NCBI GenBank assembly: GCA_900553945.1
Contig: USFR01000009.1
Span: forward strand, 3,070 to 67,069
Reading direction: 5' to 3'
DNA: 64,000 bases
From: an uncultured Clostridium sp.
GTDB lineage: Bacteria; Bacillota; Clostridia; TANB77; CAG-508
Part shown: piece by piece, positions 1-64,000 of the stretch
Numbering within the stretch: position 1 is the first letter of the stretch
Layout of the letters: every line of letters begins with the position of its first letter
Notes under the pieces: model-generated
Told to the model about the DNA's origin: nothing
The model's input: only the letters and a program-made list of their open reading frames with translations
Database searches by the model: none
Made by a program: the position numbers and the translations under genes

Positions 1-315
1 TTCTTTCTTGTTTACTTTATAAGTATATTTTCTTGGTTTTGGACCTAAAGTTATACCACCTTTAATCCATTGTGGAGCTCTTATACTTCCTTGTCTAGCT
101 CTACCAGTTCCTTTTTGTCTCCAAGGTTTTCTTCCTCCACCACTAACTTCAGATCTTGTTTTAGTACTTTGTGTACCTTGTCTTTGATTAGCTAAGAAAT
201 TGATTAGTACGCTATGTACTATTGCTTCATTTGGTTCAATTCCAAATATTTCTTCTTTTAAATCTACTGTACTAACTTTTTTTCCTTCTACATTATATAC
301 ATCTATTGTAGGCAT
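1..315 (-). CDS. rplD: 50S ribosomal protein L4, N-terminal part (gene runs off the left edge)
   Basis: Not in the ORF track. My translation from the ATG at 315 reads [19 protein letters not shown]...[26 protein letters not shown] (L4 signature). It follows rpsJ-rplC in S10-operon order. Confidence 0.9.
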
Positions 316-334
316 TTACTGTTCCTCCTTTCTC

Positions 335-970
335 TTACGCTAATGCCTTTGTGGCATCTTTTATTTTTAGGATAGCTCCTTTGTTTCCTGGAACACTACC
401 TTTTACTAATATACAATTTTTATCTAAGTCAACTCTAACAACTTTTAAGTTTTGGATTGTAACTGTTACATTTCCCATATGTCCTGGTAATTTCTTTCCT
501 TTGAAAACTCTACCTGGAGTTGATGTAGATCCCATTGAACCTGGTCTTCTGTGGTACATAGAACCATGTCCCATAGGTCCTCTTGATTGTCCATGTCTCT
601 TAATAACACCTTGGAATCCTTTTCCTTTAGTTGTTCCTTGTATATCTACTGTTTCTCCTGCAGTAAATACATCAGCTTTTATTTCATCTCCAACTTTTAC
701 ATTAGATACATCAGCTAATCTGAATTCTCTTAAATGTTTAACTGGAGTAACTTTAACTTTTGTAAAGTGTCCTTTTTCTGGTTTGTTTAATTTCTTTTCT
801 TTAACTGTACCAAATCCTAATTGAACAGCGTCATATCCGTCAGTTTCAACTGTTTTAACTTGAATAACGCTACATGGTCCAGCTTCAATAACTGTTACAG
901 GTATTACATTACCTTTTTCATCAAATATTTGTGTCATTCCGACTTTTCTACCGATGATTGCTTTTTTCAT
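335..970 (-). CDS. rplC: 50S ribosomal protein L3
   Basis: 211 aa. [33 protein letters not shown]... and [12 protein letters not shown] are typical L3 motifs. S10-operon position. Confidence 0.97.
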
Positions 971-1075
971 CTTTCTTTCCTCCTAACTATTGGCTCGTAC
1001 TATTTGTACTAGCTTGGTTTGATGTTCACAACTCTTTTTGCTTTTGCAACTGTTGTGTGTTGCTTTCATTAATAA

Positions 1076-1405
1076 TTATAATTTGATTTCGATATCAACA
1101 CCTGCTGGTAACTCTAATTTCATTAAGCTATCAACTGTTTTTTGTGTTGGATAAAGAATATCAATAACTCTTTTATGTGTTCTCATTTCAAATTGTTCTC
1201 TTGAATCTTTGTGTTTGTGTGGAGAACGTAAAATAGTTACTATTTCTTTTTCTGTTGGAAGTGGAATAGGACCTGAAACTTTAGCTCCTGTTCTTTTAGC
1301 TGTATCTACTATTCTTTCAGCAGACTGGTCTAAAACTACGAAGTCATAAGCTTTTAATCTTATTCTGATTTTTTCGCTTCCTACGTTTTGGTTTGATGTT
1401 GCCAT
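1076..1405 (-). CDS. rpsJ: 30S ribosomal protein S10
   Basis: 109 aa. IRIRLKAYD...SGPIPLPT...[13 protein letters not shown] is the S10 signature. First gene of the S10 operon. Confidence 0.97.
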
Positions 1406-1635
1406 TGTTTTTCCTCCTTATTAAATGTAACGGCAAGTTTAAAACGCACCCTGGTGTTTCTTTATACCCCATATATAAATCCAAGTTACATCATTTCTTT
1501 TGTATCCTGGATAAGTGTGCATTTATCAAACTTATCGCCCGGTCTAAGCCAAGACATACTCTGCAAGAGTTCCCTCCACAGACATATAATCTGTGTAGCC
1601 ACATCCTGCTTCATCGCTTTATCTTACGCCTTATT

Positions 1636-1664
1636 ATTATACTACGGTATTTTATGCTTGTCAA
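1636..1664 (-). promoter_or_regulatory. Consensus sigma-A promoter for the S10 operon
   Basis: Minus strand reads TTGACA (1664-1659), a 17-nt spacer, then TATAAT (1641-1636). This leaves a leader of about 225 nt before rpsJ. Confidence 0.6.
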
Positions 1665-1694
1665 CACGAAAAATACATTTTTCTCCGACTTTCC

Positions 1695-1731
1695 CAAAAA
1701 ATATAGAGCTAAATTATTTTTAGCTCTATAT
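1695..1731 (-). terminator. Rho-independent terminator after the alarmone synthetase gene
   Basis: Stem atatagagcta/tagctctatat, with a T-run on the minus strand (A-run 1695-1700 on plus). Confidence 0.65.
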
Positions 1732-1746
1732 CTATAAATCGTTCTA

Positions 1747-2409
1747 TTATACATTACATTTTATTTGCATCATTTTATCATCTAATTTTGAAATTGTTTT
1801 AGCTGCATTTACTAGTTCTTTAGATGATTTTTTACTTATTTGTTTCTTATACTTTAATTTGTGTTCTAAGCTTGCCCAAAAGTCCATCGCTACTGTTCTT
1901 ATTTGAATTTCAACTTTTACATATATCGTCTTATCCTTAAATGTTACTGGAACATTTACAATCATATGATAGCTTGAATATCCACTTGGCTTCGGATTTG
2001 TAATATAATCTTTTCTTTCTAATATTTCTATTTCTTGAAAGTTCTCAATTATTTTTACTAACTTAAACACATCATCTTTGAATGAGCATACAATTCTCAT
2101 TCCTGCTATATCGTTTACTTGTTCTATTAAATTCTTATAATTAAGTTCTAGTTCTTTTCTCTGCATTTTTTCTATAATACTATCTGGTGATTTCATCCTT
2201 TCTGTTATGTGATCAATTGGATTGTATTCACAAAAGCTATTGAATTCTTCATTAAGAATATCAAATTTTGTTCTAAGTACTTTTAGTGCAGATTTATATA
2301 TTAGCATAATCTTTTCAAATTCATTTGCTTTTTTATCTACTTTTTGTTCTATTCTCATTAAACTTGCAGCCTCGATCAGGTCCGCTTCTCTTTCACTTTC
2401 TTTTTTCAT
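1747..2409 (-). CDS. Small alarmone synthetase (RelA/SpoT-domain GTP pyrophosphokinase, RelQ/RelP type)
   Basis: 220 aa single-domain protein. GMRIVCSF, SGYSSYHMIV and EIQIRTVAMDFWASLEHKLKYK match the (p)ppGpp synthetase fold motifs. Confidence 0.85.
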   Translation of the reverse strand: MKKESEREADLIEAASLMRIEQKVDKKANEFEKIMLIYKSALKVLRTKFDILNEEFNSFCEYNPIDHITERMKSPDSIIEKMQRKELELNYKNLIEQVNDIAGMRIVCSFKDDVFKLVKIIENFQEIEILERKDYITNPKPSGYSSYHMIVNVPVTFKDKTIYVKVEIQIRTVAMDFWASLEHKLKYKKQISKKSSKELVNAAKTISKLDDKMMQIKCNV

Positions 2410-2589
2410 ATAATCATTCCTTTCTATTATCTATTCTATCCCCCCTTCTTTTTAGATTGATAATATCTTATTTTATTTTCATTAAATTAATATTAAATTT
2501 TTACAAATTTGAATAATTTTTCTTTTATACATTTTTCAAAAGTAAAGCTATTAGTCAATATGTTCAACTAATAGCTCTTTTAAAAATTT

Positions 2590-3141
2590 TTAATCTAATT
2601 TTTCTAATTTATTTACATTTACTATGAATGCTATTCCCTCAATTATATCCATAATTGAATATACTAATATTATTAGTCCTAGTGTTGCAATTATTATTCC
2701 AGGTGTGAATATAATATAAATTCCACATATCATCATTAATATAGCAATTATTAACATTGGTACCCATGAGCTAGATTCAAATGCTTTTAATTTCAAAGAT
2801 AAACCAAATCTCATTAAACTGCTATATATTATCCAAATACCAAGTACTATTCCTAAAAAGTTTCCTAATGTTTCTGTGTGTGTAATAATTACTAAACCAA
2901 ATAATATGCTTATAATTCCATATACTAATTGATAATTAAATAAATCATAGCTTCCTTTTTCTGTAAAGTATCCTATTATTTTTATAATTCCTGTTATTAT
3001 TAATATTGCTCCTAATATACATGCTATTACTTTTATAGTTGCTTCTGCATATAGAAACATAACTAGTCCTAGAACACCTAATATTATCGAAGTTATTATT
3101 GAAGTGTATCCAGTCTTTTTTAAAACTTTTTCTATTTCCAT
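2590..3141 (-). CDS. DUF308/HdeD-like integral membrane protein
   Basis: 183 aa made of about six repeated hydrophobic helices with glycine-rich spacing. Family assignment is from memory of the pattern only. Confidence 0.55.
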   Translation of the reverse strand: MEIEKVLKKTGYTSIITSIILGVLGLVMFLYAEATIKVIACILGAILIITGIIKIIGYFTEKGSYDLFNYQLVYGIISILFGLVIITHTETLGNFLGIVLGIWIIYSSLMRFGLSLKLKAFESSSWVPMLIIAILMMICGIYIIFTPGIIIATLGLIILVYSIMDIIEGIAFIVNVNKLEKLD

Positions 3142-3322
3142 AGTTACCCCTTTCTTTCCGAATACATTTTTATGTATTCTTAACTAATCTTTGGTTATTA
3201 TATTTATTAAATATGAAATTTATGTGAAATCATGTATATTATTTTTTATATTTCTAAAAATAATTGTATATTATGTCCTTTTTTGGTATAATCTTTTTAG
3301 CAAAATTGAAAGGAGTGATTTT

Positions 3323-3574
3323 TTGGAATATAGATATAGACCTTCTGGAGTGTGTTCTAGCGAATTTGTTATAGTTATGGACGGAGAAATCATAAAATCA
3401 GTAAAAATAGTTGGTGGATGTCCTGGAAATACTTTAGCTGTTTCTGCTTTAGTAGAAGGAAAAAATATTAATGATGTAATTGCTAAGTTAGATGGAATTC
3501 AATGTGGAATGCGTGGAACTTCATGCCCAGATCAACTTGCAAAAGCATTAAAAGAAATTAAAAGTAAAATGTAA
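3323..3574 (+). CDS. TSCPD-domain protein (TIGR03905-like, four-Cys)
   Basis: I trimmed the track ORF to the TTG at 3323, which sits behind the RBS aggag (3311-3315). YRPSGVCS...GGCPGN...GTSCPDQLAKAL is the characteristic motif set. Confidence 0.7.
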   Translation: MEYRYRPSGVCSSEFVIVMDGEIIKSVKIVGGCPGNTLAVSALVEGKNINDVIAKLDGIQCGMRGTSCPDQLAKALKEIKSKM

Positions 3575-3645
3575 AATAAAAGTGGACATTATTTTATACT
3601 GAGTTTAATTTTATAAATCTCAATATATTTTAGTCCACTTTTTAT

Positions 3646-5415
3646 TTATACAATTTTATATATAAAAAATGAAATTATGTATGCAATAATAAATTGGTTA
3701 AATATAATTTTTATTGCTTTTTTTATTCCAAATTCTTTTTTTATTATTCCTATAGTAGCTATGCAAGGAGTATACAATAATATGAAAGTTAAAAAGCTTA
3801 TAGCTGAGCTTCTAGTAAACATATTCCCTATTATAATCGGTAACATATTTGAGCTTGCATTTGTAAGAACGCTTAATGTGCTTAGTATTGCTTCTTTAGC
3901 AGAAATGCCAACTATAATTGATGTTGTAATTTTCCAGTCAGAAAATCCAAGTGGTTTGAATATAAATGAAACCTTTTGTCCAATCATTGCTAGCATACTT
4001 TCATTTTCAGGCACAAAAAACAATTCTTGGTTAAAGCTTTTCAAAAACCATATTATTAATGAAGCAATAAATATTACTGAAAATGATTTTATTAAAAATT
4101 CTTTTGTTTTATTCCACATAAGATGCCATGTATTTTTTAATGAGGGAATTCTATAATTAGGCAGTTCCATTATAAATGTTCCCTCATCATTTTTCCTTTT
4201 TCTGCCTACTAATGCTGTTACTGTTGTTCCAATTATTATTCCAACAGCATATATTAATGTCATTGCCATTGCTGGATTATCTTTAAAAAATATTGATACA
4301 AAAATCGCATATATTGGTATTTTAGCTGAACAGCTTATGAACGGAACTAATGTTAAACTTAAATCTCTTTCTTTTTCAGATTGTATTGTTCTAATTGAAA
4401 GTATTGCTGGTACCGAGCATCCGAACCCTAGTAAAATTGGTACTATGCTCTTTCCTGAAAGTCCTATTTTGCTAAGTGGCTTATCCATTATAAAAGCAAT
4501 TCTAGTCATATATCCGCTATCTTCTAAGATTGATAAAAAGAAATACAATGTTACAATTATTGGTAAAAAGCTAATAACACTTCCTATTCCATTTAATATT
4601 CCATCGATAATCAAGCTTTCAATTATCAAATTATATTCATGTGTTTCAAAATAGTAGATGATCATATTTGAAACGACTTCAATTCCTTGATTTAATAATT
4701 CTGTAAAATAATTTCCAATAATATTAAAAGTTAAATTGAAAATAATGTACATTATAAAAAAGAATATTGGTAATCCTAAAAATTTATTTGTTAAAATTTT
4801 ATCTATTTTATATGAGTTGTTTTTAGACATATTTCTTGGCATTTTTACTACATTGTTACATATGTTTTCTATTTGGCTATATTTCTCATTTATTTTATTT
4901 TGCTGTTTTAGATTTGGAATGTTAATGTTATAAATTCTTTTATTTTGGATTGCTTCATATATTAATTGTTCAGTTTCTTTTTTTGTAACTGTACTTAATT
5001 TAACAATTGGTAATTGCAGTATTCTTGATAATTCTTGAGTATTTATTTTTCCTTTGTTCTTCTCAACTTCATCTAACATATTAAGTGCTATAATCATTGG
5101 TATTCCAATTTCTTTTAATTGCATTGTTAAGTATAAATTTCTTTGTAAGTTAGTCGCATCAACTACATTAATTATTACGTCTGGTTTAACTTTATATAAA
5201 AAATCTCTTGTTACTTTTTCTTCGGATGTATATGTATTTAATGAATATAATCCCGGTAAATCAACTATTTTGCAATTCTTATAATTTGGCACTGTGCCAA
5301 CTACATATTCTACAGTTACTCCTGGGAAATTTCCAACATGTTGTTTTAGATTGGTTATTCTATTGAATATGGTTGTCTTACCGCAATTTTGATTTCCAAC
5401 TAAAGCTAATATCAT
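3646..5415 (-). CDS. feoB: Ferrous iron transporter FeoB
   Basis: 589 aa. N-terminal G-domain (GNQNCGKTTIFN, DLPGLYSL) followed by a polytopic membrane domain. Start overlaps the feoA stop. Confidence 0.95.
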   Translation of the reverse strand: MILALVGNQNCGKTTIFNRITNLKQHVGNFPGVTVEYVVGTVPNYKNCKIVDLPGLYSLNTYTSEEKVTRDFLYKVKPDVIINVVDATNLQRNLYLTMQLKEIGIPMIIALNMLDEVEKNKGKINTQELSRILQLPIVKLSTVTKKETEQLIYEAIQNKRIYNINIPNLKQQNKINEKYSQIENICNNVVKMPRNMSKNNSYKIDKILTNKFLGLPIFFFIMYIIFNLTFNIIGNYFTELLNQGIEVVSNMIIYYFETHEYNLIIESLIIDGILNGIGSVISFLPIIVTLYFFLSILEDSGYMTRIAFIMDKPLSKIGLSGKSIVPILLGFGCSVPAILSIRTIQSEKERDLSLTLVPFISCSAKIPIYAIFVSIFFKDNPAMAMTLIYAVGIIIGTTVTALVGRKRKNDEGTFIMELPNYRIPSLKNTWHLMWNKTKEFLIKSFSVIFIASLIIWFLKSFNQELFFVPENESMLAMIGQKVSFIFKPLGFSDWKITTSIIVGISAKEAILSTLSVLTNASSNMLPIIIGNMFTRSSAISFLTFILLYTPCIATIGIIKKEFGIKKAIKIIFNQFIIAYIISFFIYKIV

Positions 5416-5642
5416 AAAATCACCTCAACTTCTATTTTGCTTGCAATTTCTTTTCTTATGCTTAAGCTATATCCTCTTACTTCTATTTGAAGTGGATCTC
5501 CGAGTGGTGCTTTTTTGGTTAGCTTTATTTTTGTGTTTGGAACTATTCCCATATCTAGTAATCGGTATTTTAGCTCGCCTATCACGTTTACTGATTGGAC
5601 TTTACATATTTGATTTTCTTTTAAATTATTCAATGTCATCAT
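5412..5642 (-). CDS. feoA: FeoA-family iron transport protein
   Basis: 76 aa SH3-like FeoA pattern (RLLDMGIVPNTKIKL...PLGDPLQIEVRGYSLSIRK). 4-nt overlap with feoB. Confidence 0.85.
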   Translation of the reverse strand: MMTLNNLKENQICKVQSVNVIGELKYRLLDMGIVPNTKIKLTKKAPLGDPLQIEVRGYSLSIRKEIASKIEVEVIL

Positions 5643-5745
5643 GGTTAATTATATGTTGAGGCATTATGAATATGACTTTTTTACAGCTTATATAAATGCT
5701 AAAAGCGGTATGAATATTTTTCATCTTAACAACTTATATAAATAA

Positions 5746-5903
5746 AAAAGCAATATAAATATTTTTTGAAATCATCGCGCAACGACCAAAGGAACGAAGC
5801 AAGGCTTCGTGACTGCGATTGAAGCAATCTTTACTAAAGAAAGAGCGGATGCTCAAAAAAGATTGCGACAGCAAGATGTTTCAAAAATATTTATATTGCT
5901 TTT
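5746..5903. repeat. Hairpin-embedded intergenic element A (25-nt AT-rich arms, about 107-nt GC-richer core)
   Basis: Left arm aaaagcaatataaatattttttgaaa pairs with right arm tttcaaaaatatttatattgctttt. The core is homologous by eye to elements D and E. Confidence 0.6.
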
Positions 5904-5924
5904 GCTTTTATTTAAGTTTGTTTA

Positions 5925-6857
5925 TTATCCTAATAATTTTACTTCAACAGTATTCATTCTGTATTTTCCATTTTCATCTGTTCCAAATTCTATAAGTGAT
6001 TTGTCTAACTTTGTAGCATTTTGGCTTAAGTCTTGTGTGAAGTAAATTCTCATATTACTTATTTGTAGTCCTTTTGTTATTATTATTTTGAAGATTTCTA
6101 CCATATGTTTTTCATCTTCTGCTACTAATATAAGTTGAGGTGCTCTTTCATATCCAGAATCGAATTGAACAAAGTTTTCATAGAATTCTTTATATAACCT
6201 CATTCTTTCTTCGAATTTCGTTTCCCAATCTTCTTCTCTTCTAACAGCTTCATATATGAAATCTATTGAAACTCCTCTTTTTGTTAATCTAACTCCTGCA
6301 TTTGCTTTTATTATTTTTCCGCTTTGTTTAGCTGTTATTGCAGGTTTTACAACATAAGAATCAAATGCTTGTACTTTTCTCATGTATGCAATTATAATTT
6401 GGTTTCCAGCTAATCTTTTCTTTATCATTGATACTGGTTTTGTGTTGTCTGTTGGTTGCCATTTACATTCAATGTTTCTTGAATTTAATAAATATTTACC
6501 CATTTTTTCTAAGCAATATACTCTATATATGCATTTACCATCTTCGCTTGAAAAATAATATCTTGTTAATATTTTTGTTTTTATTAATTGTTCTAATTTG
6601 TTATTTAATTTATCTTGTGATTTTATATCAATATTTCTATGAACTAAAATTTGATATATTTGTCTTGATGTCATAAACTCAAATTCATTTACTAATTCTA
6701 ATATTTTAAAATGAATTTCTGTGATATGTCCTAAATTAATTCTATGAATAATTTGGTTTATTGAAACATATCCATCCTTTCCATCAAATGTTTTGATTTC
6801 TCCTTCTTTCATTGCGAAAGGAGAGACAGTTGTTTTGATTTTTTCATCTTCTACCAT
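5925..6857 (-). CDS. Replication-relaxation-family-like protein (wHTH N-terminus)
   Basis: 310 aa. The FKILELVNEFEFMTSRQIYQIL...KLEQLIKTKILTRYYF...YRVYCLEKMGKYLL layout resembles the plasmid/ICE replication-relaxation family. Recognition is from memory only. Confidence 0.4.
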   Translation of the reverse strand: MVEDEKIKTTVSPFAMKEGEIKTFDGKDGYVSINQIIHRINLGHITEIHFKILELVNEFEFMTSRQIYQILVHRNIDIKSQDKLNNKLEQLIKTKILTRYYFSSEDGKCIYRVYCLEKMGKYLLNSRNIECKWQPTDNTKPVSMIKKRLAGNQIIIAYMRKVQAFDSYVVKPAITAKQSGKIIKANAGVRLTKRGVSIDFIYEAVRREEDWETKFEERMRLYKEFYENFVQFDSGYERAPQLILVAEDEKHMVEIFKIIITKGLQISNMRIYFTQDLSQNATKLDKSLIEFGTDENGKYRMNTVEVKLLG

Positions 6858-6928
6858 TGTACTAATACCTCCAATTAAATTATTATTTTAGACGTTTTCT
6901 TTTGTTCGAAAATCTTTAGTAAGATTCT

Positions 6929-7444
6929 CTATGAAACAATTAATAGTTTTATTTTCTTTTTGTCTTTAACTATTCTTTTAATGTATACATCAACTTTTTG
7001 TCCATATTCGTATCCATCTTTATATTCTGCAAGTCCAACTAAATTTGGCTTTAACTCAATAAAGATTCCGTTTTTTTGTTTTTCTACTTCCTTAACTGTT
7101 CCTTGAACTTTTTCTCCTTCTTGGTAATCTGTAACATTTTCTTCCCAAGTTCCTAAAAGCTCTTTATGAGTTAATTCCACTCTGTTTAAGTCTTTGTCAA
7201 CTGATTTTATCATAACTTTTATATTTTGTCCAACGGAAAATCTTTCTTCTGGAGATTTTATTCTTGATACTGAAATATCTTCTATATGCAAAAGTCCAAC
7301 TACTCCATTGTTCATTTCAACAAATGCTCCAAATGGCTTTATGTTTTTTACTGTACCTTCAAAAATATCTCCAGCTTTGGCTTCATTTTGAATCCAATTA
7401 ATCTTTTCTTCATTTAACGGTTTTCTTTCGTATTTAAAATTCAT
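6929..7444 (-). CDS. S1 RNA-binding domain protein (two S1 repeats)
   Basis: 171 aa. GDIFEGTVKNIKPFGAFVEM...GLLHISDIS-like and GEKVQGTVKEVEK..GIFIEL are S1 OB-fold signatures. Confidence 0.8.
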   Translation of the reverse strand: MNFKYERKPLNEEKINWIQNEAKAGDIFEGTVKNIKPFGAFVEMNNGVVGLLHIEDISVSRIKSPEERFSVGQNIKVMIKSVDKDLNRVELTHKELLGTWEENVTDYQEGEKVQGTVKEVEKQKNGIFIELKPNLVGLAEYKDGYEYGQKVDVYIKRIVKDKKKIKLLIVS

Positions 7445-7483
7445 ATTTATACCTCTTCTTTCGTAATTTTATCATTTAAAATT

Positions 7484-8201
7484 TTATTTTAAAAGCTTTT
7501 GAACTTCGTCATCTTTTAGATATCTCCATTTTCCAATTGTTAATCCTTCTAAAGAAATTGTTCCAATTTTGCTTCTGTGTAATGCTAATACTTTTTTGCC
7601 TATTGCATCACACATTCTTCTAACTTCTCTATTTTTGCCTTCATGTATTACAATTTCAAGTCTTGTTTTATTATTTTCTTTGTCTTCCATAATTCTTTTT
7701 ACTTTAGCTGAACTAGTTTTAAATCCATCATCTAAAACAACACCGCTTCTTAACTTTTCAATTTCATCATCAGAAACTTGTCCTTTTAAAGTAACTGTAT
7801 AAGTTTTTGTAACTTCATTTTTAGGATGAGTTACCTTATAAACAAAATCTCCATCATTAGTTAAAATCAATGCTCCTGATGTGTACATATCTAGTCTTCC
7901 AACTGGTACAAGTCTTTCTTTTACATGAACTAAATCTGTAACTTTATCTCTACTAAATTGTTCCTTTACTGTTGTTACATATCCTATAGGTTTATTTAGT
8001 AAAATATATACTTTATTATCTTCTGGTTCAACTTTTCTACCGATTAAATTCAACTACATCTTTTTGTGGATCAACTTTAATTCCTAGTTCTGTCTTTGCT
8101 TCGCCATTTACCTTTACTTTACCTTGTAGTATAAGTTCTTCGCATTTTCTTCTTGAAGCTACTCCACAACTTGCTAAATATTTTTGTAATCTTTCTTCCA
8201 A
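7484..8201 (-). pseudogene. RsuA/RluB-family pseudouridine synthase split by a 1-nt frameshift between the S4 and catalytic domains
   Basis: The S4 domain (TTG 8201 to TAG 8037: [53 protein letters not shown]) is in one frame. The catalytic domain (8053-7484: VYILLNKPIGYVTT...GRLDMYTSGALILTNDG) is in another. The two overlap by 17 nt. Confidence 0.75.
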
Positions 8202-8222
8202 CTTTCTTCCTCTTCCTTTTTA

Positions 8223-9128
8223 TTATTCTTCATCTAGCTTTTCTAAAATATCTTTAAAATACTTTGGTAATTCTGCTGTATATTCAACTTCTTCGTTTGT
8301 AGTTGGATGTTTGAATTTAATTTTATATGCATGAAGCATTTGTCCTTCTACATCAAATCTATTTTTTCCATTAGAATATGTATAATCACCAATTATCGGA
8401 TATCCTATTTCTGAAAGGTGAACTCTTATTTGATGAGTTCTTCCTGTTTCTATAACTACTTCTAATAATGTACAATCGCTATATCTTTTTAATACTTTGA
8501 AATGAGTCACTGCCTTTTTACCGTCTTTGTCAACAGCCATTTTCTTTCTATCTTTTTTGCTTCTTCCTATTGGCATATCTATTGTTGCTTCATTTTCTTT
8601 AAGTCTTCCACGAACCAAAGCTAAATAAGTTTTTGTTGTTTTATGTTCTTTTATTTGTTCACTAATATTTAAATGAGCTTTATCGTTTTTAGCAACAATT
8701 ATAATACCTGATGTATCTTTGTCAATTCTATGAACAATTCCTGGTCTAATTTCTCCGCCTATTCCTGATAAAGAATCCTTGCATCTTGCCATTATCGCGT
8801 TTGCAAGTGTTCCGTCTGGATTTCCATTACCCGGATGAACTACCATTCCTTTTTCTTTATTAATGATTATTATATCATTGTCTTCATATATAACGTTTAG
8901 TGGAATTTCTTCTGCTTTTAATTTTGATTCTTTTGGTTTCTCAAATTCAATTATTATTTTATCATTAATTTTAACTTTATAAGATGCTTTTTCTTTTTTA
9001 CCATTTACTAAAATCTTGTCATCTTCTATTAATTTTTGAACTGTCATTCGAGATATATCTGGATCTAATTCTGCAATTGCTTTATCTAATCTTATTCCAT
9101 CTTCTTTTATTATGTATTCTTTCTCCAA
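8223..9128 (-). CDS. rluD: RluD-type 23S rRNA pseudouridine synthase
   Basis: 301 aa. S4-like N-terminus, HRIDKDTSGIIIVAKND and GRTHQIRVH motifs. Confidence 0.88.
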   Translation of the reverse strand: MEKEYIIKEDGIRLDKAIAELDPDISRMTVQKLIEDDKILVNGKKEKASYKVKINDKIIIEFEKPKESKLKAEEIPLNVIYEDNDIIIINKEKGMVVHPGNGNPDGTLANAIMARCKDSLSGIGGEIRPGIVHRIDKDTSGIIIVAKNDKAHLNISEQIKEHKTTKTYLALVRGRLKENEATIDMPIGRSKKDRKKMAVDKDGKKAVTHFKVLKRYSDCTLLEVVIETGRTHQIRVHLSEIGYPIIGDYTYSNGKNRFDVEGQMLHAYKIKFKHPTTNEEVEYTAELPKYFKDILEKLDEE

Positions 9129-9150
9129 TTTGTTTTTCCTTTCTTTAAAG

Positions 9151-10851
9151 CTATTGATTTTCTGATGTCGTTTCTGTTATTGTTTTTACTCCTTCAGTTC
9201 TTTCGTATATTACAAATTTTGCATCTTGTGTTTCTTCTTCGGCTGTTGTTGGATATATTTTTTTATAGTCTAAATCTTTTTTCAATTTCTTATTTAAATT
9301 TGAATCTGAATATGTGATTACATGTGTTATTCCATATTTATCGAAGATTTCATCATATTTTGCTGCTCCTGTTGCTACATTTTGTACATCCATAAATATA
9401 TCTTCGCCATCATCTGGGTTTCCTGTTTTTGTGTTATATTGCGGTGTATATAAATCGCATCTAGAATCTATCATTACAGGTATTCCTTCATATATTAAAT
9501 AACTTCCATAATTATATTCATTAAATAATTTAATATTTTTATAATCTAAATTTTCTTTTATCCATTCAGCTGCATATATTGGGTAATTGGCATTTGTGTA
9601 ATATTGAGCTTTTAATTTTGGTTTGAAATTTTGTATTGCAATTATTATAACAGCTGTTGATAAAATAACTTTTGCATAAAAATTCGTGACTACTGTAATT
9701 ATTTTCTCTTGTAGCTTTGGTGAATATTTTTCAAATATTTCTCCTAATAAATCAGCTAATATTGGAGTACAAATTATTAAGAACATTGATACCTGTCTTC
9801 TTGAATTAAGTGCTAAATATAAAATTCCTAAATAGTAACATAAGTGTTTTAAATCTATTTTTATATCAATGAATGTTAATACTACAACAAACATCAAGAA
9901 AAATGCTACAAAATCTTTATTACTTCTAAGATCTAATGGCATATGTTCATTAATTACTTCCATTGTATTTCCTGACATTGTTTTGTAAAGATATGTGTAT
10001 GGAGTTGTAAGTCCTGTTGGTGTAAATATTCCCATAAATGCACATATAATCATTACTAAAATTAATTTTTTAACATTATCATTTCTTGTTACTCTAATCT
10101 TATATGGATTTTTTTGAGCTTCTGCTCTCTTAATTTTATTATCTTCTATTTTTTCTTTAAGTTCTGCTATTCTTTGTTCATAACCAGCTTTGGCTCTATA
10201 TTTTTCATAGAATATTTTTAATCTAACTAATAAGTCAACTGTAAAAATATTAAGTGATATGATGTATTCAAAGATATATGGTATAAATAAAACAAAGAAG
10301 AATGGCCATACTGCCATATGTAAGTTAACAATCAATAATGAAAATCCTATTAAGCCAAATGCATAGCGCTTTTTTCCGCTCTCTAAAAATTTTTCAATTA
10401 AATATATTGTTAATACCATTAATGAAAATGATACAAGTTGTGCTCTCGCCGCTAAGTATGGTTGCATTAAATACATCGCAATAAATGTTACAATTGCTGA
10501 TAGAGGTGCATTTTTGGATATCTTATTTGAGGTAAAATATATCGAAAGTGCTAAGATACATGTAAGTACTATTGTTGATCCATATATGCCGTCCATTCCG
10601 CCTAAACTATAAATTCCATATATTGATAAGTCGTATAACCAATGTGGAAATGTATATGGAAGTTCATGCCATGAAAAAGGATCTTCTTTTAAATTTTCTA
10701 TTCCATTTTGAGCAATATACTCTCCTACTTTTATTGTATAAAAAGTATCATTTTGCAACCCTTTAGGTGCAATAGATGCACAGTATATTATTAATAATAC
10801 TGCTATAATTACATGAAATTTATATCTTTTTATTTTGCTTGTGTTTTCCAT
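9151..10851 (-). CDS. Polytopic membrane protein with C-terminal soluble domain (possibly a GT-C-fold glycosyltransferase-like protein)
   Basis: 566 aa with roughly 12 hydrophobic helices followed by about 150 hydrophilic residues. No diagnostic motif recognised, so the product is a guess from architecture. Confidence 0.35.
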   Translation of the reverse strand: MENTSKIKRYKFHVIIAVLLIIYCASIAPKGLQNDTFYTIKVGEYIAQNGIENLKEDPFSWHELPYTFPHWLYDLSIYGIYSLGGMDGIYGSTIVLTCILALSIYFTSNKISKNAPLSAIVTFIAMYLMQPYLAARAQLVSFSLMVLTIYLIEKFLESGKKRYAFGLIGFSLLIVNLHMAVWPFFFVLFIPYIFEYIISLNIFTVDLLVRLKIFYEKYRAKAGYEQRIAELKEKIEDNKIKRAEAQKNPYKIRVTRNDNVKKLILVMIICAFMGIFTPTGLTTPYTYLYKTMSGNTMEVINEHMPLDLRSNKDFVAFFLMFVVVLTFIDIKIDLKHLCYYLGILYLALNSRRQVSMFLIICTPILADLLGEIFEKYSPKLQEKIITVVTNFYAKVILSTAVIIIAIQNFKPKLKAQYYTNANYPIYAAEWIKENLDYKNIKLFNEYNYGSYLIYEGIPVMIDSRCDLYTPQYNTKTGNPDDGEDIFMDVQNVATGAAKYDEIFDKYGITHVITYSDSNLNKKLKKDLDYKKIYPTTAEEETQDAKFVIYERTEGVKTITETTSENQ

Positions 10852-10868
10852 TGTCTTTAACCTTTCTC

Positions 10869-11603
10869 TTATACTTCAAATTCTGCATAAACAGCTGAAT
10901 GATCTGAATATTTAGTTTTAATTGTTTCCATTTTTAATAGTTTTATATTTTTTGAATAAAACATTGTATCTATACATCCATTTCCATTTGCTGAAAACCA
11001 TGTATCTTCATTATTTTCTAACTTATCTAGATAGTCTTTTAACATTTCGTATTCAGGATATTTATCACTTTTTGTGAACTCATATTTGTGTTTTCCAACT
11101 TTTTCAACACCTATGTTAAAATCTCCACCAAGTATAATTATTTCATTATCATCTATTTTTTCTATAATGTTTATCAATTCTTCTGTTGCTAGTTTTCTCT
11201 CTTCAAAATTTGTTGGATAATGTATAGAAAATAAATTTAGTTTAGTGGTTCCAAATGATATTTTATTACATAGTAATCCTCTTTGCTCATTTGCAGGATT
11301 TACTAATGGCATTAAATAATTTGTTGAATATTCTATTGGAAATCTTGATAAAATTCCATCTCCGTAATATCCATTCTTATATTTAATATTTATTCCCATA
11401 GTTCTATATGGCAATTCAATGTATTTTGAAAAAGTATATATCTGATTTTCGCTATATACTCTTTGTGTGTACATATCTATTTCTTGAAGAAATAATATAT
11501 CTGGTTTATATTTTTTCAAAAATTTTGCTTGTCTTTCAACATCAATAATTCCGTCTAAACCTTCGCCATGACACATATTAAATGTTATAGTTTTTAATAT
11601 CAT
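10869..11603 (-). CDS. Endonuclease/exonuclease/phosphatase (EEP) family protein
   Basis: 244 aa. ITFNMCHG, DILFLQEID, GGDFN and a C-terminal SDHSAVYAEF are EEP catalytic motifs. Confidence 0.75.
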   Translation of the reverse strand: MILKTITFNMCHGEGLDGIIDVERQAKFLKKYKPDILFLQEIDMYTQRVYSENQIYTFSKYIELPYRTMGINIKYKNGYYGDGILSRFPIEYSTNYLMPLVNPANEQRGLLCNKISFGTTKLNLFSIHYPTNFEERKLATEELINIIEKIDDNEIIILGGDFNIGVEKVGKHKYEFTKSDKYPEYEMLKDYLDKLENNEDTWFSANGNGCIDTMFYSKNIKLLKMETIKTKYSDHSAVYAEFEV

Positions 11604-11734
11604 TTTACCACCCTCTTTTTCGTGTAAAATTATATCAAACTGTTATATATTATTCAAGAATTTGATTTTAAAAAAAGAAAAAAACGACCAATGCTTTCAT
11701 TAGCCGTCCTTTCCTTTATTATATTTATATTAGA

Positions 11735-12406
11735 TTATCCAACTTCTTCAGCTTTTTCATCTTTTTTGTCTATAATTTCCATGCTTGATATTGAAACTTC
11801 ATATGCAACTCTTGTTTCAGATGTTCCATCTTCAAATTTCTTTTCATATTTTCTGCTTTGAACTCTACCAATAATTTTTACTTCTGTTCCTACTTCCATG
11901 TTTTGGCAGAATCTTGCATTTCTTCCCCAAGCTATACAAGGAATGTAATCTGATTTATTATATGCTCTGTTTACTGCTAATAATAAATCTGAAATTTCTC
12001 TATCAAAAGGTGTTTGTCTGTATATAGGTTTCTTACAAACATATCCTGATAGTGTAACTTCATTTGTTACTACGTCTTTCTTTTCTTCATTTTCTTCTTG
12101 CTCTTCTACTTCTACAATATCTTTTGCAAATACTGTTAGTATTAGCTTATTTCTTTCATTTTGATAACTGTTATATGATCTAAATTGACCATGAATGCAA
12201 AGTTTTTTACCTATTTCTAAATCTAGATTTGTTAATAATCTTTCAGATACTGTTATAGGTATAATATCAACTGCTGAACTTAATCTTGGTACCTCTAAAT
12301 CAAATATGTAAAATTTCTCACCATATATCTCATGACTATATGTTTTTTCACTTGTAACTTTTCCAACTAATACTAGATGGTTATTTTCTAATAAATTTGT
12401 AACCAC
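11735..12406 (-). CDS. SSB-like protein with two tandem OB folds
   Basis: 223 aa. Two repeats with SSB-like strands (LVLVGKVTSE...IHGQFRS and VTLSGYVCKK...IPCIAWGRNARF...IIGRVQSRKY) are joined by an acidic linker. Confidence 0.5.
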   Translation of the reverse strand: MVTNLLENNHLVLVGKVTSEKTYSHEIYGEKFYIFDLEVPRLSSAVDIIPITVSERLLTNLDLEIGKKLCIHGQFRSYNSYQNERNKLILTVFAKDIVEVEEQEENEEKKDVVTNEVTLSGYVCKKPIYRQTPFDREISDLLLAVNRAYNKSDYIPCIAWGRNARFCQNMEVGTEVKIIGRVQSRKYEKKFEDGTSETRVAYEVSISSMEIIDKKDEKAEEVG

Positions 12407-12527
12407 TCTTTTTTCCTCCTTATTTTATCTATTGTGTTTTTCACATATATGCCTGTTTTTATTTTAAAATTTCTTTAGAAACATCTACATTATAGCACAA
12501 TTTTTTCATCTTGTCTACATAAAAAGT

Positions 12528-13010
12528 TTATGTTTTTACCAAAAAAGTTAAAATTTTCATAGAAATTTCCTCATAAATGCGGTTTTTGTTAAAATTTTTT
12601 TCTAATTTTATCTCTTGACTCTCTATTTTTTTCTTTTCCAAATTTTCTATTTCTCTTTGTAAATCTAATATAATTTCATCATTTTCATTACTGATAATAG
12701 TTATTGTTGCTCTTGAATTAAATCCAAAAGTTATTACATATTGGTCTTCTGCCATGTCTAGTAATTTCATATTTTCTTTAAAATCTGTATTTATTATTAA
12801 ATATTTACTTGAATCAAGAACCTTTTTTAGTATGTCGTCATCTTCAATTTGATCAAATATTATAATAATATCGAATTTTACGTTTTTAATATTTTCAATT
12901 GTATGTTTGCTTATAATTACAATATTTTTTTCGTGGATGCCATATTTCTCTAAAGTCTTTTCAATTTCAATTATATTATTACTTTTAGTAATTATTCCTA
13001 TAACGGCCAT
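12528..13010 (-). CDS. Hypothetical protein
   Basis: 160-aa ORF with host-like composition and no recognisable motif. Confidence 0.45.
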   Translation of the reverse strand: MAVIGIITKSNNIIEIEKTLEKYGIHEKNIVIISKHTIENIKNVKFDIIIIFDQIEDDDILKKVLDSSKYLIINTDFKENMKLLDMAEDQYVITFGFNSRATITIISNENDEIILDLQREIENLEKKKIESQEIKLEKNFNKNRIYEEISMKILTFLVKT

Positions 13011-13117
13011 ACTTTTACCTCTCTTTTTTAATTATATGCTCTCTTCTCACATTTTTTCCTTTTTTTCATAATATATACTAAGCGAAAGCTAATTTATATA
13101 AAGGAATGATAGAAATA

Positions 13118-13552
13118 ATGGAAATAGAAAAAGATGTATGTCCAGTTGTTAAAGTAGATGGATTTATTGAAAAAGGCAAACAATTCGATATGGAAATAAT
13201 TGTTCCAGAAGACGATAGAAATGTTATCTACGGTATTTTAAAAGACAGACATGGCGAGCCTATATGTGATGCTGTTGTTAAACTAATTGAAGTTGTTATG
13301 GAATGTGGCGAAAAAGAAAGACGTCCAGTATCACACACATTTTCTGACAAACATGGTGAGTTTGTTTTTGGACCTCTTTGCCCAGATAGATCTTATGAAA
13401 TTCAAATATGGGTTGATAGAGTAAAACACATTAAAGTTTGCGACGAATGTCCTTTTGATAAAAAAAGATGTTTAAAAGGTGTTAAACTTGATCCTTGCCA
13501 TCACAAAGAAAAACCATGTGAACCAGAATTTCCTTGTCCATGCAAAAGATAG
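13118..13552 (+). CDS. Hypothetical Cys-rich protein with a prealbumin/carboxypeptidase-regulatory-like core
   Basis: I prefer the ATG at 13118 over the track start at 13106 because of RBS spacing. GILKDRHGEPICDAVVKLI...SDKHGEFVFGPL..SYEIQIW resembles CarboxypepD_reg-type beta-sandwiches. The tail is Cys/Pro-rich. Confidence 0.45.
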   Translation: MEIEKDVCPVVKVDGFIEKGKQFDMEIIVPEDDRNVIYGILKDRHGEPICDAVVKLIEVVMECGEKERRPVSHTFSDKHGEFVFGPLCPDRSYEIQIWVDRVKHIKVCDECPFDKKRCLKGVKLDPCHHKEKPCEPEFPCPCKR

Positions 13553-13802
13553 TTTTTTAATTTAAGTCTTTTCAAATGAGTGCAATTTATTTATATTTAT
13601 AAAGTATAAAAATTCCCCAAGCATTGAAGTTAACCAAACTAGTCTTGCTTCACTACTTGGGGATTTTTTCTATACTAGAAAAGTTCTCTGAACTTCCTAT
13701 TATAGAAAAATGATAATGCATAGGAATTTGCAAACCAAATTTCGCGCACGAACAAAAACACGTACTAAAAAAATGCAAATATTATAAATGTCCGCTTTTG
13801 TT

Positions 13803-13943
13803 CTAAATAACTCCTACTTTTCTTGCAAATTGTTTGCCCTTTTTTATCATTTTATTTTTTGTTGTTCTGTTCATATCTTGATATAACATCATTGCAGCTA
13901 CAGTTGCTACTGAGCCTATTACAGCACCTTTTACAAATTTCAT
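13803..13943 (-). CDS. Small hypothetical protein (46 aa), translationally coupled to the TSUP gene
   Basis: Not in the track (under 60 aa). MKFVKGAVIGSVATVAAMMLYQDMNRTTKNKMIKKGKQFARKVGVI. RBS aggaggg lies 7 nt upstream, and its ATG overlaps the TGA of the upstream ORF (ATGA). Confidence 0.45.
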   Translation of the reverse strand: MKFVKGAVIGSVATVAAMMLYQDMNRTTKNKMIKKGKQFARKVGVI

Positions 13944-14362
13944 TTTTTTGCCCTCCTATTTTTTATTTTGTTTTCTTCACTATTTTTATTATCTGTTTTT
14001 TTCGTTTTTATATACGATGTATAAATTTCATATATTTGAAAAATTGCGATTATGAGCAAAAAAATTCCAAAAATTTTTCTCAACTTTTGGTTTGGCAAAT
14101 CGACTGCTATAAAACTTCCTATAATTGCTCCTATTACTCCATAAATTATTATGTCTTTTCCAGCTTTAAAATCAATTTGTTTATTTTTTATATTTATTAT
14201 TATCGATGTAATTGCTGTTGGAATAAAAAATATTAAATTTGTTGCCTGAGAAATGTGTTGATCAATATTCATAAATAGAGTTAGCAATAATATTAATATT
14301 GCTCCACCGCCCATTCCTAAGCTAGTAATTATTCCCGCAATTATGCCAAATACTACTTCCAT
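13940..14362 (-). CDS. TSUP (TauE/SafE) transporter, C-terminal half
   Basis: 140 aa with four TM helices and a GMGGG-type motif. It starts on the codon immediately after the stop of the upstream half, in the same frame. Confidence 0.7.
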   Translation of the reverse strand: MEVVFGIIAGIITSLGMGGGAILILLLTLFMNIDQHISQATNLIFFIPTAITSIIINIKNKQIDFKAGKDIIIYGVIGAIIGSFIAVDLPNQKLRKIFGIFLLIIAIFQIYEIYTSYIKTKKTDNKNSEENKIKNRRAKK

Positions 14363-14704
14363 TTAAATCACCATTCTTATAGATGTATATAAAAGAAATG
14401 CTGTAAACAATATTTTAAGTATCTTGTCATCCATTTTCTTTAATAAAACAGATCCTAATATTCCTCCTATAACTCCTCCAATTGCACATTTTATGCCTAT
14501 TCCCCAGTCTATATATTTGTGTTTAAAGTATAAAATGCAACTTGTTATAACTAATGGTAATATACAAAATATTGATGTTGCCCTTGCCTTTTTTTCATCC
14601 ATCTTATTTATAATTGAAAAAGCTGGCACTAATATCATTCCTCCACCTGCTCCAAATAATCCGCTTATTAGTCCAGCTACAATTCCTATTATTTTATTCT
14701 TCAT
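14363..14704 (-). CDS. TSUP (TauE/SafE) transporter, N-terminal half
   Basis: 113 aa with four TM helices and GLFGAGGGMILVP, typical of TSUP family repeats. Confidence 0.7.
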   Translation of the reverse strand: MKNKIIGIVAGLISGLFGAGGGMILVPAFSIINKMDEKKARATSIFCILPLVITSCILYFKHKYIDWGIGIKCAIGGVIGGILGSVLLKKMDDKILKILFTAFLLYTSIRMVI

Positions 14705-14742
14705 ATTAATATTTTGTCTTTATTCTTTTTTTATATTCAATT

Positions 14743-16002
14743 TTATTTAATTTTTTCATCTGTTATTGTTTCATCTGGAATATAATATTTTGTTCCTAGT
14801 ATCTTATCAGGTAAATATTGTTGTTCAACATAATGACCTGGATAATCATGAGGATATTTATAACCTTCTCCATATCCGAAATCAGACATACCTTCTGCAG
14901 GTGCATTTCTAATATGCATTGGTATTGTTCCTGTATCTTTGTTTTCAACATCAGCTATTGCTTTATTTATAGCATTATATGTTGCATTTGATTTTTTAGA
15001 TTTTGCTATATATACAGCTGCTTCTGATAAAATAATTCTTCCTTCTGGCATTCCAACCATTGATACAGCTTGCATTGCTGATGTTGCAATAACTAAAGCT
15101 TCAGGATTTGCTAATCCTACATCTTCTGCTGCAGATATTACTAATCTTCTAGCTAAAAATATTGGATCTTCTCCCGCTTCTATTGCTCTTGCCAGATAAA
15201 ATACAGCTGCATCTGCATCACTACCTCTAAGAGATTTTATCATTGCACTAATGTTATCATAATGGCTATCTCCATTTTTATCAAACATTGATTTCTTCTT
15301 ATTAAATGATTGAGCTGCTATCTCGTCTGTTATTTCTATCTGACCTTCTTTATTCATCTTTGTTGTAAGTACAGCAATTTCTAGGCCATTTAATGCAGTA
15401 CGCACATCTCCTCCAGAAATTTCTGCGATTCTATCTATTGTATCTTCAGAAATTTTTACATTATAATCTCCTAAACCTTCTTTAGACGTTAACGCATTTT
15501 TTATTACCTTTATAATATCTTCTTTTCTTAGTGGCTCTAGTTTTATTACCATTGATCTAGATATAAGAGCTTTATTAACTTCAAAATATGGATTCTCAGT
15601 TGTTGCACCAATTAGTATTACAGTTCCGTCTTCTACATATGGTAACAATGCATCTTGTTGTAATTTGTTGAATCTATGTATCTCATCTATGAATAGTATA
15701 CATTTTCCTGATGGGTTCATAAATGGGTTGCTTGCTTCTGTTACTGCATTTTTTATTTCTGCTACTCCTGATGTTACTGCGTTTAGTTTTTTAAATTGGT
15801 ATTTTGTTGTTTCACTTATTACTTTTGCTAGTGATGTTTTTCCGCATCCTGGTGGACCCCATAGTATTATGCTTGATAGTCTGTCTGCTTTTATTGTTCT
15901 GTATAGTAGTTTGTCTTTTCCTACTATGTGTTCTTGGCCAACGAATTGGTCGAGGGTTTTGGGGCGCATTCGGTAGGCTAGGGGTTGGTTTTCGTTATTC
16001 AT
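14743..16002 (-). CDS. rarA: Replication-associated recombination protein A (AAA+ ATPase)
   Basis: 419 aa. LAYRMRPKTLDQFVGQEHIVG, GPPGCGKTSLA, LFIDEIHRFNK and the C-terminal MgsA domain. Confidence 0.92.
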   Translation of the reverse strand: MNNENQPLAYRMRPKTLDQFVGQEHIVGKDKLLYRTIKADRLSSIILWGPPGCGKTSLAKVISETTKYQFKKLNAVTSGVAEIKNAVTEASNPFMNPSGKCILFIDEIHRFNKLQQDALLPYVEDGTVILIGATTENPYFEVNKALISRSMVIKLEPLRKEDIIKVIKNALTSKEGLGDYNVKISEDTIDRIAEISGGDVRTALNGLEIAVLTTKMNKEGQIEITDEIAAQSFNKKKSMFDKNGDSHYDNISAMIKSLRGSDADAAVFYLARAIEAGEDPIFLARRLVISAAEDVGLANPEALVIATSAMQAVSMVGMPEGRIILSEAAVYIAKSKKSNATYNAINKAIADVENKDTGTIPMHIRNAPAEGMSDFGYGEGYKYPHDYPGHYVEQQYLPDKILGTKYYIPDETITDEKIK

Positions 16003-16025
16003 ATTTTACCTCCTAATTCAAAAAA

Positions 16026-16143
16026 TAAACTTCGTCTTACTTCGTTAAACTTCGCATCAAAAATCCTCAACGTACCTTTGTACGCTTCCGGTTTTTTCGC
16101 TTGTTTGCCTTGTAATACTCGTTTTTTTTCTGAATTTCTATCA
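16026..16143. repeat. Intergenic element B carrying the conserved 39-nt core (16068-16106)
   Basis: The core AAAAATCCTCAACGTACCTTTGTACGCTTCCGGTTTTTT recurs at 18385-18425 and 18530-18569. The outer arms ttcaaaaaataaa and ttttttttctgaa pair imperfectly. Confidence 0.6.
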
Positions 16144-16192
16144 TATCTCCTTTTAATTTTCTTTTTATTTGAAACAATCTTTTATTCTTTTT

Positions 16193-16789
16193 TTATCGTG
16201 CTAGGCGCTTAAGTGCTTCCTTTATTAACTCTTCTGTAGATAAATTGTGTGTGTCAAATTTATCAAATACTTTTGAAATTTCGCTTTTGTTGTATCCTAA
16301 AATTTGAAGGGCTTGTCCTGCTTCATTTATTGATTCGCTGTTGTCATTTGGTGTTGTTTCTTCTTCGTCATCTTCAATTGCTGTTTGCGTTTTTAATTTA
16401 TCTTTTAATTCTAATACCATTCTTTGTGCTGATTTGTTTCCTATGCCAGGTATTTTTGTTAATGTTTTTAAGTCATTTGAGATTATTGCTAAAGCGAATT
16501 TTGATGGTGTTATATTCGAAAGCATTGCAATTGCTGTTTTTGCTCCTATTCCGCTTACTTGTAATAATAATTCAAACATTTTTAATTCTTCATTACTCAT
16601 AAATCCATATAAACTTATGTTATCTTCTCTTACATGGTAATGTGTATATATTTTTACCTTTTCTCCTATTTCTCCAAGCTTTGCCATTGTATGTTCTGAA
16701 ACATAAATTTTGTATCCTATTCCAGCTGTTTCAACTACTATTGAATCAGTTGATTTTTCTTCTAAAGTTCCTTTTATATATGCGTACAT
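16193..16789 (-). CDS. ruvA: Holliday junction DNA helicase subunit RuvA
   Basis: I use the ATG at 16789 behind the RBS ggagga. MYAYIKGTL...VETAGIGYKI, then HhH motifs (VSGIGAKTA, IPGIGNKSAQR). No ruvB is adjacent. Confidence 0.9.
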   Translation of the reverse strand: MYAYIKGTLEEKSTDSIVVETAGIGYKIYVSEHTMAKLGEIGEKVKIYTHYHVREDNISLYGFMSNEELKMFELLLQVSGIGAKTAIAMLSNITPSKFALAIISNDLKTLTKIPGIGNKSAQRMVLELKDKLKTQTAIEDDEEETTPNDNSESINEAGQALQILGYNKSEISKVFDKFDTHNLSTEELIKEALKRLAR

Positions 16790-16943
16790 ATCTTCCTCCG
16801 TACCAAACAAATTTTCTTTATTCTATCATATTATTTTTTTTTTTCAAGCCCCAATTTAACAAAATAAATAAAAAGTATATCTTGTTTTTCTATCAAAATG
16901 TTATATAATGGTTACAATATTTATTTTAGGAAGGATTTTGATT

Positions 16944-18341
16944 ATGAACAAAGATTTTATTTTAATTAAAGACTTATACAGAAATACAGAAAACTATATC
17001 GAAAAATCCGTTAAAATTTCTGGCTGGGTTAAAACAGTTAGAGATTCTAAAACTTTTGGTTTTATTGAAATTAATGATGGATCTTTCTTTAAAAATGTAC
17101 AAGTTGTTTTTACTGATAAGTTAAGCAATTTTGAAGATGTAAAAAAATTATCTATTTCTTCTTCAATTATTGTTTCTGGAACACTTGTAAAAACAGAAAA
17201 TGCTAAACAACCTTTTGAAATTCAAGCAGATACTGTTGAGATTTTTAATCAAGCTGATAGTGATTATCCGCTTCAAAAGAAAAGACATACATTTGAGTAT
17301 TTAAGAACTATTGCTCATTTACGTCCAAGAACAAATACTTTTAATGCTACATTTAGAGTTCGTTCAGCTGTTTCTTTTGCTATTCATAAATTTTTCCAAG
17401 AACGTGGATTTGTTTATGTTCATTCACCTATAATTACTTCTAGTGATTGTGAGGGTGCTGGTGAAATGTTTACAGTTACTTCTGCTGATTTAAATGATTT
17501 ACCTAAAGATGATAAAGGTAATATGGATTATTCACAAGACTTTTTTGCTCGTCCTGCTCATTTAACTGTAAGTGGACAATTAGATGTTGAAACTTATGCT
17601 TTTGCATTCAGAAATGTTTATACATTTGGACCAACATTTAGAGCAGAAAATTCTAATACTGTAAAGCATGCTGCAGAATTTTGGATGATTGAACCAGAAA
17701 TATGTTTTGCTGATTTACAAGATGATATGGATTTAGCTGAGGATATGTTAAAATACGTTATTAAAGATGTTTTAACTTCTGTTCCAGAAGAAATGGAATT
17801 CTTTGATAAATTTATTAGTCCTGGATTAATAGAAAGACTTACTCATGTTGCTAACTCTGATTTTGGTAGAATTTCTTATACAGATGCTATTAAAGAATTA
17901 GAAAAGAATAATGATAAATTTGAATATCCTGTTACTTGGGGAACTGATATTCAAACTGAACATGAAAGATATCTTAGTGAAGTTGTTTTTGGTAAACCTG
18001 TTTTTGTTACAGATTATCCAAAAGATATTAAAGCTTTCTATATGAAGCAAAATGATGATGGTAAAACTGTTGCTGCTACTGACTTATTAGTTCCTGGTAT
18101 TGGTGAATTAATTGGTGGTAGCCAAAGAGAAGATGATTTAGCTAAGCTTGAGGCTAGAATGGACGAGCTTGGTTTAAATAAAAAAGATTATTGGTGGTAT
18201 CTAGATTTGAGAAGATATGGTAGTATCACTCACTCTGGATTTGGTTTAGGATTTGAAAGATTAATGATGTATATTACAGGTATGCAAAATATTAGAGATG
18301 TTATTCCTTTCCCAAGAACTCCAAAAAATTGTGAATTCTAA
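16944..18341 (+). CDS. asnS: Asparagine--tRNA ligase
   Basis: I use the ATG at 16944 behind the RBS aggaagga. Class IIb motifs are present: [21 protein letters not shown] and GFGLGFERL. Confidence 0.95.
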
Positions 18342-18466
18342 GAAAATGAATGAGAATGGCGGATTGCTGTGTTAAAAGCCCTATAAAAAATCCTCAACGT
18401 ACTTATGTACGCTTCCGGTTTTTTTAGGGCTTTTGCCTTGCTCTCCATCCATTCTCATTCATTTTC
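18342..18466. repeat. Element C1: nested triple hairpin around the conserved core
   Basis: The outer 18-bp stem gaaaatgaatgagaatgg/ccattctcattcattttc encloses aaaagccctataaaaaa/tttttttagggctttt. That stem encloses the core tcctcaacgtacttatgtacgcttccgg. The element starts right after the asnS stop. Confidence 0.7.
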
Positions 18467-18523
18467 CAGTGCCTTCTTGGATTTTCGCGCTCTTTTTGCT
18501 TTCATTTGATTCTGGTTTTATTA

Positions 18524-18603
18524 CCCTATAAAAAGTTCTCAACGTGCTTATGTACGTTTCTGGTTTTTTAGGGCTTGCCTTGCTCTCCATCCATTCTCAT
18601 TTC
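18524..18603. repeat. Element C2: partial tandem copy of C1
   Basis: ccctataaaaagttctcaacgtgcttatgtacgtttctggttttttagggcttgccttgctctccatccattctcatttc repeats the core and right half of C1, with about 4 mismatches in the 28-nt centre. Confidence 0.7.
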
Positions 18604-18669
18604 TTTTTCAGTGCCTTTTTTATTCCTCGTCATTATTATTTTATGGAGATTATATTTTTCTTGTGAATT

Positions 18670-21039
18670 TTATCTTAATTCTGCTTTTATGTCTTTTTCA
18701 AGTCCTGCAATAATTTTATTCATTACTTCATTTATTTCATCATCTGTTAAAGTTCTATCTCCTTTACCAAATGTTAATGCAAATGAAATACTCTTCTTGT
18801 CGTCTTCTATTCCTGTTCCTGTATATACGTCAAATACTTCTGAACTTTCCAGTAATGATCCTGCAAGCTTTTTAATTTTCATTCCAATTTCTTGTGCTGA
18901 CATTTTCTTATCAACTACTATGCTTAAATCCTTTTTGATGTTTGGGAATTTTGAAATTTCTTTATATTTCATTTTTCCAACTCTTTTGCTTAATAATCTA
19001 TCTAAATCAATTTCTAAAACAAATACATCATCTTTTTCAACTTTTGGATGAATCTTTCCTATAATACCTACAATATCATTATTTACAGATATTACAGCAG
19101 ATTGACCTGGATGTAATTCGTCTGGTGTTTTTTCTAAGTTTCTTACAAAGCTGTATCTTCCGTTATATCCAAGATAATCTAAAATTTCTTCTGCTATACC
19201 TTTTATTACATAGAAATCAACTTTCTTTTTGTCTAATCCTAAATAATATTCACCTGACATTAATGCAGCTAATTTTTTAGTTTCTGTGTATTCTTCATCT
19301 TTTTTCTGAAAAGCTTTTCCAATTTCGAATATTGAAACATCTTTATTATTTCTTGCTTTGTTATATTCATAGATTTTGTAAAGAGCTACTGATAAGCTAT
19401 GTCTTAATGTGTTTTTATCTTCTGATAATGGAGCTAATAATTTTACTGTTTCATAATCGTCTTTTGTAAACATCTTGGCGTCTACTTCTGGTACAAGTAC
19501 ATATGATAAAGTTTCATTTAATCCTAAATCAACCATTTTATTTCTAATTTGTCTTGTGCATTTATCGTAGCTTCCCATCTTTGGCAAAATATTAGGCAAT
19601 TTTCCTTTTATATTGTTTACTCCATAAATACGTCCAACTTCTTCAATTAGGTCTTCTTTAATTGATATGTCTAATCTTCTTCTTGGAACACTTACTACGA
19701 TTACTCCATCTTTTACTGTTGCTTTAAATCCTAATCTTCTAAATACATCTAATATTTCTTTTTCTGATATTGTCATTCCTAAAATATTGTTTATATTTTC
19801 GGCTGTAATATTGATAATTTTATCTTCTTTTTCTGTTGTATCGTATTTAGCAATATCTCCTACAACTTCTCCACTTGCATATTTTTCTAATAAGTGGCAT
19901 GCTCTTTCCATTGCCATAAATGTTCTGTTTGGATCTAATCCTTTTTCAAATCTATTGCTTGCTTCGCTTCTTAATATTGCATTTGATGTTCTTCTTACTT
20001 TTACGCTATCAAATATTGCTGATTCAATAATAATGTTTTTAGTTTTATCAGTAATTTCTGTTTCTAATCCACCCATTACTCCGGCTAAACCGATTGCTTT
20101 TTCTCCATCAGAAATAACTATATCTTCTATTTTTAAATCTCTTTCAATTCCATCTAGTGTTGTTAATTTTTCTCCTTCATTTGCCATTCTAACTTCTAAG
20201 CAATCTTTTAGGCAATCTGCATCATAGAAATGCAGTGGTTGACCTGTTTCTAACATTACATAATTGCTTATATCAACAACATTATTTATTGGTCTAATTC
20301 CTGATGCTATTAATCTTGATTTAATAAAATCAGGACTTTCTTTTATTACAACATTTTTTACTTTTTTAGCTAAGAAAATTGAACAATTTTCTGTATTTAC
20401 TTTTACTTTGAAAATATCATTTATATTTTCTTTATTTTCTTTGTGAGATAAATCTATGTCTTTTACTTTTTTATCATATATAGCACCTACTTCATATGCC
20501 ATACCTAATATGCTTAATAGATCTCCTCTATTTGCTGTTAATTCAAAATCAATTACTTGATCATTTAATTTCATATACGCAATTGGATCTTCTCCAATTG
20601 GTGCATCTTTTGGTAATTCGTGTATTCCTGCTTTATCTTCTTCTGTTAAGAATTTGTTGTCTAAACCAAGTTCAGCAATTGAACACATCATTCCATTTGA
20701 AACTTCTCCTCTTATTTTTCCACATTTAATTGTTCCACCTGGTAATTGAGCTCCATCTAATGCAACGATTACTTTAATTCCTTTTCTAGCATTTGGTGCT
20801 CCACAAACAATATCTAGTACTTCTTTTCCTACATTTACTTTGCAACAATGTAAATGGTCTGAATCTGGATGTTCCTTACATTCTACTATTTCACCAATTA
20901 CTAATTTTGTTGCATTTATTAAATTACCAGCTTCGTCATATTCATTTCCTGCATTTGTCATGTCTTCAGCTAATTTCTTTACATCTATATCTTCATCTAA
21001 ATCAACATAGTCTTTTAAAAAATTAATACTTAATTTCAT
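18670..21039 (-). CDS. pheT: Phenylalanine--tRNA ligase beta subunit
   Basis: Start taken at [11 protein letters not shown] (ATG 21039). About 790 aa, with tRNA-binding, B3/4, B5 and FDX-ACB domains recognisable by length and motifs. Confidence 0.95.
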
Positions 21040-22078
21040 TTTCTTCATCCTTTCTATCAAATTGTTTTAAGAATCTAACATCATTTTGATATAGTAATCT
21101 TATATCTGTTATTCCGTATTTAAACATTGCTAATCTGTCTAATCCAACTCCAAATGCAAATCCTGAATATTGGCCAGGATCATATCCGTTCATTCTAAGT
21201 ACATTTGGATGTACAATTCCTGAACCTAATAATTCAATCCATCCAGTTTGCTTACATAAGTTACATCCTTTTCCTCCGCATTTGAAGCATGTAACATCAA
21301 CTTCATATGATGGTTCTGTGAATGGGAAGTAGCTTGGTCTAAATCTTAATTCTGTGTTTTGTCCTAGCATTTTTTTCATAAATACTTCAAGTGTTCCTTT
21401 TAAATCTGCTAGTGATATATTTTTATCAATTACTAAACCTTCAACTTGATTAAATTGATGTGAGTGTGTTGCATCATCTTCTCTTCTAAATGTTTTTCCT
21501 GGCACTATTACTCTAATAGGTGTTTTCTCCTCATTTGCCATCATTGTTCTAGCTTGAACTGCTGATGTTTGCGTTCTTAATAAATATTCTGGTGTGATGT
21601 AGAAGCTATCTTGCATATCTCTTGCTGGATGTCCTTTGGGAAGATTTAATCTCTCAAAACAATATTCGTCTGTTTCTAGCTCTGGTCCTGAAACAACATC
21701 ATATCCCATTGATACAAACAAATCTTCAACTTCTTCTATTACTCTATTTAGAGGATGTTTACTGCCTCTTTTAATTTTTTGACTTGGTAATGTTATATCA
21801 ATTTCTTCTCTTTCTAACTTTTCTTGTAATTCTTTTTCAGCTAATTCTTTTTCTTTTTCTTGAATTTCGTTTTCAATTTCTTGTTTTGCTGAATTTACTA
21901 AAGCTCCCATCTTTGGTCTTTCTTCTAGTGATAAGCTTCCCATTCCTCTTAAAAGTCCTGTTAGCTCACCTTTTTTTCCTAAATATTTTACTCTTAAATC
22001 ATTTAATTCTTTTGAACTTTTTGAATTTGCAAGTTCTTCTAGTGCTTGTTTTTTTAAATTTTCGATTTCTTCTTTCAA
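21023..22078 (-). CDS. pheS: Phenylalanine--tRNA ligase alpha subunit
   Basis: 351 aa with a TTG start. [24 protein letters not shown] and [11 protein letters not shown] are class II motifs. Confidence 0.95.
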
Positions 22079-22164
22079 AATATTTACCTCCCTTTATTTT
22101 TTAATAACGAATATTAATAATTTTTAAATTTTTTCATTGTATATAGTTCATAGAACTTTTCTAT

Positions 22165-22447
22165 AATACAAAAAAGCACTTCATCCTGTTATAGGACGAA
22201 ATGCTTATACATACCGTGGTACCACCTAAATTTATTAATCTAAACTTAACCTTATTATTGCTGTAACGTAGCAAACGTCTATACTTTTGATATAGCGTCT
22301 CCAAAGTGAATATTCAATTTAGAATATATAATAAGCTCTCAGCTAATGCTTATTTTCTCTTTCTATATTTTCTCTAAATCTACTTAGCTTCTTCTTAGAC
22401 TTTAAACTTATGTTTATTATTGTAACACCATTATTACAATTTTTCAA
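22165..22447 (-). promoter_or_regulatory. T-box leader (with promoter and terminator) controlling pheST
   Basis: All on the minus strand. Promoter is TTGAAA, 17 nt, TACAAT (22447-22419). T-box sequence is AAATTTAGGTGGTACCACGG (plus 22214-22226 = ccgtggtaccacc). Terminator is aagcatttcgtcc...ggatgaagtgctttttt (22170-22206). A candidate UUC specifier lies in aatattcac. Confidence 0.8.
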
Positions 22448-22453
22448 GCTCTT

Positions 22454-22540
22454 TTAGCTAATATTAGAAATTATCCAATTCCCATTGTTTTGAACAAACT
22501 CAACTTTCATAGTTTTCTCTTCATTTTTATCTTCTGCCAT
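22454..22540 (-). CDS. Possible 28-aa micro-ORF
   Basis: MAEDKNEEKTMKVEFVQNNGNWIISNIS behind a strong RBS (ggaggag, 4 nt spacer). It lies directly after the coiled-coil gene. Support is from RBS and position only. Confidence 0.3.
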   Translation of the reverse strand: MAEDKNEEKTMKVEFVQNNGNWIISNIS

Positions 22541-22551
22541 ATTCTCCTCCA

Positions 22552-23358
22552 CTAATCCTTAGTAGTAATTTTCTCTAGTGTTTTGGCTATATTTTCTTTC
22601 ACATATTCATCTTTTATTTTTATTTCAATCTTATTTTTCTCATATTCATCTATTCGCTTTTTTAAATTGTTAAATACATTTCGTTGTATTTGCTTTGTTG
22701 GATTTAATTTTCCTAAGAAAAATCTTGTTGCTTTATTAAATATCTTTGGCCCTTTTATACTTTCTTTTTGTATTCCTTTTTCTCTAGTTTCAAAAAGGGA
22801 TGTTAATTCATCCTCTTTTTGAAGTATTCTTTTTTTGATTGTTGTTTTTGTTCTTCTTATTTTTTGTTCACTCTTAGCTATTTCTTCTTCCATATCATAA
22901 ATTTTTTCACTTATCTGATCATCGCTATTGTCTACTCTTTCTCTAGCTAAATTTTCTTCTTGTTTAGCATAAAACAACTTGGCAAGTATTTTCTTTTGTT
23001 TTAATTCTTCTTCTAAAATTTTAATATATCCCATTACAATCTGTGAATCATGATACTGTGCAAGTTCTGTTAAATCATTTTCATATTTCTTCATGATTTC
23101 CTGATATTCTTTTTCCACTTCTGTATATTTATCTATGTTTTCAATTACTTTTTTGTTAATTTTTATTATTCCATATGAAATTGCTGCATTTTCATTTTTC
23201 ACTTTTTTGTCTATGATTTCTTGACTTTTCTTGTATTGAATTGCAGCAGAAATAATCGTTTGATCTTTTGTTAGTTTTTCAAGTTTTTTACAAAGATTAT
23301 CTAATCTTTGATTTTCTACTTTTTCCATATTCTCCACAATACTAAAAAGTCCTTTCAT
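22552..23358 (-). CDS. Hypothetical coiled-coil protein
   Basis: 268 aa, K/E-rich with heptad-like repeats. No motif recognised. Confidence 0.55.
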   Translation of the reverse strand: MKGLFSIVENMEKVENQRLDNLCKKLEKLTKDQTIISAAIQYKKSQEIIDKKVKNENAAISYGIIKINKKVIENIDKYTEVEKEYQEIMKKYENDLTELAQYHDSQIVMGYIKILEEELKQKKILAKLFYAKQEENLARERVDNSDDQISEKIYDMEEEIAKSEQKIRRTKTTIKKRILQKEDELTSLFETREKGIQKESIKGPKIFNKATRFFLGKLNPTKQIQRNVFNNLKKRIDEYEKNKIEIKIKDEYVKENIAKTLEKITTKD

Positions 23359-23492
23359 TTTAATTTTTTTATTTCTTTTTTTATTTTGTTTTTTTCTTTT
23401 TCTACTTTTTCTAATAAAGCTTCTAGTTCTTCCATATTCATTAAATCTAAATTAAATACTTTTTTGTTAACTGCAATTGTTCCTAATCCCAT
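23355..23492 (-). CDS. Possible 45-aa helical micro-protein, coupled to the coiled-coil gene
   Basis: MGLGTIAVNKKVFNLDLMNMEELEALLEKVEKEKNKIKKEIKKLK. RBS aggagga lies 5 nt upstream, and its TGA overlaps the downstream ATG (ATGA). Confidence 0.4.
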   Translation of the reverse strand: MGLGTIAVNKKVFNLDLMNMEELEALLEKVEKEKNKIKKEIKKLK

Positions 23493-23554
23493 TTTTCCTC
23501 CTATCGTAATTTAAGCGGACTCAATTTTATATAAGTCCGCTCTTTCTTTGGATT

Positions 23555-24631
23555 CTAGATATTTATTTCTTTTTTCTCTGTTCCATTTATTTTTACTCTA
23601 TATATTGTATAGTAATAAGGTGAATCTTCTACTTTGTCTGTATAATATATCCATTTTCCAACTACTGCAATTATTACATTTGCACTTGATAAATCTGTAA
23701 CTTTTTCTATTTTCTTTCCATTTATTTTTTTCTTATATATTGCTTGCTCTGATTCTTCATTTACTGCATAATATATCGTTTTTTCATAAATGTTAAATGT
23801 CTTTATTTTTCTTTCAATTACCTCTTTATCTGTATTATCTTTTAAATTCAATTTCATTAAATATTGATTAGCTTTACTTATATAATATACATCATTTCCA
23901 ACGATTTGGAATGAATCAATTCCGTTTTCTATTTTTTCTATTGATGAACCATTCTTTTTCATTCTCTTAAATTCATCATCTTTTGTTGTATAGTATATAT
24001 ATTTTCCTGAGATTTGAAAATATGAAATTTCTTCATCAGCTACTGGTTGTCTCTTTTGGTCTTTTATTCTAACTTTTTCAAGTTTATTATCTGAGTTTAA
24101 AAAATAAATCCATCCGTCACTTACATTTAAAGCATCATTTCCAATTGAAGATGTTTCAATATTATCAACTAAAATTTCTTTTTTTTCTCCATTTGGTTTT
24201 ATTTTAACTACTTGTCTAATGTAGTTTCCTGTTTTTGATGGGTTAATTGCTAAGTAATATAAATTACCTTTATACATATTAATTGATTTTACATATTCAT
24301 TTTCATCAATTAATGTTGCCCCTCCTTTAGAATTTATTTCATATACACCATTTTTCCCTGAATCAGGATCTGTGATTATTGTACTACTTACATACGTTTT
24401 TTTACCTTTTCCAACTGCAAATCCAGAGTTTCTTAAATTTCCCGTAACTTTTCCTGCACTACCAACTGTTTGTCCTAAAATAATTGATGATATAATTGTT
24501 ATTACAATTAAAGCAATTATTATTATCGTAACTATGCTAAGTACTTTCTTTTTTTGGTCATCCAATGTACTAAATTTTTCTGAAACTTTTTTTAGAAATT
24601 CGAATTTTTCTTTTTTCTCTTCCATTTTCAA
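23555..24631 (-). CDS. DUF5050-like beta-propeller protein with N-terminal membrane anchor
   Basis: 358 aa. One TM helix, then repeated units of the type G.IYY....D...L.K...DG..K..I (IYYLA, IYFLN, IYYTT, VYYIS, IYYAV, IYYTD). Confidence 0.65.
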   Translation of the reverse strand: MKMEEKKEKFEFLKKVSEKFSTLDDQKKKVLSIVTIIIIALIVITIISSIILGQTVGSAGKVTGNLRNSGFAVGKGKKTYVSSTIITDPDSGKNGVYEINSKGGATLIDENEYVKSINMYKGNLYYLAINPSKTGNYIRQVVKIKPNGEKKEILVDNIETSSIGNDALNVSDGWIYFLNSDNKLEKVRIKDQKRQPVADEEISYFQISGKYIYYTTKDDEFKRMKKNGSSIEKIENGIDSFQIVGNDVYYISKANQYLMKLNLKDNTDKEVIERKIKTFNIYEKTIYYAVNEESEQAIYKKKINGKKIEKVTDLSSANVIIAVVGKWIYYTDKVEDSPYYYTIYRVKINGTEKKEINI

Positions 24632-24700
24632 TCCCTCTCTTTTTCTTTTGCATATTAATATTATATATTTAACTTAAAAACAATGTCAATTAAAATCTAA

Positions 24701-25747
24701 TTATTTTAAGTATAATACTACTCTAAAACCTACATCTAGATTTGATCCATCTGATGTTTCTGCTCTTGAAGAGATTGGATACTTGTCACCATCATTCCAA
24801 TGTCCTCCGCCTCTACCTACGTGATATTTTTCGTGTTCTCCACTCTCTTCTGTTGTGTATTCCCAAACATTTCCTGCCATATCATATATATTATTAGTTT
24901 GCCATCTTTCGTTACTAGCTGTCTCAACAACTTTTCTAAGTCCATTTGGACTATTTTGATAATTTCCATATTCAACTGAATCGTCAATATTAGTTCCAGT
25001 TTGTCTTAGCCAATTGCATACTGTATCCCAGGCATAACTATTAACTAAATCTGTTTGAAAGCAATTATTTTCATCATACATTTCTTGTGATGCCTTTCTT
25101 GCTTCATCCCATACAATTTGAGTCCAAGGTAATATTCCCGCTTTTGAAACTGCTTTGTTTTGACCATTTATACTTTCTTTTCCTGCTTCATATCTTGCTA
25201 TATAAAATCCTTTGTAATTTCTTATCGAATCATCAAATTCTTCATTATATGCATTTATATCTCTTAAGCTATATTCTTCTAATGTTGCCTCTTCTTCCTT
25301 TTTAGTTTTCTTATCATCTGTTTCCCCATTATTGGCAAATAATTGTCTATAGTAAGAATTATAATCCGAAACTGGTACCCATACAAATTGATTCCCCTCT
25401 TCATCTTCTATAACAGCTCCACTATCTGAATTTCCAGTTACATATTTAAATTTTGGTGGAATCGGAATTGTGTTTTCATCTTCTGTTCTTGCATATGTAT
25501 TTCCTTCATTTTCATCTGGTTTTGGGCTTGCTACTACTGTATTGTCTTCTGTATTGGTAACTTGATTTTTGTTTTCTATTGTATTATCTTCTGTTGTACT
25601 ATTCTCGTTACCTCTGCTCATTGTTGTTCCATTATATACCCTAGTTTCTTTTCGTCCATTTAGTACTATAATTCCTGCTAGTAATAATATTACTAATGCT
25701 GTAAGTGAGCCAATAGTAATAATAAATACTTTTTTTCTCATATTCAT
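24701..25747 (-). CDS. Membrane-anchored formylglycine-generating-enzyme (SUMF1/FGE-sulfatase) domain protein
   Basis: 348 aa. TM anchor and low-complexity linker, then GFYIARYE, AGNVWEYT, GRGGGHWNDG and GFRVVL motifs of the FGE-sulfatase fold. Confidence 0.75.
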   Translation of the reverse strand: MNMRKKVFIITIGSLTALVILLLAGIIVLNGRKETRVYNGTTMSRGNENSTTEDNTIENKNQVTNTEDNTVVASPKPDENEGNTYARTEDENTIPIPPKFKYVTGNSDSGAVIEDEEGNQFVWVPVSDYNSYYRQLFANNGETDDKKTKKEEEATLEEYSLRDINAYNEEFDDSIRNYKGFYIARYEAGKESINGQNKAVSKAGILPWTQIVWDEARKASQEMYDENNCFQTDLVNSYAWDTVCNWLRQTGTNIDDSVEYGNYQNSPNGLRKVVETASNERWQTNNIYDMAGNVWEYTTEESGEHEKYHVGRGGGHWNDGDKYPISSRAETSDGSNLDVGFRVVLYLK

Positions 25748-25775
25748 ATTAGTTCTTATGATCCTTTCAAATATA

Positions 25776-26124
25776 TGGTGGAGATGAGGAGAGTCGAACT
25801 CCTGTCCAGAATTTCATCCATATAAACTTCTCCGAGTGCAGTTTGTTATTATTTCTCATTCTAAAAAAGTTAACAAACAAACTTGTTTAGAACATATCTT
25901 CTAAAATCCCTTTATTACCGAAGAAATAATAAATTCGTTTCCTACTAATCGGCGCCTTATCTAAAGCCGTAGGTTGCTAAAGTAAGACGTTGCTGCAATT
26001 AGGCAGCAAATGCTAATTCGTTATTATCAGCGTTTATTTTTAATTTGTACCTTTTTAGGTGGCCAGGTACGTCCACCACTCGCTATCTATACTTCAAAAA
26101 AGCTGTCGAAACCTTTACATCCCC
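25776..26124 (-). ncRNA. ssrA: tmRNA (SsrA)
   Basis: On the minus strand the 5' end is GGGGATGTAAAGGTTTCGACAGC and the 3' end is CAGGAGTTCGACTCTCCTCATCTCCACCA. The internal tag frame GCT GAT AAT AAC GAA TTA GCA TTT GCT GCC TAA encodes ADNNELAFAA. Confidence 0.93.
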
Positions 26125-26193
26125 ATAGTACTTTTTTATTATATCATTATTGCTCTAGTTTATACAATATTTAAATCTTTTTTTTACAAAATT

Positions 26194-26691
26194 TTAATCA
26201 AAATAACTACTTATCTTTTCTAAACCTCCAAAATTTTGTTGTTTAAATATTTCATATGCTACTATTGCAACAGAATTTGATAAGTTTAAAGATCTTATTG
26301 TTTCTCTCATTGGTATTCTTATTGTTTGATCTAAATGTGTTTTCAAAACATCTTCTGGTAGTCCTTTTGTTTCTTTTCCAAATAATATATAAACATCTTC
26401 CATTTCAGAATAATCAACATCTGAATAAACATGTTTTCCTTTTGTTGTTACAAAAAACATATTGTTTTCTTCTGGTTTGTATTTATTTAAAAATTCTTTG
26501 AAATTTGTGTGTTCTTCTATTTCTAGCTTGTTCCAGTAATCTAGTCCTGCTCTTTTCACTTGTTTTTCTGAAATATTAAATCCTAGTGGGTATACTAGAT
26601 GTAATTTTGCTCCTATTGCTGCACAAGTTCTAGCGATATTTCCTGTATTTTGTGGTATCTCTGGTTCTACCAATACTATATGCATTTTCAT
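26194..26691 (-). CDS. trmL: tRNA (cytidine/uridine-34 2'-O)-methyltransferase, SpoU/TrmL type
   Basis: 165 aa. HIVLVEPEIPQNTGNIARTCAA and LNLSNSVAIVAYE are SPOUT motifs at TrmL size. Confidence 0.85.
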   Translation of the reverse strand: MKMHIVLVEPEIPQNTGNIARTCAAIGAKLHLVYPLGFNISEKQVKRAGLDYWNKLEIEEHTNFKEFLNKYKPEENNMFFVTTKGKHVYSDVDYSEMEDVYILFGKETKGLPEDVLKTHLDQTIRIPMRETIRSLNLSNSVAIVAYEIFKQQNFGGLEKISSYFD

Positions 26692-26843
26692 TTTTCTTTT
26701 TCTCCTTTTATTTATGATTTTATATTTTATTATTTTTACGTTTTAAAATCAAGTTTTTAAATTTTTTTGTTTTAATTTTTCTAGTGTTTTCAAGGCTTAT
26801 AAGAATTCAAATTTATTTTTTTGAATTTTTTTAAAATTTTGTA

Positions 26844-26873
26844 TTGACAAAGTAAAGTTTAACGTTGTATAAT
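26844..26873 (+). promoter_or_regulatory. Sigma-A promoter for tRNA-Leu
   Basis: TTGACA (26844-26849), an 18-nt spacer, then TATAAT (26868-26873). It lies about 20 nt upstream of the tRNA 5' end. Confidence 0.55.
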
Positions 26874-26893
26874 ATCACTTGTCAGCAGGACAT

Positions 26894-26982
26894 GCAGGTG
26901 TGGCGGAATTGGCAGACGCACAGGACTTAAAATCCTGCGGGACCTAAATCCCGTATCGGTTCGACTCCGATCACCTGCACCA
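26894..26982 (+). tRNA. tRNA-Leu (anticodon UAA), CCA encoded
   Basis: The acceptor stem gcaggtg/cacctgc, the anticodon loop cttaaaa, a long variable arm and the T-loop ggttcgactcc are all present. It ends in acca. Confidence 0.93.
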
Positions 26983-27014
26983 AAAGAGATGATGTTTAAT
27001 TCATCTCTTTTTTT
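26983..27014 (+). terminator. Terminator after tRNA-Leu
   Basis: Stem agagatga/tcatctct followed by a T-run. Confidence 0.7.
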
Positions 27015-27162
27015 ATTATCTTAATCATCACTATAGCCAACTATGCAGTAGAAAAAATTAAAGTAGCTATAAAATAACTACATATTTCGTTTCATTTTCG
27101 AAAAAAGAGCGACCCAAAGTGGGTTGCTCTTTTTCAATTAAAAAATCTTTTGTTAATAAAAT

Positions 27163-27190
27163 TAAAAGAGTGCACAAAAAGGCACTCTTT
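27163..27190 (-). terminator. Terminator after spoVG
   Basis: Stem agagtgc/gcactct directly downstream of the spoVG stop. A second hairpin lies at 27100-27135. Confidence 0.55.
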
Positions 27191-27197
27191 GTATTTA

Positions 27198-27473
27198 TTA
27201 TTCTTCTGCTGATTCTGTTTCTGGAGCTTCATAAGCTTCTAAAATAGCTTTTTGAATTTTTTCTCTAGTTTCAGCATTGATTGGATGAGCTATATCTTTG
27301 AACTCTCCACTATTTGGGATTTTTCTGCTAGGCATAGCAATGAATAATCCATTTTGTGATTCGATAACTTTGATATCGTGAACTGCGAATTCGTTATCGA
27401 ATGTTACAGAAGCAACAGCTTTCATTCTGTTTTCTGAATTTACTTTTCTTAAACGTACATCTGTTATTTGCAT
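27198..27473 (-). CDS. spoVG: Septation/sporulation regulator SpoVG
   Basis: 91 aa. [11 protein letters not shown]....[33 protein letters not shown] is near-invariant SpoVG sequence. Confidence 0.95.
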
Positions 27474-27783
27474 TTGAGCACCCCTTCCAATGTTTTTAAA
27501 AATTATACATACATTATATATTATTACATATGTACAATTATTATATTCGCCAAAAAAGTTTTTTTTCCTTCTTTTAATTACATCATTTTTTATATTTTTT
27601 TATCACGATTATTTTTATTACACATATTATGTATAAATCAATAAATTTAGTTGAAATTTTCTAGAAAACATTATATAATTTGTTATGCTAAAAAATAAAA
27701 ACGGAATTAATATTACTAGAACTAATTTTTTCAATTCTCCGTTTTTAGCATGTGAATGATTTCTTACTAAAGGAAGGGTTAAA

Positions 27784-29169
27784 ATGAGAGTTAGAATTAA
27801 TAATTTAGAAAATTATAAACATATTCATTTAATTGGCGTTGGTGGTGTTAGTATGAGTGCCATTGCTGAAACATTACATTCTTGGGGATTTAATGTTACT
27901 GGCTCAGATACCGCTAAAAGTCCATATACTGATAAACTAATTAAATCTGGTATAAAAGTTACTATTGGTCATGATTTAACTAATCCTAAAAATTCAGATT
28001 TAATTATTTATTCAGCTGCTATTAAGGATACAGATCCTGAAATAGTTCTTGCTAAACAATTCAATATTCCATTAGTTACACGTGGTGAATTCGTTGGATT
28101 TTTAACAAGAAAATATGAAGAAAGTATTTGTGTTTCTGGAACACATGGAAAAACAACTACTACTTCAATGATTTCATTATGTTTCTTAGAAGCAAATTTG
28201 GATCCTACAATTCAAGTTGGTGCTATGCTAAAACAAATTGATGGAAATTATACTGTTGGAAAAAGCGATTATTTTATATTAGAAGCTTGTGAATACATGG
28301 AAAACTTTTTACGTTTTTCACCAAAAGCAGAAGTTATTTTAAATATTGATAATGATCATTTAGATTATTTTAAAACTTTTGATAACATAAAAAATGCTTT
28401 TGAAAAATATGCTAGATTAATTCCTGAAGATGGTGTTCTAGTTACTAATGCTGATGATCCATCATGTCTTGCATTAAAAGATGCTGTAAAAGGTAAATTC
28501 ATTACATACGGAATTCAAAATACTTGTGCTAATTATGTTGCAAAAAATATTAGACATAATGCTCTTGGATATTCTGAATTTGATGTATTTTGTAGTGGAA
28601 AGTTTTATATGCATGTTAGATTATCTGTTGCAGGACGTCATAATGTATCAAATGCGTTAGCTTGTATTGCTCTTTGCTCTTACTATGGAATTAATAAAAA
28701 TGTAATTTACTCAGCACTTCTTAAATTTACAGGTGCTAGTCGTCGTTTAGAATATGTTGGATCTTATCATGGTGTTTCAATTTATGATGACTATGGACAT
28801 CATCCGACTGAAATTGTTGCAACAGCTAAAGCAATTGCAGATAAAGAATTTAGAGAATCATGGGTTATTTTCCAACCTCACACATATAGTAGAACTAAAA
28901 ATCTTTTAGATGATTTTGCTCGTGCACTTCTTTCTTTTGATCATGTTATTGTTACAGATATTTATGCTGCACGTGAACAAAATATTTATGATATTTCTTC
29001 TTTAGATTTAGTTAATAAAATTAAAGAATATAATAAAGAAGCTTTATATATGAAAGATTTTGATGAAATTGTTTCTTACATAAGAGCAAATGCTAAAGCC
29101 AACGATTTAGTGTTAACTCTTGGAGCTGGAACAGTTACAAATATCGGACCAGAAATTTTAAAAGCATAA
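27784..29169 (+). CDS. murC: UDP-N-acetylmuramate--L-alanine ligase
   Basis: 461 aa. HLIGVGGVSMSAIA, GTHGKTTTTSM and DDYGHHPTEI are MurC motifs. Confidence 0.93.
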   Translation: MRVRINNLENYKHIHLIGVGGVSMSAIAETLHSWGFNVTGSDTAKSPYTDKLIKSGIKVTIGHDLTNPKNSDLIIYSAAIKDTDPEIVLAKQFNIPLVTRGEFVGFLTRKYEESICVSGTHGKTTTTSMISLCFLEANLDPTIQVGAMLKQIDGNYTVGKSDYFILEACEYMENFLRFSPKAEVILNIDNDHLDYFKTFDNIKNAFEKYARLIPEDGVLVTNADDPSCLALKDAVKGKFITYGIQNTCANYVAKNIRHNALGYSEFDVFCSGKFYMHVRLSVAGRHNVSNALACIALCSYYGINKNVIYSALLKFTGASRRLEYVGSYHGVSIYDDYGHHPTEIVATAKAIADKEFRESWVIFQPHTYSRTKNLLDDFARALLSFDHVIVTDIYAAREQNIYDISSLDLVNKIKEYNKEALYMKDFDEIVSYIRANAKANDLVLTLGAGTVTNIGPEILKA

Positions 29170-29254
29170 AATTAATTTTATTTTTACTACAAACTTTAAG
29201 AATTAAATCAAGTTTAGTTCTTAAGCATATTCATAAAAAATATGTATCTTTTAT

Positions 29255-29288
29255 AAAAATCCTATTAAATAAAATTAATAGGATTTTT
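29255..29288. terminator. Bidirectional terminator between murC and spoIVB
   Basis: aaaaatcctatta/taataggattttt stem flanked by an A-run and a T-run. Confidence 0.65.
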
Positions 29289-29371
29289 ATCATTCTAAAA
29301 TATCTTGTGTAAACTTTATAACATTTTCAGTATATTACATATCTACTTGAAATTTGCTTTATATAGCTATA

Positions 29372-30574
29372 TTATTTCATCATTTCTTTTATCATTATGT
29401 CTGCAAAAACTCCATACCCAATCTGAGGGTCTGAAACTAAAACATTCGTTAATGCTCCAACTATTTTATTATTTTGAATTATTGGTGACCCACTCATTCC
29501 ACAAATTATTCCACCTGTACTATTCAATAAATTTTCATCTGTTATTTTTATTTGCATACTTTTATTATTAGAATTATTTTCCGAATCTATAGATGTTATT
29601 TCTACTTTATATTCTTGTGTATCATTATTATTTACTGTTGATAATATTGTTGCCTCTCCTAGTTCTATTTCGTCTCTTAATGCGATTTCTAGGCCTGCGG
29701 AATATTTATTATTTGTTATTATGTTTTCATTTAAACTCCCAAATATTCCGAAATTCATATTTTGCATTACTGTTCCGATTGTTGCTTGTTTTGCAATACT
29801 TCCTTTTATTTCTCCTGGAATACCTTTTCTACCTTTACTTACGCTTACTATTTTAGAATTAACCAATTCTCCTGTTTGAATATCTAATAATTCTCCTGTA
29901 TCACCGTCTGAAATTCCATGACCTAATGCTGCAAACTTTTTACTTTCGGGTTCGTAAAAAGCCATTGTCCCTACTCCACTTGCACTATCTCTAATCCATA
30001 AACCTAGCTTATATTCACCTTTTGCGGTATTTGCTGGTTTTATGTTTGCTGTATATGTTTCTCCACCACTGGCATATTTTATCTCAATATCTCTTCCGTT
30101 TGATTCATTAACAATTTTCTGCAGTGTTTGTGTTGAATCTATTTCTTGATGATCAACTTCTAAAATTGTATCTCCCTCTTTTATATTAATTGACTCATAT
30201 GGCTTTTCTATCTTATTTTCTATATTTTTTACTTCTGTTGTTCCTATAACTAAAACTCCATTCGTATATAATTTTAGTCCTATTAGATTTCCTGTTGGAA
30301 TGACCTTTATTCTTGGATATGTTGTTACAGCTATTTCTTTGACTTTCATATTTCCAAATAACATTACATCCATTTTTGTTGTTTCTAAATTTTTATCTTG
30401 CCATGTTTCTTGAACCTCTTTATTTTTTCTTTTAAATTCAATTCCAAATACTCTTTTTAATTGTATGTTTTCACCATTTAACAAAAAAATTCTAGAAGGA
30501 AGTTGCGTAATATTAGAAGCATATACTAATATTACTAGTAATATTAAAATTATAAAAAAGTATCTTTTTTTCAT
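29372..30574 (-). CDS. spoIVB: SpoIVB sporulation signalling peptidase (S55)
   Basis: 400 aa. N-terminal anchor, PDZ-like region, GTMAFYEPESKKFAALGHGISD and GMSGSPIIQNNKIVGALT catalytic motifs. Confidence 0.88.
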   Translation of the reverse strand: MKKRYFFIILILLVILVYASNITQLPSRIFLLNGENIQLKRVFGIEFKRKNKEVQETWQDKNLETTKMDVMLFGNMKVKEIAVTTYPRIKVIPTGNLIGLKLYTNGVLVIGTTEVKNIENKIEKPYESINIKEGDTILEVDHQEIDSTQTLQKIVNESNGRDIEIKYASGGETYTANIKPANTAKGEYKLGLWIRDSASGVGTMAFYEPESKKFAALGHGISDGDTGELLDIQTGELVNSKIVSVSKGRKGIPGEIKGSIAKQATIGTVMQNMNFGIFGSLNENIITNNKYSAGLEIALRDEIELGEATILSTVNNNDTQEYKVEITSIDSENNSNNKSMQIKITDENLLNSTGGIICGMSGSPIIQNNKIVGALTNVLVSDPQIGYGVFADIMIKEMMK

Positions 30575-30621
30575 TGATTACCTCTTTTATAATTTTTCCC
30601 TATTTGCATTTTTTATATACT

Positions 30622-30650
30622 TAAAAAAAGATGAAATAAATTCATCTTTT
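30622..30650 (-). terminator. Terminator closing the filament operon
   Basis: Stem aaagatgaa/ttcatcttt immediately after the stop of the 807-aa gene, with a T-run on the minus strand. Confidence 0.65.
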
Positions 30651-33073
30651 TATCTATTAACGTAGTCGTTTGTTTTATATAGGTTATCTCTAATTTTTGC
30701 TAAATATGTATACATCGATTTTCGTCTTTTATTAAACTCTGTTTCATTTATAAGATATTCTCCACCAGTTGGAACATTTGAATTGTTATATGGATTTACA
30801 TATTCGCTTCCATCAAAATTTAAGTATTTTCCATTAACGTAAATTACTAAATCATTATTTTCTGCTTTATAAACCCTATATATGTCTCCATCATAATATT
30901 TTACTACTGGTATATAATTTCCAGATATTATACAATTATAACATCCTTCATTTTGATGGTCATATATATATTTTACCTCACTTCCTGTTGGAAGATCAAT
31001 TAAATTAGCCAAAGCCGCTTGGTCTGTTATTTCAGTTCCTATATATAAGTCATCTGCAAATTGTGAAGATTGATCATCAGCCCCGGTATTTACATTCTTA
31101 GGCATGTAATACTTGTTTGTTGCATCATCATAAAAACAAATAATAGTCGGATCATTTATTCCCCTTATTCTTGTATTTATTTTATGTGCATCATATTTAA
31201 ATTCTGCACTTTGGTCTGCTTCATATATATCAGTTGAATTATTATCGCTCAAATCACTGCAATCAATTTTGTGATAACTACTATCACTTTTTTCTTCTCT
31301 TCCTATTTTTGAAGTAAAATACAAATTTTCTAAGCTTACAGCTGTATTGTTATTATTACTTTTTATGACTGCATAATTATTAAATGTTGTTGTTCCACAT
31401 GGTATTCCTTGCATGAATGACACCATTGATATATTATTTAAAATATCATTCCAATCATCACTTTTTAACATAGGTAATTTATAACTTATACCTGATGCTA
31501 TATCCATATTATGATTTTCATTATATGTTGATATTGCTAAATTTAAATTGTACTGAATTGAGTTTTTTATTATATCCTGTTTATGTTTTACAAATATTGA
31601 ATTTTCACTTTCTGGATCATTCTCTAAATTATCTGTTCTTTTTTCTATATCAAATATTTTTGAATCATCAGATGTAAAGTCAGCATATGCATATGCATTA
31701 TCTACTTGATCAGTCATCTCAAATGCCTGATCTTTTATTTGTACAGTTGAGCTTGCTTTAACATCTTTTAAATTTCTTTCTACCCATTTAGAAAAATAAT
31801 ATGCTTTTATATAATATTCTTTTGCATCTCTGTCATCAATTGTTACACCATTATATGTAACACTAATTCCAGAAAATGAACCACTTTTTAACATATATGT
31901 ATTAACATCTGCACTTTGTTTATCTAGTAATTGTTCAATATCTAAAGTTTCTTTAATTATTTCATCTCCAGTTTGATATCTAACTATAGACATTTTATCT
32001 CTCGTATCCGCATTAATTGTGTCTTTTCTATATTTAGCACAATAATAACTATCTCCAAAATCTTTTTCTTTATCATAATCAAAATAATTTATTAGATAAT
32101 AATCTTCTCCTTGTGATGATTGACCATTTGCTACATTTACAGGAATTGTTACAAATCTCTCATTATTATGTTGATTATTATTTGAATTCTTATTTGCATC
32201 TATGACAGCTTGATATGAGTATGTGCCATTATTTGAAGGTCGAGCCATACTTATTCCAGTTTCTCCATCATTCTTTTTAACAACTCTCAATAGCAAATTG
32301 CCATTTATTGATATTTTCGTAGGATCTATCAAATATCCTGATTTTGTGAATTCTTTTGTTACAGTACTTCCTGTATCTTCTCTTGTACTTAAATCTTTTT
32401 CTCCATACAGTGTTATATAATTATCTAAAGAGTAACTTGCGGTAAAATTAAATTTACCATTATCCTTATCATGATATTGTGCACTATAATAAATAAAAGG
32501 TTTTAGCATATAACTTGTTTCATACTGTACATCTGGATCATCTGAATCCGGAGTGAATTTTGAACTATCATAATCCTCTTTAAATTTTTTTCCGTTGACT
32601 CCATCTGATACAAAATCACTACTATCTACATTTTTACCTTTTTTTAAATACAACACTCTTTTTTGTTTATCTGTTAACGCAACTCCATCATCTGGATTTG
32701 TAGCAACCTTTGATGTATATGTTGGACTATATATATAATATCCATCATATGTTGTAAATAGTATTGCTGGGACATATGGTAAAATCATCTGTTTTGATGC
32801 ACTTGACATTCCTAAATTTGTTGCCAATGTAGTAAAAAAAGTATTAACCGAAGCTAATACATAACTTTTTACTGATTCGCCACTAACTCTTTGCGTATTT
32901 AAAGAGTTCATTTGGTATGCTGCTATAGCATCATATGTAGAATCATTTAATTTTGTTTGATATGTCGTTTGTAATACTAATGTATCTGTTTGTGTTTGTA
33001 TATAATAAGATAGAACAATAGATATTGGTAGTAAAATTAAAACAAATATAATTGCAAAATTCTGATATTTCAT
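30650..33073 (-). CDS. Large N-terminally anchored protein, last gene of the filament operon (candidate tip or accessory subunit)
   Basis: 807 aa. It has a single N-terminal hydrophobic helix (FAIIFVLILLPISIVLSYY). The rest is N/D/S/T/Y-rich and beta-like with no recognised motif. Confidence 0.6.
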   Translation of the reverse strand: MKYQNFAIIFVLILLPISIVLSYYIQTQTDTLVLQTTYQTKLNDSTYDAIAAYQMNSLNTQRVSGESVKSYVLASVNTFFTTLATNLGMSSASKQMILPYVPAILFTTYDGYYIYSPTYTSKVATNPDDGVALTDKQKRVLYLKKGKNVDSSDFVSDGVNGKKFKEDYDSSKFTPDSDDPDVQYETSYMLKPFIYYSAQYHDKDNGKFNFTASYSLDNYITLYGEKDLSTREDTGSTVTKEFTKSGYLIDPTKISINGNLLLRVVKKNDGETGISMARPSNNGTYSYQAVIDANKNSNNNQHNNERFVTIPVNVANGQSSQGEDYYLINYFDYDKEKDFGDSYYCAKYRKDTINADTRDKMSIVRYQTGDEIIKETLDIEQLLDKQSADVNTYMLKSGSFSGISVTYNGVTIDDRDAKEYYIKAYYFSKWVERNLKDVKASSTVQIKDQAFEMTDQVDNAYAYADFTSDDSKIFDIEKRTDNLENDPESENSIFVKHKQDIIKNSIQYNLNLAISTYNENHNMDIASGISYKLPMLKSDDWNDILNNISMVSFMQGIPCGTTTFNNYAVIKSNNNNTAVSLENLYFTSKIGREEKSDSSYHKIDCSDLSDNNSTDIYEADQSAEFKYDAHKINTRIRGINDPTIICFYDDATNKYYMPKNVNTGADDQSSQFADDLYIGTEITDQAALANLIDLPTGSEVKYIYDHQNEGCYNCIISGNYIPVVKYYDGDIYRVYKAENNDLVIYVNGKYLNFDGSEYVNPYNNSNVPTGGEYLINETEFNKRRKSMYTYLAKIRDNLYKTNDYVNR

Positions 33074-33095
33074 AGATCTACCTTTCTACTAAACT

Positions 33096-33623
33096 TTAGT
33101 GTGTTCCATTGTTTTGAACTACCCCTGAATGAGCGCCTGAAATCTGATATGTTCCTTTTCCTGCAATTGCATAAAATGCATTTCTTAATGATTGTGCTAT
33201 TGTAACATCTGTATTTGTTGCTGTTACCGAAATTATATCCCCTTCTTTTAATGTATATTTACCACTAGGACCATATACTTGTTCTTCAATTGTATCTGTG
33301 TATACTGAGTAATAAACATTTTCACCAACTGTAGTACTTGTTGTCCAAGTTGTCTTTTTTCCAACATTGTCATCAATTTTTTTAACTTCAATATCAACAT
33401 TAAAAGAATGTCCTAAAGCTGCTATTTCTTCTTTATATTCTGATAAATCTGATTGTGTTATTGCTCCAACATTTCTTTCTTTATCAACAAATTCAACTGT
33501 TTTTTGTTGTACTGCTTGTTGCGCAACATCATCATTTCTATCAGCGATTGTCATTAGTGGAAAAACAAACATTAATATTGCTGCAATAAAAATTGCAATT
33601 ATTGTTACTAATGTATCATTCAT
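33096..33623 (-). CDS. N-terminally anchored small protein (minor-pilin/TadE-like placement)
   Basis: 175 aa. MNDTLVTIIAIFIAAILMFVFPLMTIADR, then a soluble domain. Its role is inferred from position only. Confidence 0.5.
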   Translation of the reverse strand: MNDTLVTIIAIFIAAILMFVFPLMTIADRNDDVAQQAVQQKTVEFVDKERNVGAITQSDLSEYKEEIAALGHSFNVDIEVKKIDDNVGKKTTWTTSTTVGENVYYSVYTDTIEEQVYGPSGKYTLKEGDIISVTATNTDVTIAQSLRNAFYAIAGKGTYQISGAHSGVVQNNGTH

Positions 33624-33638
33624 TTATTTTCCTCCTCT

Positions 33639-34304
33639 TTAATTAATTAACTTATATGTTATTATAGTTTTAGTATTTGCAGGAACTGTAACTATCTCTT
33701 CACCATATTCATCAACCTGAACATGTCCACTTGTTCTATATTCTATATATGATTCCAAAAAAGTTTCATCTTTATATTTTATTAAATTATTGGTGCTATA
33801 ATCTAAATTCTTCATATGTTCTGATTTAATTCCATATATATAAGAATTTATTCTTTCTATATAATATGGATTTTTTTCTTGATTAACCCATGGTGCACCA
33901 AATAATGATGCTTTTTTTCCTTTTCCATATAGTCCTTCTAGATATGCATAATATTGTACATCTTCCTGACTACTTGGCTGAAAATTATTTTTGGCAATCG
34001 CCTCAATATTAGTATCAAATATTTGTAAAATAGTTCCATCACTATCTAATATTCTTACTGTTATATTAGCATCTTGCTGATGATATCTATAGAGGGTAGG
34101 TATTATTGTTTCAATACCTACCTTTCTAGTTACATTATTTTTTAATGGATCTACCCTTGAAAAATAATTATCAATTTTTAAGTTATCTAAAACAGCATCT
34201 GTTGTTGTTCTAGCTTTACTGAACATAAACATTGCTATTGAAAAGGCTAGTACAAACAACATTGCAGCACCAGCCATTTTTAAAGCATCTACTGCATTTT
34301 CCAT
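33639..34304 (-). CDS. Pilin-like protein, MEN-leader paralog 4
   Basis: 221 aa. N-terminus MENAVDALKMAGAAMLFVLAFSIAMFMF matches the three paralogs upstream. Confidence 0.6.
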   Translation of the reverse strand: MENAVDALKMAGAAMLFVLAFSIAMFMFSKARTTTDAVLDNLKIDNYFSRVDPLKNNVTRKVGIETIIPTLYRYHQQDANITVRILDSDGTILQIFDTNIEAIAKNNFQPSSQEDVQYYAYLEGLYGKGKKASLFGAPWVNQEKNPYYIERINSYIYGIKSEHMKNLDYSTNNLIKYKDETFLESYIEYRTSGHVQVDEYGEEIVTVPANTKTIITYKLIN

Positions 34305-34360
34305 TTTCGATTACCTTTCATTTTTTATTAAATTATTAATTTTATCCATTATTGCTATCA

Positions 34361-34888
34361 CTAAGGATTAGTTGTAGATGATGATTCATATTCGCTAACT
34401 GTAACAGAATATATGATTCCATCTTTTTCTTGCTCTTCCACTTTATAGTTTCTTCCTGCACTTATTTTTTGCTTTAATTTTCTATATTCTGTTCTAGCAG
34501 CATCAATGTTATCTTGGTTATTTTCACCTGATTTATCTTCATAAACATTGGCTGCCTTGCCAACTGCTTCTAGTGGATCAGTTGTAGTAGCGAAACCTGA
34601 AATATTTAATGCATGTATACTTATAAATTTACCACTTTCATTAACATATTGGCTGTTTTGACTAATTACGTCTTCTATCATTTGTTTTACGTCAGAACCT
34701 TTTTTAGAATTTCCCAAATATTTTTTTATCATTGAATTATACATTTCTTTATCTTGTTGTCCCATTTGTCCTGCCGCTGTTTGTATTGTACTCTGAGCTG
34801 AATTGTATATATACATACCGATAGCAATAAGTAATATACAAATTAAAATTGCACCTGCAATTAGAAGTGCCTTTGAAGCGTTCTCCAT
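34361..34888 (-). CDS. Pilin-like protein, MEN-leader paralog 3
   Basis: 175 aa. MENASKALLIAGAILICILLIAIGMYIY, then the shared Y/FN..I/F..YLG...GSDV block. Confidence 0.6.
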   Translation of the reverse strand: MENASKALLIAGAILICILLIAIGMYIYNSAQSTIQTAAGQMGQQDKEMYNSMIKKYLGNSKKGSDVKQMIEDVISQNSQYVNESGKFISIHALNISGFATTTDPLEAVGKAANVYEDKSGENNQDNIDAARTEYRKLKQKISAGRNYKVEEQEKDGIIYSVTVSEYESSSTTNP

Positions 34889-34957
34889 CTTTATTCCTCC
34901 TCTTTTTCTTTTGATTATTTATTATCTTATTCCTTCATGGAAATATTAAAAACTTAT

Positions 34958-35398
34958 TTATTCTTTTTCTTTAAATGTTATTGATTTAACTTGTCCTGTT
35001 TTTTTATGATATTGTACATCTGATACTTCAAAAATTAAATCACTAAATGCATATTCCACTTTTTCAACTCCTGCATTTTTGTCTAACATTAATTTTTCCA
35101 TTTCCATCGTAGAATCACTTGATTTAACTTTTAAGTAAACTTTTATAGAATTTTTATCATTTTCTACGTACATATTGTTCTCATCTTTTGAGATTTTATT
35201 TTTATTATTTAAATCAATTGCTTTATTCATTAATGACACGATTGTGTTAATCTTTACTATACTTTTTTCATATGCCAAAAATTCATTATTAACTTTTGTA
35301 ACTTCATATTTCTGTTTTGAATATTCTGTGTACCATGCAAAACAAATTGTAACAATTGTTATTACACATACAAGAATTATGATTAATATTTTCTTCAT
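34958..35398 (-). CDS. Small membrane-anchored protein inside the pilin-like gene block
   Basis: 146 aa. The MKKILIIILVCVITIVTICFAWY anchor lacks the MEN motif. Confidence 0.5.
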   Translation of the reverse strand: MKKILIIILVCVITIVTICFAWYTEYSKQKYEVTKVNNEFLAYEKSIVKINTIVSLMNKAIDLNNKNKISKDENNMYVENDKNSIKVYLKVKSSDSTMEMEKLMLDKNAGVEKVEYAFSDLIFEVSDVQYHKKTGQVKSITFKEKE

Positions 35399-35468
35399 AA
35401 ATTCCTCTTTATTATATTATATGTATTTGTAAAATTCAACATTTTTTTTATTTATTGTCTAATATTTC

Positions 35469-36047
35469 CTAGTTAGTATTCTTAAGACTTTCTGCTTCTT
35501 GTAGTTGTAACGATATATCTGTGTCTGGAATAAATGAAGCATGAATTATTCTTCCTGTTTCATTACTTTCTTCTATTTTAATTTTAAATGTTATAATACT
35601 TTTGGCATTTGGTGCTGCATTGCTTTGATAATAACACTGGCTTATTAAATAATTTTGTGCTTTTTTTGAATAGTTTTGAACATCTGCTATTATCGGAGTT
35701 GATTCATTTACATTTTTAATATCAATATGAACAATAGCTTTAGAATTATTATTTACTGTTTCTTCCGAAAAATTATTATTATAATCTTTTGCAAAATTTG
35801 AAAGCGAAATTACATCATATATATTAGCTGATTCTCTCTTTGTATTTCCAGATTCATCTTTTACACCTGCATCTAAATACTTTGTAAAATTTGTATTAAA
35901 TTTGGTTATTTCTGTTGATTGCATTGTTTGATCATATGTTTTTGCTACTCCAGATGCTGCTCTAAATAACCCAGTTGCAATTGCTAATATTAAAATTGCT
36001 ATTAAAGTTCCTGCACCAATTAATAGTGCTTTAGATGCATTTTCCAT
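35469..36047 (-). CDS. Pilin-like protein, MEN-leader paralog 2
   Basis: 192 aa. MENASKALLIGAGTLIAILILAIATGLF, then EITKFNTNFTKYLDAG. Confidence 0.6.
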   Translation of the reverse strand: MENASKALLIGAGTLIAILILAIATGLFRAASGVAKTYDQTMQSTEITKFNTNFTKYLDAGVKDESGNTKRESANIYDVISLSNFAKDYNNNFSEETVNNNSKAIVHIDIKNVNESTPIIADVQNYSKKAQNYLISQCYYQSNAAPNAKSIITFKIKIEESNETGRIIHASFIPDTDISLQLQEAESLKNTN

Positions 36048-36059
36048 CTCGTATCCTTT

Positions 36060-36782
36060 CTATTCTTTTGGTTCAAATTTCATATAATATATTCTACCTA
36101 CCTCGTTATATTTTACATCTGTACATTTATATATAACTTTCTTAAAGTCATTTATTCCTATAGGATCTTTTTCTGTAATAACTGTTTTATCTCCATAACG
36201 TTTTGATGTTTTTTCTATATTATTTCTATCTAGTGTTGATAATTTTTCAAGTTTTCTATATTTTTCATCATCTGTTGAACTCAAATTATATGTAGTTCCT
36301 CCAGTTAATATAACCTCACCTTGAGTTATTTCTGGATTACTGCTTAACCCTAAACCACGGTAAACTGATGCATTTTTAATTTTAACCATTTGGGTAGTTC
36401 CATTTTCATCTTTTTCAGCAATATATGCAGTTTTAGTAACTTTTGACTGCACCGTATCTTTTACTCTTATTTCAATATCCATAGAATATTGAACGTTTTT
36501 ATTGTACTTTCCATTTGGATTAGCCATAATCTGTTGATTTTGTATCTTATTATTTGAAATTGCCATTCCCAAAACTGAAATTACATCAGTACCATACATT
36601 GATGTTTTATCAAAAGCAAGAAATTTTTTGTTAAATTCAGCTGATTCTTGGCTAACTTCCAAATCTCGTTTTGTATTTTCCATAGAACTTACACTACGAA
36701 AAACAAAAACAATAAGTGTTATTAGCATAACCGCTATTAATAATCCCCCTGCTATTTGTAATGCATTTACTGAGTTCTCCAT
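36060..36782 (-). CDS. Pilin-like protein, MEN-leader paralog 1
   Basis: 240 aa. MENSVNALQIAGGLLIAVMLITLIVFVF, then SAEFNKKFLAFD...YGTDVISVL. Confidence 0.6.
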   Translation of the reverse strand: MENSVNALQIAGGLLIAVMLITLIVFVFRSVSSMENTKRDLEVSQESAEFNKKFLAFDKTSMYGTDVISVLGMAISNNKIQNQQIMANPNGKYNKNVQYSMDIEIRVKDTVQSKVTKTAYIAEKDENGTTQMVKIKNASVYRGLGLSSNPEITQGEVILTGGTTYNLSSTDDEKYRKLEKLSTLDRNNIEKTSKRYGDKTVITEKDPIGINDFKKVIYKCTDVKYNEVGRIYYMKFEPKE

Positions 36783-36796
36783 TCTTTACTCCTTTT

Positions 36797-38872
36797 CTAC
36801 ATTTGTGCACTCATATTCTTGAAAGCTTCTGTCATACTTAACAATCCAATTATACATAACGGAGCAATTAAATAACCAATAAACATTGATACCATTGGAG
36901 CAAATCCAACAACCTTTCCTATTAATGATTTTCTTGATATTAGTCTTTCATTTGAGTCTTTACGTTTTTCCTGATAATATGCTCTTTCTGTATCTAGTTC
37001 ATCAAAAGCTTGTCTAATTGGTATTTTTTCAACTGCAGATTGTAAGCTTTCAATAATACGAATTAATTGTGGGAATGCCACATCATTTTTCAATTCTTCC
37101 AAAGCTTCCCATGGACCACTTTCAAAGTTATTTACACATTTCGAAATTGGTTCTCTGAATATATTAGAATATCTTTCTAGCCATTCTAATATCATTTCAA
37201 CATTTACCCTCTCTATTTTCATAAGCATTAGGATAATTGTCTGGAACTGCATTACTTCATTTTCCATTTCCATTTGTCTCATTATCTTTTGGAACATTAA
37301 CATCCATACTGGGCCATAATACGCTATTGTTGCTACCCCAAATGAAATTAAGAATTCAAACCACTTCAAATACTCATTTTGTATTGTAACCAAATCCTTA
37401 TGGATCCATTCTGCCGCAGATGTTATTTCTTCATCTGTAGCTGAACTATAAAAATCATCTTTTCTTAAATCTTTTACAAGCATATCCGTTGTCGTTTTTT
37501 TATCTGATTTATATTTTTCTATGTATTTATTATGAACTTCTAATTCTGCGTATGCTTTTTTTTCTTCTTTTTCACTCATTGATCCTAGTAAATCGTAATC
37601 AGCTCTTGGCTCATCATATATATATTCAATTGTTATGTTATGTAATTCCCAAAACATAAATAGTGCAATAATAAATCCAACGATGGCGCATGCACATCTA
37701 TCTATGTATAGCCATTCTATTTTAAGTTTTGTAGCTGACTCTTTCATCAACTTTATCTTTAGTCTATATTCTTTTGTACCTTCCTTTGGAACAATTTTAT
37801 CAATAAAACTTTTTATATATTTTTTCTTATATAACTTTTGCTCCCAAGGATTTTGCATATCTCTACCTGTGTCAACACTTCCATTATCTTTTAATTTTCT
37901 AACTAATATATAACATATAAATGTCACTACAATTAAAAGCATTTGAACTATAAATCCTGTTTTTCCATCATAGAATGATTTTGTAAAAGAAAACATTCCA
38001 ACTGCCCAGTTTTTTATAGGTTCCAAAAATAGAATAGGTAATGCTGAAATTAAAGCAAGAGATTGAAACACATAATCTAATTTCTCTCTTTTTAAAATCT
38101 CTATTTGCATTTCTTGAGTTATATTATTTAAGTTTTTCAAATATAATGATGCACCATCAGAGTCTTGTCTATCACCAAATTCTTTTGTTAAATATGAAAT
38201 TCCAGCAAATTCTTTTAAGAAACTATTTGGCGCTATATCATAATATTTCTCTAATTCCATTTCTGGATCGTCAGAAATTAATATTTCATAAATTTTTTGT
38301 GCTTGTCTTGAAACATCAAGTTCATCATTTTGAGCAACTTCATAAACTGCTTCTTCAACTAGATTGAATTCATGATATGCATGTCTCATTTCAGAGAACA
38401 TATCAATTTGCTCTTTCAAAAGTTTATTATCTACTTTATCAACCATTCCACTTAGCAATGTTTCTGTAAAGAATAATTCAAATAATAATAATGTTGCTAA
38501 TAATACTACGTTATTTTTTGCAACTACTATAATAACAATTGTTAATGGAATAACAACCAGTATCGCTCTTGTCATCATTTGAGCAGTTTGCATTCTTGTT
38601 AAATATTCATCTTCTAGGTTTATAATTTCTAGTCTTCTTCTTATCTTTAAAATATATCTTCTTAAGAATGGTATTCTAACAAGTATAAGATATATTTTTT
38701 GATACATTATCTCTTTTGAGAATGACTTTGTTTTTGTACCATCAACTAGTGATGCAACAAACTTCGTATTCTTTTTATTAGTGAACTTATTTATTATTAA
38801 AAATGCTACTATTAAAACTCCAAATAGCGCTAGTGCTCCAATTATAAACTTTCCAAGCATTTCATTGGACAT
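36797..38872 (-). CDS. Polytopic membrane protein, candidate platform component (TadB/TadC, T2SS-F-like by position)
   Basis: I use the ATG at 38872 behind the RBS aggaggtg; the track start is a GTG inside that RBS. The protein is 691 aa with several TM clusters separated by large helical cytoplasmic segments. Assignment is by synteny after the ATPase, not by motif. Confidence 0.4.
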   Translation of the reverse strand: MSNEMLGKFIIGALALFGVLIVAFLIINKFTNKKNTKFVASLVDGTKTKSFSKEIMYQKIYLILVRIPFLRRYILKIRRRLEIINLEDEYLTRMQTAQMMTRAILVVIPLTIVIIVVAKNNVVLLATLLLFELFFTETLLSGMVDKVDNKLLKEQIDMFSEMRHAYHEFNLVEEAVYEVAQNDELDVSRQAQKIYEILISDDPEMELEKYYDIAPNSFLKEFAGISYLTKEFGDRQDSDGASLYLKNLNNITQEMQIEILKREKLDYVFQSLALISALPILFLEPIKNWAVGMFSFTKSFYDGKTGFIVQMLLIVVTFICYILVRKLKDNGSVDTGRDMQNPWEQKLYKKKYIKSFIDKIVPKEGTKEYRLKIKLMKESATKLKIEWLYIDRCACAIVGFIIALFMFWELHNITIEYIYDEPRADYDLLGSMSEKEEKKAYAELEVHNKYIEKYKSDKKTTTDMLVKDLRKDDFYSSATDEEITSAAEWIHKDLVTIQNEYLKWFEFLISFGVATIAYYGPVWMLMFQKIMRQMEMENEVMQFQTIILMLMKIERVNVEMILEWLERYSNIFREPISKCVNNFESGPWEALEELKNDVAFPQLIRIIESLQSAVEKIPIRQAFDELDTERAYYQEKRKDSNERLISRKSLIGKVVGFAPMVSMFIGYLIAPLCIIGLLSMTEAFKNMSAQM

Positions 38873-38903
38873 TGTTAGTTGCACCTCCTATTTTTTATTT
38901 GTT

Positions 38904-45698: not shown

Positions 45699-47468
45699 TT
45701 ATATATTATACTTTTCTCTTTTTTCATATTTGGTATGTAATAACTCATGAGCTTTGTGGCTTCCTGGTTTTTCTAGATAATCTTTATATATCTTTCTAAC
45801 TATTGGATTTTCGTGTGATTTTCTTATTGTGCTTTTTTCATCAATCGTATACAAGCTATCAGCTCTTAATTTTCTTATATCTTTTTCTGAACGTTCTTTT
45901 GAGCTTTTTATTGGTTGGCCTCCGCCCATCACACATCCGCCTGGACATGCCATAATTTCAATAAATTGATATTCAGATTTTCCTGATTTTATTTCTTCTA
46001 ATATTTCTTGCGCATTTTTCAATCCGCTAACTGCTGCTATTTTTATTTCTTTTCCAGCAATGTTTATTGTTGCTTTTTTTATTCCATCTCCACCTCTAAC
46101 TTGTTCAAAATCTATTTTTTCTAGGTCTTTTCCTGTTAAAGCATCTTGTGCAGTTCTTAGAGCTGCTTCCATTACTCCACCTGTTGTTCCAAATATTGCA
46201 GCAGCACCTGTTGCTTCTCCCATTGGGCTATCAAAATTTGTATCTTCTAATTTTTCAAATTCAATATTAGCTTGTTTTATCATTCTTGCTAATTCTCTTG
46301 TTGTAATTACATTATCAACATTGTACATTCCGTCGTTTTGTAATTCTTTTCTTTGTCTTTCAAACTTTTTAGCGATACATGGCATTACTGAAACCATATA
46401 AATTTTATTCGGATCTATTCCTTCTTTTTTTGCATAGTATGATTTTATAATTGCTCCAAACATTTCGTGAGGTGATTTGCAAGTTGATAAATGAGGTATC
46501 AATTCTGGATAATTCATTTCCATATACTTAACCCAACCTGGACTACATGACGTAATCATGGGAAGTACTCCATTTTCTGAAAATCTTTCTATAAACTCAT
46601 TTGCTTCTTCCATTATTGTTATATCTGCACCTGTATTTGTGTCAAATACTTTGTTAAATCCTAATCTTTTTAATGCTGTTACCATTTTTCCTGTAACGTT
46701 TGTTCCAACATCCATTTGGAATTCTTCTCCTAGTGCTACTCTTACAGCTGGTGCTGTTTGCACTACAACGAATGTATCTGGATCTTTTAATTTTACCCAT
46801 ACATCATTTATTGTTTCTTTTTCGTGAAGAGCTCCTGTTGGACAACTTTGAATACATTGTCCACAAAATGTACAGTTAACATCATTTAAACTATGATCTC
46901 CAACTGTTGATATACAAGATTCAAAGCCTCTATTTATGCAATCAATTGCTCCTATTCCTTGAACCTTTTTGCAAGCTGATATGCATCTTCTACAAAGTAT
47001 ACATTTTTCAAAATCTCTTACAATTGAAGGTGATAAGTCATCTATTTTATGTTTAGTTTTTTCACCTTCAAATTCTACATTAAGCACATTAAACTTTGTA
47101 GCTAATTTTTGCAACTCACAATTTCCAGAACGTGTACATGTTAAGCAATCTTTTGAGTGATTTGAAATTATTAAATCTAATATTACGTGTCTTGCTTCTA
47201 ATACATTTGGTGTATGTGTGTGTACAGCCATTCCTTCTTCAACTGTTTGTATGCAAGACGTTGCAAAGCCTTTTCTTCCTTCAACTTCCACAACACAAAT
47301 TCTACAATCTCCAACTTCATTTATATCTTTCAAAAAGCAAAGTGTTGGAATGTCAATTCCAGCTTCTTTTGCTGCTTGCAATATTGTGGTTCCTTTTTTT
47401 ACTTTTACTTCTTGCCCATCTATTTTAAGTTTTACAAATTCATTTTCCACTATTTTTTCTCCTTTCAA
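45699..47468 (-). CDS. hydA: [FeFe]-hydrogenase catalytic subunit (HydA of a HydABC-type complex)
   Basis: 589 aa. N-terminal 2Fe-2S and 4Fe-4S Cys clusters, then H-cluster motifs TSCSPGW, MPCIAKK and EIMACPGGCVMGGGQP. Confidence 0.92.
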   Translation of the reverse strand: MKGEKIVENEFVKLKIDGQEVKVKKGTTILQAAKEAGIDIPTLCFLKDINEVGDCRICVVEVEGRKGFATSCIQTVEEGMAVHTHTPNVLEARHVILDLIISNHSKDCLTCTRSGNCELQKLATKFNVLNVEFEGEKTKHKIDDLSPSIVRDFEKCILCRRCISACKKVQGIGAIDCINRGFESCISTVGDHSLNDVNCTFCGQCIQSCPTGALHEKETINDVWVKLKDPDTFVVVQTAPAVRVALGEEFQMDVGTNVTGKMVTALKRLGFNKVFDTNTGADITIMEEANEFIERFSENGVLPMITSCSPGWVKYMEMNYPELIPHLSTCKSPHEMFGAIIKSYYAKKEGIDPNKIYMVSVMPCIAKKFERQRKELQNDGMYNVDNVITTRELARMIKQANIEFEKLEDTNFDSPMGEATGAAAIFGTTGGVMEAALRTAQDALTGKDLEKIDFEQVRGGDGIKKATINIAGKEIKIAAVSGLKNAQEILEEIKSGKSEYQFIEIMACPGGCVMGGGQPIKSSKERSEKDIRKLRADSLYTIDEKSTIRKSHENPIVRKIYKDYLEKPGSHKAHELLHTKYEKREKYNI

Positions 47469-47484
47469 ATTGGACTTTGAAAAA

Positions 47485-49344
47485 TTAATTTCCTATTGCC
47501 TTAAATGGGCAACTTGTTATACAAGTTCCGCACTTAATACATTTGCCTTGGTTTATCGTTCTAATTTCTCTTGCTTCTCCTTCAATTGCTCCAACAGGAC
47601 AATTTCTTTGACATAATCCACAACCTTTACACTTCTCAGCATTAATAGTTATGTTAGACATTGACTTACATTCTAACGCTCTACATTCTTTTTGAATTGC
47701 ATGTTCTCTAAATTCTTCTCTGAAATATTTAAGTGTGCTTATAACTGGATTTGGTGCACTTTGTCCTAAACCGCATATGCTTGCTTTTTGAATATTTACA
47801 GCTAATTTTTCTAATTTATAAATATCTAATTCACTGCCTTCTCCATCACATAATCTTGTTAAAATTTCTAACATTCTTTTTGTTCCAATTCTGCAAGGTG
47901 TGCATTTTCCGCAACTTTCACTTACTGTAAATTCTAAATAAAATTTAGCTAAGCATACCATACATTTTGTATCATCCATTACTATTAATCCACCTGAACC
48001 CATCATTGATCCGATTTCTTTTAATGATTCATAGTCAATTGGTGTATCTAAATGTTCTTTTGGAATACATCCTCCTGACGGCCCACCTGTTTGAGCTGCT
48101 TTAAATTCTCTTCCATTTGGAATTCCACCACCTATGTCATATACTATTTCTCTTAATGTTGTTCCCATTGGTACTTCAACAAGACCTATATTATTTACAT
48201 TTCCACCTAGTGCAAATACCTTTGTTCCTTTAGATGTTTCTGTTCCTATTGATGAATACCATTCTGCGCCTTTTAATATTATTTGTGCAATGTTTGCATA
48301 TGTTTCAACATTATTTATTAGTGTTGGCTTTCCCCATAATCCGCTTTGTGCTGGATATGGCGGTTTTACTCTTGGTTGACCTCTTTTACCTTCTATTGAT
48401 TCTAGTAATGCTGTTTCTTCTCCACATACAAAAGCTCCAGCGCCTAATCTTATATCAACGTCAAAATCAAATTTTGTGCCAAAAATATTTTTTCCTAGTA
48501 TTCCATACTCTCTTGCTTGATCTATTGCAACTTGAAATCTATGTACTGCTATTGGATATTCTGCTCTAACATATATGTACCCTTGGTTTGCACCTATCGC
48601 ATATGCTGCTATTGCCATTGCTTCTAAAACTGAATGTGGATCTCCTTCTAGAATACTTCTATCCATAAAGGCTCCTGGGTCCCCTTCATCTGCATTACAT
48701 ACAACATATTTTTGTGTACCTTCCGAATTCCTTGTAAGTTCCCACTTCTTTCCTGTTGGGAACCCTGCTCCTCCACGGCCTCTTAAGCCTGATTGTTTTA
48801 TTGTTTCAATTACTTCTTCAGGAGTCATTTCTATTAAAACTCTTTCTAAAGCTTTGTATCCGTCAAATGCAATATATTCATCAATTTCTTCTGGATTAAT
48901 TACTCCACAATTTTTTAATGCAATTCTTTTTTGCTTTTTATAAAAACTTAATTCGTCTAATTTTTGTACTTTAGTTCCATCAATATCTTTACACAATAGT
49001 CTTTCAACTACTTCTCCATTTTGAATGTGTTTTTCAATTATCTCTTCACAATCTTCTGGCTTTACCATTGCATAAAATGTATCTTCTGGTCTTATTATTA
49101 CAATTGGTCCTTTTGCACATAGTCCAAAACAACCTGTTTGTATAACTCTTACGTTTTCTATATTTTTCTCTTTTAAAATTTCTCTAAATCTTTTCAAAAT
49201 CTCTGGTGATTTTGATGATGTACATCCTGTACCATGACATACTAATATATGTTTTTCCCTTGTATCTGATTTTGTATTTACACGTAAATCTAACTCAGCT
49301 CTTTTTTCTTTTCTAATCTGATTAATTTCTTCTATAGTTTTCAT
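47485..49344 (-). CDS. hydB: NuoF-like NADH-binding FMN/Fe-S subunit (HydB)
   Basis: 619 aa. GLRGRGGAGFPTGKKW, NADEGDPGAF, ESCGKCTPCR and two C-terminal ferredoxin CxxCxxCxxxCP motifs. Confidence 0.92.
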   Translation of the reverse strand: MKTIEEINQIRKEKRAELDLRVNTKSDTREKHILVCHGTGCTSSKSPEILKRFREILKEKNIENVRVIQTGCFGLCAKGPIVIIRPEDTFYAMVKPEDCEEIIEKHIQNGEVVERLLCKDIDGTKVQKLDELSFYKKQKRIALKNCGVINPEEIDEYIAFDGYKALERVLIEMTPEEVIETIKQSGLRGRGGAGFPTGKKWELTRNSEGTQKYVVCNADEGDPGAFMDRSILEGDPHSVLEAMAIAAYAIGANQGYIYVRAEYPIAVHRFQVAIDQAREYGILGKNIFGTKFDFDVDIRLGAGAFVCGEETALLESIEGKRGQPRVKPPYPAQSGLWGKPTLINNVETYANIAQIILKGAEWYSSIGTETSKGTKVFALGGNVNNIGLVEVPMGTTLREIVYDIGGGIPNGREFKAAQTGGPSGGCIPKEHLDTPIDYESLKEIGSMMGSGGLIVMDDTKCMVCLAKFYLEFTVSESCGKCTPCRIGTKRMLEILTRLCDGEGSELDIYKLEKLAVNIQKASICGLGQSAPNPVISTLKYFREEFREHAIQKECRALECKSMSNITINAEKCKGCGLCQRNCPVGAIEGEAREIRTINQGKCIKCGTCITSCPFKAIGN

Positions 49345-49380
49345 ATTCTCATTCCTTTCTGAGATTTTTCTTATTTATAA

Positions 49381-49860
49381 TTATTCTGTTTCTTTAATTT
49401 TGTCAATGATTTCATCTAGCATTTTTACTGTTGCTTTTCCATGTACTTCGTTATTTACTGTAAATACTGGTGCTAATCCACATGCTCCAACACATCTTGT
49501 TGCTTCAATTGAAAACATTCCGTCTTCTGTTGTTTCTCCTTCTTCAATTTTTAGTCTTTCTTTTAATCTGTCTAAGATTTTTTGTGATCCTTTAACATAG
49601 CATGCTGTTCCAAGACATACTGCTATATGATACTTTCCTTTTGGTTTTAAAGTAAATCTGGAATAAAAAGTTATTACTCCATAAATTTCTGCCATTGGCA
49701 TATTTAAATATTCTGAAATTTCTTTTTGTGCTTTCATCGGAATATATCCTGATTTTTCTTGAATGTCATTTAATATTTTTATTAAATTGCTCTTGTCTTT
49801 AGAATATTTTTCTAGAATTTCTTTGTATGTGCCTTGGCATTTGCATTGATTAGCCTCCAT
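49381..49860 (-). CDS. hydC: NuoE-like [2Fe-2S] thioredoxin-fold subunit (HydC)
   Basis: 159 aa. VCLGTACYVKG and CVGACGLAPV are cluster ligands. Confidence 0.9.
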   Translation of the reverse strand: MEANQCKCQGTYKEILEKYSKDKSNLIKILNDIQEKSGYIPMKAQKEISEYLNMPMAEIYGVITFYSRFTLKPKGKYHIAVCLGTACYVKGSQKILDRLKERLKIEEGETTEDGMFSIEATRCVGACGLAPVFTVNNEVHGKATVKMLDEIIDKIKETE

Positions 49861-50061
49861 AGGTACCTCCTATTTATATTTTTCATTTCTTCTCTCTGTG
49901 CAAAGTGCATTCTATTATAGTTTTTTCAATGCATTTCTATACTACTGCATTGTTATTTTTATATAATATGAAGTTTGGAGAACTTTTCTATTATATAAAA
50001 AATAAGTTAGCTTGATTATATCAAACTAACTTATTTTATTTCAACCTTTATTATTATTTTA

Positions 50062-50595
50062 TTATGCTTCTGGTTCTGCTATTCCAAAATTCTTTCCGTC
50101 TTTTAATTTATAAATTACATTTACTTTTCCAGTATCAATATCTATATATGCTAAGAATGTTTGTGTTGGTCTTTCTTCTAATTTTAATTTTGCATCTTCA
50201 ATAGACATTGGTTTTATTTCATAATATGTTGTTTTTATAACTTCACCGTCTATTGATTCTTCATGTTCTTGCATGCTTTCTTTTACTCTTAATGTTTCAT
50301 CTTTGTTGATTCTTTCTTTTTTAGTTTTGGCTTTTCTAATTTGTCTTTCTAATATGTCTATGTCTTCATCTATTGATGCATATAAGTCTTTGTTTTCTGT
50401 TACTGCTCTAAATGTTTCACCTTTGTATGATGCACTTATTTCAGCTATTTGTAATTCTCTTTCAATTCTAATCATAGCTTGTACATCTAGTTCGTCTGTT
50501 TCAAAGTATTTTTCTAATCTTCCTAATTTTTTCTCTATGTAGTCTTTTATTGCCTCTGTTGCTTTTAAATCTTTTCCTGTAATTTTTATATTCAT
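50062..50595 (-). CDS. hpf: Ribosome hibernation promoting factor, long form
   Basis: I use the ATG at 50595 behind the RBS aggagtg. MNIKITGKDLKATEAIKDYIEKKLGRLEKYF plus the C-terminal dimerisation domain. Confidence 0.9.
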   Translation of the reverse strand: MNIKITGKDLKATEAIKDYIEKKLGRLEKYFETDELDVQAMIRIERELQIAEISASYKGETFRAVTENKDLYASIDEDIDILERQIRKAKTKKERINKDETLRVKESMQEHEESIDGEVIKTTYYEIKPMSIEDAKLKLEERPTQTFLAYIDIDTGKVNVIYKLKDGKNFGIAEPEA

Positions 50596-50751
50596 TTTAA
50601 TCACTCCTTCTTTAGTTTCGTAATTTTATTATATATGTTGTTCGCTAAATTGTCAATCTTCTTATTTTTTAAATTTTTTGTTCAAATAGATTGCTTTTTG
50701 TCGAATTATATATTATTCTAATTCTATAAATAAAAGGGGAGGTATATATTT

Positions 50752-51099
50752 ATGATTAAGGAAAGAAATATCGTTTTATGTATTCTTTTGTCAATTATAA
50801 CATGTGGTATTTATGGAATCTATTGGTTCTGTACTTTAACTGATGATACAGCAAGAGCTAATGATGATCCAGACTTTTCAGGAATAAAGTCTCTTATATT
50901 CGCAATAATTACTTGTGGTATTTATGGACTATACTGGAATTATAAAGTTGCAAAAGAAGTATATGAAGCTGGACAGAAAAAAGGATTAGCAATTAGTGAT
51001 AATTCTGCAATTTGTTTAATTTGTTCTATATTTGGACTTGCAATAATAACTTATATTCTAGTTCAATCAGACTTAAACAAGATTGCACAACAACAATAA
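50752..51099 (+). CDS. DUF4234-like membrane protein
   Basis: 115 aa with the duplicated motif TCGIYGIYWF / TCGIYGLYWN. Confidence 0.7.
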   Translation: MIKERNIVLCILLSIITCGIYGIYWFCTLTDDTARANDDPDFSGIKSLIFAIITCGIYGLYWNYKVAKEVYEAGQKKGLAISDNSAICLICSIFGLAIITYILVQSDLNKIAQQQ

Positions 51100-51100
51100 T

Positions 51101-51454
51101 ATGCTATTGACTTTATTTTTAGGAATTCTAGTTATATTGCTTATGTATATATTGGGAATTCCTTGTTTTTTTTATAAAATAACTAATTTCTATTGTCCAG
51201 GTTGCGGATTTACACGTGCTGTATTTGCACTATTGCACCTTAATATATATCAAGCTCTTAGATATAATGTACTAATAATAATTTATATACCACTTATTTT
51301 ATATTGTATTTTTTACAAATTTATTTTAAAAAGAGATTGTCAGATTTCGAATTTAATTTTATACATAATTCTTATTTTAGTTTGTTTATTTGGAATATTG
51401 CGAAACATTCCGTATTTTAGTTACTTGGCACCTACTGTTGTTTCAACAATTTAA
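51101..51454 (+). CDS. DUF2752-like membrane protein
   Basis: I use the ATG at 51101, just after the upstream stop. The CPGCGFTRA motif is present. Confidence 0.7.
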   Translation: MLLTLFLGILVILLMYILGIPCFFYKITNFYCPGCGFTRAVFALLHLNIYQALRYNVLIIIYIPLILYCIFYKFILKRDCQISNLILYIILILVCLFGILRNIPYFSYLAPTVVSTI

Positions 51455-51455
51455 A

Positions 51456-51578
51456 AAAGAAACTCAATATGAAAATTTTTTCACACCTTACTGCTCTGTA
51501 TTCTACCTGCTTCAATCGAACTCACTTCGTTCGTTTGCCATTGTGCGGTGATTCGAAATTTTTATATTGAGTTTCTTT
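51456..51578. repeat. Hairpin-embedded intergenic element D
   Basis: Arms aaagaaactcaatatgaaaattt and aaatttttatattgagtttcttt pair with 1 mismatch. They enclose a 77-nt core that aligns by eye with the reverse complement of the element A core. Confidence 0.6.
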
Positions 51579-51588
51579 GTATGTTTTA

Positions 51589-52317
51589 TTAAATTAATTT
51601 TTCAACTTTATAGTCTTTTTCTAGTTTTTCATTAAAATAAATTCTGGTGATTAGTTCAAATTCTTTTAATGCATTTTCACTTATTGAAAATGAAAATAAT
51701 TTTTTTGAATCTGCTTTTAAGCTATATATAATTGCATACTTACTTCCTTCTGATAAATTTATTGCACTTTTGTCTTGCTTACTACAAACTGAGCATTTAA
51801 ATCCATCATCTTTTATGCTAAAAGATGATAAGTCTTCTTTTTCTCCACAACATACGCATTCATTAACATTGGGTGAGTAACCTAGTATTTTTAACAATCT
51901 CATTTTGAATACTGATATTATGAAGTCTAAATTTTTATCGCTTTCTGAAATTACATATAGTGTGTTTAAAAATAATTTTAATATGTAATAATTATTTTGA
52001 TTTTCGGTTGTTACGTCTGTTATTATTTTTATCAATGTTGCTGCATAGTTTAGTTTTTCTAAATCTACTCGTATATTGTAAAATATTTCTACAGGATCAC
52101 AGCTTTGAATTGTATATAAATCATTTGATTTTCTCAAAACATACTCTCCAAAGCATAGTAGTTGTGATCCTGCAAGTAACATACTTTTAGGCCTTTTTGC
52201 TCCTTTGGCTACACATGAAATTTTTCCAACGTTTGGTGTTAAGATTGTTAATATTTTATCTGAGTCTCCTAAACTGTTTTCAGCAATTACTATTCCGGTT
52301 GTTTTTATACTTTTCAT
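51589..52317 (-). CDS. recO: DNA repair protein RecO
   Basis: 242 aa. OB-fold N-terminus and a CxxC...CxxC zinc motif (CVCCGEKE...FKCSVCSK). era-yqzL-recO synteny. Confidence 0.88.
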   Translation of the reverse strand: MKSIKTTGIVIAENSLGDSDKILTILTPNVGKISCVAKGAKRPKSMLLAGSQLLCFGEYVLRKSNDLYTIQSCDPVEIFYNIRVDLEKLNYAATLIKIITDVTTENQNNYYILKLFLNTLYVISESDKNLDFIISVFKMRLLKILGYSPNVNECVCCGEKEDLSSFSIKDDGFKCSVCSKQDKSAINLSEGSKYAIIYSLKADSKKLFSFSISENALKEFELITRIYFNEKLEKDYKVEKLI

Positions 52318-52331
52318 TTATCTACATCCTC

Positions 52332-52430
52332 TCACAAGGATTCTTTATCTTTGCTTTCTTTATATTTTAAGTAATCCTCAACTTTTCCAGTTTCTTTAAA
52401 CTGGTTCCATTTTTCTTGTTTCTCGTTCAT
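52332..52430 (-). CDS. yqzL: YqzL-family small protein
   Basis: Not in the track (32 aa): MNEKQEKWNQFKETGKVEDYLKYKESKDKESL, behind the RBS gagagga. It sits in the conserved slot between era and recO, as in Bacillus. Confidence 0.6.
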   Translation of the reverse strand: MNEKQEKWNQFKETGKVEDYLKYKESKDKESL

Positions 52431-52468
52431 AATATCATCCTCTCTTAATAATATTATGAGCTTTCTAT

Positions 52469-53374
52469 CTATTTTGCATACTTAAATTTTTTCAAAATTT
52501 GTGTATTTTCATCCCATTTATTATCTACTTTTACCCATAACTTAAGGTTTATTTTAGTTCCAAAAATTTTCTCTAAATCATATCTTGCGCATTGTCCAAT
52601 TTTTTTAAGCATTTGTCCATCTTTTCCAATTATTATTCCCTTGTGTGATTCTCTCTTGCAATATATTGTTGCATCTATATCATATATTTCTTCTTTTTTT
52701 GTAGTTTTTCTATATTTAAATTTTGAAACTTCAACATAAATACCATGTGGCACTTCTTCGTTTAAAAATCTTAATGCTTTTTCACGTATTTTTTCTTCTG
52801 TTATTTGTCTTGAAGTTTGGTCTGTGTATTCATCTTCTTCATAATATCTAGGACCTGGTTTTAAAAGTTTTTCTATTTCATTTAAAACTGTTTCAGCATA
52901 TTTTCCTTTTGTTGCTTCTATTGGTATTACGCTTGAAAAATCATATTGTTTGCTATATTCTTCAATTATTTTAAATAAACTTTCTTTTTCTACTAAATCT
53001 ATTTTATTTATTATTAAAATTACTTTTTTATGTTTTTCTTTTAGTTTTTCTAAGATATATGTATCGCCTTTTCCTATTCCTTTGCTTGTTGCTTCAACCA
53101 TAAATAAAATAACATCAACATCTTGAAGTGATGCAAATGCTGTGTCTACCATTGTTTCGCTTAGCTTACTTTTTGGTTTATGTATTCCTGGTGTATCTAT
53201 AAATATGATTTGTGAGTTTTCTCTATTTGCAATTGCTCTAATTGCTAATCTTGTTGTTTGTGGTTTATTTGCTGTTATAGAAACATCTTCTTTTATTAAA
53301 TTATTTAATAGTGTTGACTTTCCAACGTTTGTCCTTCCAATTATTGATACAAATCCTGATTTAAATTCTGACAT
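52469..53374 (-). CDS. era: GTPase Era
   Basis: I use the ATG at 53374. FKSGFVSIIGRTNVGKSTLLN, DTPGIH, NKIDL and a C-terminal KH domain. Confidence 0.95.
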   Translation of the reverse strand: MSEFKSGFVSIIGRTNVGKSTLLNNLIKEDVSITANKPQTTRLAIRAIANRENSQIIFIDTPGIHKPKSKLSETMVDTAFASLQDVDVILFMVEATSKGIGKGDTYILEKLKEKHKKVILIINKIDLVEKESLFKIIEEYSKQYDFSSVIPIEATKGKYAETVLNEIEKLLKPGPRYYEEDEYTDQTSRQITEEKIREKALRFLNEEVPHGIYVEVSKFKYRKTTKKEEIYDIDATIYCKRESHKGIIIGKDGQMLKKIGQCARYDLEKIFGTKINLKLWVKVDNKWDENTQILKKFKYAK

Positions 53375-53520
53375 ATATTTCTCCAATCTCTTTTTTTACC
53401 TTTAATATTTTATCATATTTTAATTCTTTTAACAATATAATATATGGAAGGCTTTTCTTAATAGTATATTTAATTTGCAAACAAATAAACCAAGGAGTTT
53501 TTCCTTGGTTTGTTTGTTTT

Positions 53521-54633
53521 TTATTGTATTGTTAAATTTGCATTTGTTGGACATATTTCTATGAATGTGTTTCCATCATTTACTTGAATTTCATTTCCTT
53601 GACTGTCTTTATATACTGTTTGTGCACTTCTTGATTCTTTTGTACAAGTTATTGGAATTGCTTTTCCGTTTGTTATGTAATATCCTTCTTTAGTTCCTAT
53701 ATTTTTTATGTCTTGTCTTCCTTTTCCGCTTCCATCATTTAATGTATAATTATCTACTTTTGTTATTATTATATTTTTTGTTGTAATACTGCTTTCTGTT
53801 GTTGCATCTGTTTGTAATTTATTTCTTGCATATCTTGTATATGTCTGTGTTGTTTCATCATATTTAAAATTAACTTTTTGTAATGTTGAAAATGGTATAG
53901 TTACATTTGTTGCTGAAATTGCATCTGTTTTTTCATCTAATGTTACTGGATCTGCTACATAATTCAATACGCTTTTTTTATTTGATGTAGTTCTATAACC
54001 TTTTGATTCTGCTGTAGTTTTTATTGTTGCTAAATCGCATATTGAATTGTGTGGAGCTTTATATTTTCCTGATATTCTCCAGAATACATCTCCAGCTTTC
54101 CATGCTTTCCCTGTATCATATTCTAATCCGTTTACATTATTTATTCCTAGTTTCTTTATATCTGATTGCGCTTGTGGACTCCATCCAATGTGTGCATATA
54201 TTGCATCATTTTCTAATGCATAATCTAAGAAATAATGTCTTGAGCTTCTCATTGGTCCAACTTTGTCTGCGTCTGCTCCTTTAAATACTGCCATTAGTCT
54301 GGTCTCTCCACCTTCAACAATTATTTCATATACTGTATATGCTTTGCTAATTGAAAATTGTGGCCATGCATCACTATGATTATCAATCATACATGCTATT
54401 GGTCTATCTGTTCCCTTGAATATTTGAATTGTTTTTTCTGGTTCTGGTTCTTGAGCATTCTCTTCTTCTGGTATTTGGTCTGCTACATTAGTATTTACCT
54501 CTATAGTTTTCTTACTATTTACATATTTCCACCCCAAAAATGCACCTATTCCTATAATAATTAGTAATAAGATAATCAAAAAAATCTTTATTACTTTTTT
54601 TGAATTCTTTTCATCTGATTGATGTTTTCCCAT
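53521..54633 (-). CDS. DUF3048-domain protein (YerB-like), membrane anchored
   Basis: 370 aa. PIACMIDNHSDAWPQFSISKAYTVYEIIVEGGETRLMAVF...GPMRSSRHYF matches the DUF3048 core. Confidence 0.75.
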   Translation of the reverse strand: MGKHQSDEKNSKKVIKIFLIILLLIIIGIGAFLGWKYVNSKKTIEVNTNVADQIPEEENAQEPEPEKTIQIFKGTDRPIACMIDNHSDAWPQFSISKAYTVYEIIVEGGETRLMAVFKGADADKVGPMRSSRHYFLDYALENDAIYAHIGWSPQAQSDIKKLGINNVNGLEYDTGKAWKAGDVFWRISGKYKAPHNSICDLATIKTTAESKGYRTTSNKKSVLNYVADPVTLDEKTDAISATNVTIPFSTLQKVNFKYDETTQTYTRYARNKLQTDATTESSITTKNIIITKVDNYTLNDGSGKGRQDIKNIGTKEGYYITNGKAIPITCTKESRSAQTVYKDSQGNEIQVNDGNTFIEICPTNANLTIQ

Positions 54634-54656
54634 AGTTCTTCCCTTCTCTCTGGTAA

Positions 54657-55133
54657 TTATTCATCACCTCGAGTTATATTAAGTTTTTTAAGTATGGTTT
54701 CTTCCTTTTCTCTCATCTCAGTTCTGTCAACTAATTCTATATGATCATACCCCATCAAGTGGTAGAAACCATGAACCACCATATATGCTAATTCTCTTTC
54801 AAATGAATGTCCATATTCTTCTGCTTGTTCTTTTACTTTTTCAATTGAAATTACTATATCTCCAAGCGGTTCTTCTATTTCATTTATAACATTTGGTATT
54901 TCCTCTTTTTCAAACATTGGAAATGATAATACATCTGTTGCTTTGTTGATTTTTCTATATGTATTATTCATTTCTTGTATTTGATTTGGTGTTGTTAGTA
55001 TAACACTTAAGTATAAATGTGTTTTTAATAGATTTTCTTCTTCAAAACATTTTTCGACAACTTTTTCTATTATTTTCGAATATTCTTCATCTTCTTCTAT
55101 ATCTAAAAATTCTATTTGTGTTAAATTTCTCAT
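54657..55133 (-). CDS. ybeY: rRNA maturation endoribonuclease YbeY
   Basis: 158 aa with the HGFYHLMGYDH zinc motif. Confidence 0.93.
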   Translation of the reverse strand: MRNLTQIEFLDIEEDEEYSKIIEKVVEKCFEEENLLKTHLYLSVILTTPNQIQEMNNTYRKINKATDVLSFPMFEKEEIPNVINEIEEPLGDIVISIEKVKEQAEEYGHSFERELAYMVVHGFYHLMGYDHIELVDRTEMREKEETILKKLNITRGDE

Positions 55134-56335
55134 TAATTTGCCTTTCTACTTATTTTTCTATATTTAATGCTTGTCTTACAATTATTTTTTATATTTTTCA
55201 TTACTCCATATGATATAAGTCTATCTTTATAAAATTGTATAATTTCTTTATTTTGCTTATTATTCTCTAATATATCAATTTCTCTTTTTAAGAATAAAAT
55301 TTCTTTTTCTCTTGATGTTTCAGCTTTTTCATATTCTGAATAAAATTTCTTATACTTTTCTCTTTCGTCCATTTTTTCCCAGTATACTTTTCCTGATAAC
55401 AATTTAATATCATATGCCTCAAGTAAATCTAGTAACAAATTATATGTTTCCATTTTTTCCTTTTCATCTTTTGTTATAACAATTAATTTTCTTGTATCAT
55501 TTAATAGTTTGTTATAGCACTGTTCTGCTGCTACCAATGGTAAGCTATGAGTAAATATTTGTCTACTAATTCCTAGTAAAATCATATTCTTTTCAATATA
55601 ATCTTTCGCATCTAGTTGTCCAATATCAAATTGATCTAACCTATGTATTTCTGTACCCATTTTTTCTTCTAGTAAGTTAGTTTCATCTTGCATTTTTATA
55701 TATAAAATCTTTGAAACATATTCATCTAAAATATCAAAAATTTTATTATAAATATCTATATTGTTATTATTTATTCTTCTTGAACATTCTGCAAGTTTTA
55801 CTGAATAATTTTTTAGTATACCTTTATAAAATGTATCCATTTGTGCAATATAAAAATCTTTGTATCTTTCTAAAGTTTTACTTTTAGCATTCATTTTTAA
55901 AGATTCATAATCTAGTTCAATTAAATATTTTTGCTTTTGGTATTTATACTCTGCATAGTCAGTTGATTTTAATGTTGTAATTTTATAATAATTTCCCATT
56001 GCTTCTTTTTCAAATTCAGAAGCTGTATTAGTTTTTACTTTTTTATATACTGTATCCATAATATGTTTGTCTATTGCTTCTAAATAAAGGGAATAAGCCT
56101 CTTGATATTTTGAAGATATCACTTTTTTCTTTTCTTCATCACTGGTTTTCGAATTATTCATTATGTCATATGATTTTAATAAATTGTTTCTTTTTAAATT
56201 AATTACAAATCCATTTATTCCGATTTTTGTTGGAATTATTATTTTTGATAAAGTTTTACTTAGTTTTCCAAAAAAGGTTTTGTTTGAATCTACTACTTTT
56301 AGACTTCTTTCTTCCAATTTTATTTCTCCTTTCAC
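55133..56335 (-). CDS. Hypothetical 400-aa helical protein embedded in the yqfCD-ybeY operon
   Basis: Both ends overlap neighbouring genes (4 nt with yqfD, 1 nt with ybeY). K/E/Y/N-rich with no TM helix and no recognised motif. Confidence 0.55.
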   Translation of the reverse strand: MKGEIKLEERSLKVVDSNKTFFGKLSKTLSKIIIPTKIGINGFVINLKRNNLLKSYDIMNNSKTSDEEKKKVISSKYQEAYSLYLEAIDKHIMDTVYKKVKTNTASEFEKEAMGNYYKITTLKSTDYAEYKYQKQKYLIELDYESLKMNAKSKTLERYKDFYIAQMDTFYKGILKNYSVKLAECSRRINNNNIDIYNKIFDILDEYVSKILYIKMQDETNLLEEKMGTEIHRLDQFDIGQLDAKDYIEKNMILLGISRQIFTHSLPLVAAEQCYNKLLNDTRKLIVITKDEKEKMETYNLLLDLLEAYDIKLLSGKVYWEKMDEREKYKKFYSEYEKAETSREKEILFLKREIDILENNKQNKEIIQFYKDRLISYGVMKNIKNNCKTSIKYRKISRKAN

Positions 56336-57513
56336 GAAACCAATTTTTGCTCTACCCCTATTTTTTCAATGACTTCATATATTAGTTTAACCTTTAACTC
56401 TGTTTCTGTTGGTTCAGCAATAATATTTCTATTGACGATTTGTTTGTTTTTTATATCGTTTTTCATTTGTTCTTCTAGTTCTTGAATTATTTTCTCTTGT
56501 AATTGTTCAACTGTATATTGCTTTTGTTCATATCTATATTCGTAGTTTGTTATTTTCTTGAATTCTATTGGTAAATAAAAATTGTTTAATATTTTGATTT
56601 TATTTTTCGTTTCCATTGTATCATATTTTTCAAATTTTGAAATAGTTTTATAAAAATTTATTGTATTTTTGTTTAAAGTTACTGCGTATTTGTTTTCCTC
56701 AGCATTTGTTTTTACTTTTTCTTGTTGAATTAAGCTCTCTGTTTTTTCCTGAATATACCAAACTTTTGCTTCAATATCGCCACTTGCATGCATGTATCTA
56801 ACTCCAGTATATTTTCCTTCCATCCAGCCTCCTATAAGCTTTCGACCGTTTTCAACAACATCTCCTTCTTTAACAAGTGCTGTTCCGTTTGTAACATTTA
56901 TTTTGGTTATTATTCCATCTTTTGATGCTACTATATCACAATATTCATTTTCGTCTAATATATCTGGTTTGGCTACCGCTTCTACAACAGTTACTTTTGC
57001 GTTTGTTCCATCTATTTTTATTCCTATCCATGAAATTCTCTCGTCATTTAATCTCATTTTTTCTATAACTTTCTGTGTATTTATTTTGTACTTTAACTCT
57101 CCTTGTTTAATTCCATTTCTATTTAATTCTTCTAATATTTCTTCTGAGCTAATAAGGTTATTTCCTTCAATTTCTATGTTCCATACAAAATTTGATAGTG
57201 CAAATATTGATAGTATTAACATAAAAAATAAAAATATAAAAACTTTTCTGTTCTTATATTTTTTTATTATAAATGGTAATCCTCTTTTTCTTTTAATTTT
57301 CATACTGCATTGTGTTTTTTTGGCTATGTTTCTTATTCCTCTAAAATCGTCTATTTGTATATTTGTAATTATACTTGTATTATTTTTTCTTCTTGTTCCC
57401 CATAGCTCTATTCCTTGTTTTGTGCATGCATTAAAAAATCTTTCTATATAAAAACCTTCAATTTCAATTTGAAGATAGCCTTTTACGAAATTATTTTTTT
57501 TCTTTAAAACCAT
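56332..57513 (-). CDS. yqfD: Sporulation protein YqfD
   Basis: I use the ATG at 57513 behind the RBS aggtga. VKGYLQIEIEGFYIERFFN, a central TM helix and a C-terminal YqfD domain, downstream of yqfC. Confidence 0.85.
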   Translation of the reverse strand: MVLKKKNNFVKGYLQIEIEGFYIERFFNACTKQGIELWGTRRKNNTSIITNIQIDDFRGIRNIAKKTQCSMKIKRKRGLPFIIKKYKNRKVFIFLFFMLILSIFALSNFVWNIEIEGNNLISSEEILEELNRNGIKQGELKYKINTQKVIEKMRLNDERISWIGIKIDGTNAKVTVVEAVAKPDILDENEYCDIVASKDGIITKINVTNGTALVKEGDVVENGRKLIGGWMEGKYTGVRYMHASGDIEAKVWYIQEKTESLIQQEKVKTNAEENKYAVTLNKNTINFYKTISKFEKYDTMETKNKIKILNNFYLPIEFKKITNYEYRYEQKQYTVEQLQEKIIQELEEQMKNDIKNKQIVNRNIIAEPTETELKVKLIYEVIEKIGVEQKLVS

Positions 57514-57517
57514 TTTT

Positions 57518-57793
57518 TCACCTACGTTCAAAATCTAGATTTTCTATCTTTCCGGTTATGCTTACTGATTCGTCGCTGATTTGATTTAATTTTAATTCAA
57601 ATCCATTTATATTTATGTTTCCTATATGTGTACATACTCTTATAAAGAATTCTTCGTATTCTAATATTCCTTTGTAATTTTCTATTAATACTTCATCAAA
57701 TCCAAGCATTGTTACTTTTGGAATATTGGTTCCGACTTCTCTGGGTAAGTCTAAAATTTCATTTACTCTGTTTAGATTCATATAATATTTCAT
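57518..57793 (-). CDS. yqfC: Sporulation protein YqfC
   Basis: 91 aa. PKVTMLGFDEVLIENYKGILEYEE.FIRV is typical YqfC. Confidence 0.85.
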   Translation of the reverse strand: MKYYMNLNRVNEILDLPREVGTNIPKVTMLGFDEVLIENYKGILEYEEFFIRVCTHIGNININGFELKLNQISDESVSITGKIENLDFERR

Positions 57794-57948
57794 CCTTCCT
57801 AATATTTCTTCTATGTTTATATATATTCAATTGTTAGAGAAATATTACTTTTATTATTGAAACTTATGAATAGGAAAAATACATATCAAAATTTTATATG
57901 TATTTTTCATTTTATCTTTTGCAATAATGGTTATATTTAAATTCGAAA

Positions 57949-58079
57949 GAAAAAGAAAATTATATTTATTTTTTGTTCCTTGCTAAAAGATTTTACCACT
58001 CCTTAAACTTCGTTTAAGCGTTAGGTAAAAACTTTCAAACTGCGCGTCACTAAAAAATCAAATATAATTTTCTTTTTGC
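57949..58079. repeat. Hairpin-embedded intergenic element E
   Basis: Arms gaaaaagaaaattatatttatttttt and aaaaaatcaaatataattttctttttgc pair. The 77-nt core shares the CCTTGCT, ACTTCGTT and CTGCGCGTCA blocks with A and D. Confidence 0.55.
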
Positions 58080-58088
58080 TAACAAATT

Positions 58089-58868
58089 CTATCTTACAAA
58101 TTCATCTAAACTTTTAAACTCATACCCATCAGATTTAATAGCCCTAATACACTCATCCAAAATATTCATATTATCCTTTGAAGTACCATGAAGCAACATA
58201 ACCTCTCCAGGATGCGTATTATTCAATATCTTCTCCTTACCGTAAGATTCTCTACCTTGCTTATTCTCATCCCAATCATCATATGCAAAAGACCACATTA
58301 TTGTCTGATAATTCATTTTATTACATAAAGCTAATGTCCTTTCGCAGTATTCCCCTTTAGGTGGTCTTATGTATTTCATTTCATATCCAAACTTTTCATA
58401 TACAGCTGTATGCAAATTCATAACTTCTTTTTCAACTTCAGAATCTGAAATCTCTGGCATGCTTTTGTGATTAACAGTATGGTTTCCAACATCATGCCCT
58501 TCTTCTATCATTCTTTTAACTATGTCAGGCTGAGTATTTAAATAATGAGCTGTAATAAAAAAACATGCCTTAACATCATTTGCTTTTAGGGTATCTAATA
58601 TATTTTCCGTATATCCTGCTTCATATCCTAAATCAAATGTTAGGTATATATATTTCTTTTCTTTACTTCCCATCGCTATTCCATTGTATTTGTCAATTAA
58701 TTCTCTATTTTCTTTTCCTAAATCAGGTTGCTCATGGTTGTTGTTTCTTTTTATTCCCCAACATATTTTCTTATTAATATTATCTGCACGTACCTCATTT
58801 TTTAAGACACCCACACATAATACTAATGAAAAAATAACAGCTATACTCAAAACAATTTTTTTATTCAT
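58089..58868 (-). CDS. Polysaccharide deacetylase, PdaA-like (spore cortex delta-lactam type)
   Basis: 259 aa. Signal anchor, then YLTFDLGYEAGYT..ILDTLK...VKACFFITAHYL and GNHTVNHKSM NodB motifs. Confidence 0.75.
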   Translation of the reverse strand: MNKKIVLSIAVIFSLVLCVGVLKNEVRADNINKKICWGIKRNNNHEQPDLGKENRELIDKYNGIAMGSKEKKYIYLTFDLGYEAGYTENILDTLKANDVKACFFITAHYLNTQPDIVKRMIEEGHDVGNHTVNHKSMPEISDSEVEKEVMNLHTAVYEKFGYEMKYIRPPKGEYCERTLALCNKMNYQTIMWSFAYDDWDENKQGRESYGKEKILNNTHPGEVMLLHGTSKDNMNILDECIRAIKSDGYEFKSLDEFVR

Positions 58869-59058
58869 TTTACTTTATCCTTTCTTTTTTTATAATTTTA
58901 TTATTTTTTTATTGTTTTAGAATTATTTTTAAAGTAAAATAAGTGTATCTCATGTTTTTACATTTTTTTACAAAATTCTATTGACATTAAATTGAAATTA
59001 TTTTATATTTATTATTACGCTCCATAAAATGGGTAGTAGTAATAGCGAGGTGTTATTT

Positions 59059-60375
59059 ATGCAAATTTTATTTTCAGAAAATGTAGTTTTTACAAAATTA
59101 ATATCGATTGTTATGGCTTTTGCTGAGCTTTTAATTTGTAGATTATTTTTTATAAAAGCTTTTAACTTAGATTTTTCTAAGAAAAAGACTACATTATATT
59201 TGTTTATTTCTTTTCCTTTAGAAATTATAAATATTTGTTTTGCGCCTATATCCTTTTTTCCATTTATAAATATTGCAATTGTTTTTGTTGTTTTATACTT
59301 TTTATTTAGAAAAGAATTTGTGCATAGTACTTTCTTTCTAATACTTCCATTTACAATATTTCAAGTATTAAAATTATTTTTCACATACACAATTGCATTT
59401 ATGTTTGATATACAACCTTCTTCTCTTGAAAAGGTACCAATCGTTAGACCTTTTATAATTATTCCTTCATATCTTATTATGTTTTCACTAATGAAAATAT
59501 TTGATAAAATGAAGTTTTCTAAAAATCTTTATCACGGTTTAGATACTCCTAGCAAATTAATTATTCATATCTTTTCATTTGCGTGTTTATTTACTGTTTT
59601 ACTAAATGGTCATTTCTTATATAGTGCTTTTTCAACTGTTTCATTTGCTTTTGTTTTACTCAATATGCTATTAATTAGTATTGTAATTATTCTTTTAATA
59701 AAAATATTAAAGCTTCAATATGTTGAAAACAATTTAGATTCCGAAAAAAAATCATATATAACTCTTTCACACTCTTATGATGGTATTAGAGAATTTAAAC
59801 ATGATTTTTCTAATATAATGCAATCTATTGGTGGATATTTATCTGCTGATGATTTTGATGGATTAAAACATTATTATTCTAGCATTTTCAAAGATTGTGA
59901 TGAACTAAAAAAACTTTCTGTTTTTAATAAAGATGTTTTAAATAGTCCACCAGTTTTATCATTACTTACAGAAAAGTATTACAAATCAAAAAATTTAGGT
60001 ATTGATTTTAATATTGAAGTATTTATTGATTTAACAACTTTAAATATGGATATCTATGAATTTAATCGTATTTTAGGAATATTTTTAGATAATAGCATTG
60101 AGGCTGCTGAAAATTCATCTGAAAAATTTATTAATATAATAATTGCTAGAGATGGTAGAGCTCATTATGATTATTTAACGATTGAAAACTCGTGTAATTC
60201 TGATTCAAAAATTGATGAAGATAAAATTTTTGAAAAGAACTATTCTACAAAGCCTAATAATACAGGTTTAGGTCTATGGAAAGTAAAAAAGATTTTGAAA
60301 AAGTATGATAATATTTCTTTATATACATCTGTAGAGAATGGTGTATTTAGTCATCAATTACGTATATATTATTAA
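59059..60375 (+). CDS. AgrC/ComD-type (HPK10, GHKL) membrane sensor histidine kinase, orphan
   Basis: I use the ATG at 59059 behind the RBS gaggtg. It has 6-7 TM helices, the H-box FKHDFSNIMQSI, the N-box FLDNSIEA and the G-box NTGLGLW. No response regulator or agrBD-like gene is adjacent. Confidence 0.75.
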   Translation: MQILFSENVVFTKLISIVMAFAELLICRLFFIKAFNLDFSKKKTTLYLFISFPLEIINICFAPISFFPFINIAIVFVVLYFLFRKEFVHSTFFLILPFTIFQVLKLFFTYTIAFMFDIQPSSLEKVPIVRPFIIIPSYLIMFSLMKIFDKMKFSKNLYHGLDTPSKLIIHIFSFACLFTVLLNGHFLYSAFSTVSFAFVLLNMLLISIVIILLIKILKLQYVENNLDSEKKSYITLSHSYDGIREFKHDFSNIMQSIGGYLSADDFDGLKHYYSSIFKDCDELKKLSVFNKDVLNSPPVLSLLTEKYYKSKNLGIDFNIEVFIDLTTLNMDIYEFNRILGIFLDNSIEAAENSSEKFINIIIARDGRAHYDYLTIENSCNSDSKIDEDKIFEKNYSTKPNNTGLGLWKVKKILKKYDNISLYTSVENGVFSHQLRIYY

Positions 60376-60483
60376 TTTCTAAGATTATGGATTAAAATTT
60401 GGAGATATAATTAAAAAAAGGCATTGATAACAGCAATATAAAAATTTATGTTATCAATGTCTTTTTTATATAAATATCTATTT

Positions 60484-61167
60484 TTATTCTTTTTCGTCTT
60501 TTAGTATTATCCAACTACCAATTGGTTCTGGATAATCTGTAAATTCTAGATGTTCTTTTGTTGTTGGATGAGCAAAAGAAAGTTTATATGCCCATAAGCA
60601 TAACTGTTTTCCTCTTCCACGTGTTCCATATTTTTGATCTCCATATAAGCTATGGTTTCTACTTGCAAATTGAACTCTAATTTGGTGATGTCTTCCTGTA
60701 TACAATTTTACTCTAACAAGTGATAAATCTATTTTTTCATCATATTTTAGTACTTCATATTCAAGCTTTGCTAATTTAGCATTCTTATTATTTTTGTCTG
60801 TAACCCTACTTAAATTATTTTTTTCGTTTTTTACTAAGTAGTCCTCAAAAATATCTGCATGCTTTTCCATCTTTCCATCAACTATACATAAATACTCTTT
60901 TTCAAACTTTTTTTCTCTTATTTGTTCACTAAGTCTAGAGGCAGCTTTTGAAGTCTTGGCAAATACCATCACTCCTCCAGTTGGTCTGTCTAATCTATGT
61001 ACTAATCCTAAATAAGCATCTCCTGGTTTGTTATATTTTTCTATTAAATATTTTTTTATTATTGTTAGCATATCTTCATCGCCAGTCTTGTCCCCTTGTG
61101 ATGGAATATTTACTGGCTTTTCTACTACAATTATATGATTATCTTCGTATATTATTTTTAATTTCAT
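60484..61167 (-). CDS. RluA-family pseudouridine synthase
   Basis: 227 aa with HRLDRPTGGVMVFAKT and GRHHQIRVQ motifs. Confidence 0.88.
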   Translation of the reverse strand: MKLKIIYEDNHIIVVEKPVNIPSQGDKTGDEDMLTIIKKYLIEKYNKPGDAYLGLVHRLDRPTGGVMVFAKTSKAASRLSEQIREKKFEKEYLCIVDGKMEKHADIFEDYLVKNEKNNLSRVTDKNNKNAKLAKLEYEVLKYDEKIDLSLVRVKLYTGRHHQIRVQFASRNHSLYGDQKYGTRGRGKQLCLWAYKLSFAHPTTKEHLEFTDYPEPIGSWIILKDEKE

Positions 61168-61185
61168 TTTATCCTCGTATAATTA

Positions 61186-62046
61186 TTATTTTTCCCATCT
61201 ACCATAAATTCCGCATGGTAATACTAAGTTTGAATTTTTCATTGGTAATCCTATTTCTCCTGATGTTATTTTTCCTTTATGATTTTTCATATTAAGTTCT
61301 AAAAGATTAGCTAAAACTCTTGAAGAAATTCCTGTTGTATATGAATTTATTAAAAAGAATAATGGATCATCACTTAAAACTTGCATACATAATTCAACTA
61401 AGTCTGCAATATTGTTTTCAAATTGCCATACTTCTCCGTTTTTTCCTCTTCCATATGATGGTGGATCCATTACTATTGCATCATATTTGTTTCCTCTTCT
61501 AATTTCTCTTTGAACGAATTTCACAACATCATCTATTATAAATCTTACAGGTCTTTCTCTTAATCCTGAGCTTTCTACATTTTCTTTTGCCCAAGTAGTC
61601 ATTCCTTTTGATGAATCTACATGACATACTGATGCTCCGGCTGAAAGGCAAGCTACTGTTGCTCCACCTGTATACGCAAATAAATTTAAAACTTTTATAT
61701 TTCTTTTTGATTGTTGAATTTTATTTATCATCCAATCCCAATTAACTGCTTGTTCTGGAAATAATCCTGTATGTTTAAATCCCATAGGCTTAATATTAAA
61801 AGTTAAATTTTTATATTTTACTTGCCAGCTTTCTGGTAATCTTTTTTTATATTCCCATGCTCCTCCGCCTGTGTTACTTCTATTGTATCTAGCATTAGTA
61901 TTTTTCCACTCGTTTGGAAAGCTTTTGTTTTTCCAAATAATTTGTGGATCTGGTCTTATTAATTTTATATTGCCCCATCTTTCTAGTTTTTCTCCATTTG
62001 CCATATCTATTATTTCATAATCTTTCCATTCATTTGCAATATTCAT
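61186..62046 (-). CDS. Class I SAM-dependent (rRNA-type) methyltransferase
   Basis: 286 aa. VLNLFAYTGGATVA and DAIVMDPPSYGRG motifs, as in the RlmI/RlmK-related Methyltrans_SAM family. Confidence 0.75.
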   Translation of the reverse strand: MNIANEWKDYEIIDMANGEKLERWGNIKLIRPDPQIIWKNKSFPNEWKNTNARYNRSNTGGGAWEYKKRLPESWQVKYKNLTFNIKPMGFKHTGLFPEQAVNWDWMINKIQQSKRNIKVLNLFAYTGGATVACLSAGASVCHVDSSKGMTTWAKENVESSGLRERPVRFIIDDVVKFVQREIRRGNKYDAIVMDPPSYGRGKNGEVWQFENNIADLVELCMQVLSDDPLFFLINSYTTGISSRVLANLLELNMKNHKGKITSGEIGLPMKNSNLVLPCGIYGRWEK

Positions 62047-62342
62047 ATTACTTCTCTCTCCAATATCATTTTCACAATATGCATATTAACTTACAAAAAT
62101 TATATATTAAAACTATGTTTGCAGTCATTGTTATTACTGACATTATGCATATTATTTTAAAATATTTATTTTTTATCATTTGTCATACTCTCCTTTTTTA
62201 TATTACTTTAGAAAGTTCTTTGAACTCATTATAATATATTCTTTCTCTAAAGAGTTTATGACAACTACAATTAGTATTTTACCATATTTCATCTAGTTTT
62301 TTCAACAAAATACTATAGAAAAAAGCCATTTCTGGCTTTTTT

Positions 62343-64000
62343 TTACATTTTTTTTAGTTTTTGTGCAAGTTTTTCATTTATTCCTTTTACTTGTGTTAAT
62401 TCATCAATACTTGCATTTTTTATTTTTTCTATTGTTCCAAACTTTCTAAGTAGTGCATCTCTTTTAGCTTTTCCTATTCCTTCAATTTCATCTAAACTTG
62501 ATTTAGTCATATCTTGCTCTCTTAGCTTTCTATGATATTCTATTGCTGTATTATGAACTTCATTTTGCAAATTTGTTATGAAGAAAAATAATCGTTCAGA
62601 AATTTCAAATTCTTTTCTATTTTCATCAACTAATGCTCTAGTTGAGTGTGTATCATCTTTAACCATTCCATACACAGGAATCTGATCTTGAAGATTATAT
62701 GTACTTAATGCTCTTTTTATTGCTTTTATTTGTGTTATACCACCATCTGCTAAAATTAGGTCTGGTAACGTTCCAAATCCGCCTTTGGGATTTTCTAAAG
62801 AATGTTTTATTCTTCTTGTTACAACTTCTTCTGCACATCTTGGATCATCTTGACCATACACTGTTTTTATTCTAAATCTTCTTGACATATTTCTTTTTAT
62901 AATTCCATCTTGTGCTACACACATTCCAGCAACAATATGTGTTCCTGAAATGTTTGATATATCAAAAGTTTCAATTTTGTGTGGTAAATGGTCTAAACTT
63001 AGTACTTCTTTAAATTCATTTAATACTTCGAATTTATCTTTTGATTTATTTTCTAGTGTTATTTTAGCATTATTTTCAGCCATTTCTACAAACCTTAGTT
63101 TTTCGCCTTTTTGCGGTGTTTTTATTTCAACTTTTCTTCCAGCGCTATTGGTTAACCATTCTTGAATTATTTCTTTATCTTCAATTTCTTCTTGAATCAT
63201 TATTTTATTTGGAAATTCCATTTTGCCTAAATAGTATTGTTTTATAAATCCAGACAATATTTCTTTTGTTTCCATATCTTTTAGCTCATCAAAGAAATAG
63301 TGCTCTCTATCTATCATTTTGCTTCCACGTACAAAAAATATTTCTACACATACAGATAGCTCATTTTTGTAAATTCCAATTACATCAATATTGTTCTCAG
63401 ATATATTTGAAACTTTTTGCTTTGCTGATATTCTTTCAATTGCATTCATTCTATCTCTAATGGCAGCTGCTTTTTCAAACTCTAATTTCTCTGATGCTTG
63501 CTTCATTTCAGCTTCAAGCTCCTTTAAAATCTTGCTTGTTTTACCTTCTAATAACATAATTATCTGATTTATTTGAACCATATATTCATCTCTTGTAACA
63601 TACTTCATACAAGGCGCTAAACATTTTTTTATGTGATAATTTAAGCATGCTCTATCGTTAAATTTAAATGTTTTGCATTGCCTAACTTGAAACTTTTCTT
63701 TTATAAAATTAAGCATTTCCCTTGCCGCACCTGGATTAGCATATGGTCCAAAATATTTTGCTCCATCGTTTTGAATTCGTCTTGTGATGTATATGCTTGG
63801 ATATTCTTCTTTCATTCCAATTCTTATGTATGGATATGTTTTATCATCTTTTAATAATACATTGAATTTAGGTCTGTTTTCTTTTATTAAATTGCATTCT
63901 AATATTAATGCTTCTGCTTCATTGTCACATACTATATACTCAAAATGGTCAATTAAAGAAACCATATTCTTTATTCTTTGAGTTTTATTTGTTTTTCTAA
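62343..64000 (-). CDS. uvrC: Excinuclease ABC subunit C, N-terminus beyond the right edge
   Basis: The frame stays open upstream of the track Met (...RKTNKTQRIKNMVSLIDHFEYIV...EAEALILECNLIKENRPKFN is the end of the GIY-YIG domain). The UVR domain, RNase H-like domain and C-terminal HhH (IEGIGKAKRDALLRKFG) are all present. Confidence 0.93.
   Translation of the reverse strand, partial: RKTNKTQRIKNMVSLIDHFEYIVCDNEAEALILECNLIKENRPKFNVLLKDDKTYPYIRIGMKEEYPSIYITRRIQNDGAKYFGPYANPGAAREMLNFIKEKFQVRQCKTFKFNDRACLNYHIKKCLAPCMKYVTRDEYMVQINQIIMLLEGKTSKILKELEAEMKQASEKLEFEKAAAIRDRMNAIERISAKQKVSNISENNIDVIGIYKNELSVCVEIFFVRGSKMIDREHYFFDELKDMETKEILSGFIKQYYLGKMEFPNKIMIQEEIEDKEIIQEWLTNSAGRKVEIKTPQKGEKLRFVEMAENNAKITLENKSKDKFEVLNEFKEVLSLDHLPHKIETFDISNISGTHIVAGMCVAQDGIIKRNMSRRFRIKTVYGQDDPRCAEEVVTRRIKHSLENPKGGFGTLPDLILADGGITQIKAIKRALSTYNLQDQIPVYGMVKDDTHSTRALVDENRKEFEISERLFFFITNLQNEVHNTAIEYHRKLREQDMTKSSLDEIEGIGKAKRDALLRKFGTIEKIKNASIDELTQVKGINEKLAQKLKKM

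Follow-up and report, generated by a model that had tools for sequence, protein, structure and literature searches.

Two related families of small palindromic repeats in terminator-like positions in uncultured low-GC gut Clostridia

Three intergenic palindromes, here called A, D and E, raise the question of what kind of element combines long inverted arms, which had been described as different at each site, with a centre that had been described as shared. They lie in a window of 64,000 nucleotides, which is the whole stretch of DNA analysed here, and protein look-ups found the proteins of this window in hundreds of human-gut assemblies. An earlier note, made from the letters of the window, had offered two readings: a small mobile or duplicative element that inserts into the loops of pre-existing terminator-like palindromes, or an old structured element of RNA or DNA with co-varying stems and a conserved loop. 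Our analysis suggests, with a probability of about 0.6, that these three sites belong to two related small non-coding palindromic repeat families which have spread by duplication. Both families appear to be undescribed and are restricted to a single lineage of uncultured low-GC gut Clostridia.

The three palindromes and their cores

Inverted arms were recovered at all three sites, with lengths of 23–36 nt and a complementarity of 89–96% (Table 1). The enclosed cores are, as had been claimed, richer in G+C than their surroundings, with 46% in A, 46% in D and 37% in E against 25–33% in the window, whose minus strand carries most genes. Folds of the whole elements are far more stable than those of shuffled sequences (z -5 to -8).

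Table 1. Coordinates of the repeat elements, their neighbours and other features (window positions unless a locus is named)
Feature	Position	Strand	Description
Element A	5731..5918	-	type-1 A/D member; arms ~5731-5771 / 5879-5918; core 5772-5878, minus-strand reading CATCTTGCTG...TTGCGCGATGA
Inverted repeat of A	5731-5766 / 5883-5918		36 nt, 89% complementary, gap 116 nt
Neighbours of A	stop at 5925 (310-aa gene)	-	A lies downstream of the 310-aa gene and upstream of feoA-feoB; these genes are all on the minus strand
Element D	51456..51578	+	type-2 A/D member; arms 51456-51481 / 51553-51578; core ~51484-51550
Inverted repeat of D	51456-51478 / 51556-51578		23 nt, 96% complementary, gap 77 nt
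Neighbours of D	51083..51454; 51589..52317	+; -	small gene and recO, a convergent pair
Element E	57949..58079	+	E-family member; core 57975-58052
Inverted repeat of E	57950-57974 / 58053-58077		25 nt, 92% complementary, gap 78 nt
Neighbours of E	58089..58868	-	E lies downstream of this polysaccharide deacetylase gene and upstream of yabP-yqfD
Core-less hairpin	57869..57913	no strand	A/D-type arms alone (GAAAAATACATATCAAAATTTTATATGTATTTTTC); inverted repeat
Family B, single copy	16037-16097
Family B, tandem copies	18364-18424 and 18509-18569
Family F sites	13700-13830; L013 4084-4182, 17101-17189; L017 1977-2090; L084 ~4360-4460
Palindrome	44894-44999		21-nt arms, 95% complementary, 64 nt apart; self-complementary over 108 nt
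tmRNA gene	25776-26124	-
tRNA gene	26894-26979	+

The cores of A, read on the minus strand, and of D, read on the plus strand, align with z = 4.9 locally and z = 5.6 globally; in the shuffled control that the earlier note had proposed, this similarity was matched by none of 1000 dinucleotide shuffles. No similarity was found when the two cores were compared in opposite orientation. The claim that all three cores align thus stands for A and D and falls for E, since pairwise alignments of the E core with A or D are not significant (z -0.4 to 1.2). The profile HMM of the A/D family described below gives no match to E either, and BLAST among the three cores yields an 11-mer as its sole match. Among the blocks that had been listed as shared, CTTGCTG and TGCGCG-TGA are real shared ends, but homology of ACTTCGTT is not demonstrable.

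Element A is kept in nine strains and absent from strain L010 (L numbers denote the loci compared), and it is 74–79% identical over 150–210 nt, arms included, to copies in L017, L026, L031 and L068. Short open reading frames differ among A, D and E and between the two types of A/D core. A plus-strand frame through A looks protein-like, but it is kept neither in D nor in the type-2 consensus copies, and a coding reading was therefore rejected.

Between A and the middle of the window, a second pseudouridine synthase gene (7484–8200; L001 1657–2374) is called as two overlapping ORFs in all strains seen, a 54-aa S4 domain and a 189-aa catalytic domain, and represents either a conserved frameshift or a split gene. 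Beyond the tmRNA and tRNA genes, the region at 27–29.3 kb contains many inverted repeats and could be an integration hot spot.

Copies, arms and positions of the two families

Copies beyond the window, for which the earlier note had suggested a search with the shared blocks, were sought in one genome per bacterial species with the pattern CTTCAATCG N{4,24} CTTCGTTC N{6,14} TGYGCG. Of the 57 stretches obtained, 42 lie in five low-GC Clostridia MAGs, in detail 20 in CAKPEG01, 17 in USQZ01 (UMGS1994), 3 in CAKOXT01, 1 in CAKPDW01 and 1 in a sheep MAG; the remaining 15 are scattered single matches in unrelated genomes with 46–65% G+C. A profile HMM that included 32 nt of either arm gave 53 matches across the related loci. 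In the window it recognizes A (5908–5746, E = 1.9e-25) and D (51454–51578, E = 6.3e-21), both at nearly full profile length, and nothing beyond these two.

Individual copies measure about 125–190 bp and consist of AT-rich arms, A-rich in the outer left and T-rich in the outer right part, around an asymmetric, G+C-richer core with small hairpins. Two types of A/D core can be distinguished. Type 2, to which D belongs, has the layout AAAGAAAAATACATATCAAAATTTTTTCA / CACCTTGCTGTCGCATTCC - variable AT-rich hairpin - GGTAGAATGCTTCAATCGAACTCACTTCGTTCGTTTGGTCCCTGCGCGGTG / ATTCAAAAATTTTATATGTATTTTTCTTTTT; the loop of the variable hairpin sometimes holds a further nested palindrome, and according to the family alignment D has lost this internal hairpin by deletion. 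Type 1, represented by A, has GCAATCT..GAGCC-hairpin-GGCTC..AGATTGC and an extra hairpin ACGAAGCTTTGCTTCGT. The family alignment further shows that the arms vary and that the 3' half of the core is nearly invariant, which suggests a sequence-specific constraint not accounted for by purely selfish spread. At L058 3560–3900 a type-1 copy is duplicated in tandem; an upstream ORF crosses its left arm and ends in the core, so that the element provides C-terminal codons and the stop.

The copies of E were found at about 20 places among the A/D-bearing loci and are 83–95% identical. Element E is self-complementary over 135 nt and forms an imperfect palindrome from end to end. It has in common with A/D the motif CCTTGCT inside one arm and CTGCGCG inside the other, and nothing else. 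In the window TGCGCG occurs three times on both strands, every time inside a repeat element, and CTGCGCG once. E belongs to a second family, related to A/D through the end motifs. At no fewer than 12 loci a copy of E lies at most about 150 nt from an A/D copy, in all four relative orientations, and the window repeats this composite, as E adjoins the core-less hairpin at 57869–57913. A putative outward promoter in E (TTAGCA, 16 nt, TATAAT; minus strand) was discarded: such matches are at chance level here and the orientations of E do not favour it.

Other palindromic repeats are also present. A site at 13725–13780 and an element B, which had been taken for weaker relatives of A, D and E, belong to other families, F and B, with no detectable A/D membership. 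Family B has the core AAAAATCCTCAACGTACNTNTGTACGCTTCCGGTTTTTT and is found at 16020–16130 and 18342–18640 of the window, with relatives in L030, L040, L048 and L060; its first tandem copy lies within perfect 18-nt arms (GAAAATGAATGAGAATGG/CCATTCTCATTCATTTTC). Family F carries TTCGCGCGC/CTGCGCG, TTAAAAATGTTATAAT and TCCGCTTTTGTT and varies in presence between near-identical genomes, being found in L017 and not in L022. Between the hibernation-factor gene and the next operon it is present in L084, L086, L089 and L090 and absent from the window and L083. The long imperfect palindrome at 44894–44999, upstream of the gene at 45057, has no relatives among the related loci examined.

Arms of A/D copies have a median length of 28 nt and those of E copies of 25 nt. 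The inner 17–20 nt of the A/D arms read CATAT(Y)AAAATTTTTTCA across more than 30 loci, most outer parts read AAAGAAAAAT, and the E arms read AAAAGAAN-ATTATATTTATTTTTTG. The arms do vary from site to site, as had been stated; A, D and about 30 more copies are nevertheless variants of one consensus and not unrelated sequences. This shared consensus, the HMM matches that span the arms and the restriction of core-less arms to one locus show that the arms belong to the repeat and are not pre-existing terminators.

Changes in one arm are matched by changes in the other. In the E alignment 96.9% of the cells are paired, and double changes occur in 15 of 43 pairs, compared with 6.5 ± 1.5 in shuffles and five or fewer when the partners were slid; 11 of these 15 fall in the arm helix. 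The outer 8 nt of an arm pair at 7.19 of 8 positions with their own partner; when arms from different copies are combined, the value is 4.82 of 8 (p < 0.0002). As G.T and A.C mismatches in the arms are equally frequent (17 versus 18), there is no sign of selection for pairing on one RNA strand. Some outer arms depart from the consensus and are still perfectly complementary (GCACCAAT/ATTGGTGC in L034, TAAGGCA/TGCCTTA in L019, CGAATGGGAT/ATCCCATTCG in L058). Such stems would be compatible with the entry of an element into a short stem already in place; they may derive from earlier short terminators or from outward growth of the palindrome.

In the outer arm regions, A on the left and T on the right each make up 50% of the bases, compared with a background of 35–36%. 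Soon after the right arm a tail of the type TT(T/G)C(A/T)A(T/A), most commonly TTTTGCAAT, follows in about 13 of 34 A/D copies and 13 of 20 E copies. Since this tail is common to both families, the repeat unit may reach asymmetrically past the arms. The form TTTTGCAAT(A/T)A after the T-run of the right arm was noticed at many copies of both families, for example at 57913–57925 of the window and in L028, L037, L041, L050 and L057.

With regard to genes, 27 A/D copies with both neighbours lie 9 times between convergent genes, 8 times in tandem contexts in the same sense, 9 times in tandem contexts in the opposite sense and once between divergent genes; the corresponding numbers for E are 5, 4, 6 and 1. 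Placement is thus terminator-like and without orientation bias. The distance from an A/D core to the nearest stop codon is often 30–60 nt, into which, with median arms of 25–28 nt, a separate terminator would hardly fit, if at all. Like intrinsic terminators, the copies lie behind stop codons and have a T-rich tail; the enclosed "loop" of 64–145 nt departs from the 3–8 nt of the canonical form, and a consensus terminator scan did not call these sites. Given the succession of A-run, long stem and T-run, the copies most likely act as bidirectional intrinsic terminators or 3'-end hairpins of the flanking genes.

Loss and reversal of the core and rearrangements at the repeats

The hairpin at 57869–57913 permits a comparison of arms with and without a core. 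L074, L078 and L081, which belong to the same species, have a full type-2 core here, and the window, L076 and L082 lack it; altogether the deletion allele is found in 7 assemblies of the species (among them the window, L076, L077, L079, L080 and L082). In filled alleles the core is bordered by AAAATTTT on both sides (CATAT-AAAATTTT-[core]-AAAATTTT-GATATG), and a single AAAATTTT is found in the empty allele. Filled alleles occur in two diverged haplotype backgrounds within the species, in UMGS1994 (L093), a sister species whose flanks are 90–94% identical to the window, and in L097 (a JGI contig). The identity of the L093 flanks also serves as the baseline of divergence, as the MAG pieces compared contain no shared genes. 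Because the site is filled on two haplotypes and in a sister species, the empty form is a deletion and not an unused target, and the hairpin can be read from its junctions as a type-2 remnant whose core was secondarily lost between two AAAATTTT microhomologies.

Core-less A/D arms were encountered at one locus only in about 450 kb of related sequence, namely at 57869–57913 and its orthologues in L076 and L082. A comparison of empty with filled palindromes, which the earlier note had envisaged as a test of insertion, therefore yields no unused target palindromes, the single core-less locus being derived by deletion. An 8-nt flanking repeat is seen only where the arm contains the self-complementary AAAATTTT; copies without such a stretch have no flanking direct repeat.

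In UMGS1994 (L093) the orthologous E has the same arms and flanks and a core in the opposite orientation, with alignment scores of 82 direct versus 135 flipped. The central hairpin of E also differs between the species of the window and UMGS1994 in the manner of a subfamily, so that the site may, instead of having simply inverted, have been converted by another, oppositely oriented copy; the observation is thus one of core inversion or replacement. As E is in one orientation in all 8 assemblies of the window's species, the flip is a rare evolutionary event and not phase variation. One metagenome scan for a flip within the species gave two further contigs, both in the orientation of the window.

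Larger rearrangements are also found at the repeats. In strain L010 (3934–6400, corresponding to window 5415–5925) four extra genes, encoding a NUDIX protein, two unknown proteins and AAA_17, replace A; this island lies between the 310-aa gene and feoA, and an ordinary terminator, AAAGAGCGACTTGCAATGTCGCTCTTTTT, stands as a direct repeat at its two ends. Behind recO, L085, L091 and L011 have other genes in place of the D-bearing segment, which L013 and L015 lack. L043 and L057 diverge beginning exactly at an arm, and L034 and L065 have one arm and its flank in common and not the other. Neither A (L010) nor D (L011, L013, L015, L085, L091) nor the locus pairs L028/L037, L060/L070, L017/L022, L043/L057, L019/L028 and L068/L069 provided a clean empty site for a complete element; the polymorphic comparisons at A, at D and in these six pairs are replacements, rearrangements or too diverged.

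Beside D, at 50752–51454 of the window, two small membrane-protein genes lie on the plus strand, one of them with a DUF4234 match. They make up a cassette, variable among strains and species, that lies between recO and the ribosome hibernation factor gene; the cassette site holds other genes in L085, L091 and L011 and none in L013 and L015.

Origin of the repeats and comparison with known classes

The first reading of the earlier note is retained as far as a small duplicative element is concerned, with 42 copies of A/D and about 20 of E, and is not supported as regards a core that enters pre-existing terminator loops. Were the core alone mobile and the arms target DNA, this would account for identical arms with and without a core at 57869–57913, for outer 8 nt that are complementary locus by locus, for those off-consensus outer arms which resemble short terminator stems flanked by A and T runs, for palindromes nested within the type-2 internal hairpin and for elements clustering side by side. 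However, more than 30 loci share the conserved inner 17–20 nt of the arms, core-less arms are limited to one locus in about 450 kb, and the empty allele there is derived, the site being filled on two haplotypes and in the sister species. With the 8-nt flanking repeat also limited to arms containing the self-complementary AAAATTTT, we regard mobility of the core alone as unlikely. Of the second reading, the co-varying stems around a conserved centre are confirmed by the double changes in E (15 of 43 against 6.5 ± 1.5), but not a function as RNA. A structured RNA family, be it of 3'-UTR cis elements or of small RNAs with a functional conserved centre, would agree with the strong covariation in arms and inner stems, the nearly invariant 3' half of the A/D core, the invariant T.G pairs in helix 3 of E, which would pair on one strand only, and the fold z-scores of -5 to -8. 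It is made quite improbable by the lack of orientation bias in tandem contexts (8 versus 9 for A/D, 4 versus 6 for E), by the balance of G.T and A.C mismatches in the arms (17 versus 18), by the opposite E cores at one locus in sister lineages and by the deletion of one core, with the deletion allele in 7 assemblies of the species. Rfam, against which the earlier note had recommended a covariance-model scan, contains no family that the repeats match: at gathering threshold the window gave the tmRNA and a tRNA only, and at permissive E-values A and three loci with consensus copies gave nothing relevant.

The flipped E core, with its arms in place, might also suggest sites of a site-specific recombinase, similar to an inverton or a cassette-exchange system, at which the core is flipped or adjacent cassettes are exchanged. 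The variable segments bordered by elements (A versus the L010 island, D and the variable genes after recO, L043 versus L057), the single arm and flank shared by L034 and L065, and the fixed place of variable but matched positions in the arms point in the same direction. Invertons, however, are marked by both orientations in one population and by an invertase; here the orientation of E is single in 8 of 8 assemblies of the window's species, the A/D copy beside E has the same orientation in 6 of 6 filled assemblies, sister species included, no invertase is nearby, and no recombinase gene is present in the annotated flanks. As repeats are in addition generic hot spots for homologous rearrangement, we hold such sites to be very improbable. 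A chance resemblance among unrelated long-loop terminators in an AT-rich genome, which would be in line with the non-significant pairwise comparisons of E with A or D and with the lone 11-mer among the cores, is refuted by the alignment of A with D (z = 5.6), by the 42 A/D copies and by the roughly 20 copies of E at 83–95% identity, and deserves practically no weight.

A more speculative possibility, to which we assign a low probability, is that the core is the recognition module of a recombinase that places hairpins into the single-stranded tips of other hairpins, possibly acting on single-stranded DNA. If this were true, a core with CCTTGCT/CTGCGCG ends would be recognised, the targets would include the loops of terminators and of earlier copies, and insertion at hairpin tips would explain the nested palindromes, the locus-specific outer stems and the composites of E and A/D. 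Transposition would then be targeted by structure and not by sequence.

According to the preferred reading, that of two duplicatively spread repeat families, the copies would have multiplied as non-autonomous DNA, catalysed in trans by some enzyme, and would have come to occupy the terminator position in either orientation, with an enrichment between convergent genes, where they would now work as bidirectional terminators or 3'-end hairpins. Arm-to-arm recombination, gene conversion or template switching would probably keep the arms complementary, and selection for arm pairing may contribute too. Such interactions between arms would also yield the inversion of the E core, or its replacement in opposite orientation, between sister lineages, as well as the core deletion between AAAATTTT microhomologies that left the bare hairpin at 57869–57913. 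A search for a parent element in about 450 kb of related sequence found no pair of end motifs enclosing more than about 150 nt and no orphan motifs. The annotated flanks of the copies contain no transposase or recombinase, in keeping with the earlier statement that no transposase is nearby. Likewise, blastn searches with a consensus A/D copy and with E against phage and plasmid collections gave no match, and neither did two pattern scans of viral contigs.

Among the closest known repeats, the ERIC/IRU elements of enterobacteria are imperfect palindromes of about 127 bp that lie in transcribed intergenic regions in either orientation and are conserved across species, with length variants arising by internal insertions and deletions (see also the MITE review PMC10969869). 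E resembles them in being palindromic from end to end, and A/D in having, as types 1 and 2, a variable internal hairpin. They differ in phylum and sequence and in that the ends of ERIC are conserved, whereas the outer stem here is locus-variable. REP and REPIN sequences are extragenic hairpin repeats, often located behind genes and present in tens to hundreds of vertically persistent copies, which are mobilised in trans by a single-copy RAYT transposase (Y1) whose gene is usually flanked by repeats. A GTAG in the type-2 core (GGGTAGAATGC) is reminiscent of REP. The present repeats are not REPINs, because REPINs have conserved inverted REP arms and a variable spacer, the reverse of repeats in which the arms are most and the centre least variable; in the annotated flanks, which are 8-kb MAG pieces, there is no Y1 transposase.

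The BOX, RUP and SPRITE repeats of S. pneumoniae are over-represented between genes that converge, form clusters and insert into each other; SPRITE has the appearance of an unusually large Rho-independent terminator with AAAA/TTTT at its ends, and no empty site or target-site duplication could be established for it (Croucher et al. 2011, PMC3049150). They agree with the repeats described here in being Firmicute, non-coding, shorter than 200 bp, able to fold into stem-loops, present in tens to about 100 copies per genome and situated near 3' ends (PMC3049150). There is, however, no sequence similarity, and in the present repeats a stem of 25–28 bp surrounds a conserved, asymmetric, G+C-richer core of 65–145 nt, the stem and not the centre being the part that varies, with compensated changes. 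As a further difference, defined terminal inverted repeats and target-site duplications are known from BOX and RUP (PMC3049150). Classical MITEs (Correia, Nezha, Chunjie, QMITE) are small, non-coding and multicopy, possess terminal inverted repeats and give rise to size variants by internal deletions (PMC10969869). A size of 123–190 bp without coding capacity, terminal inverted repeats and 20 and 17 copies in two MAGs are in agreement with MITEs. The definition does not apply in full because neither a target-site duplication nor a parent insertion sequence can be shown, and immediately outside the conserved part the flanking sequences are complementary in inverted order instead of forming direct repeats. 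We therefore describe the families as MITE/REP-like repeats in terminator position, which resemble known interspersed repeats; on present evidence they are not a new class of genetic system.

The host lineage represents prevalent, uncultured gut Clostridia, in which these repeats are an unannotated feature. They mark borders of strain-variable gene segments and break short-read assemblies, several contigs of one MAG ending within copies. With profile models of the families it would become easier to annotate MAGs, predict terminators and type strains in this group. A conserved centre between fast-changing, matched arms makes the repeats a case for studying how complementarity is kept up, by conversion or by selection, and the same design is suited to the study of how long inverted repeats are lost or flipped. 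For their hosts, the repeats probably supply the predicted 3'-end hairpins of many genes.

Follow-up and report, generated by a model that had tools for sequence, protein, structure and literature searches.

A conserved N-terminal module on pilin-like proteins of a very divergent, probably Tad-type pilus locus in uncultured gut Clostridia

Introduction

The locus studied here is the TANB77 "pilus gene cluster" published by Kim CY et al. (2024, Nat Commun 15:10726; PMC11680825). Those authors reported structural matches to CpaB, TadZ, CpaE, TadA, TadC/TadB, and TadE/PilV, and the genes run in the order CpaB, TadZ, CpaE, TadA/CpaF, a TadC+TadB fusion, six small bitopic proteins, and one large TadE-like protein, with sizes of 358, 231, 280, 640, 693, 165, 170, 143, 146, 237, 178, and 621 aa (PMC11680825). 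Gene 931 was read as the TadC+TadB fusion platform by structural homology, genes 932 to 937 were labeled "pilin-like" from their context and topology, a signal peptide was predicted for 934, and the N-terminal quarter of 938 was found to be TadE/PilV-like by structure (PMC11680825). No homology among 932 to 937 was reported, and the text mentions no motif, leader, prepilin, peptidase, N-terminal feature, or frameshift (PMC11680825). The abundance of TANB77 and of its "pilin-like" genes tracks with anti-PD-1 response, and protein 938 of the operon has been given to mice by injection, in the manner of an adjuvant (PMC11680825).

A second point of reference is the class III signal peptide of archaeal pilins, in which position -1 is G, A, or S and position -2 carries a charge, with cleavage sites that include KA↓I, RA↓L, and DA↓V (PMC4371748; arrows mark cleavage sites, putative ones in the MEN proteins described below).

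Results

The window that we analyzed (one stretch of DNA, 64 kb in full) has a GC content of about 28%. The host of the operon described here is a member of the order TANB77; its closest matches are MAGs of uncultured gut Clostridia, among them Clostridium sp. CAG:508, CAG:273, and Candidatus Scatovivens, and CAG-508 has been named as a major TANB77 family. A minus-strand operon at 30650-43457 matches the cluster of Kim et al. in having 12 genes in a fixed order and of comparable sizes. The numbers 927 to 938 of those authors are assigned here by order and length, without alignment to their representative genome.

42495..43457, minus strand: CpaB/RcpC-like bitopic protein of 320 aa, gene 927 by order; weak SAF-domain hints
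41772..42488, minus strand: TadZ-like, degenerate MinD/ParA-like protein of 238 aa, gene 928 by order; family profile against PDB, MinD, E 0.013
40919..41767, minus strand: CpaE-like, degenerate ParA-like protein of 282 aa, gene 929 by order; family profile against PDB, ParA 3ea0, E 0.004
38904..40872, minus strand: CpaF/TadA-like ATPase, membrane helix at its N-terminus, gene 930 by order; two overlapping frames
36797..38884, minus strand: polytopic membrane protein of 695 aa in the platform position, gene 931 by order
36060..36782, minus strand: MEN1, pilin-like, 240 aa, gene 932 by order and size; starts MENSVNA↓LQIAGG
35469..36047, minus strand: MEN2, pilin-like, 192 aa, gene 933 by order; starts MENASKA↓LLIGAG
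34958..35398, minus strand: p146, 146 aa, gene 934 by order; ectodomain of the MEN1-3 type behind an ordinary MKK+hydrophobic N-terminus
34361..34888, minus strand: MEN3, 175 aa, gene 935 by order; the shortest MEN protein
33639..34304, minus strand: MEN4, 221 aa, gene 936 by order; MENAVDA↓LKMAG module on an unrelated ectodomain
33096..33623, minus strand: p175, bitopic protein of 175 aa, gene 937 by order; starts M-x-D-[ST]-L-I-T, conserved FPLM
30650..33073, minus strand: p807, bitopic protein of 807 aa, gene 938 by order; counterpart of the "pilin 938" that has been tested
30621..30649, minus strand: AT-rich hairpin AAAGATGAA-TTTA-TTCATCTTT plus a T-run, directly 3' of the p807 stop and upstream of spoIVB

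This gene order (CpaB-like, two ParA-like, ATPase, platform, and seven bitopic proteins) was kept in all loci examined, and in one relative, L060, the sizes are 316, 233, 281, 390+276, 696, 223, 146, 145, 148, 249, 174, and 616 aa. The conserved start of the CpaB/RcpC-like protein is probably MAMNPMQRK, 11 codons into its ORF. Judged by its sequence, the hairpin is a likely operon terminator; a consensus terminator scan, which needs three G-C pairs, missed it.

A reading of the window from its sequence alone (the sequence-only reading) had proposed that four of these genes are pilin-like paralogs with a common MEN[AS]xxAL start. The N-termini that it quoted were exact in sequence and start position, and the lengths do run from 175 to 240 aa. 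In a six-frame translation of the window, MEN[AS]..AL matched four times, always at the starts of MEN1 to MEN4, while 200 codon-block shuffles produced no match. Each MEN ATG is the earliest start codon available downstream of the preceding stop, and in all four proteins the motif is followed by a 21-residue hydrophobic helix.

The motif was also kept in orthologs, which we assessed in 290 MEN homologs from ~80 species. Met1 is invariant (100%), position 2 is E or D and position 3 is N or D throughout (100% each), and position 7 is A in 288 sequences and S in the other 2 (A/S, 100%), with high conservation of A4 (88%), L8 (91%), and A11 (93%). Position 6 is K, R, D, or E in 266 of the 290 (92%); within the window it is K, K, and D, and N in MEN1. 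Residues 8 to 28 are on average 20.7/21 hydrophobic or small, and charged residues are absent from positions 10 to 27 in 271 of the 290. The leader carries a net charge of 0 in paralogs 1 to 3 and about -1.8 in paralog 4. Within each MEN group, the N-terminal 30 residues are 49 to 73% identical, compared to 25 to 35% for the rest of the protein. The 7-residue "MENASKA" start is a previously undescribed signal type, and a conserved N-terminal module on diverged heads is typical of pilins.

Could this shared N-terminus instead stem from recent duplication, gene conversion, or a constraint on translation initiation (A-rich AUG GAA AAU) and not from a protein signal? The second codon is invariably GAN and the third invariably RAY, which leaves some room for a nucleotide-level reading. 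However, the codons at conserved MEN positions differ synonymously among homologs, implying selection on the protein, and A7, L8, and A11 are each conserved through 3 to 4 different codons. Moreover, the four MEN groups are each orthologous across ~80 species with no more than 26% overall identity between groups, so that any duplication must be ancient, and the MEN4 ectodomain is unrelated to the others. This explanation is largely refuted by the conservation, codon, and hhalign results, and we consider it very improbable.

The one MEN module is joined to ectodomains of two unrelated types, one found in MEN1 to MEN3 and the other in MEN4. The ectodomains of MEN1, MEN2, and MEN3 are homologous, as hhalign showed for sequences stripped of their first 33 residues (probability, 93 to 98%). 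The p146 ectodomain belongs with them (hhalign, 99.4% to MEN1, 98.7% to MEN2, and 85.7% to MEN3). The downstream block that had been noticed in three of the MEN proteins therefore reflects true homology, but its G[ST]DV element is present in only two. MEN4 has only its N-terminal ~37 residues in common with the others (hhalign, <1%), and because of this the description of the four as paralogs holds for the module and not for the whole proteins. The MEN1/2/3/p146 ectodomain family, which comprises 2763 clusters and has no Pfam model, is new here, as are its other anchors. In some proteins it follows a lipoprotein signal peptide that has an LTGC lipobox, implying that it works outside the membrane, and in others it sits on multi-pass anchors or longer proteins; its use by lipoproteins and multi-pass proteins marks it as a generic module that is not specific to pilins. 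In orphan paralogs the ectodomain follows a 6-residue M[KR]xEKG↓[SA] leader, which looks like a canonical prepilin site of the same length.

Searches of Pfam, NCBIfam, and PDB matched no pilin family to any MEN protein, no N-methyl or TIGR pilin model rose above noise, and neither an archaeal pilin model nor a class III signal model gave a score on them. TadE (PF07811) matched neither 71 MEN proteins nor 50 p175 and p807 sequences. The same family searches returned no characterized non-pilin family for the MEN proteins, in agreement with the sequence-only reading. The sole hint of an archaeal-type relationship was DUF515 (PF04415), which appeared below its cut-off in 6 of 71 MEN proteins (best E, 0.002), in the membrane-helix region of the two that were inspected. 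The AlphaFold model of MEN3 (pLDDT 80.8) consists of a helix (3-33) followed by a head with four strands and helices inserted between them. A Foldseek comparison with known pilins, made with this one paralog, gave no solved pilin and nothing with E below 0.5 (best PDB match, E 0.59).

These comparisons bear on the possibility that the MEN proteins are not filament subunits but ordinary N-in/C-out bitopic proteins (adhesins, binding proteins, or stator or alignment parts) whose helix only docks them to the Tad-like machine or identifies them as its substrates, the arrangement of pseudopili and secretion systems. The absence of structural similarity between the MEN3 model and pilins fits such a role, as do the other anchors of the ectodomain family, the p146 protein, which carries the ectodomain without the MEN module, and the class III signals found on archaeal sugar-binding "bindosome" subunits (PMC4371748). 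Nevertheless, a strict N-terminal module on unrelated ectodomains, an uncharged 21-residue helix, and paralogs in a row after an ATPase and a platform, one of them short and predicted to be strongly translated, together form the classic signature of a set of major and minor pilins. To our knowledge, the alignment-complex proteins of other systems have N-termini that are not common to one another. We therefore regard a nonfilament role as unlikely.

The short member is MEN3. N-terminal conservation is highest in its group (MENASKAL[IL]IAG in 42 of 43), which also has the best Shine-Dalgarno sequence, a ribosome-binding site close to a perfect GGAGG in almost every species. Given these two features and its small size, MEN3 is the probable candidate for the major subunit. 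For p175, which showed only sub-threshold matches to DUF4320, a role as a TadE/TadF-like minor subunit is possible.

The machine genes provide further context. A PilB/CpaF-family ATPase is encoded beside the subunit genes, with the MEN genes 3' of it, and in most related genomes examined it is called as two ORFs. In the window, a +1 shift at TGT(39735-39733) C(39732) GGA(39731-39729) links the two frames; it falls between GEQGC and GKTT of the Walker A box, and the frameshift UGY C GGA is conserved at this site in the CpaF-like gene, whose relatives span at least 376 species-level genomes. The recoded ATPase is new here. Once repaired, the 655-aa protein aligned with CpaF in PDB over 270 residues (E 7e-10), matched two CpaF structures, 8rkd and 9e24, at E values of about 1e-9, and passed the Pfam T2SSE model at 25.5 bits against a cut-off of 24.9. 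The TadB/C identity of the 695-aa platform candidate rests on Kim et al. and was not confirmed by our comparisons, in which it matched nothing in Pfam or, by sequence or profile, in PDB, and its AlphaFold model (low pLDDT, 59.7) had no Foldseek match. As a whole, the pilin-like reading is partly supported: among the points for it are this machine context and the published label, and among those against it are the absence of a nearby peptidase and of a structural match to solved pilins.

The sequence-only reading had judged an archaeal-style cleavage pattern to be a better fit than either bacterial one, and the 290 homologs agree. The archaeal class III rule fits 266 of them (92%), whereas none (0/290) fits the Flp rule (G....E[YF] in the first 40 residues) and none (0/290) fits the bacterial rule (Gly at -1, hydrophobic at +1, Glu/Asp at +5); Glu at +5 is absent from this set. 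MEN1 of the window, with N at -2, lies outside the archaeal charged-residue rule. Both the MEN module and its fit to the class III rule are new here. No A24 prepilin peptidase (PilD/TadV/FlaK/PibD) was present among the operon proteins, among the polytopic proteins of the 64-kb window, or in the called genes within ±10 kb on three related contigs.

It is conceivable that these are leaderless pilins, forming a Tad-type filament without a peptidase. In that case the mature protein would begin with Met1-Glu/Asp2-Asn/Asp3, and its acidic position 2 would neutralize charge as Glu5 does in processed bacterial pilins. The operon, otherwise a full Gram-positive Tad set, has no peptidase gene. Positions 1 to 3 are invariant, with synonymous codon variation, in four groups with ectodomains that are no longer recognizably alike, whereas the putative -2 residue varies, which suggests that the N-terminus may stay in the mature protein; it is unusual for a discarded leader to be more strongly conserved than its cleavage site. 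In addition, known prepilin leaders are basic, while that of the MEN proteins is neutral or acidic, and methionine aminopeptidase normally leaves Met before Glu. On the other hand, the Tad peptidase gene of other bacteria need not lie at the locus, the filament core would have to accommodate a buried charge (Lys or Asp at position 6), and A/S7 is invariant, as a -1 residue should be. The canonical K-G↓S site of the orphan paralogs also hints that these genomes process prepilins, and all type IV filaments characterized so far use an A24 peptidase (PMC4371748). We accordingly think leaderless pilins improbable. A bolder form of this proposal, in which TANB77 genomes would have no such peptidase, the MEN proteins would be the first uncleaved type IV filament subunits (with Met1-Glu/Asp2-Asn/Asp3 mature and acidic position 2 replacing Glu5), and output would be throttled by the obligatory +1 frameshift in the only ATPase, strikes us as quite improbable.

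Discussion

We favor, at somewhat better than even chances, the explanation that MEN1 to MEN4 are the fiber subunits of a Gram-positive Tad-type (type IVc-like) pilus conserved across TANB77; the pilus itself is likely a very divergent Tad type of uncultured gut Clostridia. The first ~30 residues would then serve as a shared targeting-and-assembly module made of a cytoplasmic leader of seven residues, M-[ED]-[ND]-A-x-[K/D]-A, and a 21-residue uncharged helix. Inserted with the N-terminus in and the C-terminus out, the proteins would most likely lose the leader after Ala7 to a class-III-type (A24) peptidase encoded elsewhere in the genome. A TadB/C-like platform, powered by the membrane-anchored CpaF-like ATPase, would pull the helices from the membrane into the filament core, leaving the fast-evolving ectodomains to point outward. 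MEN1, MEN2, and MEN4 could act as minor or alternative subunits alongside a MEN3 major subunit, and p175 and p807 as TadE/TadG-like tip or priming subunits.

The identity of the major subunit, the mature N-terminus, and the recoding of the ATPase decide which antigens are truly displayed and how these can be expressed in correct form; the recoding also bears on why gene callers give two ORFs. Bacterial Tad-derived subunits that follow a class III rule, or that are uncleaved, would be relevant to the proposal that Tad pili originated in archaea and to how far such filaments depend on the peptidase. The ectodomain family adds a sizeable extracellular domain without an earlier description.

Among known systems, the locus resembles Tad/Flp (type IVc) pili in its CpaF/TadA-type ATPase, in its CpaB- and TadZ/CpaE-like partners, in the placement of several pilin-like genes after the machine genes, and, per Kim et al., in a TadB/C-like partner. 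It differs from them in that the cluster has no TadV/CpaA gene, the ATPase is membrane anchored and depends on a +1 frameshift, the putative platform is one fused protein, and, whereas Flp pilins are ~50 to 80 aa with G↓xxxxEY, the MEN proteins of the window are 175 to 240 aa with a globular head and without that motif (0/290). With archaeal class III pilins (Aap, Ups, Haloferax PilA, Epd) the MEN proteins share a short leader, A/S at -1, a charged -2, a hydrophobic domain from +1 without Glu at +5, and a similar size with a globular head. Unlike those pilins, they belong to a bacterial host, have an invariant M-[ED]-[ND] start and a non-basic leader, and have no PibD/FlaK/EppA homolog nearby; Epd pilins further carry Gln at +1 and Glu at +5, and the MEN proteins have neither. 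Finally, TadE/TadF/TadG and type IV minor pilins are like the MEN proteins in size range, bitopic topology, position after the platform genes, and number per locus (several), but the MEN proteins match neither TadE (PF07811) nor an N-methyl site, and a TadE-like role in this operon fits p175 and p807 better.

A tightly packed operon carries four MEN genes

The four genes for pilin-like proteins, here called MEN1 to MEN4 after the MEN[AS]xxAL start of their products, lie in an operon running from 43457 to 30650, in which every gene is on the minus strand and packing is tight. In all four genes the MEN ATG is the earliest start codon 3' of the preceding stop, and an uncharged hydrophobic stretch follows each MEN start. 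Six-frame translation of the window gave four matches to MEN[AS]..AL, only at the starts of these genes, and 200 codon-block shuffles gave none. ORF coordinates, six-frame count, and shuffles thus confirm the four starts that the sequence-only reading had quoted.

Features of the pilus operon, with the remaining products named by their length in amino acids (aa).
5' genes, minus strand, in order: 320-aa bitopic protein (p320); 238-aa and 282-aa degenerate ParA/MinD-like proteins (p238, p282); split ATPase (402 + 271 aa, overlapping ORFs)
38904-40872, minus: CpaF-like ATPase, two overlapping ORFs; candidate shift site at 39729-39735 in the Walker A box
Middle genes, minus strand, in order: 695-aa polytopic membrane protein (platform candidate), MEN1, MEN2, 146-aa bitopic protein (p146), MEN3, MEN4
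36060-36782, minus: MEN1, 240 aa, start MENSVNAL
35469-36047, minus: MEN2, 192 aa, start MENASKAL
34361-34888, minus: MEN3, 175 aa, start MENASKAL
33639-34304, minus: MEN4, 221 aa, start MENAVDAL
3' genes, minus strand, in order: 175-aa bitopic protein (p175), 807-aa bitopic protein (p807)
30621-30649: AT-rich hairpin plus T-run after p807 and before spoIVB, terminator-like

Directly 3' of the operon lies spoIVB (29372-30574; Peptidase_S55 plus PDZ), which holds the equivalent position in most relatives inspected (loci L017, L024, L060, L083, and L084); with the terminator-like hairpin between the two, they may be linked by position only. In loci L001 and L003-L005, a SASP gene is found upstream. 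Ahead of the first operon gene, the direct repeats AAAGATTACAAAAAGATTACAAAAAGATT (43500-43585, minus), which may be a regulator binding site, sit just upstream of an adjoining promoter-like TTTACT-17-TACAAT. Scanning this AT-rich DNA for promoter and terminator consensus sequences was uninformative, and no riboswitch or other Rfam element was found near the operon. The window also encodes two ordinary housekeeping RNAs, a tmRNA (25776-26124, minus; tag ADNNELAFAA) and tRNA-Leu(TAA) (26894-26982, plus). The sole plus-strand gene of its neighborhood, a 197-aa ORF at 45057-45650 with a weak match to the HaeII restriction enzyme (E 3.5e-4), is probably foreign DNA.

The operon corresponds to a published TANB77 pilus gene cluster

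Searches of Pfam and NCBIfam with the 12 operon products as called returned nothing above cut-off, and the sole pass, by a narrow margin, was T2SSE (Pfam) for the frame-repaired ATPase. Family profiles of p282, p238, and p320 gave only weak hints against the PDB, namely ParA (E 0.004), MinD (E 0.013), and SAF, and DUF4320 appeared below threshold in 3 of the 50 p175/p807 sequences scanned. The profile of the platform candidate matched no PDB sequence, its AlphaFold model was poor (pLDDT 59.7), and the Foldseek matches were meaningless; its assignment as TadB/C therefore rests on Kim et al. (Nat Commun 2024; 15:10726; PMC11680825).

Table 1 of that study lists the same twelve genes, in identical order and with matching sizes: CpaB (927), TadZ (928), CpaE (929), TadA/CpaF with one membrane helix (930), a TadC+TadB fusion (931), six "pilin-like" genes without sequence or structural homology (932-937), and a protein whose N-terminal quarter is TadE/PilV-like (938) (PMC11680825). 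The cluster, described as "10-14 genes" with a representative genome chosen "based on intactness," was found in 122 of 129 TANB77 species, CAG-508 being a major family of the order (PMC11680825). The ATPase has relatives in 376 species-level genomes or more. All of the 80 best were MAGs of uncultured Clostridia from human, rabbit, ruminant, chicken, and mouse guts, among them Clostridium sp. CAG:508, CAG:273, and Candidatus Scatovivens. The TANB77 system is a probable variant of the Tad-type pili.

Kim et al. chose the label "pilin-like" because of where the genes sit in the operon, predicted promoters, and the N-in/C-out topology of the products (PMC11680825). Since that label was already in print, the pilin interpretation of the sequence-only reading, which our evidence supports in part, was partly anticipated; the shared N terminus is new. 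The terms motif, leader, prepilin, peptidase, N-terminal, and frameshift have zero occurrences in the text of the 2024 paper (PMC11680825).

The MEN module resembles an archaeal-style signal

We compared 290 MEN-type proteins from about 80 species, all encoded downstream of the ATPase, with three or four in most loci. Their first residues are strongly conserved: M1 (100%), E2 (95%, with 5% D), N3 (96%, with 4% D), A4 (88%), K6 (71%; D, 14%), A7 (99%, otherwise S), L8 (91%), I or M at position 10, and A11 (93%), after which an uncharged stretch runs to about residue 28. Within each orthologous group, mean identity over residues 1-30 is 49-73%, versus 25-35% for the remainder. At the module positions synonymous codons alternate (GAA/GAG and AAT/AAC; four codons for Ala and at least four for Leu), which implies that selection acts on the protein. 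Together with the shuffles, this variation rules out chance or recent duplication as the origin of the motif.

All prepilins require G, A, or S at position -1, and archaeal peptidases additionally require a charged residue at -2 (PMC4371748). Position 7 is A or S in 290/290 proteins and position 6 is K, R, D, or E in 266/290, while neither the Flp motif G....E[YF] nor the bacterial G-hydrophobic-xxx-E/D motif fits any of the 290. The archaeal-style pattern suspected from the window is therefore right in quantitative terms, with predicted cleavage after Ala7. The MEN starts represent a previously undescribed class of N-terminal signal, and their processing is putative.

Three features sit poorly with a discarded leader: residues 1-3 are invariant, net charge is neutral (paralogues 1-3) or about -1.8 (paralogue 4) rather than basic, and MEN1 of the window carries Asn at -2. 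An identical filament built from uncleaved, "leaderless" subunits is an alternative that we regard as unlikely. Orphan MEN3-like genes of other species, which lie away from the operon between glmS and neuB (L086 and L087, 10001-10504), bear on the cleavage. The orphan-type start M[KR]xEKG[SA]I (P0041, P0050, P0052, P0246, P0248, P0255, P0274, and P0284) looks like a canonical six-residue prepilin-type leader ending in K-G, and the presence of such a canonical-looking K-G/S leader, of matching length and in the same genomes, makes K-A/L cleavage more credible (slashes mark the cleavage sites).

No A24-family peptidase was found among the proteins of the operon or the polytopic membrane proteins encoded in the 64-kb window, nor among the called genes within +-10 kb on three related contigs. 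In some species, but not in the window, a 134-141-aa membrane protein is encoded immediately before the operon. By eye it shows about three membrane helices and a tail rich in Cys; we rejected it as a TadV candidate, as no paired-Asp/GxGD motif was visible by eye.

MEN1 to MEN3 share an ectodomain of wider distribution

Paralogy was assessed by profile-profile comparison with the first 33 residues removed. The ectodomains of MEN1 and MEN2 (98.4%, E 7e-15), MEN2 and MEN3 (95.7%), and MEN1 and MEN3 (93.1%) matched one another, and that of p146 matched MEN1 (99.4%, E 9e-22), MEN2 (98.7%), and MEN3 (85.7%), whereas MEN4, p175, and p807 gave no match (below 2%). From these scores, the downstream block previously noted in three of the proteins is a real domain common to MEN1-3, present also in p146, which lacks the MEN start. 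The description of all four genes as paralogous thus holds for MEN1-3 but not in full for MEN4, which shares only the N-terminal ~37 residues. The same comparison, with the codon variation, largely refutes the idea that the shared MEN start is a nucleotide-level or recent-duplication artefact, to which we give almost no credence. Unrelated head domains joined to a common N-terminal module are what one sees in pilin families.

In the AlphaFold model of MEN3 (pLDDT 80.8), residues 3-33 form a helix, and the head that follows consists of four strands interspersed with several helices; Foldseek found nothing in the PDB at E < 0.5, and no pilin. A lead to the archaeal DUF515 was discarded as evidence of homology, being sub-threshold and lying, where inspected, over the MEN3-type membrane helix. 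Some MEN3 orthologues have Pro/Ser/Thr-rich C-terminal tails.

An exhaustive profile search placed the ectodomain in 2763 clusters at 50% identity, 1213 of them at E <= 1e-10, a family for which there is no Pfam model. The MEN module starts 88 of the best 146 clusters. In the others the domain stands behind different N termini, including the recurrent orphan-type start M[KR]xEKG[SA]I described above, signal peptides of lipoproteins (LTGC lipobox; P0245 and P0251), multi-pass anchors, and long N-terminal regions or multi-domain proteins, or is tandemly duplicated (further examples: P0253, P0256, P0262, P0265, P0278, and P0297); cluster look-up of these proteins returned no names and no taxa. 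Because a domain behind lipoprotein signals works outside the membrane, this distribution supports N-in/C-out topology for the MEN proteins. The MEN1-3 head is a generic extracellular module rather than a pilin-specific fold, which counts against the pilin reading. Such a head would suit extracellular bitopic proteins that attach to the machine or are handled by it without forming a fibre. We consider this improbable, about on a par with uncleaved subunits.

On balance, we judge it slightly better than an even bet that the MEN proteins serve as subunits in the Tad-type pilus of TANB77. Their shared module would then act as a class-III-like signal and assembly helix, its leader being cleaved after Ala7 by an unlinked peptidase, with p175 and p807 as TadE/TadG-like tip subunits. 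From expression signals only, we infer that MEN3 would be the major subunit: almost all species have a GGAGG Shine-Dalgarno sequence before this gene. The MEN3 group is also the shortest (mean, 157 aa), and its N terminus is near-invariant (MENASKAL[IL]IAG in 42/43; 73% pairwise identity over residues 1-30).

The ATPase gene contains a candidate +1 frameshift

Deleting one C from the split ATPase gene yields a 655-aa protein with a canonical Walker A box, GEQGCGKTT, which matches the Tad pilus motor CpaF (PDB) at E 7e-10 over 270 residues. It has about 260 extra N-terminal residues, with a membrane helix, MVNAILIILVIFAVLFYIAYKIK, within residues 1-25; characterized CpaF/TadA proteins are, to our knowledge, soluble.

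The extra C is present in 67 of 80 species, at the same site across loci L003-L085 (GGN GAR CAR GGN TGY C GGA AAR ACN ACN ATG), while the other 13 read TGY GGT AAA ACA ACA in one frame (GEQGCGKTT). On its 5' side, species differ only synonymously when read in frame 0, and stops crowd the +1 frame. From GGA on, it is the +1 frame in which every difference is synonymous; there, frame 0 alters amino acids and reaches a stop after 10 to 43 codons. The switch falls exactly at the extra C. In-frame species are spread over at least four separate clades in both the platform and ATPase trees; every member of the deep-branching clade carries the frameshift. Conservation and frame-specific synonymous variation rule out a pseudogene and errors of sequencing or assembly.

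Read in frame 0, the site contains CGG, a codon that is otherwise very rare: 5 occur among the 16,659 codons of the window, four of them inside the ORF at 45057-45650. Across 960 operon ORFs it makes up 100 of 10,766 Arg codons, the frameshift site alone supplying 66 of the 100; GGA is the most frequent Gly codon. The site is a conserved candidate for programmed +1 frameshifting and fits the hungry-codon, Ty3-like type. A Lys-tRNA slipping on the A-run, which would give GCRKTT, seems less likely. In the loci compared, no tRNA genes were found, tRNA-Arg(CCG) included. Our literature search found no report of this case, which is also absent from the cluster paper (PMC11680825). A similar pattern is known from glass-sponge mitochondria, where rare CGG_A shift sites have the inserted base 5' of GGA, as does the TANB77 ATPase site (PMC5009743).
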